A stretch of DNA of 64,000 nt from a virus. Position numbers and translations under genes: made by a program. The notes beneath the pieces are model-generated. The model searched no databases. It saw only the letters and a program-made list of their open reading frames with translations, and was not told the origin of the DNA. Shown in pieces: positions 1 through 64,000 of this stretch. The stretch covers positions 1-64,000 of the IMG/VR virus record IMGVR_UViG_3300031566_000001, one strand, 5' to 3'. Position 1 is the first letter of the stretch. Each line of letters starts with the position of its first letter.

Positions 1-10
1 CAAGTACGGT

Positions 11-400
11 GTGGAGCGTTGGACGTTCGCCACGGACAAGGTCGAAGGGTTTGCGACGGTGCGTTTCGAGATGGAGCCGGGCCGTTGGGTGCGGGTGACC
101 TTACGGGTCAGGGCTGATGAAGGGGCCGGTGCCGATATGAGGCGGAAGACTAAATGGCGGAACCTTTTGGGTTCATGGAATCTTCAGGTTGATGGCTATC
201 CTGGCGCACCCCATCCGATGAGCGGCCTGGTCAGCTTTGGGAGTGCCCTGTCCGCCAAGGCTACGAGTTCCTTCGAGGGGTTGTTGTCACTTGTCACCAC
301 GGGCTATCTCACGCAGAGCAAAGGGGCTTCTGTGGAGGTGTCCCGTCATGCCAATTGTAAGTGTGCAATTGTTGACGATGTGAAGGATGAGCTGGAGTAG
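11..400 (+). CDS. hypothetical protein (may extend upstream of the window)
   Basis: 129-aa ORF at the window edge, no recognisable motif. Confidence 0.4.
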   Translation: MERWTFATDKVEGFATVRFEMEPGRWVRVTLRVRADEGAGADMRRKTKWRNLLGSWNLQVDGYPGAPHPMSGLVSFGSALSAKATSSFEGLLSLVTTGYLTQSKGASVEVSRHANCKCAIVDDVKDELE

Positions 401-414
401 TATTTGACCCCTAC

Positions 415-443
415 TTGACAAGCTGCTGGCTTTGTTGTATATT
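415..443 (+). promoter_or_regulatory. sigma70-type promoter
   Basis: TTGACA(415-420)-17 nt-TATATT(438-443). Confidence 0.8.
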
Positions 444-448
444 GATAG

Positions 449-614
449 TGCTACTGACAGCCACGGCTTTTTTGATTCAGAATAATAGGGGCCATGCGAG
501 AAGCCGGGCTAGTCAGTAGCAGACGGCAAGGCAAAGCGTGGCCCTTATGATTGGGGGTGCGGGTAGCCCTCCGATGCCGTTGAGTCCTAAGGTCAACTTG
601 GCACCCGCATCCCC
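449..614 (+). ncRNA. structured pseudoknotted leader RNA, copy A
   Basis: Long stem 449-472/498-521; loop 481-497 pairs 16/17 with 536-552; second hairpin 553-564/603-614; homologous copy with compensatory changes at 62317-62413. Confidence 0.7.
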
Positions 615-629
615 ATGAAGGGAGCAACA

Positions 630-1334
630 ATGAATTCACTCTGCGAGTGTGGTTGTGGCGAGCGGGTGAGCAAGCCAGGGAACCGGTTTGTCCTTGGGCA
701 CAACTGGCGTGGAAAGAGTGGCCCTAATACCCCCAACTGGCAGGGCGGCAAAAGGGAACTGGCTTGCCTCTTCTGTGGCGAGACGATTCTTCGGAAGAGG
801 AATCAGGCCGGCAAGTATAGCAAGCACTTCTGCCACATAGTATGCCGTGCCCAGTGGCTATCGGAAAATCGGACTGGCCGCAGCAATCCTGCTTGGACAG
901 GTGGCCCAATCGAAGTGAACTGCGCCGTCTGCGGTGAGACCATCCTCCGGACGAAGTATCAAGCCGACAGGTGTAGCGACCACTTCTGCGATATGGCGTG
1001 CAAAGCCCAGTGGCTATCGGAAAACCTGATTGGCCCCAACACTCCCAACTGGCAGGGCGGCAAGTCTTTTGAGCCGTATGGACTGGGGTTCAATGACGCA
1101 CTGAGATTGGCTGTCCGAGAACGCGATGAGTTCACTTGCCAACTGTGCGCCGTGCGGGAGAATGGCCGGGCGCATGACTGCCACCACGCGGACTATGTGA
1201 AAGTGAACAACGATCCTGAGAATCTTACTACGCTGTGTCAGGACTGTCATCGGAGAACGAACTACAACCGGGCCTTTTGGACGAACCTATTTCAAGCGCA
1301 GGTGAAGTTGAATGAATGGAGCTACCGGACCTGA
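630..1334 (+). CDS. HNH endonuclease with repeated Cys-rich (Zn-finger/NUMOD-like) N-terminal modules
   Basis: RERDEFTCQLC...HDCHH...NNDPENLTTLCQDCH HNH motif; repeated CxxCG...HFC...C.AQWLSEN..G...P.W.GG units; SD GGGAG before ATG 630. Confidence 0.85.
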   Translation: MNSLCECGCGERVSKPGNRFVLGHNWRGKSGPNTPNWQGGKRELACLFCGETILRKRNQAGKYSKHFCHIVCRAQWLSENRTGRSNPAWTGGPIEVNCAVCGETILRTKYQADRCSDHFCDMACKAQWLSENLIGPNTPNWQGGKSFEPYGLGFNDALRLAVRERDEFTCQLCAVRENGRAHDCHHADYVKVNNDPENLTTLCQDCHRRTNYNRAFWTNLFQAQVKLNEWSYRT

Positions 1335-1447
1335 ATATAAGGGCGCGGTGAGGCCTCGGGTAGACTGGAACCCATGTGCCCCGTTGCCCCCGCGCCCTTA
1401 GAAATGTCGGTTCGATAGTTCAAGGTCATGGTGAATAGAATATAGAC

Positions 1448-1476
1448 TTGACAAACCCCTAAAGCTACTGTATACT
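1448..1476 (+). promoter_or_regulatory. sigma70-type promoter
   Basis: TTGACA(1448)-17 nt-TATACT(1471). Confidence 0.8.
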
Positions 1477-1508
1477 ATTACGGATATCCCTGTCTACCCG
1501 GACGATGG

Positions 1509-1991
1509 GTGGGCGGGGCTTTGTCGTATATGGGGAAGAATCAGATGGGTGTTTATGAGGCAACACCGGTGTCAACGGAGATGCAGACTCGTGAATGGTT
1601 TGTAGCTCACATTGGACAATTTGACTATGACATCGTGAAGTCACAAGGGCCGTTCCCTGATTATGTGTTGAGAGATAAATTTGGGACTATGGTCCGGTGT
1701 GAGATTGAGTATGAAAGCAAGAACTTCATAGCACATCAGCATGACCCTAGGGATTGTGACTTGATAGTCTGTTGGATTCACAATGCGAATCTTCCCTTGT
1801 CAGTATTGGAACTATCTACCAAGAAATTATATAGGGCAAGTTTCATGCCAAGAAGAATACCAAATCACCAAAAGTTTCTGCAGTCACTAGCTATTGTGGG
1901 AAGTCCTGTCACTTCTTTTGACTATGCTTGTGCTAGGTTGAAACGGGCAAAACGCCAAGGTCTACGAGGTCTGCCAGAAATACTGGTTTGA
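1509..1991 (+). CDS. putative PD-(D/E)xK-like nuclease (moron)
   Basis: FPDY...CEIEYES..F..H.HD...CDLIVCW motif; visibly more AT-rich than its flanks; own promoter. Confidence 0.5.
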   Translation: MGGALSYMGKNQMGVYEATPVSTEMQTREWFVAHIGQFDYDIVKSQGPFPDYVLRDKFGTMVRCEIEYESKNFIAHQHDPRDCDLIVCWIHNANLPLSVLELSTKKLYRASFMPRRIPNHQKFLQSLAIVGSPVTSFDYACARLKRAKRQGLRGLPEILV

Positions 1992-2048
1992 GAATATCTG
2001 AATACACGTTGTATACAGGGTAGATGAACATCATAAAGGACTGAACCG

Positions 2049-2531
2049 ATGGCACATGATAAGCAAAGCCCATTCACCGTATCGAGGAAGGCCGTCATCG
2101 ACAAACGCAGGCAGATGATAGCGCAGCTCAGGCTGCGGGGTATGACGCAGCGTGAAATTGTGGAGAAGCTTCCTGCGCTTGAGATCATTAACCGGAAGAC
2201 GAATCGGCCCTATTCCCTGGGGATCATCAACAAGGACCTCCAGGTCATCCACGAGCAGTGGCGCACTGAGGCCGTGCAGGACATCGCGGAGCACGTGGCC
2301 CGCGTCTTGGCGGAGCTTCGTGAGGTCAAGCGGGCGGCATGGTCCGAGAAGGCGTTTGGGGACATCCTGAGAGCCATCGAGAAGGAGTGCAAGATACTCG
2401 GGATAGACAGCCCCGACAAGCAGATCATCCTCAATGCCGAGCTAGAGGAGTTCCTGTCTATGCTCCCGGAGGAGCACCAGAATGCAATCCGCAAGCTCAT
2501 CATCGCCAACCTTGGCGGAGGCGGCGCTTAG
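2049..2531 (+). CDS. terS: terminase small subunit
   Basis: N-terminal HTH (RLRGMTQREIVEKL), helical C-terminus, directly upstream of TerL. Confidence 0.7.
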   Translation: MAHDKQSPFTVSRKAVIDKRRQMIAQLRLRGMTQREIVEKLPALEIINRKTNRPYSLGIINKDLQVIHEQWRTEAVQDIAEHVARVLAELREVKRAAWSEKAFGDILRAIEKECKILGIDSPDKQIILNAELEEFLSMLPEEHQNAIRKLIIANLGGGGA

Positions 2532-4128
2532 GGGTCTGGACCCTGACGACTTTGCCAAGACGCTCGTGGGTTCCTTAGGGCATAAGTCTCAGGGACGTGT
2601 CCATGAGTGGGCCTTGCGCGGCACTCAGCAAAGTGCAGCGGACTGGGGTGAGCGGTACTTCTACATTGAGGACCCCTGCGACCCGGCTAGTGGGGACCCG
2701 CTCACACCCGGTCCCATTCAACTGATCCCCTTGCAGAAGGCGTTGCTCAAGGCGGCCTTGGACATCGACCTTGAGCTGGGTTACCGTTGGCAGAGCATCG
2801 TCTACAGCGCTACCAAGAAGTCGGGCAAATCCCGCCTTGCAGCCATGGTGGACGCCTGGGTGGCGGACCAGATGGGACCCTACGCCGAGGTGTACCTGGC
2901 GGCCAATGACGGGAAGCAGTCGGGGGACCGGCTGCTCAACTGCATCAAGCGCAGCATGGAGCTTAACCAGAAACTGGGTACGGGATTGCGTATGGCCCGG
3001 TGGCGCAAGCGGGGCGAGACCGTGGTGCTGCCTAACGGCTCCGTCATTGAGGCCATCCCGGTGGACCCCACGGGGCAGGCTGGGGCCAACCCCGCCTGCG
3101 TCACGTTCTCAGAGCTTTGGGGATACCGCCTGGAGCACAAGGCCCGGCTGTGGGCGGCCCTGACGCTATCGCCTACCAAGCGGGGCATGTCCTTCCGGTG
3201 GGTGGACACCTATGCAGGCTACGAGGGTGAGAGCGAAACCTTGGAGAACCTGTATGAGCAGGGCGTGAACCAGGGCCGCTACTGGGTGGACTGGGCGCGG
3301 GAGAGTCATTGGGTTGAGATGGGCAAGCCGGAGGAAAGGAAGCAACGGGAGCAGGTCATAGCTACCTTGGATCAGGACGAGATACCCCTGTTCGTTAACG
3401 AGGCCTCGCGCTTGTGGTGCTACTGGGAGACTGAGCCCCGGTTCCCCTGGCAGACCGAGGCATACTATCAGGAGCAGGCCGCGGCCCTCACGGACATGGA
3501 GTACCGCCGGGTGCACAAGAACGAGTGGGTCACCTCGGAGGATGTGTTCGTGCCTATTGAGTGGTGGAAGGGGTGCCAGGCCGATGAGTTCCCACCCTTG
3601 CAGCCAGGTGAGCAGGTGGTCCTGGGTGTGGACGCGGCGGTAAGCGGCGACTCATTTGCGGTGGTGGGCGTTACGAGGCACCCTGCGGCCCCTGAGACCC
3701 ACGTAGCGGTGCGCTACAGCCGGGTATGGTATCCGCCCAAGGGTGGCAAGCTGGACTTCGAGCCTATCGATCAGGAGATAAGGCGCTTCTGTGCGGAGCA
3801 TAAGGTGGTGGAGGTGGCCTTCGACCGCTGGCAGATGCACAAGATGGCTACGGACCAGGTCAAGGACTACGTGGCCCACTGGCGCGAGTTCAGTCAGCAG
3901 GGGGAGCGCCTGGAGGCCGATGTGCAGTTGTATCAGCTCATCCGGGCACGAGAGATAGTCCATGACGGGACACATGGGGAACTGACCCAACACATCGCCA
4001 ATGCTAACAGCAAGATGAGCAAGGAGGAGGAGACCCGGCTGCGGATCGTCAAGAGTAAACGGGGTAAAATTGATGCGTGTGTGGCCCTGAGCATGGCGGC
4101 GCACCGGTGTTTGTACCTGAACTTATAG
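2482..4128 (+). CDS. terL: terminase large subunit
   Basis: Walker A-like SATKKSGKS, Walker B-like VTFSELW, RNase H nuclease VLGVDAA..GD and KIDACVALSMA. Confidence 0.92.
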   Translation: MQSASSSSPTLAEAALRGLDPDDFAKTLVGSLGHKSQGRVHEWALRGTQQSAADWGERYFYIEDPCDPASGDPLTPGPIQLIPLQKALLKAALDIDLELGYRWQSIVYSATKKSGKSRLAAMVDAWVADQMGPYAEVYLAANDGKQSGDRLLNCIKRSMELNQKLGTGLRMARWRKRGETVVLPNGSVIEAIPVDPTGQAGANPACVTFSELWGYRLEHKARLWAALTLSPTKRGMSFRWVDTYAGYEGESETLENLYEQGVNQGRYWVDWARESHWVEMGKPEERKQREQVIATLDQDEIPLFVNEASRLWCYWETEPRFPWQTEAYYQEQAAALTDMEYRRVHKNEWVTSEDVFVPIEWWKGCQADEFPPLQPGEQVVLGVDAAVSGDSFAVVGVTRHPAAPETHVAVRYSRVWYPPKGGKLDFEPIDQEIRRFCAEHKVVEVAFDRWQMHKMATDQVKDYVAHWREFSQQGERLEADVQLYQLIRAREIVHDGTHGELTQHIANANSKMSKEEETRLRIVKSKRGKIDACVALSMAAHRCLYLNL

Positions 4129-4192
4129 AATCGCACCCAGGCTACTGTGGCGCGTTCTAAGGCGTTTGTGGATAGAATAAGGGGTATCCCAC

Positions 4193-4750
4193 ATGCCTAA
4201 CACGGTAATCATTGCGGGCAGGAACTACACTGACCCAGACAGGCCAGCACAGGCTCCGCACATTGACGCGGATGGTACTGCGTATATCAGGACGCTGGGT
4301 CAGAGCGACGTGGTGATGCTGTCCGAACCAGCACTAGCGGCCGCCAGGGCGGGAACGGCATTCTGCCGCAAGGTGAACAGTAAAGCGGGCATCAATGGTG
4401 CGCCAACGGTGCTGACGGATGCGGGCCTGCTCAGGGCAACGACGGCGGGCTACAGGGACGTTATCACTTGCCTCTATGCCTATCTGAGCACATTCAGCGA
4501 TTCGTGTGAGTTTGAGATAGGTTACACGGTAAACGCGGATGGCACCGGGGCATTTACGGCGATGACGATGATGTTTGGTCTTGATACTGGCGCTGCCTCT
4601 TCGGTGCCTTCACCAAGCCTTACGATGCTTAGTCCACCCATTGTCATCACGCCAGCCATGGGCGGGGCATGGACCATCAGGGCACAGACCAATGATGTAG
4701 GTGCAACGGTGACGTTCGGCATGAACGGGTGGCGAGAACCTATCACCTAA
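4193..4750 (+). CDS. hypothetical beta-rich putative virion protein
   Basis: 185-aa ORF, A/T/G-rich, good SD, inside the packaging/head module. Confidence 0.5.
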   Translation: MPNTVIIAGRNYTDPDRPAQAPHIDADGTAYIRTLGQSDVVMLSEPALAAARAGTAFCRKVNSKAGINGAPTVLTDAGLLRATTAGYRDVITCLYAYLSTFSDSCEFEIGYTVNADGTGAFTAMTMMFGLDTGAASSVPSPSLTMLSPPIVITPAMGGAWTIRAQTNDVGATVTFGMNGWREPIT

Positions 4751-4761
4751 GAGGACTAATC

Positions 4762-4807
4762 CTTTGTCAGCAAAAGAAGCTGGCTAGAATCCTTTTGCGC
4801 AAAAGGA
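4762..4807. promoter_or_regulatory. paired palindromic operator CTTTTGC(N0-2)GCAAAAG
   Basis: Perfect palindrome TCCTTTTGCGCAAAAGGA at 4790-4807 plus a degenerate copy at 4762-4776; motif recurs at 7 intergenic sites. Confidence 0.65.
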
Positions 4808-4819
4808 AGGGGACCTGAG

Positions 4820-5215
4820 ATGGCAAGGGTGGAGATAGCGGGGCGCGGCCAGGACAGTGCTACGCCCATCGGTGCTGTATTCAGTGAGCAGGGTATCATC
4901 ATCCCGCCTTATGATGACTTGGTTAGTTACGGACTGACCGATGTGCCTGCCGTCAACAAGGCGATATACACGCCCAGCGCCAGCTTCCGGTTCATCCCTC
5001 AGTTGGTCGTGATGTCCTGTGAGGGGGCGCAGGTCTTTACCTTCACTTGCGGGACCTGGCACATGACCATTTATATCTCTGGGCAGTCGGGGGGCACGGA
5101 GGTCGTTCCCTTCGTCGGTGGGGGCCTGCGGCTGGCTCGGCTGCCGTTGCTGTTGACCACGCCCAACGCGGTGAATCACTACGTGGGCTTTATGGGTAGG
5201 CAGGTGGCGGAATGA
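4820..5215 (+). CDS. hypothetical putative virion protein, paralog of 5212-5598
   Basis: N-terminus MARVEIAGRGQDSATPIGAVFSEQG; GGGLRL motif shared with the next ORF. Confidence 0.6.
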   Translation: MARVEIAGRGQDSATPIGAVFSEQGIIIPPYDDLVSYGLTDVPAVNKAIYTPSASFRFIPQLVVMSCEGAQVFTFTCGTWHMTIYISGQSGGTEVVPFVGGGLRLARLPLLLTTPNAVNHYVGFMGRQVAE

Positions 5216-5598
5216 CCAGGGTAGAGATAGCGGGTGCGGGCGTAGACAGTAGGACACCGGTAGGGGCCGTGTTCGGTGAGAGCGGGCGCATCGAGAAGCC
5301 CTACAGGCACTACCAGTGGGACCGGCAGGCCCTGGCCCAGACAGACAAACTACTGTGGGGACCTGCACCGGGCCAGTCCATCGTGCTCATGGGGCTGATA
5401 GCCTCCAGTGACACGGCCATGACCGTCACCTTTTACCTGGGCGTGCGGCGGCTGTACTTGGACCTGCCCGCTAACGGCGGGGCCAATATCCTGTTTCCTG
5501 GGGGCGGGCTGAAGCTGCCCACCGGGGAGCGGATTATCTACACTTCCTCAGCGGCGGGGAATCACGGGGTAGCCGCTTACGGCGATGAGGAGCCATAA
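5212..5598 (+). CDS. hypothetical putative virion protein, paralog of 4820-5215
   Basis: MTRVEIAGAGVDSRTPVGAVFGESG; GGGLKL; ATGA coupling. Confidence 0.6.
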   Translation: MTRVEIAGAGVDSRTPVGAVFGESGRIEKPYRHYQWDRQALAQTDKLLWGPAPGQSIVLMGLIASSDTAMTVTFYLGVRRLYLDLPANGGANILFPGGGLKLPTGERIIYTSSAAGNHGVAAYGDEEP

Positions 5599-6336
5599 GT
5601 GCCTGAGTGGATGCGGAACAGGTTTTGGGGACCGAGTGGCAATGGGTTGCTGAACAACCTCATCGCCTACTGGCCTGGGAATGAGGTAGCGGGCAACGCA
5701 CTGGACCTCCACGTCAACGCCTTGCACCTTACTGATGTCAATACCGTCACAAGCAACCCTGGCCTGGTTTATCCGCTGGCAAGGCAGCATACAGCGGCGA
5801 CCAACGAATACTTTTGGAAGGTCGATGACCCCTTTCTTAGTACGGGGGATGTGGATTTTACCGCTGCGCAATGCCTATATATGGATTCCAAACCTGTTGC
5901 CAGCATGGCCTCCGCACAGAAATGGGATGGGGTAATGAACGAATGGCTAATGGGGTGGCAAGTGGCGTCCGACCGCTTTCGGTTCCGAGTTGTTGGAAAT
6001 GAAATAACGGCCAACTCATTCGGCGCACCGAATCTAGCGACATGGTATCTGGTGATAGGATGGTACGACTCGGTAGCGGACACCGCGAACGTTCAAGTGA
6101 ACAACGGAGTAGTGGATACGCTACCCGCCGTGGCTGCGCCAGCCGATACCGCAGCTAGGTTTGCAATAGGGTGTGTCAATCCGATTGCTGCACCTAGCCA
6201 ATATTGGGACGGTCGGATCGGCCCGACGATATTCTGGAAGAGCGCGGCTGGGGCAGGCGGGGTAAAAACGCCAGCGGAGCGGACGGCGCTTTGGAATGGC
6301 GGGGTTCCGTTACAATACACGGAGTTGACACTATGA
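5599..6336 (+). CDS. LamG/concanavalin A-like lectin-fold virion protein
   Basis: LIAYWPGNE..GNALD N-terminus; WYLVIGWYD, YWDGRIG, ERTALWNGG C-terminus typical of phage LamG domains. Confidence 0.7.
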   Translation: MPEWMRNRFWGPSGNGLLNNLIAYWPGNEVAGNALDLHVNALHLTDVNTVTSNPGLVYPLARQHTAATNEYFWKVDDPFLSTGDVDFTAAQCLYMDSKPVASMASAQKWDGVMNEWLMGWQVASDRFRFRVVGNEITANSFGAPNLATWYLVIGWYDSVADTANVQVNNGVVDTLPAVAAPADTAARFAIGCVNPIAAPSQYWDGRIGPTIFWKSAAGAGGVKTPAERTALWNGGVPLQYTELTL

Positions 6337-6920
6337 TAGATGAACTGAGGGAATTGGTCTCGATGCTAGAGTCCAGTATGAAGCCAGCTGAGGTTGTTGC
6401 CTATCTCCGGGCTAGGTATCCCGAGAAGGAGATCAAGCTCGTACTTGATGGGCTACCCTATCATGTGGACACGGATGTCAGCGTAGACGAGCACGGCAAC
6501 AGGGCGTGTCACGCCTATGACATCAAAAACTACTACGATGGGGAGCTGGTAGGCAGGCTCCGCACGATTTGGACCTACTGGGACGCCGAGAGAAGCATCG
6601 TGCGGGATATGATCGTTGATGACGGCGTGGGCAGTATGCGGCGGACCATTGTCCACCATCGCCCGAACGGTGAGCCGGAATCGGTCGAGACGCTGGCGAT
6701 TGAATCGCAGCTGGAGAAGACCAGTGAGGTCTCCCCAGGCATCGAGGGGCTGCCAGAACCGATCATCGAGGCCATATTGGAGCCGGTTGTTGTAGAGCAA
6801 CCCGTCATGGCTGTGGAGGTCATACAGGAGCCAGCTATCATCGAGGTGCCACTGACCAGGTGGCAGCGGTTCAAGAAGCGGGCGGAAAAGATATTCTTCC
6901 TGCTGCCGGACGACGTATAA
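6333..6920 (+). CDS. hypothetical protein with acidic E/P/V/I-rich C-terminus
   Basis: ATGA overlap with the previous stop gives a likely start at 6333. Confidence 0.55.
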   Translation: MIDELRELVSMLESSMKPAEVVAYLRARYPEKEIKLVLDGLPYHVDTDVSVDEHGNRACHAYDIKNYYDGELVGRLRTIWTYWDAERSIVRDMIVDDGVGSMRRTIVHHRPNGEPESVETLAIESQLEKTSEVSPGIEGLPEPIIEAILEPVVVEQPVMAVEVIQEPAIIEVPLTRWQRFKKRAEKIFFLLPDDV

Positions 6921-6929
6921 GGGGAAGGC

Positions 6930-9191
6930 ATGGCTAAGAAGCACAAAGCAGCTACAAGGGTCAAGGACAAGGAACTAGCACTCCTAGACAAGGACGCTAA
7001 GGCGCTTCTGGAGTCTGAGAAGAAGCGCGGGGTTCCTGAGGACGTGGCGGCTGCAGCCAAGGCGTCTGTGAAGGAACCTGCCCCTACAGGCTGGGGCGGC
7101 AGCCAGGTGTTCCTGTTCCAGATGGCCCTCAGGGCGGATGAGGCCCCTATGTGGTGGACCGTGGAACGCGATGCGTGGCTGCGGTCATTCTGGAGCACTG
7201 CGCCATTCCTGCCGGGGGTCATCTATTCCATCGCCACCCGCAACGCCGCCTTCCGCTTTGAGTTCACCGGGCCGGATGCGCAGGTGCAGTACGCCAAGGA
7301 CCTCACAGCTCAGGCGGACCTTGGGGCGGGCTGGCAATCATTCATCATGAAGCTCACACAGGACCTCTTGACGCAGGACAATGGGGCCTTCATCGAGGTT
7401 ATCCGGCCTGCCAGGGTACGCACCGAGAAGGGGCTGCTCCAAGCGGTCAAGGCCCTGGACAAGGACGGAGAGATGTCCTGGCACAAGGTGTGGCGGAACC
7501 AGTTGCTTCCCATCGACCTGGAGGAGTACAAGATTGAGGACTCACAACAGGACCCGCCGCTGGGCATAGCGCACCTGGACGCGGGCCGCTGCCAGAGGAC
7601 GGGGGACATTGACTTCCCTGTGGTCTACAGGGACCGCAAGAATAAGAAGCACAAGTTGGCATGGTGGCAGGTCATCACCCTGGAGGACATGCCCAGCCCT
7701 ATCGAGGACATGAACGACGTGGGCTTCTGCGCGGTGTCCCGGATACTGAGGGCGGCGCAGATCCTACGGGACGTGTCAGTCTACAAGCAGGAGAAAATCA
7801 GTGGCCGCTTTGCGGGTTCCGTGTGGCTCACTAACGTGGATGCGACGCGCATCACGGACGCGGTGAAGCAGGCTAAGACCAATGCGGACCAGTTGGGGCT
7901 GTCGCGGTATATGCCGCCCATCATCGCATCGGTCCTAGACCCAAAGGCTGACCCGAAGGCGATAGAGCTCGCCCTGGCCTCACTACCTGACGGCTTCGAT
8001 GAGGAGATCGCCCTTCGTTGGTACATCACGGAGGTGGCCTTGGGTACGGGGGTGGACTACACCTACCTGGCACCGTTACCGGGACAGGGGTTGGGCACGG
8101 CGAGCCAGGTGGAGACCATGGCCCGGCAGACCAAGGGCAAGTCGTCCCGGCTGTTCATGGCCATGCTGGAGTTCAAGTTCAGGTATCACGGTCTGTTGCC
8201 GGGCGACGTGAGCATGGAGTTCGTAGAGGTGGACGCGGAGGAGGAGGAGACCCGTGACGCAGCGGCGGAACGCAGGGCCAAGACACGCAGCACCCGCATC
8301 CTGAGCGGTGAGATCAATCCTCAGATCGCCCGGCAGATTGCGGTGGATGATGGGGACCTGAACCCGGACTACCTGGACCAGATATCAGAGGAGGATGCTA
8401 CCCCGGAGCTTACAGAATCACCGGAGGAAGAGGCCACGGACGTGGGGGACATCACTGAGGAGTCTCAGGAGAAGGGCTTCTGGACGCGCCTCAAGGCCCT
8501 GGGGGACCGGTTACAGCTAAGGCGCAAGGGTTCCGGCTACGAGGACGCGGTGAACGCCTACGCGGAGCGCCTGGTTGCCGCGTACGATGAATGGGCCGAG
8601 AAGTGGGCTGGGCTTATCGCTAAGGCGGACCTGCTGAACCGGGACCTGCTCATCAGGCAGGCGGCCAACGAGATAGACGACATCATGCAGAAGATCGCAA
8701 AAGAGGGCTTGCCGGAGGCGTACCTGTTGGGTTCTGACCAGGATGAGGATATGGAGGACGAAATATCCCAGGGCGGCAGCCTTGCCATAGAGGCCTACAC
8801 GGACCGCAACCTGCGCTTCCTGGAGTTCAGCCTGAATCCCGACGTGCAGACCAAGCTCAAGGGGCTGGGTGATGAAGGGTTAAAGGATGCGGGGGCCGTG
8901 CTGAGCGTCCTGGGCACCTTTAGAGGCCGTGTGGCGACGTATGCGGGTCCGTACTGGGTGATGATATGGAAAGGTACGGAAGAGCGAGTCAAGACGCAGG
9001 GGCAGGCTCAAGGGCGTGTGATTAAGGTGACGCGGCACTCGGACAATCGGGCAGAGCACTGTGATACCTGCCCGCCCAAGGCTGGTGCGTACAAGTCCTG
9101 GGATGAGATGATCGCAGAGTGCGGCGGGGTCCCGGCGGATGGGTCGGACGATTGCGGTTGTAATTGCAGGTGCTGGATCGCGCTAGGATAG
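6930..9191 (+). CDS. portal protein fused to a MuF/gp7-like head morphogenesis domain
   Basis: Position after TerL; portal-like core (QDLLTQDNGAFIEVI, HLDAGRC); acidic linker; C-terminal HCDTC...CGCNCRC typical of MuF. Confidence 0.75.
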   Translation: MAKKHKAATRVKDKELALLDKDAKALLESEKKRGVPEDVAAAAKASVKEPAPTGWGGSQVFLFQMALRADEAPMWWTVERDAWLRSFWSTAPFLPGVIYSIATRNAAFRFEFTGPDAQVQYAKDLTAQADLGAGWQSFIMKLTQDLLTQDNGAFIEVIRPARVRTEKGLLQAVKALDKDGEMSWHKVWRNQLLPIDLEEYKIEDSQQDPPLGIAHLDAGRCQRTGDIDFPVVYRDRKNKKHKLAWWQVITLEDMPSPIEDMNDVGFCAVSRILRAAQILRDVSVYKQEKISGRFAGSVWLTNVDATRITDAVKQAKTNADQLGLSRYMPPIIASVLDPKADPKAIELALASLPDGFDEEIALRWYITEVALGTGVDYTYLAPLPGQGLGTASQVETMARQTKGKSSRLFMAMLEFKFRYHGLLPGDVSMEFVEVDAEEEETRDAAAERRAKTRSTRILSGEINPQIARQIAVDDGDLNPDYLDQISEEDATPELTESPEEEATDVGDITEESQEKGFWTRLKALGDRLQLRRKGSGYEDAVNAYAERLVAAYDEWAEKWAGLIAKADLLNRDLLIRQAANEIDDIMQKIAKEGLPEAYLLGSDQDEDMEDEISQGGSLAIEAYTDRNLRFLEFSLNPDVQTKLKGLGDEGLKDAGAVLSVLGTFRGRVATYAGPYWVMIWKGTEERVKTQGQAQGRVIKVTRHSDNRAEHCDTCPPKAGAYKSWDEMIAECGGVPADGSDDCGCNCRCWIALG

Positions 9192-9204
9192 ATTGGAGGG
9201 CACA

Positions 9205-9540
9205 ATGGTTGCCGACAGCGTGAGGAGAAACGTGAGGAGAAAGAGATATGCGGTAGCAGCGCGTATGGTTGTATACCATACCATAGCCTATGGGTTGCTG
9301 CTGCCCCTAGCGGTGCTGACAGGCCTTCAGAAGATCTGGATACGGATCGCTGAGTGGGCATTCGGGTTGGTCGTCAGCCGGGAATATGCCGAGGACACAT
9401 ATCTGAGCTGGGTTCTTATTTGGCTGCGGGTAACGGGTTTCCGGGAGAACAAGCCTGGCATCCTTGGTTACATGCCACCAGGTCATAGCGTGTGGGACGT
9501 GTTGGATCAGTTTAAAGATCACTTTGGAGAGTTAACATGA
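9205..9540 (+). CDS. hypothetical protein, possibly membrane-associated
   Basis: SD GGAGG then ATG; hydrophobic segment. Confidence 0.45.
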   Translation: MVADSVRRNVRRKRYAVAARMVVYHTIAYGLLLPLAVLTGLQKIWIRIAEWAFGLVVSREYAEDTYLSWVLIWLRVTGFRENKPGILGYMPPGHSVWDVLDQFKDHFGELT

Positions 9541-9890
9541 CAGACGCCCAAGGGCACAGCATAGACATCCCTGTGGCGAGCGTCATCAAGGACGTCAAGG
9601 TCAATGTGAAGCTCACGGGCTTCCGCCGCTGGCATATGCGTCTGCGGATTGGCCTGGTGCTGATGCGGCTCGCTATCTGGATATCAGGCATGGGATGCAA
9701 TGTGGAGGAACCGCCTGATGAGCCGGACGCCACACATGATGAATCCTTTGGCAGTGATGAGCATCTTACTGAGCGCGGCAAGGAATCTATTGGGACGCTC
9801 AGGCAGATGAGAGCCAAGGGCTATCCACGTTCACGGATTCAGCGTTTCTTAGATCACGATATAGGGAGATGTCATGCCAGCCACGATTAG
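9537..9890 (+). CDS. hypothetical protein
   Basis: Translationally coupled ORF; contains direct repeat X (9689-9712). Confidence 0.5.
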   Translation: MTDAQGHSIDIPVASVIKDVKVNVKLTGFRRWHMRLRIGLVLMRLAIWISGMGCNVEEPPDEPDATHDESFGSDEHLTERGKESIGTLRQMRAKGYPRSRIQRFLDHDIGRCHASHD

Positions 9891-10299
9891 AGGGGTTGTT
9901 GGGAGATTAAGACTTCAGTACTATATCCTCAAGGACCCGCGTTTTGCTGCTTGGTACTCAGGCCGGATCATTCAAAAGGATTTTCACGTCCCGACCCGCC
10001 CATCGGATATCAGGTTCCCGATTCACCATCCACAAACTGGGGAGCCAATTAAGGATTGTATCCAGTATGCTGTTGTAGGAGTATTGCAAGCCGTTGAGCA
10101 AGCAGATGAACGCGGCAATAGTGGTGATCACATCCGGTTATGGTTACTCACGGAGCATTGGAGCTCAATGGTTGAGGCGTTCAAGGGCAATTTTGACTAT
10201 GCGCCCCAATATGATGGGCAGGAAACAGCCCAATTAATGTTTGATGGCAATATGGCTGAGGCCTGGAAGCTGGCTTTGGATGATAGAAATGCCCCCTAG
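9874..10299 (+). CDS. hypothetical protein (moron)
   Basis: SD GGGAG; lower GC; ends in direct repeat Y. Confidence 0.5.
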   Translation: MPATIRGVVGRLRLQYYILKDPRFAAWYSGRIIQKDFHVPTRPSDIRFPIHHPQTGEPIKDCIQYAVVGVLQAVEQADERGNSGDHIRLWLLTEHWSSMVEAFKGNFDYAPQYDGQETAQLMFDGNMAEAWKLALDDRNAP

Positions 10300-10332
10300 A
10301 ATCCGCCATGGGATGCAAAGTGGAGGAGCCAG

Positions 10333-10635
10333 GTGAAACAAGCGCTTCGGATTAAGTTCAATGCCTTGGGGAGATGGGAAGAAGAACCTGTTCATCCTAA
10401 AGAAGACTGGACGGGTCTAGGAGAACACAGTTTCTCGTACGGCGACTCCGGTGTTTTCTTCATTTGTTCATCATACTGCATGATGTGTGGAGAGAAGAAG
10501 GATGTTGCAGCATTTGACACATCCACTGGTGAGTATGCACCGTGCTTCATATGTCGGGATTGCATAAATGCCGCCTTTGACCGCTACGCAACAGGCGAAC
10601 GCACGGAGAAACCAGAAAATGGAGAGCATTCTTAG
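10333..10635 (+). CDS. hypothetical protein with CxxC...CxxC Zn ribbon
   Basis: CMMC...CRDC; SD GGAGGAG. Confidence 0.5.
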   Translation: MKQALRIKFNALGRWEEEPVHPKEDWTGLGEHSFSYGDSGVFFICSSYCMMCGEKKDVAAFDTSTGEYAPCFICRDCINAAFDRYATGERTEKPENGEHS

Positions 10636-10763
10636 CGCGGTCAGTTGGTTATGGGTTTGTTGGAATAGGTTACTGTGCTTGTTTGGTCATCATGCCTGGA
10701 TAAATCGCGGTTCATGGCCTCGTTCATATTACCTTTGCGAGTGGTGCGAAAAGGAGCCACAGG

Positions 10764-11270
10764 ATGCCCCCTAGAATCCGCCTTGAGCGCATCGGGTCTG
10801 ACAAGCCCATCGTGGACACCGCCAAACTCCTGCGGGGCCTGGAGCGGGCCGTAGATGACACCACGGCCATAGTGGAGTCCAATTTCAAGGCCACGACCAA
10901 GACCTGGAGGCACAAGGTCCGGTTCAAGCGGCGCAAGGCAGCAAGGCGTGGCAACGTGATTGAGGGCGACGTGACCACAGACGATGAGATATACGGCTAT
11001 GTCACAGGTGGCACCAGGCGTCACCTCATACCGAAACGGCCCTTGCCACAGGGTAGGTCTCTCCGCTTCCGCGGTGGCAAGTACGGGGCCAAGACGCGGC
11101 CCAGGGTGCTCGGCTCGCACAAGGGCGGGGCGGGTGGTGCCTTTGTGTTCCGGAAGCAAGTTATGCACCCCGGCACGAAGGCCAGGGAGTTTGAGCAGGA
11201 GATCGCCTTGCGGCGTCAGAGGAACCTCCATAACTTCGTCATCAGGGCGTATGCGGAGGCCAGGAAGTGA
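10764..11270 (+). CDS. HK97 gp10-like neck/tail-completion protein
   Basis: YGYVTGGTRRHLI...LRF...FVFRKQVMHPGTKAREF motif; basic. Confidence 0.65.
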   Translation: MPPRIRLERIGSDKPIVDTAKLLRGLERAVDDTTAIVESNFKATTKTWRHKVRFKRRKAARRGNVIEGDVTTDDEIYGYVTGGTRRHLIPKRPLPQGRSLRFRGGKYGAKTRPRVLGSHKGGAGGAFVFRKQVMHPGTKAREFEQEIALRRQRNLHNFVIRAYAEARK

Positions 11271-11512
11271 GCGGCCAAGTATGGTCAGATTCTTACATTG
11301 TGACCGATGAGCCGGGCATATTCAGACAAGGCAGCCGGTTCTTCACCCTAGCCCAGGTCATCAATGGGTTGTGCAACCTTCTGGTGGCGATATACTGGAA
11401 GGATTTGCGCCTGGGGCAGAACGAGTGGCTGCAAGTAACCTTCATGCCGGAAACTAAACGATGGAACTTCTGCGTCAAGGCAGAATGGACGGTAGGAGAG
11501 GCCAGGAAGTGA
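11267..11512 (+). CDS. hypothetical protein flanked by a 15-bp direct repeat
   Basis: GAGGCCAGGAAGTGA at 11256-11270 and 11498-11512. Confidence 0.5.
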   Translation: MSGQVWSDSYIVTDEPGIFRQGSRFFTLAQVINGLCNLLVAIYWKDLRLGQNEWLQVTFMPETKRWNFCVKAEWTVGEARK

Positions 11513-11703
11513 CGACAAAGGTTTGGAGTCCGGAGCTGGCTAAAGAGCTTGAGGAGAGTGATAGGCAGTTCCTAATGGAATGGCGGCGTACCTTGCTAGC
11601 TCAGGTAGACGCCATTGAGCGCAGGCTGAAACTCCAGCCCACGACAGCAGACTTGCGCAAGCAAGCAAAGTGTGATAAGGTCTTTGTCAAGTCAGGGCCA
11701 TAA
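11509..11703 (+). CDS. hypothetical protein
   Basis: GTGA-coupled start, helical 64 aa. Confidence 0.45.
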   Translation: MTTKVWSPELAKELEESDRQFLMEWRRTLLAQVDAIERRLKLQPTTADLRKQAKCDKVFVKSGP

Positions 11704-11783
11704 TCAATCCAGGCTTCCCGAAAGGTACGCCGTCTATCAGGTGGCCGTCCGCAAGGTGCGCCGCCAAGAGGCGGCGTTTTCTT

Positions 11784-14273
11784 ATGGAGCAGGGACCGCA
11801 GGGGTTGTACCTCAAGCCGCCACATGGGGAGCTATCCCACAGCGGCGTTAAGACCGCATTGGCCAAGGCGAGGGAGTTTGGTTTCGAGGGCCAGCCCTTT
11901 GCATTGTGCTCGGGATTGTACGGCTATGGTGATCTGGTCCTGGGAGACCCGGAGGCGGTGGGCGTCGATGAGTTCGATGCGCGGTTTAGTGAGCACCGGG
12001 TATCCGTCAAGGAGCGGTTGAAGTGGTGGCCTGATGTCACCGAGTTGTTCCTGTACGCCTACAAGGAATGGGTGCCCTATGGGAAGCCAAGGCGGGTCGA
12101 AGTACCCGCACAGGTGCAGACGCTGATGGGGCCGATACGGTTTCTGGACGAGGAGGCAGGCATGGGAGAGGGCGTGGTAATCAACGTCAACACAGCGGGC
12201 GCGGCTCCGAAGGTTACGGAGGACGTGGCCCTGATGAAGGCTATGGCTGGCGATGGTGAGGCCATAGCGGAGCTTGAAGAGGGGGAAGGCCTCAAGGTCT
12301 GGGCACCGGCAGATGCAACCGGGCACACGGAGGCAGCGGACACCCCCAAGAAGAAACGTCAATGGGCCAGCACGGCCAACAGTGCGCGGAGCACTTGCAT
12401 CGATGCCATATCCGGAAAGGCCACGGCTGCGCAGATAAAGGCGTGTGAGGGCAAAGCTGTCAGGATAGCCAACGATGCTGTCAAGAGTGCAAGTGAGAAT
12501 CCCGATGGGGAGAAGGACATCAAGGTCAAGGACCTGCGCAGTGAGAAGGCCCAAGGTGAGATGGACCTGATGGAGATTAACGAGGCGGTATGGGAGGCTA
12601 TAAATCCCCCCCGTTCATCTGACGCTACTGTTGGTGTGGTGAATAGACCCTACCCGCGGGACGTGGATGTCTACGACAGCTATGTCACGTATGAACTGGA
12701 GGGCAAGAACTACGTACGCACCTACACCATAGTAGACGGTAAGGCCCAGTTGGGTGAGGCGGTGGAGGCCGAAGTAATAGTCAGGCCGGTCGTCAAGGCT
12801 TTTGATGAAGGCTACAAGGCCGAGCTGATTCAGGAGTTTGACGCCCTGGAATTGGGCGACAAGGTCTTGGGTGATGATGAGAAGGCCGCATTGACCTCTG
12901 CACAGCGCCGGGCTTTGCCGAACAGTGCTTATGCCTGGGTAGAGACCGGTGAGGGCTGCGAGAAGGTAGACGGCAAGACGCCGGAGAAGTGCCGCCACCT
13001 CCCCTACAAGAAGGCCGACGGGAGCCTGGACTGTGCCAGGGTACGCAATGCCAGGGCCAGGATACCGCAGATGAGCGGGGTGCCTCAGGCTGCCACGGAT
13101 AAGATCGAGGGGGCACAGAAGAAGTGTACCAAGGAGAAGAGCTTGTCAACGTCACTGAGAGCCCAAGCGAACAAGGCACTAGAGGGCATGGTGGGCCTGT
13201 GGAGGGCTGTGACTGGTGACGACAAGCTCCTGGAGGGCGAGACCGGGTTCAAGGCATTTAAGGGAGTAGACGGCAAGACCTACATCCTCACGTGGACGAC
13301 TAATGCTTTCATGGACCGGGACGGTGAGATATTCACCACCAAGTCCATTGAGGACTATGCGGACCGGGCCTGGCAGGAGATTCAGACCACGGGCAGCAAG
13401 GGGCAATATGACTGCTGGCACATACCCGGCAGTGAGTTCGCTGACATCATGTGGGCCGGAGCAGAGGGCCGGTATCTGGTGGAGATGGGCACCTTTCATA
13501 ACGACGGGGTAGGGAAGGCGTTCGAGACATTCTTCACGGAGTGCCCGGAGGCCCAGAAGGAGATTGCCCCTGACGGCTGGGGGGTCTCCCACAAGTTCAC
13601 TTTCAGGCCTGGGGATCGGGACGATGGGGTGTTCGATTGGTTTGACAAGAGCCGTACTTCGGTTCTGTCAATTCACCGGGCTGCCAATCCGTACACAGCT
13701 ATGGAGGTGCTTCAAATGAGTTTGGATGAAGAACAAATCAACGTACTCAAGACAATTGGTGAGGCCGCGGACGTGGACTTGCTGAGCATGGTGCAGGAGG
13801 CCGGGGCCGCATCTAAGACCCTTGAGGAGGCCGGGGTGGCTCACAAGAGCGCCGATGAGAAGCCTGCGGGGGAGCAGGAAGCGGCAGAGAAGCCAGCCAG
13901 TGAAGACAGTGATGAGACCGCCGACGTGCCGGTCAATGATGTAGCGCAGCGTGTGGCCCAAATCATGGGCTTGAAGGAGCTGAGCGAGATGCTCCAGGAC
14001 ATCAACGGACGCCTGACCGAAGTGGAGAAGGGCGACGAAGAGAAGGGGAAGCGCCTGATCGAAGTAGAGAAGGGCGACGATACGAGGTTAGCGGAAAAGA
14101 AAGCCTGGCAGCCAAGTGTGGTGTGGCTCCGTCCCTCCACGGCTAACAGTACCCTCCTTGATGAGAGCAAGGACAAGGGTTTGACCGACAAAAAGCCGAG
14201 GGTCCCCAATGCCATTCAGCAAGTTTCCAAGACGATATTGGGGAACCCAGTAGCGGGAGGTAGGACATCATGA
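11784..14273 (+). CDS. multidomain prohead protease/scaffold protein
   Basis: Immediately upstream of MCP; protease-like TNAFMDRDGEIF...WH...WGVSHKF; acidic coiled-coil C-terminus; extra N-terminal modules (ASCH-like, ChaB-like, RRALPNSAYA...LPY...RVRNARAR). Confidence 0.7.
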   Translation: MEQGPQGLYLKPPHGELSHSGVKTALAKAREFGFEGQPFALCSGLYGYGDLVLGDPEAVGVDEFDARFSEHRVSVKERLKWWPDVTELFLYAYKEWVPYGKPRRVEVPAQVQTLMGPIRFLDEEAGMGEGVVINVNTAGAAPKVTEDVALMKAMAGDGEAIAELEEGEGLKVWAPADATGHTEAADTPKKKRQWASTANSARSTCIDAISGKATAAQIKACEGKAVRIANDAVKSASENPDGEKDIKVKDLRSEKAQGEMDLMEINEAVWEAINPPRSSDATVGVVNRPYPRDVDVYDSYVTYELEGKNYVRTYTIVDGKAQLGEAVEAEVIVRPVVKAFDEGYKAELIQEFDALELGDKVLGDDEKAALTSAQRRALPNSAYAWVETGEGCEKVDGKTPEKCRHLPYKKADGSLDCARVRNARARIPQMSGVPQAATDKIEGAQKKCTKEKSLSTSLRAQANKALEGMVGLWRAVTGDDKLLEGETGFKAFKGVDGKTYILTWTTNAFMDRDGEIFTTKSIEDYADRAWQEIQTTGSKGQYDCWHIPGSEFADIMWAGAEGRYLVEMGTFHNDGVGKAFETFFTECPEAQKEIAPDGWGVSHKFTFRPGDRDDGVFDWFDKSRTSVLSIHRAANPYTAMEVLQMSLDEEQINVLKTIGEAADVDLLSMVQEAGAASKTLEEAGVAHKSADEKPAGEQEAAEKPASEDSDETADVPVNDVAQRVAQIMGLKELSEMLQDINGRLTEVEKGDEEKGKRLIEVEKGDDTRLAEKKAWQPSVVWLRPSTANSTLLDESKDKGLTDKKPRVPNAIQQVSKTILGNPVAGGRTS

Positions 14274-15769
14274 GCGGTCAATTGGACCAGAGCCAAATGG
14301 TAGCCCTGGGGCAGGCCATTGCCCAGGGAATGATGCAGAGCGGCCTGGTGCAGGGCCAGAAGTACGCCACCGGGACGCCGACGACCAACTGGATCCACGG
14401 TCCGGGCGGCATTTTGGGTTCGTCTGCTCTGGACCAGCAGATTATCAGCGCACGCATCACGCCGATGGGTCTCAGCTCGGTGCTCCCGGTGAATATGAGC
14501 CGGGATACCAACCCCGAGTACGGGTTCATCACGGGCATGTCGTCTAGCGGTGAGGCGGAGCCAAGCGGGGTTTGCGCGGACTGCCCTTCGGGGATCACAC
14601 AGTCCTGCATCCAGACCACACAGTTTGGGCGCGTCTGCCGCGAGACCAAGGAGCTGGACATCGACCGGACCATCGAACGCATCAATCGTGGCGAGATCGA
14701 CTACCAGCTCATCAATGACATCCTGGGCCTCCAGCCCGCAGACGTCTTCCGAGCCATCACCCAGCCGGACTACCGGACCGTGCTCAATGTCGCTACGGCC
14801 TGGGGCATGGTGGAGGTCGGAGGCCAATTTCAGCAGGTGCTGGTGCCCATGACCTTCCAGGGCAACCCGGTAAACAACACAGCCGGGGGAGGGTACAAGG
14901 AGTTCGCGGGGCTGGATCTGCTCATCAGCACCAACTACGTTGACGCCTACACGGGAGCCAATTGCGCGGCCTTGGACGCGGATGTCAAGACATTCAATTG
15001 GGCGGACGTGAACTCCGTGGACGCCAACGGGAACTTCACCATCGTGTCTCAACTGTCCTGGATGGAGGAGTACGTTCACCGCAACGCCAGGCGCATGGGA
15101 CTCATGCCCGCTTCTTGGGTATGGGTGATGCGTGAGGAGTTGTGGTATATGCTCACGGAGATTTGGCCTACGGCATACTACACCAGCCGTGGCCTGACGG
15201 CGGTGCCGCCGGGGGTTTCCGTGAACGTGGACGGGGTAGACCTGACCCAGTTGCGCGATACCATGCGCGCCGGGATGTTCCTTGAGATCAATGGGCGCAG
15301 GCACCCCGTGGTCATAGATGACGGGATCGTGGAGTACAATGAGGCCACCGGCCAGGGCAACCTTGTGGCCGGCGACTTCGCCAGCACCATTTACCTGGTG
15401 CCCGTTACCGTTGCAGGTGGCACGCAGGCCACCTTCTACGAGACCAAGGATTATCGGTTCACGGCGGCGGAGATGGCCGCTGCGCCGGGCGGACTGCTCC
15501 AGGACCAGTTCTGGACGGACGATGGCCGGTTCCTGTGGACCCTGGACCGCCAGTTGTGGTGCTACATCCTGGCGGGCAAGATCGAGCCGCGGATCATACT
15601 GCGGACTCCCATGCTGTCGGGCAAGCTAGAATACGTGAAGTACACGCCTGTGCAGCACTTCAGGGATTTCGATGAGGACAGCGACTACTTCCTCAAGGGT
15701 GGTGTACCTTCCAGGCCAGCCCCGAGTTTCTGGGGTACTTGGAACCTGCCTGCGACCTATAGTCGCTAG
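14270..15769 (+). CDS. major capsid protein
   Basis: 499 aa after protease/scaffold; strongly GC3-biased codons; GYKEFAGLDLLI motif; followed by a hairpin. Confidence 0.8.
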   Translation: MSGQLDQSQMVALGQAIAQGMMQSGLVQGQKYATGTPTTNWIHGPGGILGSSALDQQIISARITPMGLSSVLPVNMSRDTNPEYGFITGMSSSGEAEPSGVCADCPSGITQSCIQTTQFGRVCRETKELDIDRTIERINRGEIDYQLINDILGLQPADVFRAITQPDYRTVLNVATAWGMVEVGGQFQQVLVPMTFQGNPVNNTAGGGYKEFAGLDLLISTNYVDAYTGANCAALDADVKTFNWADVNSVDANGNFTIVSQLSWMEEYVHRNARRMGLMPASWVWVMREELWYMLTEIWPTAYYTSRGLTAVPPGVSVNVDGVDLTQLRDTMRAGMFLEINGRRHPVVIDDGIVEYNEATGQGNLVAGDFASTIYLVPVTVAGGTQATFYETKDYRFTAAEMAAAPGGLLQDQFWTDDGRFLWTLDRQLWCYILAGKIEPRIILRTPMLSGKLEYVKYTPVQHFRDFDEDSDYFLKGGVPSRPAPSFWGTWNLPATYSR

Positions 15770-15785
15770 TGACGGTTGACAAAGA

Positions 15786-15808
15786 TGGGGGCGGTTCTTC
15801 CGCCCCCA
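15786..15808 (+). terminator. GC hairpin after MCP (terminator or mRNA stabiliser)
   Basis: TGGGGGCGG-TTCTT-CCGCCCCCA; weak U tract. Confidence 0.5.
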
Positions 15809-15830
15809 CATACCCAAAGGAGCGGGTCTG

Positions 15831-18470
15831 ATGCGTGTCCAGATGGTGCCGGGGGAACGGTTTTTCCGTTCGCATGAAAGCGGCATAAAAAGGGTCGTGG
15901 AGGCGTACTGCAAGCACCTGCCGGAATTCGGCATAGAGATAGTCACCGAGGACGTGAAGGACTACGATGTCAAGGCGGTGCACGCAGGGATGGCCCCGGA
16001 TTGCGACGTGGCTCATCTGCATGGTCTTTACTGGACTTCTGATTATGAGGCCTCTGCTTGGGAGTGGAAGGCCAACAGCGGCGTGATCGGTAATCTCCGC
16101 GTAGCCAGGGAGGTTACAGTACCCTCGGAGTGGGTGGCCATGACCATCAGGCGGGATATGCGCATTCAGCCCCACGTGGTGCCTCACGGCATCGAGTGGG
16201 ATGAGTGGGCACATCACCACGAGAAGAGCGGCGGCTACGTGCTATGGAACAAGAACCGGGACGCCGACGTGTGCACGCCGTGGCCGATGGCGGACCTGGC
16301 CAAGACGGCGCCGGAAGTGAAGTTCATATCTACCTTTGCGCCACCCAATGCGCCCGATAACGTGGAGGTCATCGGGTTGCAGCCCTACGAGGGCATGAAG
16401 CTGTTGGTGCAGGGCGCGGGGGTCTACCTGAGCACGACCAAGGAGACGTTCGGGATCGGCATCCTGGAGGCGATGGCGGCGGGGGTGCCGGTGCTGGGGT
16501 TTGCGTGGGGCAATATCGGGAACCTGGTGCACCACCAGGTCAACGGCTGGCTGTCTATGCCGGGGGACTTCGACCATCTACGTGAGGGGTTGGAGTACTG
16601 CGTGCAGCACCGGGAGCGGCTGGGTGAGGCTGGCCGCGAGATGTCCAAGCACTACCGCTGGAGGGAGGTCTGCAAGCAGGTGGCGGGGGTCTACGAGCTG
16701 GCGGCGCGGGAGCATCTGGCGAACGTGGCGGTGATCATCCCCAGCCACAACTACGCGGACCGGGTGGGGCAGGCCATAGAGAGCGCCCTGGCACAGACCT
16801 ACAAGGGCCTGACGAACGTAGTAGTGGTAGATGACGGGAGTGAGGACGACGGGGCCACGGGGCAGGTTGTGGCAAAGTATGAGGAGCAGGACAGCCGGGT
16901 GCGGTACATCAAGCAGCAGAATCAGGGTGTGGCTGTGGCGAGAAACAGGGGCATTGACAGCGTCGATACGGAATACGTCTGTTGCCTGGATGCGGACGAT
17001 GCCATAGCGCCTGAGTTCCTGAGCAGGTGCATCAGCCCGTTGGAGGAGGACCGGTCTTTGGGGCTGTCGTTTACGGGCCTGTGGGCAGTGACCCCGGACG
17101 GGAAGGCAGGTCAGTCCCAATGGCCTGACGGCTACGACTTCGAGCAGCAGTTGGCGCGGCGTAACCAGGTGCCCACGTGCTGCGTGTTCCGCCGGGAGGC
17201 CTGGAAGCGGCTGGGCGGATACCGGAAGCGGTACTGCCCAAACGGCGCGGGCAGCGAGGATGCGGAGTTCTGGACTCGGATGGGGGCCTATGGCTGGGGT
17301 GCGGTGCAGGCCACCAAGGAGCCGCTGTTCATGTACGCCCTGGGCACAGGCCACGTGACGGCGCTCCTAAAAGAGGGCAACTATCAAGAGCCGGACTGGC
17401 TGGCCTGGCACCCCTGGGTTCAGGATAGGCAGTTTCCTCTTGCTTGTCTGGCAGAGCCGAAGCGGTTCAGTCATCCGGTGCGGGCTTATGACACGCCGTG
17501 GGTGAGTGTGATCGTGCCTGTGGGTCCGGGCCATGAGGAGATCGTGGTTGACGCCCTGGACAGTTTGGAGGCGCAGACCTTCCGGCAGTGGGAGTGCGTG
17601 CTGGTGAATGATACGGGGCAGCCCCTACCTGAGCAGCTATTGAGGGCATACCCCTACGTGACACTGGTGGAGACGCCGGGGAACAAGGGCGCGGGTTATG
17701 CGCGAAATAGGGGCGTGGAGGTAGCGAGGTCTCCCTTGCTCACCTTCCTAGATGCAGACGATTACATGCAGCCGGAGTTCCTGCGGGTATGCGTGGAGAC
17801 TAGGTTGCAGACTGGCAGTTGGATCTATACTGATTTGTGGTCGGCATGGCCCAACGGCGAGATCCACGAGTACCAGGTGGATGACTTCGACGTGACTAGC
17901 TTGTGGCAGGACGGCTTGGGGGCGGTGACAGTGATTATTGACCAGGCCGAGTTTCAGGCCGTGGGTGGCTTCGACGAGGAGCTGGACACGCGGGAGGATT
18001 GGGATTTTCAGTTCAAGCTAGCCATGGCGGGCTTTTGCGGTGTGCGTGTGCCTCAGCCCTTGGTGACCTACCGCCTCGCTACGGGGGAGCGCAGGGAGAA
18101 ACAGGCTAGTGATACCGCGGCCATGCTGAGGGAGAAATATGACCTGGAGGGCTTAAAGGTGGCGTGCAAACCATGTTCACAGAATGCCAGGGTTATGAAT
18201 ACCGTGTTGCCGCAGAGCTGGAGCACCAAGGAGGAGGAAGGGTTCGTACAGTTGAAGTACGTGGGCAAGAACCGGGCCACCTCTACATTCAAGGGTGTTT
18301 CAGGGCGCAATTACCGGTTCGGGAACAACGATGATGCGCGGATTGCCTGGGTGCATCCGGAGGATGCTATCAACCTTGTAGACGTAAAGCACCAACCATT
18401 TGAGCGCGTGCAAGCGTTGACCCAGACGCAGGGTCTGCCTACGGCGCTGATGGCCCCGGTTTCAGGATAA
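15831..18470 (+). CDS. triple glycosyltransferase (GT4 + GT2 + GT2) with small C-terminal domain
   Basis: GT4 ETFGIGILEAMAAGVPV; GT2 VIIPSHN..VVVDDGS..ARNRG..LDADD; second GT2 VIVPV..VND..ARNRG..LDADD..EDWDF. Confidence 0.9.
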   Translation: MRVQMVPGERFFRSHESGIKRVVEAYCKHLPEFGIEIVTEDVKDYDVKAVHAGMAPDCDVAHLHGLYWTSDYEASAWEWKANSGVIGNLRVAREVTVPSEWVAMTIRRDMRIQPHVVPHGIEWDEWAHHHEKSGGYVLWNKNRDADVCTPWPMADLAKTAPEVKFISTFAPPNAPDNVEVIGLQPYEGMKLLVQGAGVYLSTTKETFGIGILEAMAAGVPVLGFAWGNIGNLVHHQVNGWLSMPGDFDHLREGLEYCVQHRERLGEAGREMSKHYRWREVCKQVAGVYELAAREHLANVAVIIPSHNYADRVGQAIESALAQTYKGLTNVVVVDDGSEDDGATGQVVAKYEEQDSRVRYIKQQNQGVAVARNRGIDSVDTEYVCCLDADDAIAPEFLSRCISPLEEDRSLGLSFTGLWAVTPDGKAGQSQWPDGYDFEQQLARRNQVPTCCVFRREAWKRLGGYRKRYCPNGAGSEDAEFWTRMGAYGWGAVQATKEPLFMYALGTGHVTALLKEGNYQEPDWLAWHPWVQDRQFPLACLAEPKRFSHPVRAYDTPWVSVIVPVGPGHEEIVVDALDSLEAQTFRQWECVLVNDTGQPLPEQLLRAYPYVTLVETPGNKGAGYARNRGVEVARSPLLTFLDADDYMQPEFLRVCVETRLQTGSWIYTDLWSAWPNGEIHEYQVDDFDVTSLWQDGLGAVTVIIDQAEFQAVGGFDEELDTREDWDFQFKLAMAGFCGVRVPQPLVTYRLATGERREKQASDTAAMLREKYDLEGLKVACKPCSQNARVMNTVLPQSWSTKEEEGFVQLKYVGKNRATSTFKGVSGRNYRFGNNDDARIAWVHPEDAINLVDVKHQPFERVQALTQTQGLPTALMAPVSG

Positions 18471-18476
18471 GGGGAG

Positions 18477-19739
18477 ATGAGCAGGGATACCAAGACTACG
18501 TTGCTATCGCTGGACAGGTACGCCAAGTGGCTGGGGCTGGACCCGCTGCACTTCGCGGGTGGCTATAGTGCACTCCGGCCTGCGGGCACCTGCAATAGCG
18601 TCTGGATGCAGTACGATTGGCAGAACGCCAGCCACGTGAGCAGGCATCAGTTGGCCGAACTGATTGCCAAGGCCGAGGAGGACATTGCCCTGCTCGTGAG
18701 GTACTGGCCTGCGCTAGTTTGGATCTCAGACGAGTGGCACCCGTACCCCAGGATACACCGCCGGGAGCTGTACGGGACGGGATTGACGCGGCGCGGCGAC
18801 CACAAGCCGATGAACCTCAAATGGGGCTACGTGTGGTATGGCGGGCAGAGGGCGGTGACGGCTATCGACGCGGCCAACGTAACGCGCAATGCCGATGTGG
18901 ACGGCGATGGGGACGGGTTTGCGGAGTGGGCTCAGTTCACTATCACCAACGTGGCTACGGACTTCAATGTCTGCCAGCTCAGGGCGTACTTCAAGGTCTA
19001 TGCCGCATTGGACGCAACCAACTGCCGGACCGACCCAGCGAGTGCGGGCGCGGACCCGGCATGGGAGGTGAAACCCATAACGGCTACGCTTTCAGGCACA
19101 ACGCTAACGGTTCTGATCCCGATATGGTGCCTATTCAAGCCGCAGTTGCAGGAGTCGTTTAGCGCCACTGGCATAGACGCCGATGTCGTGGGTAGCTACG
19201 TGGACACCTTGACCTTCTACCGAGAGTACAATGACCCATCGGAGCAGGTGCAATTCCTGTGGGGTGAGCCGGGTTGCAGGACCGCGGCCTGTGCTGTCAG
19301 CATACAGGCGGGTTGTTTTGGGGTATTGGACCCGAGGGAGGGTACTGTAGTCCCACAGCCGGGCACGTGGGACGGTGAATCCTTCGCCCTTGCGTCGTGG
19401 ACTGAGGGGCGGGAACCCGATTCGGTGCGGTTCTGGTACCGGGCGGGGTATCAACCGGAGGTGGCTCCGGGGTGCGATCCTTTAAGTGACTACTGGGCCA
19501 ACCTGATTGCGATACTGGCGACGTCCAGGCTGGAGCGGCCCCTGTGTGCCTGCTCACTAGCTAGGGCCAAGGCGGATGTTTGGCGTACGGACGTGACCAA
19601 GGTTAATGACTCTGGCAGCTTCCAGTTGGGCATGGATGCGCTGGATTGCACGCTGGGCTATCGCAGGGGTGAGATTCATGTATGGAAACATCTTTCAGGC
19701 CGCCCCGGTTTGACCAGGGGCCAGGCCGTAGAATGGTGA
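18477..19739 (+). CDS. putative head-tail connector/structural protein
   Basis: Position between head and tail genes; VRFWYRAGY resembles the adaptor YxAGY motif. Confidence 0.5.
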   Translation: MSRDTKTTLLSLDRYAKWLGLDPLHFAGGYSALRPAGTCNSVWMQYDWQNASHVSRHQLAELIAKAEEDIALLVRYWPALVWISDEWHPYPRIHRRELYGTGLTRRGDHKPMNLKWGYVWYGGQRAVTAIDAANVTRNADVDGDGDGFAEWAQFTITNVATDFNVCQLRAYFKVYAALDATNCRTDPASAGADPAWEVKPITATLSGTTLTVLIPIWCLFKPQLQESFSATGIDADVVGSYVDTLTFYREYNDPSEQVQFLWGEPGCRTAACAVSIQAGCFGVLDPREGTVVPQPGTWDGESFALASWTEGREPDSVRFWYRAGYQPEVAPGCDPLSDYWANLIAILATSRLERPLCACSLARAKADVWRTDVTKVNDSGSFQLGMDALDCTLGYRRGEIHVWKHLSGRPGLTRGQAVEW

Positions 19740-19753
19740 CGGAGGTGTAGGAG

Positions 19754-21265
19754 ATGAGTAACGGTGATTCGACGCCAGCACAAAGAGAGGGAAGCCGTGT
19801 GTTTCTCATCGAGGGCCGGGCACGCGGCGACCATACGCCGGAGTATATGGGGTGTATGAGGGCAGGACCGATAGACTGGTCCCTAGGTGCTGTGACCAAG
19901 ATCGACTGTCCTTCCGACAAACAGTATAGGAAGTTTGTAGAGAGGGGCAAGAGCAAGGCCGATGCAGACAGACCCACGACATCACTTGTGGGGTTGTTCG
20001 CGGCGGACCTGGAAAGTACGTTGATCCGGTTGGCCAAGACCGGGTGCGCGGTGGACCTGCATTACCATCTTGGGGAGTGCACGGACCCGACGCTGTTTAA
20101 CGTATTCCAGCAGGCCATCGTCTGGGAGGATGTGGACCTGACGAACTACTCCGCGGACGACCTGGGCGCTCTGGACGGGAGTGAGACTGGCAAGGTGAAC
20201 GAGACCAGCGAACTTTCCGCCAGGGAGTTCTATCAGGTGCTGCCTCTCGCCTTTGCGGAGGTGGCGGCGACCGTTGTGACCAACGAGGTCATCGACGTGG
20301 TGGTCTGTGACAGTATATCGTGCGGAGAGTGCATAGGCCAGTCCGGGGGGTGTGAGAGGGTCTATGCGGTGACCCTGGCTGCGGGTGGGTCTCCGGGTAC
20401 GCCTGCCGACGTGGTGTATACGCTGGACGGCGGGGCGAACTGGAATACCAGTGAGATTGATTCACTTGGCGCGACGGAGGACCCCACGGGCCTGGCGTGC
20501 CTGGCGGGGTACATGGTAGTGGTTTCGGCAGACTCGTGCAGCCTGCATTACGTCTTACAGGCCGATCTGGACGCAGTGGGCGGCGAGACCTGGGTGCAGA
20601 ACGTCACCGGGTTTGTGGACAAGGGCACGGGCACCTGCCCGCTGGATATCTGGTCTGTGGGCAACTACGCCTTCATCTCCGCTGAGGGCGGGTACGTCTA
20701 CGGCACCGCTGACCCGACGGCGGGCGTGGTCATCCTGGAGGCCGGCAACGCGGTAACTAATGCGTTGTGGGCCATTCACGCCATGAACCGGAACGTCTGC
20801 GTGGCCGTGGGCAGTGCGGGCGCGGTGATCCGGACACTGAACGGCGGGGATACGTGGCAGCACATGAGCGCACCTGTGGGCATCGGCACGTCTCTCCAGT
20901 CGGTATGGGTCAAGACCGAGACAGAGTGGTGGGTTGGCTCCAGTGATGGGCGGCTGTTCGAGACCCTGGACGGCGGCAATACATGGAACCTGCGGGCGGA
21001 CTGGGCGGGCGGCACTGTCTACGACATCGCGTTTTCCTCGGACAACGTGATGACCGTTGCGCATACCACGGCGGCTGGGGTGGGCCGGCTACTGCGCAGC
21101 TACAATGGCGGCAACAGCTTCGTGGTATTGCCGGAGGGCGTAGGGGCCTTGCCTGCCAGTGCCAGGCTGAACGCCATCGCCCTGTGCGAGAACGATGTCA
21201 ATGTGGTCGCTGCGGTTGGGTTGGACGGCGGCGCAGACGGCATCATACTCTGGGGCGAGGACTAG
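19754..21265 (+). CDS. putative major tail tube protein with C-terminal Asp-box/BNR beta-propeller
   Basis: Upstream of chaperones and tape measure; TLDGGANW, TLNGGDTW, TLDGGNTW, SYNGGNSF repeats. Confidence 0.65.
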   Translation: MSNGDSTPAQREGSRVFLIEGRARGDHTPEYMGCMRAGPIDWSLGAVTKIDCPSDKQYRKFVERGKSKADADRPTTSLVGLFAADLESTLIRLAKTGCAVDLHYHLGECTDPTLFNVFQQAIVWEDVDLTNYSADDLGALDGSETGKVNETSELSAREFYQVLPLAFAEVAATVVTNEVIDVVVCDSISCGECIGQSGGCERVYAVTLAAGGSPGTPADVVYTLDGGANWNTSEIDSLGATEDPTGLACLAGYMVVVSADSCSLHYVLQADLDAVGGETWVQNVTGFVDKGTGTCPLDIWSVGNYAFISAEGGYVYGTADPTAGVVILEAGNAVTNALWAIHAMNRNVCVAVGSAGAVIRTLNGGDTWQHMSAPVGIGTSLQSVWVKTETEWWVGSSDGRLFETLDGGNTWNLRADWAGGTVYDIAFSSDNVMTVAHTTAAGVGRLLRSYNGGNSFVVLPEGVGALPASARLNAIALCENDVNVVAAVGLDGGADGIILWGED

Positions 21266-21304
21266 GCAAGCGTGTCATAACTATGTGAAAGGGAGGACCT
21301 TCCC

Positions 21305-21859
21305 ATGACAGCAGACAAGAAAGCAAAGCGCACAAAGCGTATCAAGGAGAAGAAGGGGCTGTCTCCTGCTGCAATGGCGGCTATCGAGACCGCCAAGAAG
21401 ATGCGTGAGGCGGAACAGCCCACGGAGGTGACGCTGATCGGCGGGGTCACGGCCATCCTGCATCCTGTGGCCCCGTCGCTGATTCAGGACGTGCAGTTGC
21501 GCATCGAGGACCCCCCGGTTCCACGGGTCTGGATTCAGGACAAGGATCGGGAGGAGGAGAACCCCAGCGACCCGTCATACCTGGCGGGCCTGGAGCGTGC
21601 TTCGCAGGAGCGGGAGGTGGCGGTTTTGGATGCCTTTGTCATGATGGGCGTGGAGCTGCCAAAGGGGTACGAGATACCCCCGTCCTGGATCAAGCAGCTC
21701 AAGATGCTGGGGCTGGAATTCGATGAGGACGACCCTGACGAGGTAGAGTTCGTCTTCAAGAAGTACCATACCAGCAACTCCGTCCTGATGAAGTTGACTG
21801 TGATGTCAGGCATTCGAGAGGAGGACATAGCCGGATTCCGCGACCTTTTTCGCGGTTAG
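21305..21859 (+). CDS. tail assembly chaperone (gpG-like)
   Basis: Position; ends in CTT TTT C slippery-like site. Confidence 0.6.
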   Translation: MTADKKAKRTKRIKEKKGLSPAAMAAIETAKKMREAEQPTEVTLIGGVTAILHPVAPSLIQDVQLRIEDPPVPRVWIQDKDREEENPSDPSYLAGLERASQEREVAVLDAFVMMGVELPKGYEIPPSWIKQLKMLGLEFDEDDPDEVEFVFKKYHTSNSVLMKLTVMSGIREEDIAGFRDLFRG

Positions 21860-22127
21860 GCGGCACGGCAGACCCATCCGGGACTATCCGCTTGCAGATG
21901 CGGTAATGACGGGTATCACGGCCTCCACGCACTTCATGCAGTGGGAGGCCGCTAACGCGGCGGGGTTGGACCTGCGCCTCTGGGATGCGGGTTTCTACCC
22001 TAAGCGGTTCATGGCCAAGGTATTGGCATGGCACGAGGGCCATGAGCTAATCGAACAGCACAAGCAATCCGCGCTGCTCAAGGACGCGGAACGCAAGGCC
22101 AAGCGGGCGAAGCAGAAAGGGCGGTAG
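21846..22127 (+). CDS. tail assembly chaperone extension (gpT-like), probably reached by frameshift
   Basis: Frame open from 21831 to 22127, overlapping the end of the previous ORF; ATG 21906 lacks an SD. Confidence 0.5.
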   Translation, partial: FFAVRRHGRPIRDYPLADAVMTGITASTHFMQWEAANAAGLDLRLWDAGFYPKRFMAKVLAWHEGHELIEQHKQSALLKDAERKAKRAKQKGR

Positions 22128-24650
22128 ATGGCCATAGAGACCATCGGCGTCCGGGTAGTGGTCGAGGGCGCTGAGAAGGCAGTCAGTGACCTGAACAGGG
22201 TCAATAAGGCAGCGGGTTCCCTTGGCGGCGCAGCCGCAGCTACCGCTTCACCTTTGGGCATCCTAGCGGGTGCGCTAGCCAACGTGGGCCAGATCGCCGC
22301 GGGCATCATCAGCGCACAACTCTTCACCAACTTGGTTGAGGGCCTCAAGAGCGTGGCTCAGGAGGCCCTTTTTGGTGCGGGCCGTGTCGAGGAGCTTGAG
22401 ATAATTCTGGAGTTACTGGGCACCAGGGCGGGGTACGGCACGGCCCAGCTCTACAAGTGGCGTGATGCTGTGGTGGACGCTGGGATTCGCACCGACGTAG
22501 CCACAAAGCTCCTGGCTCAATTCATACGCTATCAGATTGATGCGGCTCAGGCCGTGGAGCTAGCCAATGTGGCCCAGGACGCGGCGGTGTTCGCTCAGCA
22601 GGACAGCACCGAGGCCCTGGACGGCTTGCTGCACGGTATTCTCACGCAAAGGTCCATCGTCCTACGGACCTATGGCGTCCAGGTCGATTTCAACCGAGCC
22701 TATGCAGAGTATGGCGACCTCATTGGCAAGGCTGCTGATGAACTGGACGCCAACGAGCGCGTACAGGCGGCCCTAAACGCAGTCCTCCAGCAGGGCGTGT
22801 CCATCACCGGATCCTATGAAGCGGCGATGGGAACCTGGTCTAAGATGTGGCGCACGCTGACGGGAAGGCTCATCCCGGAGATGATCTGGCAGTTGGGCGG
22901 GCCGTTTCAGCAGGCCATGGGTTCAGTGGTTTTTGCCATTGCGGACTTTGTTGAGGGCCTGACCGCTGCGGTATCGGAGGGTGGGTCATTGCGCCCCATC
23001 CTCGATGGGCTGGCCAGTGCAGCTATGCGCCTCTTAGCCCCACTTATCGCCATCGTCCGTGTCATATCCTCGTACCTTGGCGCGGCCAATGCCGCCAAGG
23101 CTGTAACCAGTGACTGGGACATGAAGATGGCGGATATGAGAAGGCCTACGGAGAAGGTCACTGAGGTCATTGCTCAATTAGGTGACCAGTGGGCCAAGGA
23201 AGGCAAGAAGATCGCTGATGTTACCAGGGACCTCACTAAGTCCATAACGCGCATGTGGGATGACCATGGACGCCAATTGGCAAAGAGCATCTTCGACTTC
23301 AACCTGAGCCGGTTGCGGGATGAGTTGGACTGGCAGAAGCGCAGGGAGAGGGAGCTTGGGGAACACAACCGCAAGATGGCGGATATGTACGCGGAGCTGA
23401 ATGAGTTGCGCACGGGCAAGCGCCGCCAAGAGATCAAGGCCCAGATGCAGGATGAGCAGAAGAATTACGGGGCTCAGCGTGCACAGTTTGAGCAGTTGCT
23501 TGGCGAGGCCCAGTCCGATGAGGAGCGCCTGCGCATTCAGGGTTGGCTCGATGCCCTTCAGGCAGAGCACCAGGGCCAGCAGGACGTGCTCCAGGAGGAG
23601 ATGACCGCCATAGACGCAGAGCAGGCGCTATTGGAGAAGCGCATCGCTATGGAGGAGCGGGCCTTCGAGCAGCGCCGGGACTTGGAGGCTGAGGACCGGC
23701 GTGTCCGCATGGCACGGGAAGATGAGGATTTCGCGCGTCGCACAACCAGGGACGAAGAAGAGGTACGGCGCCGGGAGGAGCTGCAACGTGAGGAGTCCAG
23801 GGAGCGGATAGCGATCATACAGGAGCAGATCGCCGATGAGAAGGCGGCCAAACTGGCATCCTATCAAGAGCAGCAGGCCATGCTCACTCAGTCCGTAGGT
23901 GACCAGCAGGGCATCCTCAAGGGGTTCACGGACGACCAGGAGACGCTGGTGGGGGAGTGGACCAAGACCTTCGAGGGTTTCATCCCCACCATCAGGGACG
24001 AGCTGATCCCGACGCTGAACGATATGCTGGGCGCGTGGAGCGTGTTCTCCACGGAGATGTGGCCAATACTCAAGCCCATCCTGGAGTTCCTGGGCAGGCT
24101 TATCCTGCCCGTGATCAATGCAGAGATGGACAAGCTCACGCGCATGATGGCGCAGGCGGCCATCGTCATCTGGGCCAATGAGGTAGCACTCAAGGGTTTC
24201 AACCGCGTGACCGCGTACATGGCTGAGGTCTTACGTGACGCTTGGGAGGAGGCCCAAAAGATTGCGGGCCGTTTCTACGAAGTGGGCGCAGGCATCGTTC
24301 AGGGCATCATCGATGGCGTCAATGGGATGTGGCAACATATCATAAACCGGGTGCGGGACCTGGCAGAAGCCATCATCTATGAAATCAAATTGAGACTGGG
24401 CATGGGGTCGCCGTCCAAGGTGTTCATAGGCATGGGCCAGGAGATTTCGCGTTCCTTGGCAGAGGGCATCCGGTCTATGGGAGACCTGCCAGCCTTGCAG
24501 ATGGGTCAGGTGACGTTGGGGACGCTGGCCGCCGTGCCCGCGTCCACAACCAGCGTCAGCAACCAGTACAACCTGAATATGACCTCACTTGCGCCCACGT
24601 CCACCGTGGCTGCGGACTTCCATCTGATGCAGGTCATGGCGAAGGGCTAG
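22128..24650 (+). CDS. tape measure protein
   Basis: 840 aa, Ala-rich helical with coiled coil; C-terminal LGMGSPSKVFIGMG motif. Confidence 0.88.
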   Translation: MAIETIGVRVVVEGAEKAVSDLNRVNKAAGSLGGAAAATASPLGILAGALANVGQIAAGIISAQLFTNLVEGLKSVAQEALFGAGRVEELEIILELLGTRAGYGTAQLYKWRDAVVDAGIRTDVATKLLAQFIRYQIDAAQAVELANVAQDAAVFAQQDSTEALDGLLHGILTQRSIVLRTYGVQVDFNRAYAEYGDLIGKAADELDANERVQAALNAVLQQGVSITGSYEAAMGTWSKMWRTLTGRLIPEMIWQLGGPFQQAMGSVVFAIADFVEGLTAAVSEGGSLRPILDGLASAAMRLLAPLIAIVRVISSYLGAANAAKAVTSDWDMKMADMRRPTEKVTEVIAQLGDQWAKEGKKIADVTRDLTKSITRMWDDHGRQLAKSIFDFNLSRLRDELDWQKRRERELGEHNRKMADMYAELNELRTGKRRQEIKAQMQDEQKNYGAQRAQFEQLLGEAQSDEERLRIQGWLDALQAEHQGQQDVLQEEMTAIDAEQALLEKRIAMEERAFEQRRDLEAEDRRVRMAREDEDFARRTTRDEEEVRRREELQREESRERIAIIQEQIADEKAAKLASYQEQQAMLTQSVGDQQGILKGFTDDQETLVGEWTKTFEGFIPTIRDELIPTLNDMLGAWSVFSTEMWPILKPILEFLGRLILPVINAEMDKLTRMMAQAAIVIWANEVALKGFNRVTAYMAEVLRDAWEEAQKIAGRFYEVGAGIVQGIIDGVNGMWQHIINRVRDLAEAIIYEIKLRLGMGSPSKVFIGMGQEISRSLAEGIRSMGDLPALQMGQVTLGTLAAVPASTTSVSNQYNLNMTSLAPTSTVAADFHLMQVMAKG

Positions 24651-24691
24651 AACCGCATCCTGGGGCGCTGTAGTAGCCCAGGGCGGTTTTT
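24651..24691 (+). terminator. intrinsic terminator
   Basis: AACCGC..CCTGGG / CCCAGG.GCGGTT followed by a T run. Confidence 0.55.
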
Positions 24692-24719
24692 AGGGTGAAA
24701 CAGGTAGCGGGGCTAGGGT

Positions 24720-24950
24720 ATGGGAGAGAAAACGGCTGGGGGGCCGCAGGCGAGGGTCTTCCGGCTCGTCAGGACGGAGGACGTGAGCGGGGTCAGTGGC
24801 ACCGGGATTGTGGCCGATGGCGTGGTGTTCCCTGACGGCGTGACAGTGCTGCGGTGGAGGACCGTGGGGGGCAGCACGGCCATTTATGACTCCGTGGAGA
24901 GCGTAGAACGGATACACGGCCATGACGGGAGCACGAGGCTGGTATGGTGA
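24720..24950 (+). CDS. small conserved phage hypothetical protein
   Basis: DVSGVSGTGIVADGVVFPDG...HGHDGSTR motif. Confidence 0.6.
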   Translation: MGEKTAGGPQARVFRLVRTEDVSGVSGTGIVADGVVFPDGVTVLRWRTVGGSTAIYDSVESVERIHGHDGSTRLVW

Positions 24951-24952
24951 GT

Positions 24953-25015
24953 CTTTTGCGCAAAAGGAAACCGGGGCCTTTCTTTTGCGGGCAAAACATC
25001 TCAGGGGGCAATAAT
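24953..25015 (+). promoter_or_regulatory. paired palindrome with 19-nt-spacer promoter
   Basis: CTTTTGCGCAAAAG 24953-24966; TTGCGG(24985)-19 nt-AATAAT(25010). Confidence 0.6.
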
Positions 25016-25043
25016 ATGAGCAAAAGGGTTGATGGAGGGCATC

Positions 25044-27386
25044 ATGGTCAAGAAGCGATTGGCTCTTGCGAGTGCCCTGCTACTGGCGGTGCTCATAGTC
25101 GCCGTGGTGGTGGGGGGTAGGGACATGGGCATTTGTGACATCAAGTATGAGCTGATAACGCCGGACGGCCAGACGTTTAACTTCTGGGGCGTGGGCCGTG
25201 CGCCAGGCTCAGAGGCCACCTTGCAGGCCCACGAGGGCTTTGGCCTGCCACCGGTGCGGCATGTCACCCAGGACATCTACAACGTGCCGGGCAACCTCCT
25301 GGTAGACGTGGTGGTGCAGGGCCGTACCGTGACCATCACCGAATCGGTCTATGCCACGGACGCAACGCGCAAGGGGCTACACAAGGCCCTGGCGGAGATA
25401 TGGGATGCCGTGCGTTGGGACCGTGGGGCCACAAGGACCACGCCAAGCATCCTGCGGTACACAGTGGACGGCAACAGTTGGGACCTGTACGTCGTCCTGT
25501 CAGGCGTCGTAGAGGGGCGCCAGGGCCGCTATGGCCGCAATGAGATCGTGGGCCTGCGGTTTGAGGCACACGACCCGCTGTGGTGGGACGACGCGGAAAG
25601 CCTATTGACGCTGGACTGGCAGGATGCGTTTACAAGTCGCTACATCCTGGGCAAGATCGGCGGGGTTTGGGATCCGATGGGGCCGCCAACCGCAGGCGGG
25701 ACCGTGAGCACGATCGCCGTCAACCCGGACACGGGCGATGTCGTGGTCGGTGGCACGTTTGCGGCCTGGGATGGGTTGCCGGGTGTCACCGGTGACAACG
25801 TCGTTATGTGGGACGTGTCGGCGCAGGCGTGGGTAGCGATTGGCGGGGGCCTGAATAGCTCAGTTCGCGTCCTGTACTTTGCGACGGACGGCACATTGTA
25901 CGCTGGCGGTGCATTCACCGACGGGTCGGGCGGCGCAGGTGATCCGGCGGCGGACTACATCGCACAGTATGACGTGCTCACGGACACCTGGGTCAACGTG
26001 GGCGGCGGTCCTGGGGTTGGAGCCGTCACCGACGTTTGGGACATCGTAGAGGGGTACGACGGCCAGCTATACGTTATAGGCGACTTTACGAACTGGGACG
26101 GCCTGGGTTCGCCAACAGGAGATCACATCGTCCAGTTGCCGCTAGGTGGGGCCTGGGCCACTGTGGGCAACGGCTTAAATCAAATGGCCTATACCGGGGT
26201 GATCGCGCTTAATGGCAACCTGATCGTCGGGGGCTTCTTTGGCATAGCGGGGGGCGTCCCGTGTAGCTATATCGCAGAGTGGGACGGCACCGCGTGGGCA
26301 CCATTGGGGGCCGGGACCAACGGCACGGTCCTGGACGCGGTCTTTGGACTAGACGGCACACTGTTCGCCTGCGGCGTGTTCACCACGGCGGGCGGGCAGA
26401 CCGTGAACTACGTCGCGTCTTGGAATGGCACAAGCTGGAGCGACTTAGACGGCGGTTTTGATTCGCAGGCGTGGAGAATGGCGGTCGCCGATGATGGGAC
26501 ATTATACGTGGTGGGGGCATTCGCACAGGCGGGTGCATTGACGTTGACTGACCGGGCGGCGCGTTGGAACGGGTTTTCCTGGGCACACCTGGCGTTTGAC
26601 TTGCCGGGTGCGCCAACAGTGCGGGCCGTGGCCGTGGATGGTGAGGACTTGTACTTCGGTTGGGACAACGTGGGCACGGTTCTAGTAGCCGGGGACAACA
26701 GCGTTGTCACCACAGGATCGGCGGCGACGTTGCCAGTTATTGAGATCAAGAATCAAGGGCTTGTGCGGTCCATCCGCAACGAGACCACCGGTGATGAACT
26801 ACTTTTCGACATGCAGATGCTTGACGGCGAGATCGTCATTGTGGACCTGAGCACAGGCCGCAAAACCGTCACATCAAACCGGCGGGGCAACCGTCTGAAT
26901 GGGTTGATACCGCCAGGCGTAGGGGCCTTCGAGCTGGAGTCCTACCCACGGGCCTACTATGGGGGGACTGTGAAGGGCACGAACCTCATAACCGTGTTCA
27001 TCACGGACGCGGATCCCAGGGAGCACAACGATGACAACAACCAGCTCTCCGATTGGGCTAACGTCACCGGGATTAAGCAGACCAACACGGACCTGGGGCG
27101 GTTGTACGTGACAATCGTGGACGAAGGGGCCGGGGCGAACTTTCACGTGGAGTTTTACCAGGATGCGGCTAGGACTGAGCTTGTGGGCCACACGGGCAGT
27201 TATCCGAACTTGTTTGCAGGACCTATAGCGATCGTGGCTGACAACACAAGCGGTCTGGGGGGGTCTATCACAGTGGACGCCACGGTCGCTGCGGACGTTG
27301 ACATTGAGGTCTATTTTACGATTGTCACCATGACCTGGCACAACAAGTGGTGGTCGGTGGATGAGGCCATTCTAGCCGCAGAATGA
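25044..27386 (+). CDS. distal tail (Dit-like) protein with inserted beta-propeller
   Basis: GFGLPPVRH...GRTVTI...FEAHDPLW Dit N-terminus; repeated LYAGGAFT/YIAQYD/W..LG.G blades; Dit C-terminal IRNETTG...VDLSTGRKTV; alternative start 25125. Confidence 0.75.
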   Translation: MVKKRLALASALLLAVLIVAVVVGGRDMGICDIKYELITPDGQTFNFWGVGRAPGSEATLQAHEGFGLPPVRHVTQDIYNVPGNLLVDVVVQGRTVTITESVYATDATRKGLHKALAEIWDAVRWDRGATRTTPSILRYTVDGNSWDLYVVLSGVVEGRQGRYGRNEIVGLRFEAHDPLWWDDAESLLTLDWQDAFTSRYILGKIGGVWDPMGPPTAGGTVSTIAVNPDTGDVVVGGTFAAWDGLPGVTGDNVVMWDVSAQAWVAIGGGLNSSVRVLYFATDGTLYAGGAFTDGSGGAGDPAADYIAQYDVLTDTWVNVGGGPGVGAVTDVWDIVEGYDGQLYVIGDFTNWDGLGSPTGDHIVQLPLGGAWATVGNGLNQMAYTGVIALNGNLIVGGFFGIAGGVPCSYIAEWDGTAWAPLGAGTNGTVLDAVFGLDGTLFACGVFTTAGGQTVNYVASWNGTSWSDLDGGFDSQAWRMAVADDGTLYVVGAFAQAGALTLTDRAARWNGFSWAHLAFDLPGAPTVRAVAVDGEDLYFGWDNVGTVLVAGDNSVVTTGSAATLPVIEIKNQGLVRSIRNETTGDELLFDMQMLDGEIVIVDLSTGRKTVTSNRRGNRLNGLIPPGVGAFELESYPRAYYGGTVKGTNLITVFITDADPREHNDDNNQLSDWANVTGIKQTNTDLGRLYVTIVDEGAGANFHVEFYQDAARTELVGHTGSYPNLFAGPIAIVADNTSGLGGSITVDATVAADVDIEVYFTIVTMTWHNKWWSVDEAILAAE

Positions 27387-27398
27387 TTGTGAGGGGCT

Positions 27399-28517
27399 AT
27401 GCCCGCTGAATATGAGGTACACCTGCTGGAGGCCGCCAGGGACAACCTTCTGGATGTCATTGACGATTTCGAGACCCTGTCCTATGCTCAGCGGGTCAAT
27501 GAGGTGGGCGCATTTGGCCTCTCGGTGTGGGCGGATAGCTTCAACATCACCTTTGCACACCTGGACGGGCGGATCGTAGTATGGCGGAAGCCGGAAGGCG
27601 GACGCCGCTACATCGACTTTGCGGGCCTCATTCGGGGCGTGACCCGCCAGTATCGAGGGGGCAAGCAGCAGGTCACGCTCTCCGGCGTAGGGTACAATGA
27701 CCTTCTGCGGCGTCGTGTGGTGGCGTATGCAGCTACTACCTCGGGGGCCAGGAAGGCGGACCAGGCCGACGACATGATGAAGGTTGTCGTGAGGGAGAAC
27801 CTGGGCGCCTCCGCCGTTGCGGGCCGGGACCTCTCAGGCTGGGGCTTCACGGTGCAGGCCGACGTGTCAGCCGGGACCATCGTGCGGGGCGACTTTGCCT
27901 ACCAGGTCGTGCTGGACACGCTACAGGGCATCTCAGACGCCAGTCGTCAGACCCCGGCGACGCAGAGCTTCTTTGGCATCGTGCCCATCAACAGCGGATG
28001 GGAGATGCAGTTTCGTACCAACGTGCCGCAGTGGGGACAGGACCACAGCCACCCCAGCGGTGAGCATGGCCCCGTGGTGTTCTCCCAGGAGTACGAGAAC
28101 ATGGCCAACCCGGTGCTGGAGTGGGACCGGCACGATGAGGTAACAGTGGTTTACGGCGGGGGGCAGGGTGAGGACCTGGCCAAGCCGGTCATCTGGGTGG
28201 CCGATGCAGCACGCGAGGGCGAAAGCCCGCTCAACCGCTGCGAGACCTTTAAGAGCATCACCAGCGGGGCGGGAACTACATTGGAGCTGATAGATGGGGC
28301 CAATGCCCGACTGGATGAGGGCCAGGGCAAGCGGCGGTTCACCTTCGATGTGGTAGAGATCCCCAGCACATTGTACGGCCTGCACTGGGGCTTTGGGGAC
28401 CTGGTAACGGCGGTCTACGCGGGCGAGCAGTGGGACCTGCATGTGGCAGCGGTGGAGGTCACAGTGGAGGGCAAGGTGGAGACCATCACTCCGAGATTTG
28501 AGGAGTTTGCAGGGTGA
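27399..28517 (+). CDS. siphovirus baseplate hub/minor tail protein (ReqiPepy6 gp37-like)
   Basis: Position after Dit; VYGGGQGE, YGLHWGFGDLVT motifs. Confidence 0.75.
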   Translation: MPAEYEVHLLEAARDNLLDVIDDFETLSYAQRVNEVGAFGLSVWADSFNITFAHLDGRIVVWRKPEGGRRYIDFAGLIRGVTRQYRGGKQQVTLSGVGYNDLLRRRVVAYAATTSGARKADQADDMMKVVVRENLGASAVAGRDLSGWGFTVQADVSAGTIVRGDFAYQVVLDTLQGISDASRQTPATQSFFGIVPINSGWEMQFRTNVPQWGQDHSHPSGEHGPVVFSQEYENMANPVLEWDRHDEVTVVYGGGQGEDLAKPVIWVADAAREGESPLNRCETFKSITSGAGTTLELIDGANARLDEGQGKRRFTFDVVEIPSTLYGLHWGFGDLVTAVYAGEQWDLHVAAVEVTVEGKVETITPRFEEFAG

Positions 28518-29197
28518 GCGCTACCGTAGAGCAACTGATAGCCGGGGTGACCACGTTGGAGCAGGGCATCAGGGCGCTTGAGGTCCGGGAACGTCCCTTG
28601 GCCTTGCGTGGCTGGCGCGATGACTTTTTGGGTGATGCCTTCCACGAGCAATATGACCTGCGCACCGTTGGTGCTGCAAGCTCTATACTACTCCAGAACA
28701 ACGCCCACGGCGGTGTGGTCAGGCTCCAGACCGATGCCAATATAGCCGACTACGCCCGCATCATGCTTGGGGACCAGGCCTATGCCTTCAACACCCTGGA
28801 TGCAGACGAAGGCTGGTGCATGATAGGGCGCTACAAACTATCGCACACCACGAACATCCTGGTTGATATGTTCGTGACGGATGCCTTGTTGAACCGCATC
28901 CACGTCACCGCCGATACCACTGTCGGGGCCAACTGGTATCTGCGCACGTACGACAATATTGGCCTGGAAAACTGGGCCGACAGTGGCGTGGCTATTGACA
29001 CTGACTGGCACGTTCACCGCCTGGAGGTTACGTCGGGCCGTGCGGAGCACTTCATGGATGGGGCGCTCATCAACTACACGACTGTCAAGATCCCAACGGT
29101 GGTCGAGACGGGCAACGTCCGCTGCTTAGCCAGGGCGGCGGCGGTACGCTACATGGACCTGGATTATTGGGATGTGATACCGAGAAACCTGCAATGA
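28514..29197 (+). CDS. putative receptor-binding/tail tip protein, paralog 1
   Basis: Coiled-coil N-terminus, ERPLALRGWRDDFLG, beta-sandwich body, ends VIPRNL. Confidence 0.6.
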   Translation: MSATVEQLIAGVTTLEQGIRALEVRERPLALRGWRDDFLGDAFHEQYDLRTVGAASSILLQNNAHGGVVRLQTDANIADYARIMLGDQAYAFNTLDADEGWCMIGRYKLSHTTNILVDMFVTDALLNRIHVTADTTVGANWYLRTYDNIGLENWADSGVAIDTDWHVHRLEVTSGRAEHFMDGALINYTTVKIPTVVETGNVRCLARAAAVRYMDLDYWDVIPRNLQ

Positions 29198-29895
29198 GCA
29201 ACACGACTGAGCAGTTGATAGCGCGTCTCAGTGCGGCACAGAAGAAGCTGAACGCCCTGGAGGCCCAGGAGCGGCCTTTGGCCTTGCGCGGTTGGCGTGA
29301 TGACTTTCTTGGGAAAAGTATTCACGAGCAGTACACCGCCGTGTCCGCCGGCGTAGGCAGTGGCGGTGCCTTGCTGAATAACTTCCATGGCGGGATGTAC
29401 GTGCTGACCGCAGGCGCTGGGGCAGGACGCTTTCACTACTTGTGGCTGGGCGATGCTGCTGATGGCTTTGCCACACTGGACGCGGATCTTGGTTGGGAGA
29501 TGATTGCGCGAATGAATATCAGTCACCTGACGAATATTGCGGGTGACTTCGGTGCAATTGATTCTGCGTCCAATAATGTCATTTTGGCTGGTATGAATAC
29601 GACTGCAGTAGCGAACAATTGGTTGCTACAGACCAGAACGGGTGGGGGTGTAGTCAATAGCGTGGACAGCGGGGTCGCTGCGGACACGGATCCCCACGTA
29701 CACAGGATAATGGCCTACCCTATTACTGGCGGGCTCAGGCAAGTAGACTACTTCCTGGATGGAACACGGATAGCCACTACCACGGTCTCCGTGCCTATAG
29801 CTGTATTGACGCCGTTAGCGCGTGCCTACGCGGCTGCTGCTGCCGCGCGTGCGTTGGGGTTGGACTTTTGGGCTGTGATACCAAGGAACCTATGA
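29194..29895 (+). CDS. putative receptor-binding/tail tip protein, paralog 2
   Basis: Same ERPLALRGWRDDFLG and VIPRNL motifs; ATGA-coupled. Confidence 0.6.
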   Translation: MSNTTEQLIARLSAAQKKLNALEAQERPLALRGWRDDFLGKSIHEQYTAVSAGVGSGGALLNNFHGGMYVLTAGAGAGRFHYLWLGDAADGFATLDADLGWEMIARMNISHLTNIAGDFGAIDSASNNVILAGMNTTAVANNWLLQTRTGGGVVNSVDSGVAADTDPHVHRIMAYPITGGLRQVDYFLDGTRIATTTVSVPIAVLTPLARAYAAAAAARALGLDFWAVIPRNL

Positions 29896-29925
29896 TGAGC
29901 GCTCTCGAAATGGAGGAGGTGCGTT

Positions 29926-30390
29926 TTGAATGGTGAAGGCGTCAGGAAAAAGAAGGAACTATTTGACGAAGAGCAATCAGTCAGTGATGTCTCCAATGAG
30001 GACCTGCGCTGGATGATGCTGTTCTGGCGCAAGGATTTCCAGACCGGCATCACGTCTGTTAGGGAATCCGTTGGCAGGATGGAGGCCAGCCATCAAACTG
30101 TGTCTGAGCAGGTGCAGGGGAATACCTTGGCGGTGGGTCGCATCCAGCAGGCCCACGATGATTGCCCCTTGTCTGGTCAAGAGGGACGGGACAATTTCAT
30201 GACCAATATCACAGCGACTTGCCTGGATGCAGTCAAGAAAGGCGTAGAGAAGGCTAATGGTGCCAAGAATATCTTTGGCGGCCTGAACAGGACAGAAATC
30301 ATCAATGTCCTGGTGGGGGCGATCGTTATTCTGGTAGTCGCTATTGTATACCTGGCAACCAACGGGAAGATACAGATTCCAATACCGTAG
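29926..30390 (+). CDS. membrane protein with C-terminal TM helix (lysis module)
   Basis: IINVLVGAIVILVVAIVYLA. Confidence 0.5.
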   Translation: MNGEGVRKKKELFDEEQSVSDVSNEDLRWMMLFWRKDFQTGITSVRESVGRMEASHQTVSEQVQGNTLAVGRIQQAHDDCPLSGQEGRDNFMTNITATCLDAVKKGVEKANGAKNIFGGLNRTEIINVLVGAIVILVVAIVYLATNGKIQIPIP

Positions 30391-30408
30391 CGGTTAAGGA
30401 GGTGCATC

Positions 30409-32124
30409 ATGACTGTCCCATGGTCCGTACCGGTGGGTGACACCGGGATCGGTTTTCACGCCAACCCTGATGCCTACGAGAAGCCTCCAAACTTCCGGGA
30501 GTTCGCGCGGGACGTCAAGGCCCACGGTGGCACTTGGTGGCTGGCATGGCTTTTCGACGAGAACAAAGCGGATTTCATACGTGTGATGCGCGAGGAGGGC
30601 ATCGAGGTCATAGCCCGGTTCGGCCCGGCGCAGATGCCCCGGCCTGGAATACAGACCGCGCACATCGATGCCTACGTTGCGGCGGGTGTTCGCTGGTTCG
30701 TGCTCATGAACGAGCTAAACCTGCGCGAGGAGTGGACTGAGGAGTGGAGCAAGTTCGAGAAGCCCGTGCGTATGTGCGCAGACCAGTTCATCCGCTATGC
30801 CGACATCATCCGGGGCAAGGGTGATGACCTGTGGGTGCTGACCCCGCCGCCTTCGTTGGGCGGGCACATGAATCACAGGGAGTGGTTTACCCGGTTCATG
30901 TACGCGCTCCAGAACATCGCAGCGGAGCGCGGGCAGACCATGGAGCAGCTTCTATGGCACTGCGGTATTGGGCTGCATTGCCGGTCTGTGGGCAACCCCC
31001 TAGAGGCAGGGCCTGACTGGTACGATTGTTCTGCAAGGGAATGGGAGTGGTTTGACGCCACGGTCAAGGCGTTCGTGGGCCACAGCCTGCCTATGGCCAA
31101 TACTGAGGCCTATGACGAAGTGCAGTGGTGCCTCCCAAAGCTGGGCAGCAACTACAACTGGGGTCTGTGGGATAGCCGGAACCTGGCGCAGATGCGGTGG
31201 TTCAACCCCGACAATCCGGGGTACCGATACCCGAACAACGTCATCTGCAATACGTTCTGGGTGCACAGCGCTCACAGGCTGAGTCCGTGGCCGCAGTGCG
31301 GCCTCGTGGGCAACTACATCCACTACCTGCAAAGGGGCGACTACACAACGGGCCTCTGGAACGCCTTGCCGGAGGCTATTAACTGGAAGAGGAGGGACGA
31401 CGTGACACCAGGACCGACGCCGGAGCCACCGGAGATCAAACTGAGGGTCTATGACGCGGAAGGGACCAAGCAGAGCCTAGAGTGGGCGCAGGGCAAGTAC
31501 GGGGTGAAACTGGAGCAGTGCAAGGGCCAGGGCTGGCACGTGGCTCAGATGTGGGAGCGCGTGAACGCAGCCGCGGGTATGGAGATGTTCTTCTACGATG
31601 ACAACGGCGCAGTGCAGGGGGTGCCCGTAGAGTTCCACTGGCCGGGCGGGTGCGACTGTGACAAGCGCACGGAGGTCGATGGCAAGGTGGGGTTTGCCTA
31701 CAATGCGTGGGTTTGGGATCCCGCGATTGGAGGCCCATACTGGATCGAGATACCCGTTGATGAGCCGAGCGATAAGCTGGGCGGTCTGGGTATGAAGGCC
31801 ATGACCTTTCACGATCACCTGGACTTTGTATGGAAGTTCGGGGTGCTGGAAGGCACAGAGCCGGAGGACCCCCTGGAGGTCATCTTGCCCTTGGCTGAGG
31901 AGAAGCTGGGGGCCATGCCTGTGCCGGGGGACTGGGCCTATCCCTCGAAGGCCAGGGAGCAAGGGTTTGGGTACCAAGTGGGGGGCTACGCGCAGGTGGA
32001 GATCGGCGGGGTGCTATGGGCGTACCAGACCTTCACCAACGATGACCAGAGCGCCTACGGCGTGGCGTATTCGCCTGAGGGTGAGTACGACAAGACAGAG
32101 TGGGCCATCATCGAGCGGAACTGA
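30409..32124 (+). CDS. putative clan GH-A-like glycoside hydrolase with C-terminal domains
   Basis: TIM-barrel-like pattern with LMNELNL (acid/base) and ANTE (nucleophile); PGPTPEPP linker; adjacent to amidase and holin. Confidence 0.55.
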   Translation: MTVPWSVPVGDTGIGFHANPDAYEKPPNFREFARDVKAHGGTWWLAWLFDENKADFIRVMREEGIEVIARFGPAQMPRPGIQTAHIDAYVAAGVRWFVLMNELNLREEWTEEWSKFEKPVRMCADQFIRYADIIRGKGDDLWVLTPPPSLGGHMNHREWFTRFMYALQNIAAERGQTMEQLLWHCGIGLHCRSVGNPLEAGPDWYDCSAREWEWFDATVKAFVGHSLPMANTEAYDEVQWCLPKLGSNYNWGLWDSRNLAQMRWFNPDNPGYRYPNNVICNTFWVHSAHRLSPWPQCGLVGNYIHYLQRGDYTTGLWNALPEAINWKRRDDVTPGPTPEPPEIKLRVYDAEGTKQSLEWAQGKYGVKLEQCKGQGWHVAQMWERVNAAAGMEMFFYDDNGAVQGVPVEFHWPGGCDCDKRTEVDGKVGFAYNAWVWDPAIGGPYWIEIPVDEPSDKLGGLGMKAMTFHDHLDFVWKFGVLEGTEPEDPLEVILPLAEEKLGAMPVPGDWAYPSKAREQGFGYQVGGYAQVEIGGVLWAYQTFTNDDQSAYGVAYSPEGEYDKTEWAIIERN

Positions 32125-32230
32125 GTTGAAATCAGCGGCCCCCTATGTATACTTCTTAGTTCTAAGAGTATTAACTAACTAAAGGTGTATAGTATATGAC
32201 GGACTTTTCGCGCGGACGACATGTCGTGAT

Positions 32231-32265
32231 TCTTTTGCTCCCAAAACATCGTGCCGGGGTATAAT
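32231..32265 (+). promoter_or_regulatory. palindrome-overlapped 19-nt-spacer promoter
   Basis: TCTTTTGCTCCCAAAA; TTGCTC(32235)-19 nt-TATAAT(32260). Confidence 0.65.
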
Positions 32266-32280
32266 GAGGTAAACAGGTGT

Positions 32281-32484
32281 ATGGATATGGCTCGTTACTT
32301 CATGGCAGGGGGTAAACTCGTTATAGCAGTAGCGCGTGACGACAATGACGCGCAGGTCCTTGAGCGTGAGGGCTACGTTGAATGCACGCAAGAGGAGTAT
32401 GAGCGGCTGCTGGCGGTGCTCCAGGCTAATGAGAAGGGCACCGTTGAGATAGTGGGTGAGATACGCGACATCCACGGGGATTGA
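32281..32484 (+). CDS. hypothetical protein
   Basis: Short ORF after the promoter. Confidence 0.45.
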   Translation: MDMARYFMAGGKLVIAVARDDNDAQVLEREGYVECTQEEYERLLAVLQANEKGTVEIVGEIRDIHGD

Positions 32485-32487
32485 CCT

Positions 32488-33033
32488 ATGGGCGCTCTGA
32501 CGGACATCTTGATAGCGGGCGGTGTGCACCTGAAGGACAAGCGGGCTACGCTCCCGGTGAACCCGAAGCAGAAGTGGCCCTATCGGGAGCTTCCGGATGT
32601 CAAGGGAGGCATTATTCATCATACCGTCGGCAAGTCCTGGTACACATCGAAGGCTATCGCCCTGATGCACATTGGTCTTGGCTGGCCGGGCATGGCCTAT
32701 ACGTTCTACATTCACGAGGAAGGCCCGCAGTACGGCTCACCTATCGTGACGGACTTCGACCACCGGTTGTGTGATTGGGGTCCGCAGGCAGGCGCAGGGC
32801 CGCATTCCGTCAATGCGGAGACCTTCGGGGTGGCGCTGGGAGGAAACTTCGTGCGGGTTGCGCCTGCGCCGGAGATGATCGTGGAGCTGGTTCATCTGAT
32901 GTGCGGGTTGCAGATATTCTTCGTTCAGGAGGTCGGACATTCATTGTACGTCAAGCCGCACTTCCAGGTGGGCAAGACGCAGTGTCCAGGGTTGGCCTGG
33001 GCATCATACCTCGCGGCCATAGGCTGCGTGTAG
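32488..33033 (+). CDS. N-acetylmuramoyl-L-alanine amidase (Amidase_2 endolysin)
   Basis: IIHHT, YTFYI, ALGGNF, PH...TQCPG zinc-amidase motifs. Confidence 0.85.
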   Translation: MGALTDILIAGGVHLKDKRATLPVNPKQKWPYRELPDVKGGIIHHTVGKSWYTSKAIALMHIGLGWPGMAYTFYIHEEGPQYGSPIVTDFDHRLCDWGPQAGAGPHSVNAETFGVALGGNFVRVAPAPEMIVELVHLMCGLQIFFVQEVGHSLYVKPHFQVGKTQCPGLAWASYLAAIGCV

Positions 33034-33043
33034 GGAGGAAGAC

Positions 33044-33409
33044 ATGATAGAGTTTGCGGGGCTGCTCAGGAACCCAGTAGTGCTAGGTGCTGTCGCGATG
33101 GCACTGGTGTGGCTCCTGCGCAAGTTGCAGTGGTCTGACGGCGTGTATCTTGTAGCGATAAACGGCCCGAAGGCTATCTGGCTAACCTATATTGTGGCCC
33201 TGTGTATCGCTGTCGGGGAGAAGCTACTCCTGGAGGGCTTCCCCGTCGTGGTCACCTGCGGATTGGTGCCCACTGAGCCGCCCGCTTTCGTGGTCTGCGT
33301 GTTCCAGATCATTGAGAACGTCTTGGCCTGGTCTGGTGTTGTGTTTGCGGCGGCGACGGTGATATACAAGATTCTGCGCAGCAAGATGCTGCTCGGTGAG
33401 CGCATCTGA
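33044..33409 (+). CDS. putative holin
   Basis: About 3 TM segments, directly after the endolysin. Confidence 0.6.
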   Translation: MIEFAGLLRNPVVLGAVAMALVWLLRKLQWSDGVYLVAINGPKAIWLTYIVALCIAVGEKLLLEGFPVVVTCGLVPTEPPAFVVCVFQIIENVLAWSGVVFAAATVIYKILRSKMLLGERI

Positions 33410-33443
33410 CCTTGATGTGTGTTGGGGCGGGGTCGGCATCGGT

Positions 33444-33506
33444 CTTTTGCGCAAAAGGATGAGTCCCACGTTCTTTTGCTAGCAAAGGTTTGAGTCCGGC
33501 TATACT
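33444..33506 (+). promoter_or_regulatory. paired palindrome with 19-nt-spacer promoter, upstream of the glycan cluster
   Basis: CTTTTGCGCAAAAG 33444-33457; TTGCTA(33476)-19 nt-TATACT(33501). Confidence 0.65.
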
Positions 33507-33566
33507 GAGGGCGGTGGTATATGCTGGCACGGCCCCGCTCCCCTTAGAGCTTTCCCGGAGGATGCG

Positions 33567-34601
33567 ATGTCTTACTGGAAGAATCGCCGTGTAATCGTGA
33601 CTGGCGGCGCTGGATTTCTCGGTTCCCACTTGGTTGATGCCCTGCGCCTTCTGGATTGCAAGCCGTTTGTGCCCCGTTCGGAGCAGTACGATCTGACGAC
33701 GGTTGATGGCGTGTGTGCTATGTTTGGGGATGCGATGACGCTGTGGGGCGAGCAAGGCTGTGAGACGCTGTTTCACCTGGCTGCGACCTGTGGGGGCATC
33801 GGCCTCAATCGCAAGCAGCCCGCTACGATGTGGCGGGATAATCTGCTGATGGGTTCAAACCTGCTGGATGCGGCCCACTTCTTCGATGTGAGTAAGTTCG
33901 TGGGTGTGGGTACGGTGTGCTCGTACCCGAAGCACTGCCCGACGCCGTTCTCGGAGCGGTCCTTTTGGGACGGTTACCCTGAGGAGACCAACGCACCCTA
34001 CGGCCTGGCCAAGAAGATGCTGCTGGTGGGCTTGCAGGCTTATGGGGCGCAGTTCGGCTTGCCGTGGGTGTACGTGGTGCCCACGAACCTCTATGGGCCG
34101 CGGGACCACTTCGACCCTGAAAGCTCCCACGTCATCCCGGCGATGATCCGCAAGTTCCTGGAGGCTAAGAGGGCGGGCGATCATGTGGTGTCGTTATGGG
34201 GTACGGGCAAACCGACGCGCGACTTCCTGTACGTGGGGGATTGTGTGAGGGCGCTCCTGTCAGCGGGGGAGCTGCTGGTGTCCGGTCCCTACAACGTGGG
34301 CTCAGGCCGTGAGGTCAGTATTGTGGACCTGGCTCATGTGGTGGCTAAGGCCGTGAACTACCAGGGCGATGTCAGCTTTGACGCCTCTATGCCCGATGGC
34401 CAGCCCAGGCGCGTGTTGGATAGTTCCAAGTTTGCGAAACTTACGGGGTGGCAGCCGGAGGTATCTCTGGAGGAGGGCCTGGACCGTATAGTGAAGTGGT
34501 ATGACATGGTCCAGCGCCTTGAGGATGACGAACGGGATATGACCACCAGTTGTATTGCCAAGGGGCAGCGCGCCCCTGCGGGCGCATCACCCTCGGTGTA
34601 A
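33567..34601 (+). CDS. fcl: GDP-L-fucose synthase (NAD-dependent epimerase/reductase)
   Basis: TGGAGFLG, HLAATCGGIG, CSYPK, YGLAK, NLYGP, SHVIPAMIRKF, WGTGKPTRDF, PDGQPRR. Confidence 0.9.
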   Translation: MSYWKNRRVIVTGGAGFLGSHLVDALRLLDCKPFVPRSEQYDLTTVDGVCAMFGDAMTLWGEQGCETLFHLAATCGGIGLNRKQPATMWRDNLLMGSNLLDAAHFFDVSKFVGVGTVCSYPKHCPTPFSERSFWDGYPEETNAPYGLAKKMLLVGLQAYGAQFGLPWVYVVPTNLYGPRDHFDPESSHVIPAMIRKFLEAKRAGDHVVSLWGTGKPTRDFLYVGDCVRALLSAGELLVSGPYNVGSGREVSIVDLAHVVAKAVNYQGDVSFDASMPDGQPRRVLDSSKFAKLTGWQPEVSLEEGLDRIVKWYDMVQRLEDDERDMTTSCIAKGQRAPAGASPSV

Positions 34602-34626
34602 GCAAAAACATAGAAGGAGACAAGGC

Positions 34627-35295
34627 ATGAATGAGATTGCCGTATTTCAGATGGGGAAGTGTGGCTCGTCTACGGTCATCGAGTTGGCGCGGAAGTTGGG
34701 TATACACGCCTCGCGGGCGTACCATCCGATGAACCCGGTGCAGGCGCAGTACCCCAATGTCATCAGCATGGTCCGGGAGCCGGTGATCCGGAACGTCTCG
34801 GCATTCTTTTACGAAATGGCGGGCACCCTAGCGGTGACCGGCGAGGGGTACAGCCAGGTACTCCTTGACGAGTTCCTGATGTCCTGGGACAAGCACGACG
34901 TGCCGTTGACGTGGTTCTCTGAGCTGTTTCAGCCGGAGACCGGTATCAACGTCTATGCGGAGAAGTTTAACCGCAAGCGGGGCTGGTCCATCTACGAGAG
35001 CGGCGGTAGGCGCGTCCTGGTCATCAGGGCTGAGGCCCTGACGGGTAGCCTAGTGGCGGCCTTCGAGGCCTTGCTGGAGATGGACCTGGGAGTTAAGGAC
35101 GGCTTCGAGGTTGAGCACCGGGCCAGTGATGCCGAGCGGCCACACGGCGTGGGCGACCTGTACAAGGCGTTTGTGCAGCAGGCCGTGATGCCTGAGGCGT
35201 ATCTGGACCGCATGTATGGGAGCCGATACGCCAAACACTTCTACTATGCGAAGGAGCTTGATGCCTTCCGTGGATTCTGGAGTGCACCAAGATGA
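34627..35295 (+). CDS. sulfotransferase-like capsular polysaccharide synthesis protein
   Basis: FQMGKCGSST 5'-PSB-like loop; VREPVIRNVSAFF 3'-PB motif. Confidence 0.7.
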   Translation: MNEIAVFQMGKCGSSTVIELARKLGIHASRAYHPMNPVQAQYPNVISMVREPVIRNVSAFFYEMAGTLAVTGEGYSQVLLDEFLMSWDKHDVPLTWFSELFQPETGINVYAEKFNRKRGWSIYESGGRRVLVIRAEALTGSLVAAFEALLEMDLGVKDGFEVEHRASDAERPHGVGDLYKAFVQQAVMPEAYLDRMYGSRYAKHFYYAKELDAFRGFWSAPR

Positions 35296-36011
35296 GGGTG
35301 TTCGTGACTACCAATGACCGGCACCTGTGGATTCTGCCGGCCTTTGCGCACCTGTTCAATCGCTACTGGAGCGAGCTGCAGCCTGTGGTGGTGGCGGGGT
35401 ACTCACAGCCGAACTTCGAGCTGCCCCCCAACTTCACATTCCACCAGATTGCCCCGCAGAACTACCCCGTGGAGAGGTGGTCTGATGGCGTGATTGAGTT
35501 CCTGCGGTCCATGGATGATGAGCTGTTCATCTGGATGCTGGAGGATATGTTGCTTCTGCGTACCGTGGACGTGCGGGCCATAGGGACCCTGGCGGAGTAC
35601 ATGATGATACACCACGAGGTCATCAGGATGGACCTCACCACGGATCGGCTCTATGCGGGGGCCTCACCGGGCCAGAGGCCCGATTATGAGTACTACGGGA
35701 GCATGGACCTGGTATGGTCTGAGCCGCACAGCCCGTATCACCTGAGCCTCCAGGCGGCGATTTGGAGGCGTGACTACTTATTGCACTACATGATTCCCGG
35801 TGAGACGCCCTGGAACCTGGAGATGGCGGGCACGGACCGGCTTTCGAGCACCCCGGAGGTGGTGGTCCTGGGCACGAGGCAGTTCCCTGTGCGGTACACG
35901 CTGGCACTAAAGAGCGACAAGCCTACGGAGCCGAGCATCACCGGGATGAGGGACGAGGACTATCGGGAACTGGTGGAGCGCGGCTGGTTGCCGGAGGGGT
36001 GTTTGACATGA
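35292..36011 (+). CDS. putative GT-A glycosyltransferase
   Basis: WMLEDMLL acidic motif, SLQAAIWRR, TPWNLE. Confidence 0.55.
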   Translation: MRVFVTTNDRHLWILPAFAHLFNRYWSELQPVVVAGYSQPNFELPPNFTFHQIAPQNYPVERWSDGVIEFLRSMDDELFIWMLEDMLLLRTVDVRAIGTLAEYMMIHHEVIRMDLTTDRLYAGASPGQRPDYEYYGSMDLVWSEPHSPYHLSLQAAIWRRDYLLHYMIPGETPWNLEMAGTDRLSSTPEVVVLGTRQFPVRYTLALKSDKPTEPSITGMRDEDYRELVERGWLPEGCLT

Positions 36012-36148
36012 AGGGCTGCGGCCAGAAGATAGGGCCATACGATTGCTGCACCATCGTTACAAGTGATGCCAAGGAGGTCGCTGCGGAGATTGAGAGTTTG
36101 GGATTGGTCTACTGTCAAGTACCGAGTGCCTTTGTAGGCGAAATCTGA
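36008..36148 (+). pseudogene. truncated remnant of a DNA methyltransferase N-terminus
   Basis: MKGCGQKIGPYDCCTIVTSDAKE matches GCGRFIGPYPCCTIITGDAKE at the start of 49027-49770. Confidence 0.65.
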
Positions 36149-36174
36149 GGCGAAATCTGAATGGAGGTTAGGAA

Positions 36175-36465
36175 ATGTCAGACGAAGTAAGAAAAGCGAC
36201 AGTGAAAGAGCAAGCGCGAGATGCGTTGCGCATCGGTACCGTCTTTGAGTTGGAATGCGCACTGAGGCGGGCGCTGGTAGAGCTACCGGGCGAAGGCAAG
36301 GTGAGCAACCAGGGACCCTGTTGCGTTGTTGGTTGCGAGAAGGAAGCCGAATGGATGATCGAGATACATCCTTACAAGCAAGACGATTTTACGACGGCCT
36401 GCACAGGACATGTGGGCGAATTACTGACTGATGCGCCGGAACATATCGTCCATAGGCCCGAGTAG
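36175..36465 (+). CDS. hypothetical protein with Cys/His Zn-binding motif
   Basis: CCVVGC...CTGH; SD GGAGG. Confidence 0.5.
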   Translation: MSDEVRKATVKEQARDALRIGTVFELECALRRALVELPGEGKVSNQGPCCVVGCEKEAEWMIEIHPYKQDDFTTACTGHVGELLTDAPEHIVHRPE

Positions 36466-36611
36466 TAGGGGGATTCAAAACCCCTAGTTCCTACTAAAAG
36501 GCACTCGGCAGAGGCCTGAACCATGTGCGGTGTCATAGATATCCTGATGTGTGAGCACAGGAGGTATTGGCAAAAGCGCCTGGGCCGCTGGCTGCCGGAG
36601 GGGTGTTTGAC

Positions 36612-36905
36612 GTGATGCGCAGGCTAGCCAGTTCAATGAGGGCTTGGTATGAGTATCATCATCCCCGTACCTTTGAGGATGTTGCTCCAGTCAATTGTTT
36701 TAATAGGCCGTACCTGAGCTATACCTGGGATGGTGATGTGATGTTTTGGCGGAGGCATACCTATATGGTAGAGTGGAGGCTTTGGTACGCTAATTGCATG
36801 AAGGGGCCGGTGCCCCTTTTTGAGAATAGGCGTTACTGGCAGGAGCGGCTAGGGCGGTGGCTAGCAGTTCCGTGGGCTAATAAGAGGAGAATAAGTAATG
36901 ACTGA
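36612..36905 (+). CDS. hypothetical protein (moron)
   Basis: Trp/Tyr-rich; begins in a direct repeat. Confidence 0.4.
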   Translation: MMRRLASSMRAWYEYHHPRTFEDVAPVNCFNRPYLSYTWDGDVMFWRRHTYMVEWRLWYANCMKGPVPLFENRRYWQERLGRWLAVPWANKRRISND

Positions 36906-37167
36906 TGAAATGAGTCCCCCCGTTGAAGTTCGGTTGCGTGATTTAGAAAGTCAGAAGCTGGGTGAGGCTTTAATTCTCTGGAAGGAAAGTGGATATCCTG
37001 AGAGTGGGCATACCATTAATATATTGCGTCAATGCGTTATCAACTATACGGCGGCACAAAAGCTTGTAGAGACTAAGGTTCAATCAATGAAAATAAGTGC
37101 TGAGCTAGAAGCGATACTTGCGCGCCAACGGGCCCATGATAAGCTGGGAGTAAGGCTAGGACTGTGA
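36898..37167 (+). CDS. hypothetical protein (AT-rich moron)
   Basis: SD GAGGAG; coupled to neighbours. Confidence 0.45.
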   Translation: MTDEMSPPVEVRLRDLESQKLGEALILWKESGYPESGHTINILRQCVINYTAAQKLVETKVQSMKISAELEAILARQRAHDKLGVRLGL

Positions 37168-38066
37168 TAACCGTCCCCCTCCGCGATGGCACCTTTCAGG
37201 GCGAGTCAATGTCCCTAAGCAGTGAGAACGCTGACGAGGCCCCGAAGTCCTTGCGCTGGCGCCACGTGCCGGATATTCCGGATGACGTGCCTGTGATGGT
37301 GTTCACGGATATGTGCCTGGATGAGGTTCTGCTGAGCCGGGCACCCACGAACATCGCCATCCTCATCGAGCCACCCGCACTCACTGCCACGCACTATGAG
37401 CAGGCCGTGATGCTGGAGGACCGTTTTGATGCCATATTCACCTACAGTCTGGAGCACCTACGGCGCGGGGGTCCGTGGCGGTTCTATCCCTATGGCGGTT
37501 CGAGGATCCGCGAGTGGGGCGTGTTTGACAAGAGCGCGGACGTGAGCATCATCGTATCGGTCAAGGCGGTCACGGAGGGCCACCGGCTGAGGCATGAGAT
37601 CGTCAAGCAGTTCGGTGAGTGCCTGTCTGTGTTTGGGGAGCCCTATACCGAGTACCTGGACCCTAAGCCGCCGGGGCTGAGGCCCTTCCGCTATTCCGTC
37701 GTCATCGAGTCCGGGCGTTCTGACTACTATTTCACGGAGAAGCTGATTGACTGCTTCTCGCAGGGCACGGTGCCGATCTATTGGGGGTGCCCTGGCATTG
37801 ATGGATTCTTCGACGAAGATGGAATTATCAGCTTTGAGACCCCGGACGACCTGGCATACATCCTGGCGTCCATCTCGGAGCAGGACTATTACGACCGTTT
37901 GCCTGCGATTTGCAGGAACCTGGAGCTGGCGCGCGGGTTCCGGTGTGCTGAGGACCATCTGGCGGCGGAGTACGGCTGGCTCTTCGAGGATAGTGAGGAG
38001 GCGGCCATGATGCGTGCACAGCGCAAAGAGCAATGGGGGGCTTTGTGTGAGAACCAACCTCACTGA
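37164..38066 (+). CDS. GT10 alpha-1,3/4-fucosyltransferase
   Basis: FRYSVVIES...YFTEKLIDCF..GTVPIYWG GT10 motif. Confidence 0.85.
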   Translation: MITVPLRDGTFQGESMSLSSENADEAPKSLRWRHVPDIPDDVPVMVFTDMCLDEVLLSRAPTNIAILIEPPALTATHYEQAVMLEDRFDAIFTYSLEHLRRGGPWRFYPYGGSRIREWGVFDKSADVSIIVSVKAVTEGHRLRHEIVKQFGECLSVFGEPYTEYLDPKPPGLRPFRYSVVIESGRSDYYFTEKLIDCFSQGTVPIYWGCPGIDGFFDEDGIISFETPDDLAYILASISEQDYYDRLPAICRNLELARGFRCAEDHLAAEYGWLFEDSEEAAMMRAQRKEQWGALCENQPH

Positions 38067-38093
38067 CAAACGACTATTCTTGGAGGTATTCAC

Positions 38094-38366
38094 ATGACGA
38101 AGATACCAGAACCGATGAGTGACGATGGCAAGAGGCGCGGTGATTGCTACCTGCATTTCAGCTTCATTCCGGACCCGGATCCTGACTGCTGTGAGTTATG
38201 TCACAAGAGAAAAATGAAGAGTCATCGGCTGGCGAAGGTGGAGTTCTGGACGGGTATGGATGAGGAAACTGGACTGTGTGAGGTTTGTGGACCAGTAGCA
38301 GAGAGGCTTCGTGGCCTGGGTTACGTATTTCAGGATGAAGGAAGTTGCCTCACGGCACCACTATGA
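38094..38366 (+). CDS. hypothetical Zn-ribbon protein
   Basis: CELC...CEVC; SD GGAGG. Confidence 0.45.
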   Translation: MTKIPEPMSDDGKRRGDCYLHFSFIPDPDPDCCELCHKRKMKSHRLAKVEFWTGMDEETGLCEVCGPVAERLRGLGYVFQDEGSCLTAPL

Positions 38367-38399
38367 GAACTGATCTAACTGATAGGAGGTACTTCTGAC

Positions 38400-38807
38400 G
38401 TGCTAAAGATTATCTATGATAATGGTCATGTAAGGATTGATGAACAGGAGAATTTGTACTGGCATGGCCCGACGCTTGGCCAAGAAGGCGGAACATGGTG
38501 GAGACAATGGTACTCGCACCCCGACATTTTCATTAAGGGTTCTGGCCCGTGTCGGTGTTACATACATTGGGTCGAAATCAAGACAGGTAAGCACATCGTC
38601 TTGGCTTACGATTTGGCTGCCCAGAGGGAGCAACCTTTAGTAATGTCTTCGGCGCATGGGTGTCAACTGGTAGCCTTTGACGAATTGCTTTTTCCAGAAG
38701 GTTCACTATTGAATGTCAATGATAGGGAGGTCAGGGATATAGGATATAATGGCCCGCATCTGAAGGAGCCGCCGGAGTGGTTCAATGCAGACGACTTTAC
38801 TGGATAG
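38400..38807 (+). CDS. hypothetical protein (moron)
   Basis: SD AGGAGG; lower GC. Confidence 0.45.
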   Translation: MLKIIYDNGHVRIDEQENLYWHGPTLGQEGGTWWRQWYSHPDIFIKGSGPCRCYIHWVEIKTGKHIVLAYDLAAQREQPLVMSSAHGCQLVAFDELLFPEGSLLNVNDREVRDIGYNGPHLKEPPEWFNADDFTG

Positions 38808-39516
38808 TGATAAGCGCCTATTCTTCATCATCGGCCCGCCCCGGTCTGGTACGACCATCGTAGCCAGCGTGTTCAACTCCCTAGAGGATGGGTTCTGCCT
38901 TGGGGAACCGCACTGGCTCCACGAGGCCGAGAAAGGCGAGGCGGACGCGCAGACTTACGGGAAGGTAGAACAGTGGCGCAGGCCTGTGGATGATTATCAG
39001 CTCATCATGCAGGTCAACGTGATACCGATTCTAAACCGGGGGCCGTTTCACGTTGGGGGCTACAAGGAGACCTGGCAATACTTCCGTCATACCTGCGAGC
39101 CGCTGTTGGCGGCGCACGTTCCGTTGGTGGACTTCTTCGTGGTGGTGCTGAGGGACCCGAGGCTGGCCTTGGCCTCACAGCGGGCCTTGGGCTGGCAACA
39201 CCTGAGGCCCAGGGATACCAGCAAGGACTATCTGCGGTTGGGCGAACTGGCGCAGCACCCAAAGGCTGTGCTGGTGATCCTGGAGGACTTCGTGGTGGAC
39301 CCGCTGGGGTATCTGAATACGAGGCTCCCCTTCCAGATTGAGGGGCCTTTGGAGCTGCAACCTACAGGGCACAGGTTTGGGGATACGGTTGCCAATGAGA
39401 GTGAAACGGTGAACGCGGATGCGCCGGGGCAGAGGGTTATGGACCTGAATGAGAAATGGGTCCGGGCACTGGCCCCGGCTATGGGGGTATGGGAGCGATG
39501 GAAGAGCAAGACCTGA
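38785..39516 (+). CDS. sulfotransferase
   Basis: FFIIGPPRSGTT PAPS-binding loop; LRDPR...S. Confidence 0.85.
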   Translation: MQTTLLDSDKRLFFIIGPPRSGTTIVASVFNSLEDGFCLGEPHWLHEAEKGEADAQTYGKVEQWRRPVDDYQLIMQVNVIPILNRGPFHVGGYKETWQYFRHTCEPLLAAHVPLVDFFVVVLRDPRLALASQRALGWQHLRPRDTSKDYLRLGELAQHPKAVLVILEDFVVDPLGYLNTRLPFQIEGPLELQPTGHRFGDTVANESETVNADAPGQRVMDLNEKWVRALAPAMGVWERWKSKT

Positions 39517-40325
39517 GAGCATTGATGAGACGATACACGGTGGAGCACCTGGATCCTGGGGAGCACCTGGATCCTGGCTGGTTTGGCACCTTCTACGGCA
39601 CTGCGGCGGCTCAGTTTCAGCGGCACATTGAGTCCCTGCCGGGTACGGTATACGGCGATGACCCCAAGCAGAGGCCGTTTGATAACGTATTCACCTGGGG
39701 CCACGATCATGACTTCGGGGCCTTTCAGATGAAGGGCCAGATGGGAGACCGGCACATCCGGGTCATTGAGGCCTTCCTGGAGATGGGCGCGGAGTTCAAG
39801 GGCCATGTGCTAGATGTGGGCTGCTGGACGGGTGGCACGTCGCTCCTACTGGCAGCGATGGGGTGCACGGTGACGGCCATTGAGGAGGCAGTGCAATATG
39901 CCGATGTGGTTTCATACTTGGGCCACGTTTTCCAGGTGCAGGGCCTTGTTGTCATCCCTAATTCTATTTATGATGAGGGCCGCTTCGCTGAGCCTTATGA
40001 TATGATCCTGTGTGCGGGCGTCCTGTATCACGTCACTGATCCGGTGCGTGCTCTGCGCATCATATTTGAGAAGTTGGTGGACGGCGGCACGCTGCTGCTG
40101 GAGACCGCGGTTCATCAGGGTGGCGGCAAGCTCCTGACCTATTGTGGCCCTACCGCGCCAGGCTATCGATGGTTCCTGCCTACGGCGGAAACGCTGGTTG
40201 CGATGTTGATTGACGTGGGGTTTACAGACCTAGAGTATGGGTTGCGTGCCGACGGTAGCCGGATTGTCGTGGTTGCTACAAGGAAGGAGTACACGACCAT
40301 GATGACGGCGGGGGTATCAAGATAA
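39498..40325 (+). CDS. class I SAM-dependent methyltransferase (CmoB-like fold)
   Basis: VLDVGCWTG, GVLYH, GGTLLLET; tandem EHLDPG duplication at 39542-39577. Confidence 0.85.
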   Translation: MEEQDLRALMRRYTVEHLDPGEHLDPGWFGTFYGTAAAQFQRHIESLPGTVYGDDPKQRPFDNVFTWGHDHDFGAFQMKGQMGDRHIRVIEAFLEMGAEFKGHVLDVGCWTGGTSLLLAAMGCTVTAIEEAVQYADVVSYLGHVFQVQGLVVIPNSIYDEGRFAEPYDMILCAGVLYHVTDPVRALRIIFEKLVDGGTLLLETAVHQGGGKLLTYCGPTAPGYRWFLPTAETLVAMLIDVGFTDLEYGLRADGSRIVVVATRKEYTTMMTAGVSR

Positions 40326-40336
40326 GGGGAAAGGAT

Positions 40337-40540
40337 ATGAGAACGTGGGAGTATAAGCGCGTTGGCTTACCTGACAAGCCAGACATTTCTGATTGGTTGG
40401 ATTCACTGGATAAAGAAGGCTGGGAATTGGTTCAGATATATCAGGACCCCCGATATCTTAATGATATGTTTAAGCTATATCCAGTAGGGATTTTTAGACG
40501 AGCCTTTGTTAAGCAATCTGAACGGGTGGAGGCCCCATGA
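40337..40540 (+). CDS. DUF4177-like small protein
   Basis: WEYK...LDSLDKEGWELV motif. Confidence 0.6.
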   Translation: MRTWEYKRVGLPDKPDISDWLDSLDKEGWELVQIYQDPRYLNDMFKLYPVGIFRRAFVKQSERVEAP

Positions 40541-41076
40541 CCATAACTGCGTTTGACCTCTCGGACGGGAACGAGCCGATGAGCTACGGCGAGATCAATT
40601 TCTTGGTCTCATTGGTTAAGAAGCTCCCTGCGGAACCGATCATCGTCAACATTGGGGCTGCGGACGGCGTGTCTACCGTGGCCATGCTGGAGGCCCGTAG
40701 GGATGCCTTCATTTTCTCTGTGGACATCGGCGAGTGCCCGCAGGAACGCGCCAACCTGGAGGCTGCGGGTCTGGATACGGCCCGCGTGATACGGCTCCTG
40801 GGCCGTAGTCAGGACATCGGCAAAGAGTTCCCCTGCGAGGCCGATATGGTGCTTGTGGACGGCGGGCATGATTACAAGTCGGTGAAGGGTGATATCGAGG
40901 TTTGGCCCTGGAAGGTCAAGGTGGGCGGCACTTTGGCCTTTCACGACTACATCGAGCCGCCCCGTCCCGCTAACAACCCCAGTGAAGCGTACGAGGCGGT
41001 GAATGAGAACCTGCCTGCTGAGTTTGAACTGACCGGCCAGGTGGACAGGCTGATTGCGTTTCAGAGGATGTCGTGA
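40537..41076 (+). CDS. class I SAM methyltransferase (Methyltransf_24-like)
   Basis: VNIGAADGVST, VDGGHDY, GGTLAFHDY. Confidence 0.85.
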   Translation: MTITAFDLSDGNEPMSYGEINFLVSLVKKLPAEPIIVNIGAADGVSTVAMLEARRDAFIFSVDIGECPQERANLEAAGLDTARVIRLLGRSQDIGKEFPCEADMVLVDGGHDYKSVKGDIEVWPWKVKVGGTLAFHDYIEPPRPANNPSEAYEAVNENLPAEFELTGQVDRLIAFQRMS

Positions 41077-41309
41077 GAGGGTTTGCATTTGGGAGGCGGA
41101 AGGCGCCTCGGATTCCTATTGGCACCTCGGCGGATGATGTATTGAAGCGGTGGGGCCGTGCGTTGCGTACCCGGAGCTTGGGCAAGGACAGCGAGGGCTT
41201 CATCGTGGAGTGCGAGTACCGCTGGGGGTTCCTGGTGTTCAAGAGAGGCCGTGGGCCTGATGGGACTGGGGCGCGTTGTTACCGCGTGGTGGAGAAGAGG
41301 GCAAGATGA
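41073..41309 (+). CDS. hypothetical protein
   Basis: Coupled ORF. Confidence 0.4.
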   Translation: MRGFAFGRRKAPRIPIGTSADDVLKRWGRALRTRSLGKDSEGFIVECEYRWGFLVFKRGRGPDGTGARCYRVVEKRAR

Positions 41310-41701
41310 CACAGAGAGAATGGGATGCGGATAAGTGGGGACCTCCGACAATTGTGATCTACGTAGACGCGCAGCGGTATCTATGGAATCGGGCATCGAG
41401 TCAAACGCTGGCGATCCTTCGGGATATGCGTCATCTCTACCACGACATTGTTTCTGAGGTGAAGAAAACTGAACAGGGAAACTATCTTCGGCTAGACTTT
41501 CCTCCAGGGGAGTTACCGCAGTATGAGTTGCTAGATGCCCCTGCGTGTTTGGCTAGTCTTATTGAAATTGATCGGTATACGGAAGCTAATCGTCAGGGTG
41601 GTGGCCATACTCCGCTAAGGGGAAAGTTGACGGAAGAGGGCAAGACCGAGTATGCCAAACTTATGGGCCTTGGCTCATTTGATGAGATTCCTGGGATTTA
41701 G
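41306..41701 (+). CDS. hypothetical protein (moron)
   Basis: ATGA-coupled, lower GC. Confidence 0.45.
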   Translation: MTQREWDADKWGPPTIVIYVDAQRYLWNRASSQTLAILRDMRHLYHDIVSEVKKTEQGNYLRLDFPPGELPQYELLDAPACLASLIEIDRYTEANRQGGGHTPLRGKLTEEGKTEYAKLMGLGSFDEIPGI

Positions 41702-41709
41702 GAGAAATT

Positions 41710-42234
41710 GTGCCCTTTGACCCCATGACTACCGGCCCTGCATATCAGGGTTGGGCGATAGATTTCCTGAACCCGCGGATTGAACCACACTTCCGCGCCT
41801 TCGAGTGGGGTAGCGGCTGGAGCACCATCTGGCTGGGCGCACGGTGCGGGAGCGTAGTCAGTGTCGAGCATGATGTGGAGTGGCACGCGACGGCGGCGCA
41901 GCGGTTGCGGGAGTATGGCCTGGGGAACGTGAAGCTGTTCCACATACCAAAGGAACAGGGCGCGTCGGAGTATGCGGACTATGCCGATGCCATCCTGAGT
42001 TATCCTGATGAGCACTTTCACCTGATTTGCGTGGACGGGCGCAATCGTGCAGGGTGCATCAGGAACGCTATGGTGAAGTTGGTGAGGCCCGGTGGGATGA
42101 TGGTGGTGGATGACTACCCCAGGTCGCAGTATCAACCTGCTCTGCGGTTATTGGATGGCTGGAGCCGGGCGTTGTTCAACCGGGCTAGTGAGATCATGGC
42201 TACGGGCGTGTGGTTCAGGCCAACGGAGGGGTGA
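41710..42234 (+). CDS. class I SAM methyltransferase
   Basis: FEWGSGWST, SVEHD, VDGRNR, PGGMMVVDD. Confidence 0.85.
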   Translation: MPFDPMTTGPAYQGWAIDFLNPRIEPHFRAFEWGSGWSTIWLGARCGSVVSVEHDVEWHATAAQRLREYGLGNVKLFHIPKEQGASEYADYADAILSYPDEHFHLICVDGRNRAGCIRNAMVKLVRPGGMMVVDDYPRSQYQPALRLLDGWSRALFNRASEIMATGVWFRPTEG

Positions 42235-42235
42235 G

Positions 42236-42985
42236 ATGACCCTTTTCGCTCATACTCACTGCGTAGCGTTTGAGCTTTCCAACACTTGCCCTTACGCATG
42301 GCTGCACAAGGAGTGTCCCTTGAACTTGGAAGTGGCCTCACCCTTTCGGTTGAGGGAGACAAAGCACCTATCTGGCGACGTTGTGCGGAAGGTACTGGAT
42401 ACCCTGGGAGAGCATGGGTACGTGAGCACGATTAGCTTTCATCAGTACAATGAGTCGCTAGTTGACCCACGCCTGTTCGAGTTCGTCCGCTATGCTAGGA
42501 AGCGGTGCCCGGAGGCCAGGATCATAATCTTGACCAACGGGGTTTTCCTGTCGCGGCAACTGGCGCTGGAGCTGGAGGAGGCCGGGTTGTCGGGTCTGTG
42601 GGTGACGCTCTATGGCAGCCAGGAGGACCGCACGATCACATGGGAATGGATGAAACGTGAGATCATACCCATCTTTTCAGAGAGCAATGTTCAGACGTGG
42701 GGGCTGGATGACAGGTTGTGCATCTATGACCGGGAGTACCAGAAGGACCAGGGCGGCAATTGTTATGCCCCCTTGAGTGCTATCATCGTCACCAGGGACG
42801 CGGAGTGGGGCCTGTGTTGTATGGACTGGAAACGCACAGTATCCTTCGGGAGCCTCAAGGAGCATAGCCTGGAGGAACTGTTACAGGCTGAGGAGCCGCA
42901 TCGCATCTATGCGGCCCTGAGCGAGGGGGACCGGACGGTATTGGATTTGTGCCGCCGCTGCACGTTCGCTATCACACCAAGGTGA
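42236..42985 (+). CDS. radical SAM/SPASM-domain protein with non-canonical cluster motif
   Basis: ELSNTCPYAWLHKECP, NESLVDP, TNG; twitch/SPASM CYAP...CCMDW...CRRC. Confidence 0.75.
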   Translation: MTLFAHTHCVAFELSNTCPYAWLHKECPLNLEVASPFRLRETKHLSGDVVRKVLDTLGEHGYVSTISFHQYNESLVDPRLFEFVRYARKRCPEARIIILTNGVFLSRQLALELEEAGLSGLWVTLYGSQEDRTITWEWMKREIIPIFSESNVQTWGLDDRLCIYDREYQKDQGGNCYAPLSAIIVTRDAEWGLCCMDWKRTVSFGSLKEHSLEELLQAEEPHRIYAALSEGDRTVLDLCRRCTFAITPR

Positions 42986-42986
42986 A

Positions 42987-43021
42987 TCTTTTGCTGGCAA
43001 AAGGAAGCGGCGTGGTATCAT
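42987..43021 (+). promoter_or_regulatory. palindrome-overlapped 19-nt-spacer promoter
   Basis: TCTTTTGCTGGCAAAAG; TTGCTG(42991)-19 nt-TATCAT(43016). Confidence 0.6.
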
Positions 43022-43040
43022 TTGTGCAGAAGGAAGGTTA

Positions 43041-44219
43041 ATGGAGCCGCGGGGCATTCTCTACTTTGCAATAGGTGACGAATATCTGATGCGGGCGCAG
43101 AAGGCTGTAGCTCGCGTGCGGGATGTGTGGCCGGGTATGGCCTGCGCCATCTGGACCGAACGCTCGCCGGGGCCGGTGATGCTCTCGCGGATGGAGGCCT
43201 GGCGGCAATCACCTTTTGAGCGGACCTTGGCTCTGGATGCGGACGTATGGCTGGCGGAACCTGTACCAGAGCTGTTTGACCTGTTGGACCGGTTTGACCT
43301 GGCGGCGACCCTTGCGCCATGGCGTGAGGGACATCCTGTAGCTGTCCCTGCGGCGTTTCCAGAGCATAACTGTGGCGTGGTAGCCTTTCGCAAGAATGGC
43401 CTGTTACTGAGCCTTGTGGACGACTGGGAGCAGCGGTTCGGACGACGTTATGAGGGGTTGGAGGAGACCAAAAGCGTTCACAATGACCAACCGGCCTTCC
43501 GGGAGGCCCTGTATCATTCTGTTCTGCGTATTGCTACCTTGCCCGCGGAATACAACTGGCGGGGCGTGGGCTATGTTTGGGGCAAGGTGAAAGTGTTGCA
43601 TACCCGGAGACCGCCACAGAGGGTAGCACACGAAATCAACGAGCAGCTTGGGCCAAGGGTGTGTATGAACTGGCAGATACACCATGGAGATAATTCGGCA
43701 ATGATGCTGGAAGCGACCGACCTTACAGGTGAGGAATATCACCACGAGGTGGAGGACGTGCTTACGTTGCAGCACCTGGCGGGGCTGCTCCCGGCGGACC
43801 CGGTGGTGGTGAACATCGGGGCCTGCTTCGGCACATCGGCCTTGGCGCTCCTGGAGGCCCGTGAGGACCTGTTTGTGTTCAGCATTGACATCAAGCCTTG
43901 CCTTGAGGAGCGGGAGAACCTGGCGCGGTCGGGCGTGGACCCGGCGCGGTGCGTGCGGGTGCTGGGGCGGTCTCAGGAGGTCGGGCAGTATTGGCCGCGT
44001 GCGGTGGATATGGTTTTCATGGACGGTTCCCATGCCCGCTCTGACGTGGTGGCGGACCTGGAGGCCTGGCTGCCCCGAATCAAGCCGGGGGGTATCGTGG
44101 CCTGCGACGACTATGCGAAAGGGTGCACTCCGGCGGTGAAGCCTGTGGTGGATGAGATGCTGATGGACAAGTACGAGATGGTCCTTCACGTGGGGGACAT
44201 CGTGGCGTTCAGGGTGTAA
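43041..44219 (+). CDS. GT-A (GT8-like) glycosyltransferase fused to a C-terminal methyltransferase
   Basis: LDAD, NCGVV, NDQPAF, LPAEYN; then VNIGACFGTS, MDGSH, PGGIVACDDY. Confidence 0.85.
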   Translation: MEPRGILYFAIGDEYLMRAQKAVARVRDVWPGMACAIWTERSPGPVMLSRMEAWRQSPFERTLALDADVWLAEPVPELFDLLDRFDLAATLAPWREGHPVAVPAAFPEHNCGVVAFRKNGLLLSLVDDWEQRFGRRYEGLEETKSVHNDQPAFREALYHSVLRIATLPAEYNWRGVGYVWGKVKVLHTRRPPQRVAHEINEQLGPRVCMNWQIHHGDNSAMMLEATDLTGEEYHHEVEDVLTLQHLAGLLPADPVVVNIGACFGTSALALLEAREDLFVFSIDIKPCLEERENLARSGVDPARCVRVLGRSQEVGQYWPRAVDMVFMDGSHARSDVVADLEAWLPRIKPGGIVACDDYAKGCTPAVKPVVDEMLMDKYEMVLHVGDIVAFRV

Positions 44220-44228
44220 AGGGGGATT

Positions 44229-44435
44229 ATGAGAGACATCGCTGTGGACTTGGGTATAGTCGCGCCGTGCGGGTGCATCTTCCCACAACATATCTGCAAG
44301 GAAGCGAAGCACCTTTGGGCCAGAGCCGTGGCATTCTTCGAGAAGAGCAGGGAGGCCGGATTTGATGATGAGTCTTGGGCCAAGTATCTGGAGGTCCTGG
44401 AGGACTATAAGAAGCACTTTGGCAGGGAGGTATGA
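44229..44435 (+). CDS. hypothetical protein
   Basis: 68 aa with SD. Confidence 0.4.
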   Translation: MRDIAVDLGIVAPCGCIFPQHICKEAKHLWARAVAFFEKSREAGFDDESWAKYLEVLEDYKKHFGREV

Positions 44436-44438
44436 CCA

Positions 44439-44669
44439 ATGCCCGAAGACAAAGAGGAAGCAAGAGAGGAAACGCTGGAGCAGTTGGGGCTCCGGTACTT
44501 GGCCGCGCAGGAGCAACGTCTGCGGGTCTGCCAGCGCGAGAAGGCCCTAAAGAAGGAACTTGCAGCGGCTATGCGAGATGCCGGGAAGGAAGCCGTGATA
44601 GTGGGGCCGAAGGTGGTGATTTTGCACCCCGGTATAGATTATGACAGTCTGGAAGTGGCAGACCTGTGA
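44439..44669 (+). CDS. hypothetical coiled-coil protein
   Basis: 76 aa with SD GGGAGG. Confidence 0.4.
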   Translation: MPEDKEEAREETLEQLGLRYLAAQEQRLRVCQREKALKKELAAAMRDAGKEAVIVGPKVVILHPGIDYDSLEVADL

Positions 44670-45478
44670 TGAACGAACAGCAACTCAAAGACGCCTTTGC
44701 ATCACTGGAGCCGATGAGTGACGAGGCCCCGCCCCGGTACACGTGGGAGCGGCACAGGTGGGAGATGCGGCGCCATGTGCGTCGGGATCCCATCGCGGTA
44801 TTCCTGAGCTGGCCCACGGTGACGGCCACCATGTTTGCGGGGGAGACCCCCTTCATCCGGTCTGAGCTGGAGGCCCTGCGGGCGCAGCCTGATTGGGAGA
44901 CCCTTTGGCTTCCGGCCATTGAGGACAGCGGCGTGGGCCAGGCCCCGAGGATGTCAGGGGAGCCGTCTACGAACGCCAATATGGTGCATCAGGCGTTTCA
45001 CCTGATGATGTGGAACAAGGCTACGCTCAAGGAACTGCGGGATCTGGAGACCATCACGGAGTTCGGCGGGGGCTATGGGGCTATGGCCCTGATTGCCTCA
45101 CGGCTGGGGTTCCGCGGGACCTACCGGATGGTGGACTTTCCGGAGATGTGCCTGCTTCAGAGCTACTACCTGTCGCGGCATGAGCTGGGCTGTGCGGTGG
45201 AGTTCCTGGAGGCCATCGGGCCGCCACGTTCGGACCTGTTGGTGGCCTGTTATTCATTGAGTGAAGTCCCGTTGGCGGACCGTAAGCCCTACCTTGGCGG
45301 GGGCCGTACGGATCATGGAGCGGCCAGTTACCTCTTTGCCATGCAGGACCGTTGGGATGACGTGGACAACCTGGATTGGGTATATGATTTTGAGATGAAT
45401 GAGAGGGATGACCTGCTGTGGTCCATCTTCCCGATGGTGAGGCCGGGGCACTGGTACGCGATGGGGGGAATGAAGTGA
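44666..45478 (+). CDS. putative sugar O-methyltransferase
   Basis: EFGGGYG, VDFPE..LLQ.YYL, YSLSE motifs. Confidence 0.75.
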   Translation: MMNEQQLKDAFASLEPMSDEAPPRYTWERHRWEMRRHVRRDPIAVFLSWPTVTATMFAGETPFIRSELEALRAQPDWETLWLPAIEDSGVGQAPRMSGEPSTNANMVHQAFHLMMWNKATLKELRDLETITEFGGGYGAMALIASRLGFRGTYRMVDFPEMCLLQSYYLSRHELGCAVEFLEAIGPPRSDLLVACYSLSEVPLADRKPYLGGGRTDHGAASYLFAMQDRWDDVDNLDWVYDFEMNERDDLLWSIFPMVRPGHWYAMGGMK

Positions 45479-47757
45479 CCTATGATTCATTTCTTAAATC
45501 GAAGAGGATGATTAGGCGTGATCGGGGCAAAGAGTTTACTACCGATGACGTGCATTCTAAGCTGTTTGCTTTCCAGCGGGATATTACGCTCTGGGCAGTA
45601 CGGAAGGGCATGGCAGCGGTATTCGCTGATACCGGGCTGGGCAAGACCTTCATTCAATTGGAATGGGCCAGGTTGCTAGGGGAGAAAACGCTCATTATTG
45701 CCCCGCTCAGTGTGGCCAGGCAAACGGTAAGAGAAGCTCGCAAGATTGATCTTGAAATAGGTTATGTTCGTAGTCAAGATGCGGTTGTGGGCGACGGTCA
45801 GCTCTGGATAACGAACTATGAAATGGTGAACGCCTTTGATGTATCGGCATTCGGCGCGGTGGTGCTGGACGAATCCAGTATATTGAAATGCATCTCAGGC
45901 AAGACGCGCCGCAAGCTGACGGAGGCTTGTCAGGCTGTTCCCTATCGCCTGTGTTGCACAGCAACGCCTGCCCCGAATGACTTCATAGAGCTGGGCAATC
46001 ATGCGGAGTTTTTGGGCGTGTGTTCGCGTGCTGAGATGCTGGCTATGTTCTTCGTCAATGCTAACAAAGAGCATACTATGTTTGTCAATGGAAAGTCGTA
46101 TCGCAGGAAGGGGAGCAATAAGGGCGGCCAGGAGTGGCGGTTGAAGCACCATGCCGAAGAGCCTTTCTTCCGCTGGTTGGCATCTTGGGCTATGGCCATA
46201 CGGAAGCCGTCTGACTTGGGATATGACGATATGGATTTCAGACTTCCTGCACTTAGGCTGCATAAGCACTTTGAGCAGGCGAAGTATGAGCCGGGTGATA
46301 GGCTGTTTTTCACTCGCGCTAGGGGTATAAGGGAGCATTCGGCTATTCGTAGAGCGACGCTTGGCCCACGCCTTGAACGGCTTCAGGAGATCATTGACGG
46401 AGACGGCCAACAGTGGATAGTCTGGGTGGGGCTGGATGAGGAAGGCCGGGCTGCGACGGAGGCTCTGGACGGTGCGGTAGAAGTCAAGGGTAGTGATTCG
46501 CCTGACTACAAGGCCAGTTCCTTTGAGGACTTTCAGGATGGCAAGTTTCGTGTGCTTGTGACCAAACCTACTATCGGCGGGTTCGGCATGAACTTCCAGA
46601 ATGCCCACAAGATGGCGTTCCTGGGGCTTTCGCACTCGTGGGAACAATACTATCAGTGTGTGCGCAGGGAGTGGAGGTATCTTCAGGAGCACCCTGTAGA
46701 CGTGCACCTGATTATGTCGGATATCGAGGCTGATGTGTACCGCAACGTGATGCGTAAGGATGCCCAGGCCAGGCGGCTACGGGAAGGTTTGATTGGCAAG
46801 ATGCATCTTTATGAGAGGGAGGAATTGGGGATGGGAACGTCTGTAGTGCAAGATCAGGCAGGATGTGTTGTCAAAGGCAATACTTGGAAAGCGTTGCGGG
46901 GCGACTCCTGCGAGAGGCTGGCGGAACTTGACAATGATTCGGTAGACCTGTGCATATACTCACCGCCGTTTGCTGATCTCTATACGTATAGTGATAGCCC
47001 CCGCGACCTGGGCAATTCGCGTGATTGGAAGGAGTTCTTGTGTCACTATTCTTTTGTGATCCGGGAGGTTTTGCGTGTAGTCAAGCCGGGGCGCTTGTGC
47101 TGCGTTCACACCTCAGACATCCCGGCGTTGGCGCAGAAGGATGGGTATATCGGCATCAAGGATTTTCCTGGCGCGGTGATCGCTGCGCACGAGGCGGAGG
47201 GATGGGTATTCCATGGACGCATTCTAGTCGGCAAAAACCCGCAGGCCCAGGCCATACGGACGCACTCTAAGGCGCTGTTGTTTGTCCAGTTGCGTAAGGA
47301 CTCAGCGGACAGTCGCCCGGCGCTTGTCGATCATGTTCTGTTGTTCAAGAAACCCGGTGAGAACGCTGTGCCGGTGACTCCGGTAGAAAACGGTGAGATG
47401 GACAATGACCTATGGGTACAGTGGGCTAATGGGATCTGGACTGATATTCAGGAGACGGATACTCTTCAGTACCAGCACGCGCGGGAGGCCGATGATGAGA
47501 AGCATATTTGCCCCTTGCAATTGCCGACGATCCGGCGGTGCGTGATGCTCTATTCCAATCCTGGAGAGACAATACTATCACCGTTTGCGGGCATCGGTAG
47601 TGAGGGTTTTGAGTCTGTCAAGGCCGGGCGGGGTTTCGTGGGTATAGAGCTGAAACCAGAGTATTTCGAGGTCATGGTCGGAAACCTCCAGAAAGCGGAG
47701 GCTGTAGCGAATCAGCCTGATTTGTTTTCGTTAGTCAATGAGGAGTCAGCGCAATGA
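45475..47757 (+). CDS. SNF2-like helicase fused to an N4/N6 DNA methyltransferase
   Basis: DTGLGKT, LDES, TATP, GMNFQ; YSPPF catalytic motif and SPFAGIGS SAM-binding motif. Confidence 0.88.
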   Translation: MTYDSFLKSKRMIRRDRGKEFTTDDVHSKLFAFQRDITLWAVRKGMAAVFADTGLGKTFIQLEWARLLGEKTLIIAPLSVARQTVREARKIDLEIGYVRSQDAVVGDGQLWITNYEMVNAFDVSAFGAVVLDESSILKCISGKTRRKLTEACQAVPYRLCCTATPAPNDFIELGNHAEFLGVCSRAEMLAMFFVNANKEHTMFVNGKSYRRKGSNKGGQEWRLKHHAEEPFFRWLASWAMAIRKPSDLGYDDMDFRLPALRLHKHFEQAKYEPGDRLFFTRARGIREHSAIRRATLGPRLERLQEIIDGDGQQWIVWVGLDEEGRAATEALDGAVEVKGSDSPDYKASSFEDFQDGKFRVLVTKPTIGGFGMNFQNAHKMAFLGLSHSWEQYYQCVRREWRYLQEHPVDVHLIMSDIEADVYRNVMRKDAQARRLREGLIGKMHLYEREELGMGTSVVQDQAGCVVKGNTWKALRGDSCERLAELDNDSVDLCIYSPPFADLYTYSDSPRDLGNSRDWKEFLCHYSFVIREVLRVVKPGRLCCVHTSDIPALAQKDGYIGIKDFPGAVIAAHEAEGWVFHGRILVGKNPQAQAIRTHSKALLFVQLRKDSADSRPALVDHVLLFKKPGENAVPVTPVENGEMDNDLWVQWANGIWTDIQETDTLQYQHAREADDEKHICPLQLPTIRRCVMLYSNPGETILSPFAGIGSEGFESVKAGRGFVGIELKPEYFEVMVGNLQKAEAVANQPDLFSLVNEESAQ

Positions 47758-49019
47758 TCTTTTCCAATCGTCACGAGGTGGAGACACACCTGGCTGAGCA
47801 GGCTGACGGCGGCGTGATTGTAGAGGTTGGGGTGGGCAAGGGTGACGGGTTGGTGGCCCTGCTCAACGGCACCCGTTACGGAAGGCTCTTGCCCGTGTAT
47901 GCCGTGGATCCCTACGCGCCATACGTGGACAAATTGGGTGGCACCTACGGCCCGGAGTGCAAGCAGGAAGCCGTCGATCAGGTGGTGGGTACGGGCCTGG
48001 GGCGTTTGGTGGCCTTCGTCGAAGAGGACGGCGTGCTGGTGGGCGAGAATTGGGACTTGCCTACGGCCCTGGTGTGGATTGACGTGTCTATGGAGTACGA
48101 CGGTCTCAAATGCGTCTGGGATGCCTGGGCGGACAAGGTTATGGAGGACGGGCACATCGCCATCGCGGGGCTGGGTTACAGTAGCTTGGGCACGGCGCGG
48201 GTGATGCAGGAGGCCGTGGACTCAGGGAACTTCGTGCGGGTACTGGAGGGGCAAGACCGGGTGGCCGTGCTGCGCAGGAATCCACGGCACAGGAGGGCCG
48301 CGTTCTACATCGTGGATGGTGAGCCGTATGCAGATGAGGCGGCCTATAGCGCGTCCAGCCTCAAGGAGCACATGCCCAGGGTGGAGACCTTCCTGTTCGC
48401 TGTGGGGGGCACGAAGGACAGGGATTGCATTGACCACGTAGTGACGTTGCCCCCTCGGGAGAGCGAACTGTGGTACCTGGACAGCACGCGGTACTTCAAT
48501 TGGGCTGTGGGGCAGCTTCATGAGTACAACCGGCTCTTGTACCTTGATACGGATACGTGGGTGTCCTGGGATTGCCTGGATATGTGGTGGCTCCTGGAGC
48601 AGTTCGACGTGTGCCTGGGTCATTCTGCGGGCCGGGAGGCCATGCCCAGTGCTATCGGAACGCCGCCTGCGTTCACCACGCTGTCCATCGGGGTGAGCCT
48701 CTTCTGCAACAACGCGAAGGTCCGGGCCACACTGGCGGACTGGCAGGCATTCTATGAGAAGTACGCGCATATCTACGGCGACAATGACGAGTCGCCCCTG
48801 CGGGACGTGCTGTGGCTCAACCGTCACGGGCTGAAAATGTATATCCTGCCCCCGGAGTACAATGCGCGTGTGGGCTTCGGGTGCTGGCTCTATGGGCGGG
48901 TCCGGGTAGTCCATGCCCGGCTGCCCCGGCTTCGGCATGTGGCGGAGGAGCTGAATGAGCACACGGTCATGCGCATGTGGCGTCCTGATGATGGGTTCCT
49001 GTGGTATCACCAGAAGTGA
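47754..49019 (+). CDS. methyltransferase fused to a C-terminal GT8-like glycosyltransferase
   Basis: VEVGVGKG, AVDPY; then YLDTDT, NDESPL, LPPEYN. Confidence 0.8.
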   Translation: MIFSNRHEVETHLAEQADGGVIVEVGVGKGDGLVALLNGTRYGRLLPVYAVDPYAPYVDKLGGTYGPECKQEAVDQVVGTGLGRLVAFVEEDGVLVGENWDLPTALVWIDVSMEYDGLKCVWDAWADKVMEDGHIAIAGLGYSSLGTARVMQEAVDSGNFVRVLEGQDRVAVLRRNPRHRRAAFYIVDGEPYADEAAYSASSLKEHMPRVETFLFAVGGTKDRDCIDHVVTLPPRESELWYLDSTRYFNWAVGQLHEYNRLLYLDTDTWVSWDCLDMWWLLEQFDVCLGHSAGREAMPSAIGTPPAFTTLSIGVSLFCNNAKVRATLADWQAFYEKYAHIYGDNDESPLRDVLWLNRHGLKMYILPPEYNARVGFGCWLYGRVRVVHARLPRLRHVAEELNEHTVMRMWRPDDGFLWYHQK

Positions 49020-49026
49020 GGGGGAC

Positions 49027-49770
49027 GTGAGCGACGGCTGCGGGCGGTTCATAGGGCCATATCCTTGCTGCACCATCATCACGGGTGACGCTAAGGAGCT
49101 TACTCCGGCGATACCGGATGAGAGCGTGGACTTGATAGTGACTGACCCGCCCTACTTCTTGCCAGTTCAGTCCTATGTTGGGGTGCGTGGTGAGGGCTAT
49201 ACGAGGAGGACGCTGGCTGACACGTCGATACTTTCTGGATTCTTTGGGGATCTATTTGCGGATTTGGGCCGTGTTCTAAAGCAGACGGGAAGCGCCTATG
49301 TCTTCTGTGATGGGCAGAGTTACCCGCTGTTCTATCCAGCCATGTTTCCGCACTTCAAGTATGTGCGGCCCCTGATATGGGACAAGATTGTTTCCTACAA
49401 CGGATACACGTGGCGACACCAGCATGAGTTGATTGCGTGGGGCGAAGGAGTGGGGGCGCAGAGGGTTCCCACGGGCGATGGGGACATTCTGAGATGTAGG
49501 GGGGTTCTCCAGAAAGACAGAAGGCATCCCGCAGAAAAGCCACTCGCTCTATTGCAGCAACTCATAGCCAAGCATGAACGGGGGCGGGTTGTATTGGACC
49601 CATTTGTTGGCTCAGGGACCACCCCCATAGCCGCATGGCTAGAGGGCGATCACTACCTCGCCTTCGAGATAGACCCCGACGTAGCAGAGCGGGCGAGGGA
49701 GCGGGTGAGGAACACCCAGCCACCCCTCTTCGTGATGCAGCCAGAGCAGACAATACTAGAACTGGAATGA
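49027..49770 (+). CDS. DNA N6-adenine/N4-cytosine methyltransferase (beta class)
   Basis: TDPPY, HPAEKP, LDPFVGSGTT. Confidence 0.9.
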   Translation: MSDGCGRFIGPYPCCTIITGDAKELTPAIPDESVDLIVTDPPYFLPVQSYVGVRGEGYTRRTLADTSILSGFFGDLFADLGRVLKQTGSAYVFCDGQSYPLFYPAMFPHFKYVRPLIWDKIVSYNGYTWRHQHELIAWGEGVGAQRVPTGDGDILRCRGVLQKDRRHPAEKPLALLQQLIAKHERGRVVLDPFVGSGTTPIAAWLEGDHYLAFEIDPDVAERARERVRNTQPPLFVMQPEQTILELE

Positions 49771-49780
49771 GGTGTAACCA

Positions 49781-50074
49781 ATGGATAGTAACGTACTCAC
49801 TCACAGCGCGGTGCTCCCAAGGCGCAACGTCAAGCGGCTGCGGCGTTGCCTGAACCCTCAATGCCTCTACGTGGCGGGCGGCGGCAAGATGCCTTTGAAG
49901 ATCACTCGCATTGGCGAGTATACCCGGCTTGGTTGCTCCAAGTGCGGGTCCGTAAGTGTGTTCAACCCGGTAGCGACGGTAAGGCCTGACAAGGCCAGGC
50001 ACATCTTCGTGGCTCGTGACCGTGGGGGCGTGGTGGAGCACATCTTCCCCAAGGCGAGGGTATTGGTACCGTGA
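49781..50074 (+). CDS. hypothetical Zn-ribbon protein
   Basis: CLNPQC...CSKC. Confidence 0.45.
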   Translation: MDSNVLTHSAVLPRRNVKRLRRCLNPQCLYVAGGGKMPLKITRIGEYTRLGCSKCGSVSVFNPVATVRPDKARHIFVARDRGGVVEHIFPKARVLVP

Positions 50075-50550
50075 GAAGGCGTTACTTCGAGTGGGACTAT
50101 GTCGCCAACAGGGTCATTGAGTGGGTGCGTGTGGGTACGTGCTGCCGGTGCGGTGCGTGTTGCCGGGGGTCCATCGGTTACAATTTCGAGAATGTTAAGA
50201 CGTACCATGCGAATAAGGCGGGCGGCTATTATACCACTGGCAGGGGTGTCTGGCAGGAGATCCGTGCGGGCCGGTATCGGCACTTTTTCCGGATGGAGTA
50301 CATGGCCGTGAAGGGGCGGGGGTGGTGTGGCAGTTTCGAGAATGGCCTTTGTGCTGAGTATGAGCATCGGTCCTGGATTTGCCGGGAGTGGCCCTTCTCG
50401 CCCCGGTGCATTGCGCCGTTTGCGGAGTGCACCTATGGGTTCCGTGAGGTAGACCGCTGGCCGTTCGTGGTGGATGTCCCCAAGGATCCGGCAAAAGAGG
50501 GGAAGGATGCTGGCGGTTTTGTTCATGTGCCGCGGAGAGGGGTCCCGTGA
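50071..50550 (+). CDS. YkgJ-family CxxCxxCC Fe-S/Zn cluster protein
   Basis: CCRCGACC...C...C.EYEHR..IC.EWP. Confidence 0.75.
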   Translation: MRRRYFEWDYVANRVIEWVRVGTCCRCGACCRGSIGYNFENVKTYHANKAGGYYTTGRGVWQEIRAGRYRHFFRMEYMAVKGRGWCGSFENGLCAEYEHRSWICREWPFSPRCIAPFAECTYGFREVDRWPFVVDVPKDPAKEGKDAGGFVHVPRRGVP

Positions 50551-51215
50551 TCACTAAGCGCCTGGTTTACATCCACGTCTTCCGGACCGGCGGGTACATG
50601 GTGCAGGGGGTCTTGCGAAAGGTCCCTGGCCTGGTGATGGTCTCTGACAGGCCCACGGAGCACCTCACCTATGCACAGATGACCACGGTATGCGCTCAGC
50701 AGCGCATGTCGAGGCCACTGGCTGCTGTGTTCGTTCGCAACCCGTTTGACTGGTACGTGTCGATGTGGTGCTGGGTCAATACGGCCCCGAATGTGCCTTC
50801 CTTCCCTAGCTTCCGGGCATACCTGGGGGCGATTGATGAGAGGCGCTTTGGCATCACGGGAACGGGGCGCAACTACAGCAGATTCACCGACCATTGGAAG
50901 GACATGGGTGCTGACTCAGCAAAGTGGACGGGACGTTTCGAGCGCCTGCAGGAGGACTTCGTGGCCATCATGCTGGAGGCCATGCCTGAACTGGTGAACG
51001 AGAAGATGCTGAGGCGCCTTATAGTCAAGGAACCCATCCATCACCCCAGCAGGCATCCCCAGACCGGCAAGCACCCAGGGGCCTATCAGCAGTACTACGA
51101 TGCGGAGACGAGGGCGCTGGTAGAGGGGTGGGACGGCGCGCTGTTGGAGCGCTTCGGCTACAATTTCGAGGGGGAGGAGGCGGATGATGAAGATTTATCC
51201 CATACCGGTGCCTGA
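50547..51215 (+). CDS. sulfotransferase (Sulfotransfer_2-like)
   Basis: YIHVFRTGG, VRNPFDWYVSMW, GRFERL, YQQYYD, FGYNF. Confidence 0.85.
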   Translation: MITKRLVYIHVFRTGGYMVQGVLRKVPGLVMVSDRPTEHLTYAQMTTVCAQQRMSRPLAAVFVRNPFDWYVSMWCWVNTAPNVPSFPSFRAYLGAIDERRFGITGTGRNYSRFTDHWKDMGADSAKWTGRFERLQEDFVAIMLEAMPELVNEKMLRRLIVKEPIHHPSRHPQTGKHPGAYQQYYDAETRALVEGWDGALLERFGYNFEGEEADDEDLSHTGA

Positions 51216-52083
51216 CGAGTTCCGGCCTGCCAGTCAGGGCTATGCCATGCCGCCACACTGCCCGGTGGAGGGTTACGGCGTGGAGCAGGACTTCGACCTG
51301 TGGCTCCGGCAGCGCCCTACCATTCTGGCCCCAAGTATTGAGGAAGCTGATTGGTACTACCTACCGGTGTACTGGAATCGTCTTTTTATCGCTACCTGGA
51401 AGTGGGCTCAGGATGAGGCCGCTATTGAGCGGTGCACCCGGTATATCGAGGACCTCCGGGGGGCCTTGGACTTCTCGCGGGTGTTCACCGTCTGCGAGTG
51501 GGACCTGACCACGGAACGGCAGGAGATCGGGATTGGGGAGATGACCGTGCTCACGGCAGGGCGGCGGGACCACACGGGCATCGATGTCCCTTTGCTCTGC
51601 GCGCCCCATGGTGTCCCTCCCATGCAATATGCCAAGCGGCACCTGGCGTCGTTCGTGGGCAACGTCGGAACCTCCGGCTGGCGTCAGGCCATGCAGGAGG
51701 CCCTAGAGGTCTATGACGGGTGCCTGATTGAGCACGCGCAGAACGGTTCCGCCTACTTCCGGGACGTGATGACTGAGAGCTACGTAGCCCTGGCCCCCAG
51801 GGGGCACCGGGGTCAATCGTTCAGGTTCTACGAGGCCATGGACATGGGCGTGGCCCCGGTGCTGATCGGCGACATGGACACGCGGCCCTTCAAGAACTGG
51901 ATTGATTGGGACTCATGCTCGTACTACGTGCCTGACGCCTCGGAGTTGCCGGGGTTCCTAGACGGCCTTGATTTGGAGGACGCGCTTCGTCGCGGTGTAC
52001 GGGCGGCGCAGGTGTATCATGAGGAGCTGCGGTTTGGAAGGTGGTGCCGGTTCGTTGTGCCGGAGCTTTTGAGCGTGCCGTGA
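51184..52083 (+). CDS. exostosin-like GT47 glycosyltransferase
   Basis: EADWYYLPVY, ASFVG, LAPRG..GQSFRFYEAM..G.APV. Confidence 0.8.
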   Translation: MMKIYPIPVPDEFRPASQGYAMPPHCPVEGYGVEQDFDLWLRQRPTILAPSIEEADWYYLPVYWNRLFIATWKWAQDEAAIERCTRYIEDLRGALDFSRVFTVCEWDLTTERQEIGIGEMTVLTAGRRDHTGIDVPLLCAPHGVPPMQYAKRHLASFVGNVGTSGWRQAMQEALEVYDGCLIEHAQNGSAYFRDVMTESYVALAPRGHRGQSFRFYEAMDMGVAPVLIGDMDTRPFKNWIDWDSCSYYVPDASELPGFLDGLDLEDALRRGVRAAQVYHEELRFGRWCRFVVPELLSVP

Positions 52084-52089
52084 ACTCCT

Positions 52090-52153
52090 GCCGCCTTGCC
52101 AGGGGCGGCGCGTTTCCTCCTTTCTTTGGGGGGCAGGGCCGGGCCTGCCCCCC
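52090..52153 (+). terminator. tandem GC hairpins ending the late/glycan operon
   Basis: GCCGCC..GGCGGC followed by a pyrimidine tract; GGGGGGCAGG/CCTGCCCCCC. Confidence 0.6.
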
Positions 52154-52376
52154 GCTTCATTACTGGTGATTCCCGGCGATAAGGATTCTGGCCTGTTTCT
52201 CCCTCTGGACTTGCATGTAAACGACGCTATTCTGTTTTGTTTGCGACCTTGCTTTTGGGCGTCATTAGCGGCGCCCTGGCGGGCGCTGGCGGTTTTTGTG
52301 GCAGAATAGGTCTCTTGGTATCCTCGAAACGGCAGAACGACGCACAGTGAATCATGTTATAATAGCAAACTGGTAC

Positions 52377-52405
52377 TTGACAAAAAACAAACAACCTGTT
52401 ATAAT
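52377..52405 (+). promoter_or_regulatory. consensus sigma70 promoter (early region)
   Basis: TTGACA-17 nt-TATAAT, perfect consensus. Confidence 0.9.
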
Positions 52406-52436
52406 ATAAGTAGAATGAAGAAGCAGGAGGGGGCAA

Positions 52437-52930
52437 TGGGGAGCGAGATCAAGGACCTGAGGGTTTGGAAGAGAAACGGCGGCAAAGAAGTCAGATATTA
52501 TGTCCACACGGTCGATGGCCGCGAAGGTTGCCACTACGTGACCGGCAATCACTGGAATGAGGCGGGGAGTTACAGCGGCGATATGACCGAGGCGGAGTGG
52601 GCAGAAGCTCTTGAGATCGCAACCTGGGACGGTACAGTTCACACGGTTTACGAAGACCGGGTGAACCAGGCCAAAGCCAATGCAGATGTCGGGGAACCGG
52701 TGAAGCGGGAATCGCAGTCGCGCAAGAACGCCTACGCGGGGGTTTGCATCTACTGTGGTCGATCAGTTCCGGCGCGGTCAGGCGAATTGCTCTACATCGG
52801 CGAGGGCGACGAATACGCATTTCAGAATGCCCGGTTCGGTGGTTTTGGCTGGCAAGTCAAGTGTGCCGGTGGTTGTCTCTCGGTAGCGTCGGGAGCAGCG
52901 ACGGGCAGCGAAGAATCAATCACAGCATAG
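52437..52930 (+). CDS. hypothetical early protein
   Basis: First ORF after the strong promoter; CIYC motif. Confidence 0.55.
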
Positions 52931-52949
52931 CAATGAGGAGGAGAGGACA

Positions 52950-53159
52950 ATGGCACAGAGAGTCTATCGCAATCCCGATGCAGTTCTCAGGGCCGCGCAA
53001 CGCAAGCTAGGGGGCAGGCTGGCAACTGACACCGGCTCGCCAGTTCTGCATCTCTCGCAGCGCAGCTCAGTCCACGGCGCAGTTGTAGACACATATCTAT
53101 CGCCTAGCCAGGCGGCTGAGTGCGCTGGACTGGACTACCTGCCACATGACCAAGCATAG
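52950..53159 (+). CDS. hypothetical protein
   Basis: Strong SD GAGGAGGAGAGG. Confidence 0.5.
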   Translation: MAQRVYRNPDAVLRAAQRKLGGRLATDTGSPVLHLSQRSSVHGAVVDTYLSPSQAAECAGLDYLPHDQA

Positions 53160-53403
53160 CCACGGCGGAACCTATACATAGAGAGGAGAAGATACAATGA
53201 CACACCCTTGGGAAGATGTGGGGGGAACGCTCTGCCCTGAGTGCGGAGAGCCAACGGGTACTGTGATGCGTTCGGCTAGGGAGGAGAGGCCGAGTGGCCC
53301 GCTTGGGTTGCTTATCATGATGAGAAGTACCTGGTCGATGCTGTTCGCGAGAAGGTCGAGAGGGCCGCATGGGCAGTAGCCGATGCCAAGATGGAGGGAA
53401 ACG

Positions 53404-53616
53404 ATGGCTAACGTGTCGCAGGAAGAGTTCGACAGGGTCCTGGCGGAGGTGGAGCGCAAGACCTGCTTCCGGTTCACGGCGGGTACGCGGAACCCCACGT
53501 CAACTGCGTTCATGGTGCCAGTCGCGTCCGACGGCAAAACTCCCATGGGCAGCGCCACAGAGTTTTCCTGGAAGCAGTTGGTGGGTATGTCCAAACTTCC
53601 CGAGAGACCCAAGTAG
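53404..53616 (+). CDS. hypothetical protein
   Basis: SD GGAGGG before ATG; stop codon abuts the hammerhead. Confidence 0.5.
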   Translation: MANVSQEEFDRVLAEVERKTCFRFTAGTRNPTSTAFMVPVASDGKTPMGSATEFSWKQLVGMSKLPERPK

Positions 53617-53685
53617 CCGATAACCGGGGGCAACCCCGGTCACCCGCGATGCCGCCGTGCGGGTCCGATGAGGCAGAGGGCGGCA
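53616..53685 (+). ncRNA. type II hammerhead ribozyme, variant core
   Basis: Stem II GCC/GGC; GAUAA; stem III ACCGGGG-GCAA-CCCCGGU; GUC site; stem I ACCCGC/GCGGGU; CCGAUGA; loop I UGCCGCC pairs with GGCGGCA at 53679-53685. Confidence 0.75.
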
Positions 53686-53708
53686 ACGGAGGACAGAGGA
53701 GGCTACCA

Positions 53709-54362
53709 ATGACTGCACTGACTCTCGATGAACAAAGTCTCAAGACATGGCAGCGGCTGCGCCCCACGCACAAGCAGATACTGAGCCTGGGCACCAACCC
53801 CAAGCAGTTCATGCACGTGCAGATGGGCCAACTGGAGGCCTGGGGCAATGGCTTTATGCTACTGGTGGGGAACTCGCCGGATGTGCCGTGCGTGGACGAG
53901 AGAGAACGCACGGACTGGACCAACAAGCAGCATCTCCTGAAGCCGGGTTCTTGCCCTATGGATCCGCTGCTCTACGTGGAGGCCGACGGCTACAGCACGC
54001 GGGATAGGTCCCTGCTCATCATGGCTATGCTGTCGCCCACGGATGGGGCCGTGCTGGAGCACCTGACCGTCAATGCCCGCATGGCGCTCTTCATAGAACG
54101 CGAGTACAGAGCACGGTTCCCCGAGGACTGGATACTTGGCTGGCGGGGTAACTTATCGGCGGAGGCGCACATGCACGGCTGCGCCAAGGTACACCCGAGG
54201 CCGCTGACGTACTGCGTGCGGGGTCCGGCGGAGGATGGCTGGATTGGGGCAGGGGTGCTCATGCCCAGGACGGCGGGCTTTGTGAGGGCTAGGGACGGCT
54301 CCCAGGCGGTGCGGTATGATAGTGGGACTAGGATGTATCATCGTGAGGCACCTGGCGTATAG
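53709..54362 (+). CDS. hypothetical protein
   Basis: SD GAGGAGG. Confidence 0.55.
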   Translation: MTALTLDEQSLKTWQRLRPTHKQILSLGTNPKQFMHVQMGQLEAWGNGFMLLVGNSPDVPCVDERERTDWTNKQHLLKPGSCPMDPLLYVEADGYSTRDRSLLIMAMLSPTDGAVLEHLTVNARMALFIEREYRARFPEDWILGWRGNLSAEAHMHGCAKVHPRPLTYCVRGPAEDGWIGAGVLMPRTAGFVRARDGSQAVRYDSGTRMYHREAPGV

Positions 54363-54399
54363 GAAGGCTTTGAGATTATGAGAGAGGGAGGATGGTGAT

Positions 54400-54657
54400 A
54401 TGACCCGCATGATAGAACCGTATAATGCGAGATCTCTGGAACCTGGCGATGTGATGGTGCGCACAGTGGCAGTGCATGTACTTCCGGGGCGTCAGGATGG
54501 TGAGCTGCTATATCGTGTGTACGTTTGCGCGTGGTCTGACCCGCCCCTGAGTGATGGGGTGCCGCAGGGTACGCGCATCTATGATGAGGGGGGCAAGGTA
54601 GCACAACAGCTATGCCCGATCATCGGCTACGTCGGGGCCAAACCTGACCTGGGCTGA
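54400..54657 (+). CDS. hypothetical protein
   Basis: SD GGAGG. Confidence 0.5.
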   Translation: MTRMIEPYNARSLEPGDVMVRTVAVHVLPGRQDGELLYRVYVCAWSDPPLSDGVPQGTRIYDEGGKVAQQLCPIIGYVGAKPDLG

Positions 54658-54658
54658 T

Positions 54659-54703
54659 GTTTTGCTGGCAAAGGAAACTGTGGGCTGCGCTTTTGCGCAA
54701 AAG
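54659..54703. promoter_or_regulatory. paired palindromic operator
   Basis: TTTTGCTGGCAAAG and CTTTTGCGCAAAAG (54690-54703). Confidence 0.6.
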
Positions 54704-54712
54704 GAGGGAGAG

Positions 54713-55075
54713 ATGGACTGCTTTCTGGAATCACTAAGTGTGGCAATGAGCTGTGGGGTGGTTCTCGGTCTTTTGCTACTAGCGGCTGTACTCGGGTTTG
54801 GCATAGCGGGTGAGCTGGGCCTCATTGCCCCAATAGGAAATGAGAAGCCAAACCGGCGCTGGCTTGAGAGGCAACGGGGTTATAACCTGCCCAACATGCC
54901 CAACAGGACCCCGGCACAGATAATCCGGTTCCTTTGTCATGAGTATGCCGCGTGCCGCAAAAACGAGAGGTACTTCAAGGCGAAGGGTTATTCTGCAGAG
55001 GCTCATCAGTATCGCATGTGGGCAGGCTATCTCAGGATAGCGATTGTAGATCTCAAGAGAGGCCGCACGAAATAG
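54713..55075 (+). CDS. hypothetical membrane-anchored protein
   Basis: N-terminal TM GVVLGLLLLAAVLGFGIA. Confidence 0.5.
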   Translation: MDCFLESLSVAMSCGVVLGLLLLAAVLGFGIAGELGLIAPIGNEKPNRRWLERQRGYNLPNMPNRTPAQIIRFLCHEYAACRKNERYFKAKGYSAEAHQYRMWAGYLRIAIVDLKRGRTK

Positions 55076-55297
55076 GGAGATGGGCGATGCCAGATAAGTT
55101 TCGGGGCCAGTATCCGACGGTGCCCTGTGTGGAACAGCGCCTTGAGGAGTACCTGGATAAAGAGGACCGCTGCGTCCTGGAGGACGACTACTGGTGGGAG
55201 ATGCAGGACGCGGCGGCTGACAGCGGGGTGGACGTGATGATCCTGGTGGAGGAGATACCGTTTGAGAAGTGGCTGCGGGCCAGGAGGGAGGGGCGTG

Positions 55298-55807
55298 GTG
55301 ACCGCGAAAGCTAGTCGTGTCAAGAGGGCGCGGGCCATGGTGGACCTGGGTGCGGTGTCGGTCCTGCGGAAGAAGAAAGGGAACCGGCAACGGGCCTGGC
55401 GTATGCCCAGCGCCTCCGTGATGGGTAGCTGGTACGAGGTCTTTGCCAAGTTCGTGGCGGACAATGGCATAGTCCGGGCGTGGTTCTTCTGCAACCATAT
55501 TCACCCGTGGGGTGACTGCGAACCTGATTCTAGCCCTACGCTCCCTACAGAGTTGGGCGGAAACTACGCATCTATGGAGAAGTGCGACGGCAACCGCAAC
55601 ACGGTCTGCTATCACTGCCTGGCGGCCATGGTCAAACTGGCCAAAGGCCGCCGGATGACCGTGCAGTTTGTGGACAGCCGCCGGAAGGCTCAGGCGCTTG
55701 CGCGGCTGGGGACGGTGGTGGAGATGTGTGGGGAGGGGCAGGTGAAGCCGAAGGTGTGGGCTGTGATGCGCAAGCGAGGAAGGAAGAGGAGGAAGTGCAG
55801 TGGCTAA
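55298..55807 (+). CDS. SWIM-like zinc-finger protein
   Basis: FFC...C.G....CYHCLAA. Confidence 0.5.
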   Translation: MTAKASRVKRARAMVDLGAVSVLRKKKGNRQRAWRMPSASVMGSWYEVFAKFVADNGIVRAWFFCNHIHPWGDCEPDSSPTLPTELGGNYASMEKCDGNRNTVCYHCLAAMVKLAKGRRMTVQFVDSRRKAQALARLGTVVEMCGEGQVKPKVWAVMRKRGRKRRKCSG

Positions 55808-56201
55808 ACCGCGGTTCCGGCGCGGGTTCAAGCAGCACCGCCTCCGTGCTCGGTACGTATGTCCCAAGTGCAGGCGCGTGGCTTACTACCCGTGCTACCT
55901 AGACGGGCCGGGGGAGCGGATTCGTGGGCGTCCCAAGGAAGACTACTGCACCTGCGGGGCGCTCACCGAGTATTGGGGATTCACGAGCCGCTACAAGGGC
56001 ACGGTGCCCTACGCCTGGGGTGGGCGGTGGATGCGGGATTGTAAGGACTGTAAGAAGTCTACGGAGCATGCCCGCATGGACGAAGGGGGCAAGTTGTGCC
56101 GCTGTATGGAGTGTGGCCAGCAGCGGCATCTCGACGATGAAGAGGAGAAGCGTCGGGAGGAGTCCCAGAATTGGACCGCAACAGACATTTGGGGAGAGTG
56201 A
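55800..56201 (+). CDS. multi Zn-ribbon protein
   Basis: CPKC, CTCG, CKDC, CMEC. Confidence 0.5.
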   Translation: MAKPRFRRGFKQHRLRARYVCPKCRRVAYYPCYLDGPGERIRGRPKEDYCTCGALTEYWGFTSRYKGTVPYAWGGRWMRDCKDCKKSTEHARMDEGGKLCRCMECGQQRHLDDEEEKRREESQNWTATDIWGE

Positions 56202-56207
56202 GGAAAC

Positions 56208-57407
56208 GTGATGAAAGAGTACTCAATCTGGCAAGAGCAGACCTTAGCTGTAATGACGGCTATGCAGGCCAACGTGCCTGCGCTCATCTTAGGGGTGCCC
56301 GGCATCGCCAAGACGGCGTTCCTGAAAGCGGCTACGAAGGCCCTGGGATGGGATTTGTACGTGTTTATGGGCAGTATCCGGCAGCCCTCGGACATCATTG
56401 GCTACCTGGCCCCGGACTTGGAGCGCCGGGTGACTTTGGAGCTGCCCCTGGAGTGGGCGCGTAGCATCAGCGACCGCGCCACCGAGGGTCATGTGACTGT
56501 GGTGTTTCTTGAGGAGCTGACTACGGTGTTCCCTGCGATGCAGGCGGCACAACTCCGGTTCGTGCATGAGCGGTGCGTAGGCGATTGCTACCTTGGTGAT
56601 AGCACCCGCATTGTGGCGGCTGCGAACCCGCCGGAGATGGCCCCTGGGGGATTTCAACTGTCACCGCCTATGGCTAACCGGTTGCTGCATCTGGGGTGGC
56701 AGGAGGACGCGGCGCATTGGGCCGACAATATGCTGCTAGACTTCCCGGCCCCGGTGCTGCCTACGTTTGATGCGGCCAAGGCGGCGGAGTCCCGTGAGCG
56801 GTGGAAGGGGTTGATTTACGCCTACATCATGGGATACCGTCGGCAGCACTTGGTGGTCATGCCTGTGGATCGGGAGGGCCGTGTGGATGAGGAGAAGGCG
56901 TCTGGGCCGTGGGCCAGTGAGCGGTCCTGGTATGAGTACCTGCTGCCCTGTTTGTCCTGGCTGGATGCTGTGCGGGGCATCTCTAAGCAACTCTATGAGA
57001 GCGTGCGGGAGCGGTTGGCGGTGGGGTCTATTGGTGCAGTGGGTGCGGAGTTCCTTCTGTGGTCCGATAACCTGGACCTCACCTCGGCGGAGGACATGCT
57101 CAAGCAGGGGTCCAAGTACGTGGTGCCGGACCGCCAGGACAGGGCCTATGCGGAGCTGGCGAACCTGGCGATTTACGTGTCCGGCAAGAAGATCACGCCG
57201 AAGATTTGGGTAGCGGCCTGGAATGTATTTGCGGCTGCGGCGGACCAGGGCAAGACGGGCACGGCTGCGGCTGCGGCGCGGTCCCTAGCGTCCAAGGCCA
57301 GGGCTGACCTACCCCCGGTTTACGAACAGATAGCGCGGTTTCAACCTTTGCTGGAGCGTGCGAAGATGATACCGAAACTGGATGATGACGCGGCGATGGA
57401 ACTGTGA
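56208..57407 (+). CDS. MoxR-like AAA+ ATPase
   Basis: GVPGIAKT Walker A, VFLEEL Walker B, AAANP sensor, PMANRL Arg finger. Confidence 0.85.
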   Translation: MMKEYSIWQEQTLAVMTAMQANVPALILGVPGIAKTAFLKAATKALGWDLYVFMGSIRQPSDIIGYLAPDLERRVTLELPLEWARSISDRATEGHVTVVFLEELTTVFPAMQAAQLRFVHERCVGDCYLGDSTRIVAAANPPEMAPGGFQLSPPMANRLLHLGWQEDAAHWADNMLLDFPAPVLPTFDAAKAAESRERWKGLIYAYIMGYRRQHLVVMPVDREGRVDEEKASGPWASERSWYEYLLPCLSWLDAVRGISKQLYESVRERLAVGSIGAVGAEFLLWSDNLDLTSAEDMLKQGSKYVVPDRQDRAYAELANLAIYVSGKKITPKIWVAAWNVFAAAADQGKTGTAAAAARSLASKARADLPPVYEQIARFQPLLERAKMIPKLDDDAAMEL

Positions 57408-57421
57408 GGAGGTAGGAGAAG

Positions 57422-64000: not shown

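Follow-up and report, generated by a model that had tools for sequence, protein, structure and literature searches.

A promoter-coupled 5′ leader RNA with a covarying hairpin-type pseudoknot precedes phage tnpB genes and one HNH endonuclease gene

The window analysed here comprises the first 64 kb (positions 1 to 64,000) of a 143,142-bp IMG/VR virus record (G000). Self-comparison shows that the record holds two collinear phage genomes of 70–90% identity placed head to tail, the second starting at ~77.4 kb. Either the assembly merged two co-occurring strains into a chimera or the tandem is genuine and, because two genomes are joined in the record, its CheckV label of "100% complete" needs caution. 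Two nuclease genes of the window, one for an HNH endonuclease and one for TnpB, are each preceded by a promoter and a folded leader (copies A and B, respectively). A sequence-only reading of the window had described a near-consensus promoter with a 17-nt spacer followed by a hairpin at 415–552 and again at 62283–62413, and both are present as described. The features are as follows.

415..443, + strand: promoter of copy A, −35 box 415–420, 17-nt spacer, −10 box 438–443, 11/12 consensus matches.
450..520, + strand: hairpin S1 of copy A, strands 450–467 and 503–520, 17 bp with two one-base bulges; predicted transcript start at 450.
468..497, + strand: paired and U-rich parts of the copy A loop, with the U-rich part at 468–484 and pseudoknot strand S2a at 485–497.
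521..535, + strand: linker L3 of copy A, 15 nt, purine-rich, partly conserved.
536..548, + strand: pseudoknot strand S2b of copy A, pairing with 485–497 over 13 bp, two of them G-U; duplex −22.1 kcal/mol.
547..618, + strand: candidate upstream frame of 23 codons, opening at the pseudoknot end (0–2 nt behind it); putative translation.
630..1334, + strand: HNH endonuclease gene, start at 630 with a good Shine-Dalgarno sequence at 619–625; alternative start at 615.
62283..62311, + strand: promoter of copy B, −35 box 62283–62288, 17-nt spacer, −10 box 62306–62311.
62318..62381, + strand: hairpin S1 of copy B, strands 62318–62335 and 62365–62381, 17 bp with one bulge; its loop, also on the + strand, has a U-rich part and then S2a at 62350–62361.
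62382..62408, + strand: linker L3 (62382–62396) and S2b (62397–62408) of copy B, the latter forming 12 bp with 62350–62361, two of them G-U; −18.6 kcal/mol.
62421..63632, + strand: tnpB, 403 aa, with OrfB_IS605, TNB and HTH domains and an N-terminal domain match from residue 1.
63594..63846, + strand: 3′ guide-RNA region of the tnpB unit, an omega-like scaffold with three repeats and two spacers, lying outside the leader.

Copies A and B share one layout, namely the promoter, six bases, a five-base stem foot common to both, the long hairpin, a purine-rich linker of ~15 nt and a 3′ strand. The large hairpin loop is U-rich in its 5′ part, and its 3′ part pairs with the strand behind the linker. 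The earlier reading had put the stem at ~20 bp with an inner sequence that differs and still pairs; the inner pairs are indeed entirely unlike between A and B and yet complementary, in a stem that measures 17–18 bp and carries one or two single-base bulges. The loop pairing it had placed at 13–17 bp is real, at 13 bp in A and 12 bp in B with two G-U pairs each, and so is the C-G to T-A compensatory change reported within it. What did not hold was a nine-base linker as a fixed sequence, which differs in a third copy (136108–136209 of the record) and in relatives. Few unpaired positions of the leader are invariant. Only 3–5 nt lie between the loop strand and the 3′ stem strand, and the linker contains no hairpin. 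Single-sequence folds are more stable than shuffles (z = −4.1 and −3.5 for A and B, respectively), and pseudoknot duplex energies range from −17 to −25 kcal/mol across copies. In copy A, the ATG at 547 takes its first two bases from the end of S2b. No intrinsic terminator was found behind the leader, nor a conserved 3′ end that would define a discrete RNA.

Altogether ~11 distinct leader versions were found, in two subtypes. A covariance model trained solely on B and its twin C recovers A at 43.9 bits (E 5e-12) and gives no further hit anywhere in the 143-kb record. Besides A and B, the type I copies are the following.

Record 136108–136209: copy C, the twin of B; its hairpin is that of B, and linker and 3′ strand differ at ten positions with the loop pairing kept.
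L130:509–609: copy D, from a pattern scan of metagenome contigs; before an orthologous tnpB in a different upstream neighbourhood, with homology starting at the −35 box.
L137–L140: versions identical to B or one base different, found in DNA around close TnpB orthologues.
L143:1303–1405: copy E, from DNA around close TnpB orthologues; 34.1 bits, TnpB 80% identical.
L145:560–665: copy F, from the same kind of search; 29.3 bits, TnpB 82% identical.

Copies E and F have rewritten stems and a rewritten variable pseudoknot half, with complementarity retained. The single exact-pattern scan of metagenome contigs gave one true new copy. Three exact type I patterns run against IMG/VR returned chance or coding matches only, or none, and one exact-pattern scan of genome contigs returned chance matches only. 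Upstream DNA of 80 IMG/VR tnpB loci yielded nothing with models R1 and R2 and one leader with the type II model R3, and the TerL relative L129 lacks the motif. Further homologs, whose absence would have counted against the sequence-only reading, do exist, in the record itself, in metagenome contigs and in IMG/VR.

The type I alignment comprises seven sequences, in which 97.6% of pair cells are standard as compared with 32–47% when the 3′ partners are slid. Two-sided changes occur at 15 of 31 pairs (11/17 in the hairpin and 4/14 in the pseudoknot). The pseudoknot helix was left out of the model that made the alignment, so its covariation support is not circular: this helix is 96.7% paired, with four pairs changed on both sides and four on one. 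None of 500 shuffles reached the observed type I values. Many cells of the alignment are G-U, which would be A-C mismatches on the opposite strand, and for this reason the fold is read on the + (sense) strand. The leader is a genuine, strongly covarying hairpin-type (H-type) pseudoknot RNA. A candidate third helix between the U-rich part of the loop and the linker was strong in B, but A, C and F did no better than shuffles and it was rejected.

Reading the DNA upstream of more distant TnpB orthologues revealed the same layout in other letters, referred to here as type II.

L146:180–300: copy G, TnpB 61% identical to that of the window.
L147:1080–1200: copy H, TnpB 58% identical to that of the window.
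L149:473–600: copy I, near-identical in L150–L153, TnpB 59% identical to that of the window.
L040:1385–1499: copy K, TnpB 40% identical to that of the window.
L155:1501–1623, minus strand: copy J, before the second tnpB paralogue of the complete 100-kb phage that carries K.

A model trained on G, H and I recovered K and J. Type II places a C tract in the loop and a G tract in the 3′ strand, swapped relative to type I; behind the tract helix come a 3 × 3 internal loop and then five pairs showing covariation in all sequences. Five different hairpin stem sequences occur. The pseudoknot (11 pairs) is 100% paired with seven two-sided changes, in an alignment that had been fitted to the model. Some 55 conserved bases upstream of the promoter are also common to type II leaders (L146:90–145, L147:990–1045, L149:385–440), so the type II mobile unit reaches further left than that of type I. 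In the complete phage G002 (IMG/VR 3300033141_004211, 100 kb, terminal repeats; L154, L155), each of the two tnpB paralogues has its own consensus promoter and type II leader.

At the gathering threshold, Rfam 15 gave no match anywhere in the window. Relaxing the search to E up to 10 for A and B returned only noise (8–17 bits), and the type I and type II relatives had no match in their leaders. The sequence-only reading had not recognised the family, and neither subtype matches Rfam 15.

Sites that resemble a sigma-70 consensus promoter with a 17-nt spacer are rare by chance: four occur in the window against 0.01 expected, and seven in the whole record. Across copies of the leader, both boxes match or nearly match the consensus while the spacers diverge; the −10 box varies among copies, and one variant resembling copy I has a one-base change in the −35 box. 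The distance from −10 box to stem is 6 nt in A, B, C, D, E, F, H, I, J and K and ~7 nt in G. Given this fixed distance, the predicted first transcribed base is the first base of the stem, and the nuclease mRNA would start with a fully paired 5′ end. Promoter scans found no consensus-grade sense-strand promoter inside the leader, the one weak match (9/12) lying at 454–483.

All copies found except A precede tnpB, in a single TnpB lineage whose members span 40% to 100% identity, and we therefore regard the module as the native 5′ leader of that lineage. The earlier claim of a module shared by two unrelated nuclease genes is accurate for HNH and tnpB in this phage; the other versions, about ten, are all before tnpB. 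TnpB orthologues of 70–81% identity in non-phage or other settings (L141, L142, L144), one of them inside a cellular transporter operon, lack the module. That close orthologues elsewhere do without it marks the module as an expression unit added to the nuclease gene and not as part of the guide RNA.

The place of the start codon is tightly kept. In the type I tnpB copies it lies 8–11 nt behind the pseudoknot, with 12 nt counted for the tnpB start of copy B, the pseudoknot strands contain no Shine-Dalgarno sequence, and three of the tnpB copies (D, E and F) have none at all. In type II the start codon is ~20 nt behind the pseudoknot, and between the two sits a U-rich mini-hairpin whose 3′ arm is the Shine-Dalgarno sequence (82.6% paired). 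Copy A is arranged differently. The HNH Shine-Dalgarno sequence (619–625) is ~70 nt past the pseudoknot and behind a second hairpin of 12 bp (553–614), which is enclosed by the candidate 23-codon frame; the stop of this frame (616–618) overlaps an in-frame ATG (615–617) of the HNH frame.

The HNH cassette (423–2277) is missing from the second genome of the record, and the upstream flank of copy A is 90% identical to that genome up to position 422, where flank and −35 box join a different leader. The stem of copy A is like that of E, its pseudoknot is like that of B, and its first seven bases past the fold are the same as at the tnpB start of B. In view of these likenesses, the simplest reading is that a TnpB-type promoter-leader recombined ahead of the HNH gene; copy A would then be a TnpB leader captured once by a homing-type HNH cassette, with the direction of capture being what the likenesses suggest. 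The HNH protein itself gives a weak HNH match (20.4 bits against a cut-off of 21.4), has no RuvC or PLMP parts, and its relatives carry NUMOD3 and HNH as in homing endonucleases. The gene also harbours an internal duplication (772–889 and 928–1045, 76% identical) that provides two copies of a cysteine-rich module. A score for homology between 540–700 (the second hairpin and HNH start) and the tnpB 3′ scaffold was reached by 44 of 300 shuffles, and this candidate was rejected.

Between the two genomes of the record the tnpB unit keeps 94% identity and its flanks only ~72%, which suggests that recombination at promoter-like sequences inserted or exchanged the unit. A 26-nt direct repeat with a −10-like box (62243–62268 and 63845–63870, 81% identical) brackets the entire unit, from the promoter through leader and tnpB to the array. 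A mobile promoter-RNA cassette, one of four hypotheses raised earlier, would fit the breakpoints, which are in or adjoining promoters.

At the 3′ side of tnpB, a weak Transposase-2 match (RF03015) is seen at 63594–63660 with 21.5 bits, under its own threshold, and repeats occupy 63693–63846. The mini-array has three repeats and two spacers in the first genome and five repeats with four different spacers in the second (G000 136217–137770); relatives have 1, 2, 3 or 5 CRISPR-like repeats (L145, L143, L141 and L137). A search for protospacers of both arrays in the record and the fetched loci returned self matches only. Inside tnpB, a promoter-like site on the minus strand (62662–62635, 11/12 consensus) is directed back at the leader and start codon. 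An antisense RNA could arise from it; the site also lies in a conserved coding motif and so may be there by chance.

None of the four hypotheses put forward in the sequence-only reading (a translational control or antitoxin RNA, a put-like antiterminator, a scaffold RNA for the nucleases and the mobile cassette) is proven, and cis control of expression fits the anatomy best. We tentatively propose, with slightly less than even confidence, that the module would act in cis as a promoter-coupled 5′ leader RNA on the nuclease mRNA, shielding its 5′ end and limiting or gating 30S loading. Host RNA polymerase would start at the first base of the 17–18 bp hairpin, leaving the 5′ end base-paired; the 3′ part of the loop would then pair with the segment past the ~15-nt linker to form an H-type pseudoknot of 10–13 bp, directly behind which comes the start region of the downstream frame, where the ribosome must land. 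Such a compact fold would shield the 5′ end from 5′-end-dependent decay and at the same time restrict or gate 30S loading, so that, in spite of a strong promoter, a potentially harmful nuclease would be made in small quantity or conditionally. The mechanism would not be that of a classic sequestering hairpin in type I, as the pseudoknot strands there are free of Shine-Dalgarno sequences. In copy A, with the HNH ribosome site ~70 nt further on and behind a hairpin, direct occlusion is excluded unless the short frame couples the two. Pseudoknot, linker motif and U-rich loop part also exceed what an end-protecting hairpin needs, so that a specific partner might bind there.

Control of selfish nuclease genes by structured 5′ leaders is known as a kind of element. 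In phages, homing endonuclease genes are commonly kept in check by RNA structures in their leaders, and in the T4 family (I-TevI, I-TevII, I-TevIII, segB and mobE) a stable RNA near the initiation region of a selfish phage nuclease gene likewise keeps expression low or timed (PMC2988022). The stop/start overlap of copy A is of the sort discussed there for translational coupling (PMC2988022). Those leaders are, however, simple hairpins that contain the Shine-Dalgarno sequence and are bypassed by an internal late promoter (PMC2988022), whereas here a pseudoknot extends from the transcript's predicted first base, the sole promoter is upstream and the type I paired strands are free of Shine-Dalgarno sequences. 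A further parallel is timP, a type I toxin gene in which a leader pseudoknot governs translation of the toxic protein, again on the mRNA of a harmful product and deciding translation start (PMC11228461). Its sequence and architecture are unrelated, the timP pseudoknot forming between two stem-loops, and it is controlled by an antisense small RNA (PMC11228461), of which nothing is evident here apart from the promoter-like site at 62662–62635 on the opposite strand.

Among the other explanations, the one that survives best would have a protein bind the pseudoknot: TnpB, HNH or a phage protein could auto-repress or license synthesis in this way, making the leader an operator or a second RNA partner of the nuclease, or the leader could be cut off to serve in trans as a small RNA or decoy. 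The conservation of pseudoknot, linker motif and U-rich loop part beyond the needs of end protection speaks for it, and a consensus promoter with a paired 5′ end would favour an abundant, stable RNA. Leader pseudoknots act as operators in T4 gene 32 and for ribosomal protein S15, and the present leader resembles these and timP in having an H-type pseudoknot in the 5′ leader by the initiation region, copy A adjoining the short frame and not the HNH start. We nevertheless consider this explanation unlikely, because no terminator or conserved 3′ end defines a discrete RNA, the leader has no significant complementarity to the 3′ scaffold/repeat region and no room for a guide, and HNH and TnpB are unrelated, which makes a shared operator improbable unless a third factor binds.

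Like the leader, the TnpB omega RNA (reRNA) is a structured RNA of the same mobile unit with a pseudoknot from hairpin loop to 3′ strand. Unlike it, the omega RNA overlaps the tnpB 3′ end and terminates in a guide, and it is present here separately (63594–63846); the leader is 5′ of tnpB, lacks a guide and is neither significantly similar nor complementary to the omega region. With the predicted start at the stem foot and a start codon just behind the fold, the leader has no room for a guide. Pairing between leader and 3′ scaffold or repeats was no better than for shuffled leaders in six loci and was rejected, as was a tracrRNA-like anti-repeat, for which no contiguous complementarity to the repeat was seen by eye and there is no guide space. 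The HEARO/IscB omega RNA is also a structured RNA upstream of an HNH-domain gene, but Rfam does not match the leader, the HNH protein has neither RuvC nor PLMP parts and falls among NUMOD3-HNH homing enzymes, and a 5′ guide is absent, as the transcript would start at the stem.

A bolder version, which we hold to be rather unlikely, would make the leader a second RNA element of the TnpB/mini-CRISPR system. It might be an operator by which the RNA-guided nuclease, or some factor of the phage, senses and sets its own level, or an antiterminator that needs no factor and allows gene, scaffold and array to be served from one promoter, and it would be portable enough for capture by a homing endonuclease.

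Antitermination can also be considered by itself, in the manner of the HK022 put RNAs: the nascent leader would bind its own RNA polymerase, without a protein factor, and make it read processively through downstream hairpins or terminator-like sites. Its targets would be the omega scaffold and repeat array past tnpB and, past HNH, the hairpin 1488–1518 before the terminase genes. The leader is strictly promoter-proximal in every copy, terminator-like hairpins occur downstream of both cassettes (1488–1518 and the repeat 63822–63839), and the stems keep their structure with their primary sequence little constrained. The put RNAs are likewise cis-acting, promoter-proximal folded RNAs found at more than one promoter of the phage. 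They consist of two stem-loops and no pseudoknot, however, as opposed to one hairpin plus pseudoknot here; no strong terminators lie downstream, the sites named being weak and no commoner than in shuffled sequence, the tight and conserved start-codon spacing would be needless for such a role, and most cassettes look like single-gene units. These points leave antitermination quite improbable.

We are similarly doubtful of a pure 5′-end stabiliser, whose paired terminus would only prolong mRNA life with no role in translation. 5′-terminal hairpins do protect bacterial mRNAs, as in the ompA and ermC leaders, and in every copy the base predicted to be transcribed first is also the first of the stem. 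Yet a plain hairpin would suffice for this, and the covarying pseudoknot and its fixed place by the start codons would be left unexplained.

Two further explanations appear very improbable. A DNA-level element, in which TnpA would recognise the hairpin, as single-stranded DNA, at the left end of an IS200/IS605-type transposon, agrees with the leader's place at the left edge of the unit that is conserved between genomes above its flanks, and with its different sites in related phages, but no Y1 transposase (Y1_Tnp) is found in the 143-kb record, where positive controls worked, unit homology begins at the promoter and not at the hairpin foot, the right end showed no hairpin to match, the module is missing from close tnpB orthologues elsewhere, and both the loop-to-3′ pseudoknot with its two-sided changes and the constant spacing between promoter and stem are features of RNA. 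A small self-cleaving ribozyme or dedicated RNase processing site defining the mRNA end would recall pistol and HDV-like ribozymes in its hairpin-loop to 3′-strand topology, and the stacked helices would approach RNase III substrate length, but none of the Rfam ribozyme models gave a match, even with E allowed up to 10, the extra helices of pistol and HDV-like folds are absent and few unpaired positions are invariant.

The cis-acting leader remains our preferred reading, at the tentative strength given above. TnpB nucleases are the ancestors of Cas12 and the subject of intensive study, which has so far focused on the 3′ guide RNA. The element described here is a 5′-terminal hairpin-type pseudoknot fused to a consensus promoter, in two G/C-swapped subtypes, on a TnpB lineage; the family is uncatalogued, a conserved 5′ TnpB leader with its own promoter being absent from Rfam and no description of one having been found in the literature searched. 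The phage units that bear the leader have CRISPR-like mini-arrays as well. If the leader throttles or licenses nuclease synthesis, this would explain how phages tolerate constitutively promoted nucleases and would make it a compact, portable part for expression control. Its single transfer to an HNH homing gene, as we read it, shows that promoter plus leader can be exchanged among selfish nuclease cassettes.

Other regulatory-looking sequences were noticed in the record. A consensus promoter followed by a leader with a 13-bp terminator-like hairpin heads the terminase genes and is kept in both genomes (1448–1518 and G000 77842–77920); in the first genome, an ORF of 160 aa without Pfam match (1509–1991) is inserted behind this hairpin leader. 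Near the right end of the window, short iteron-like repeats with a spacing of 10 and 15 nt (63881–63950) lie just upstream of a gene annotated as DnaB-type helicase in relatives, and may be a replication origin.
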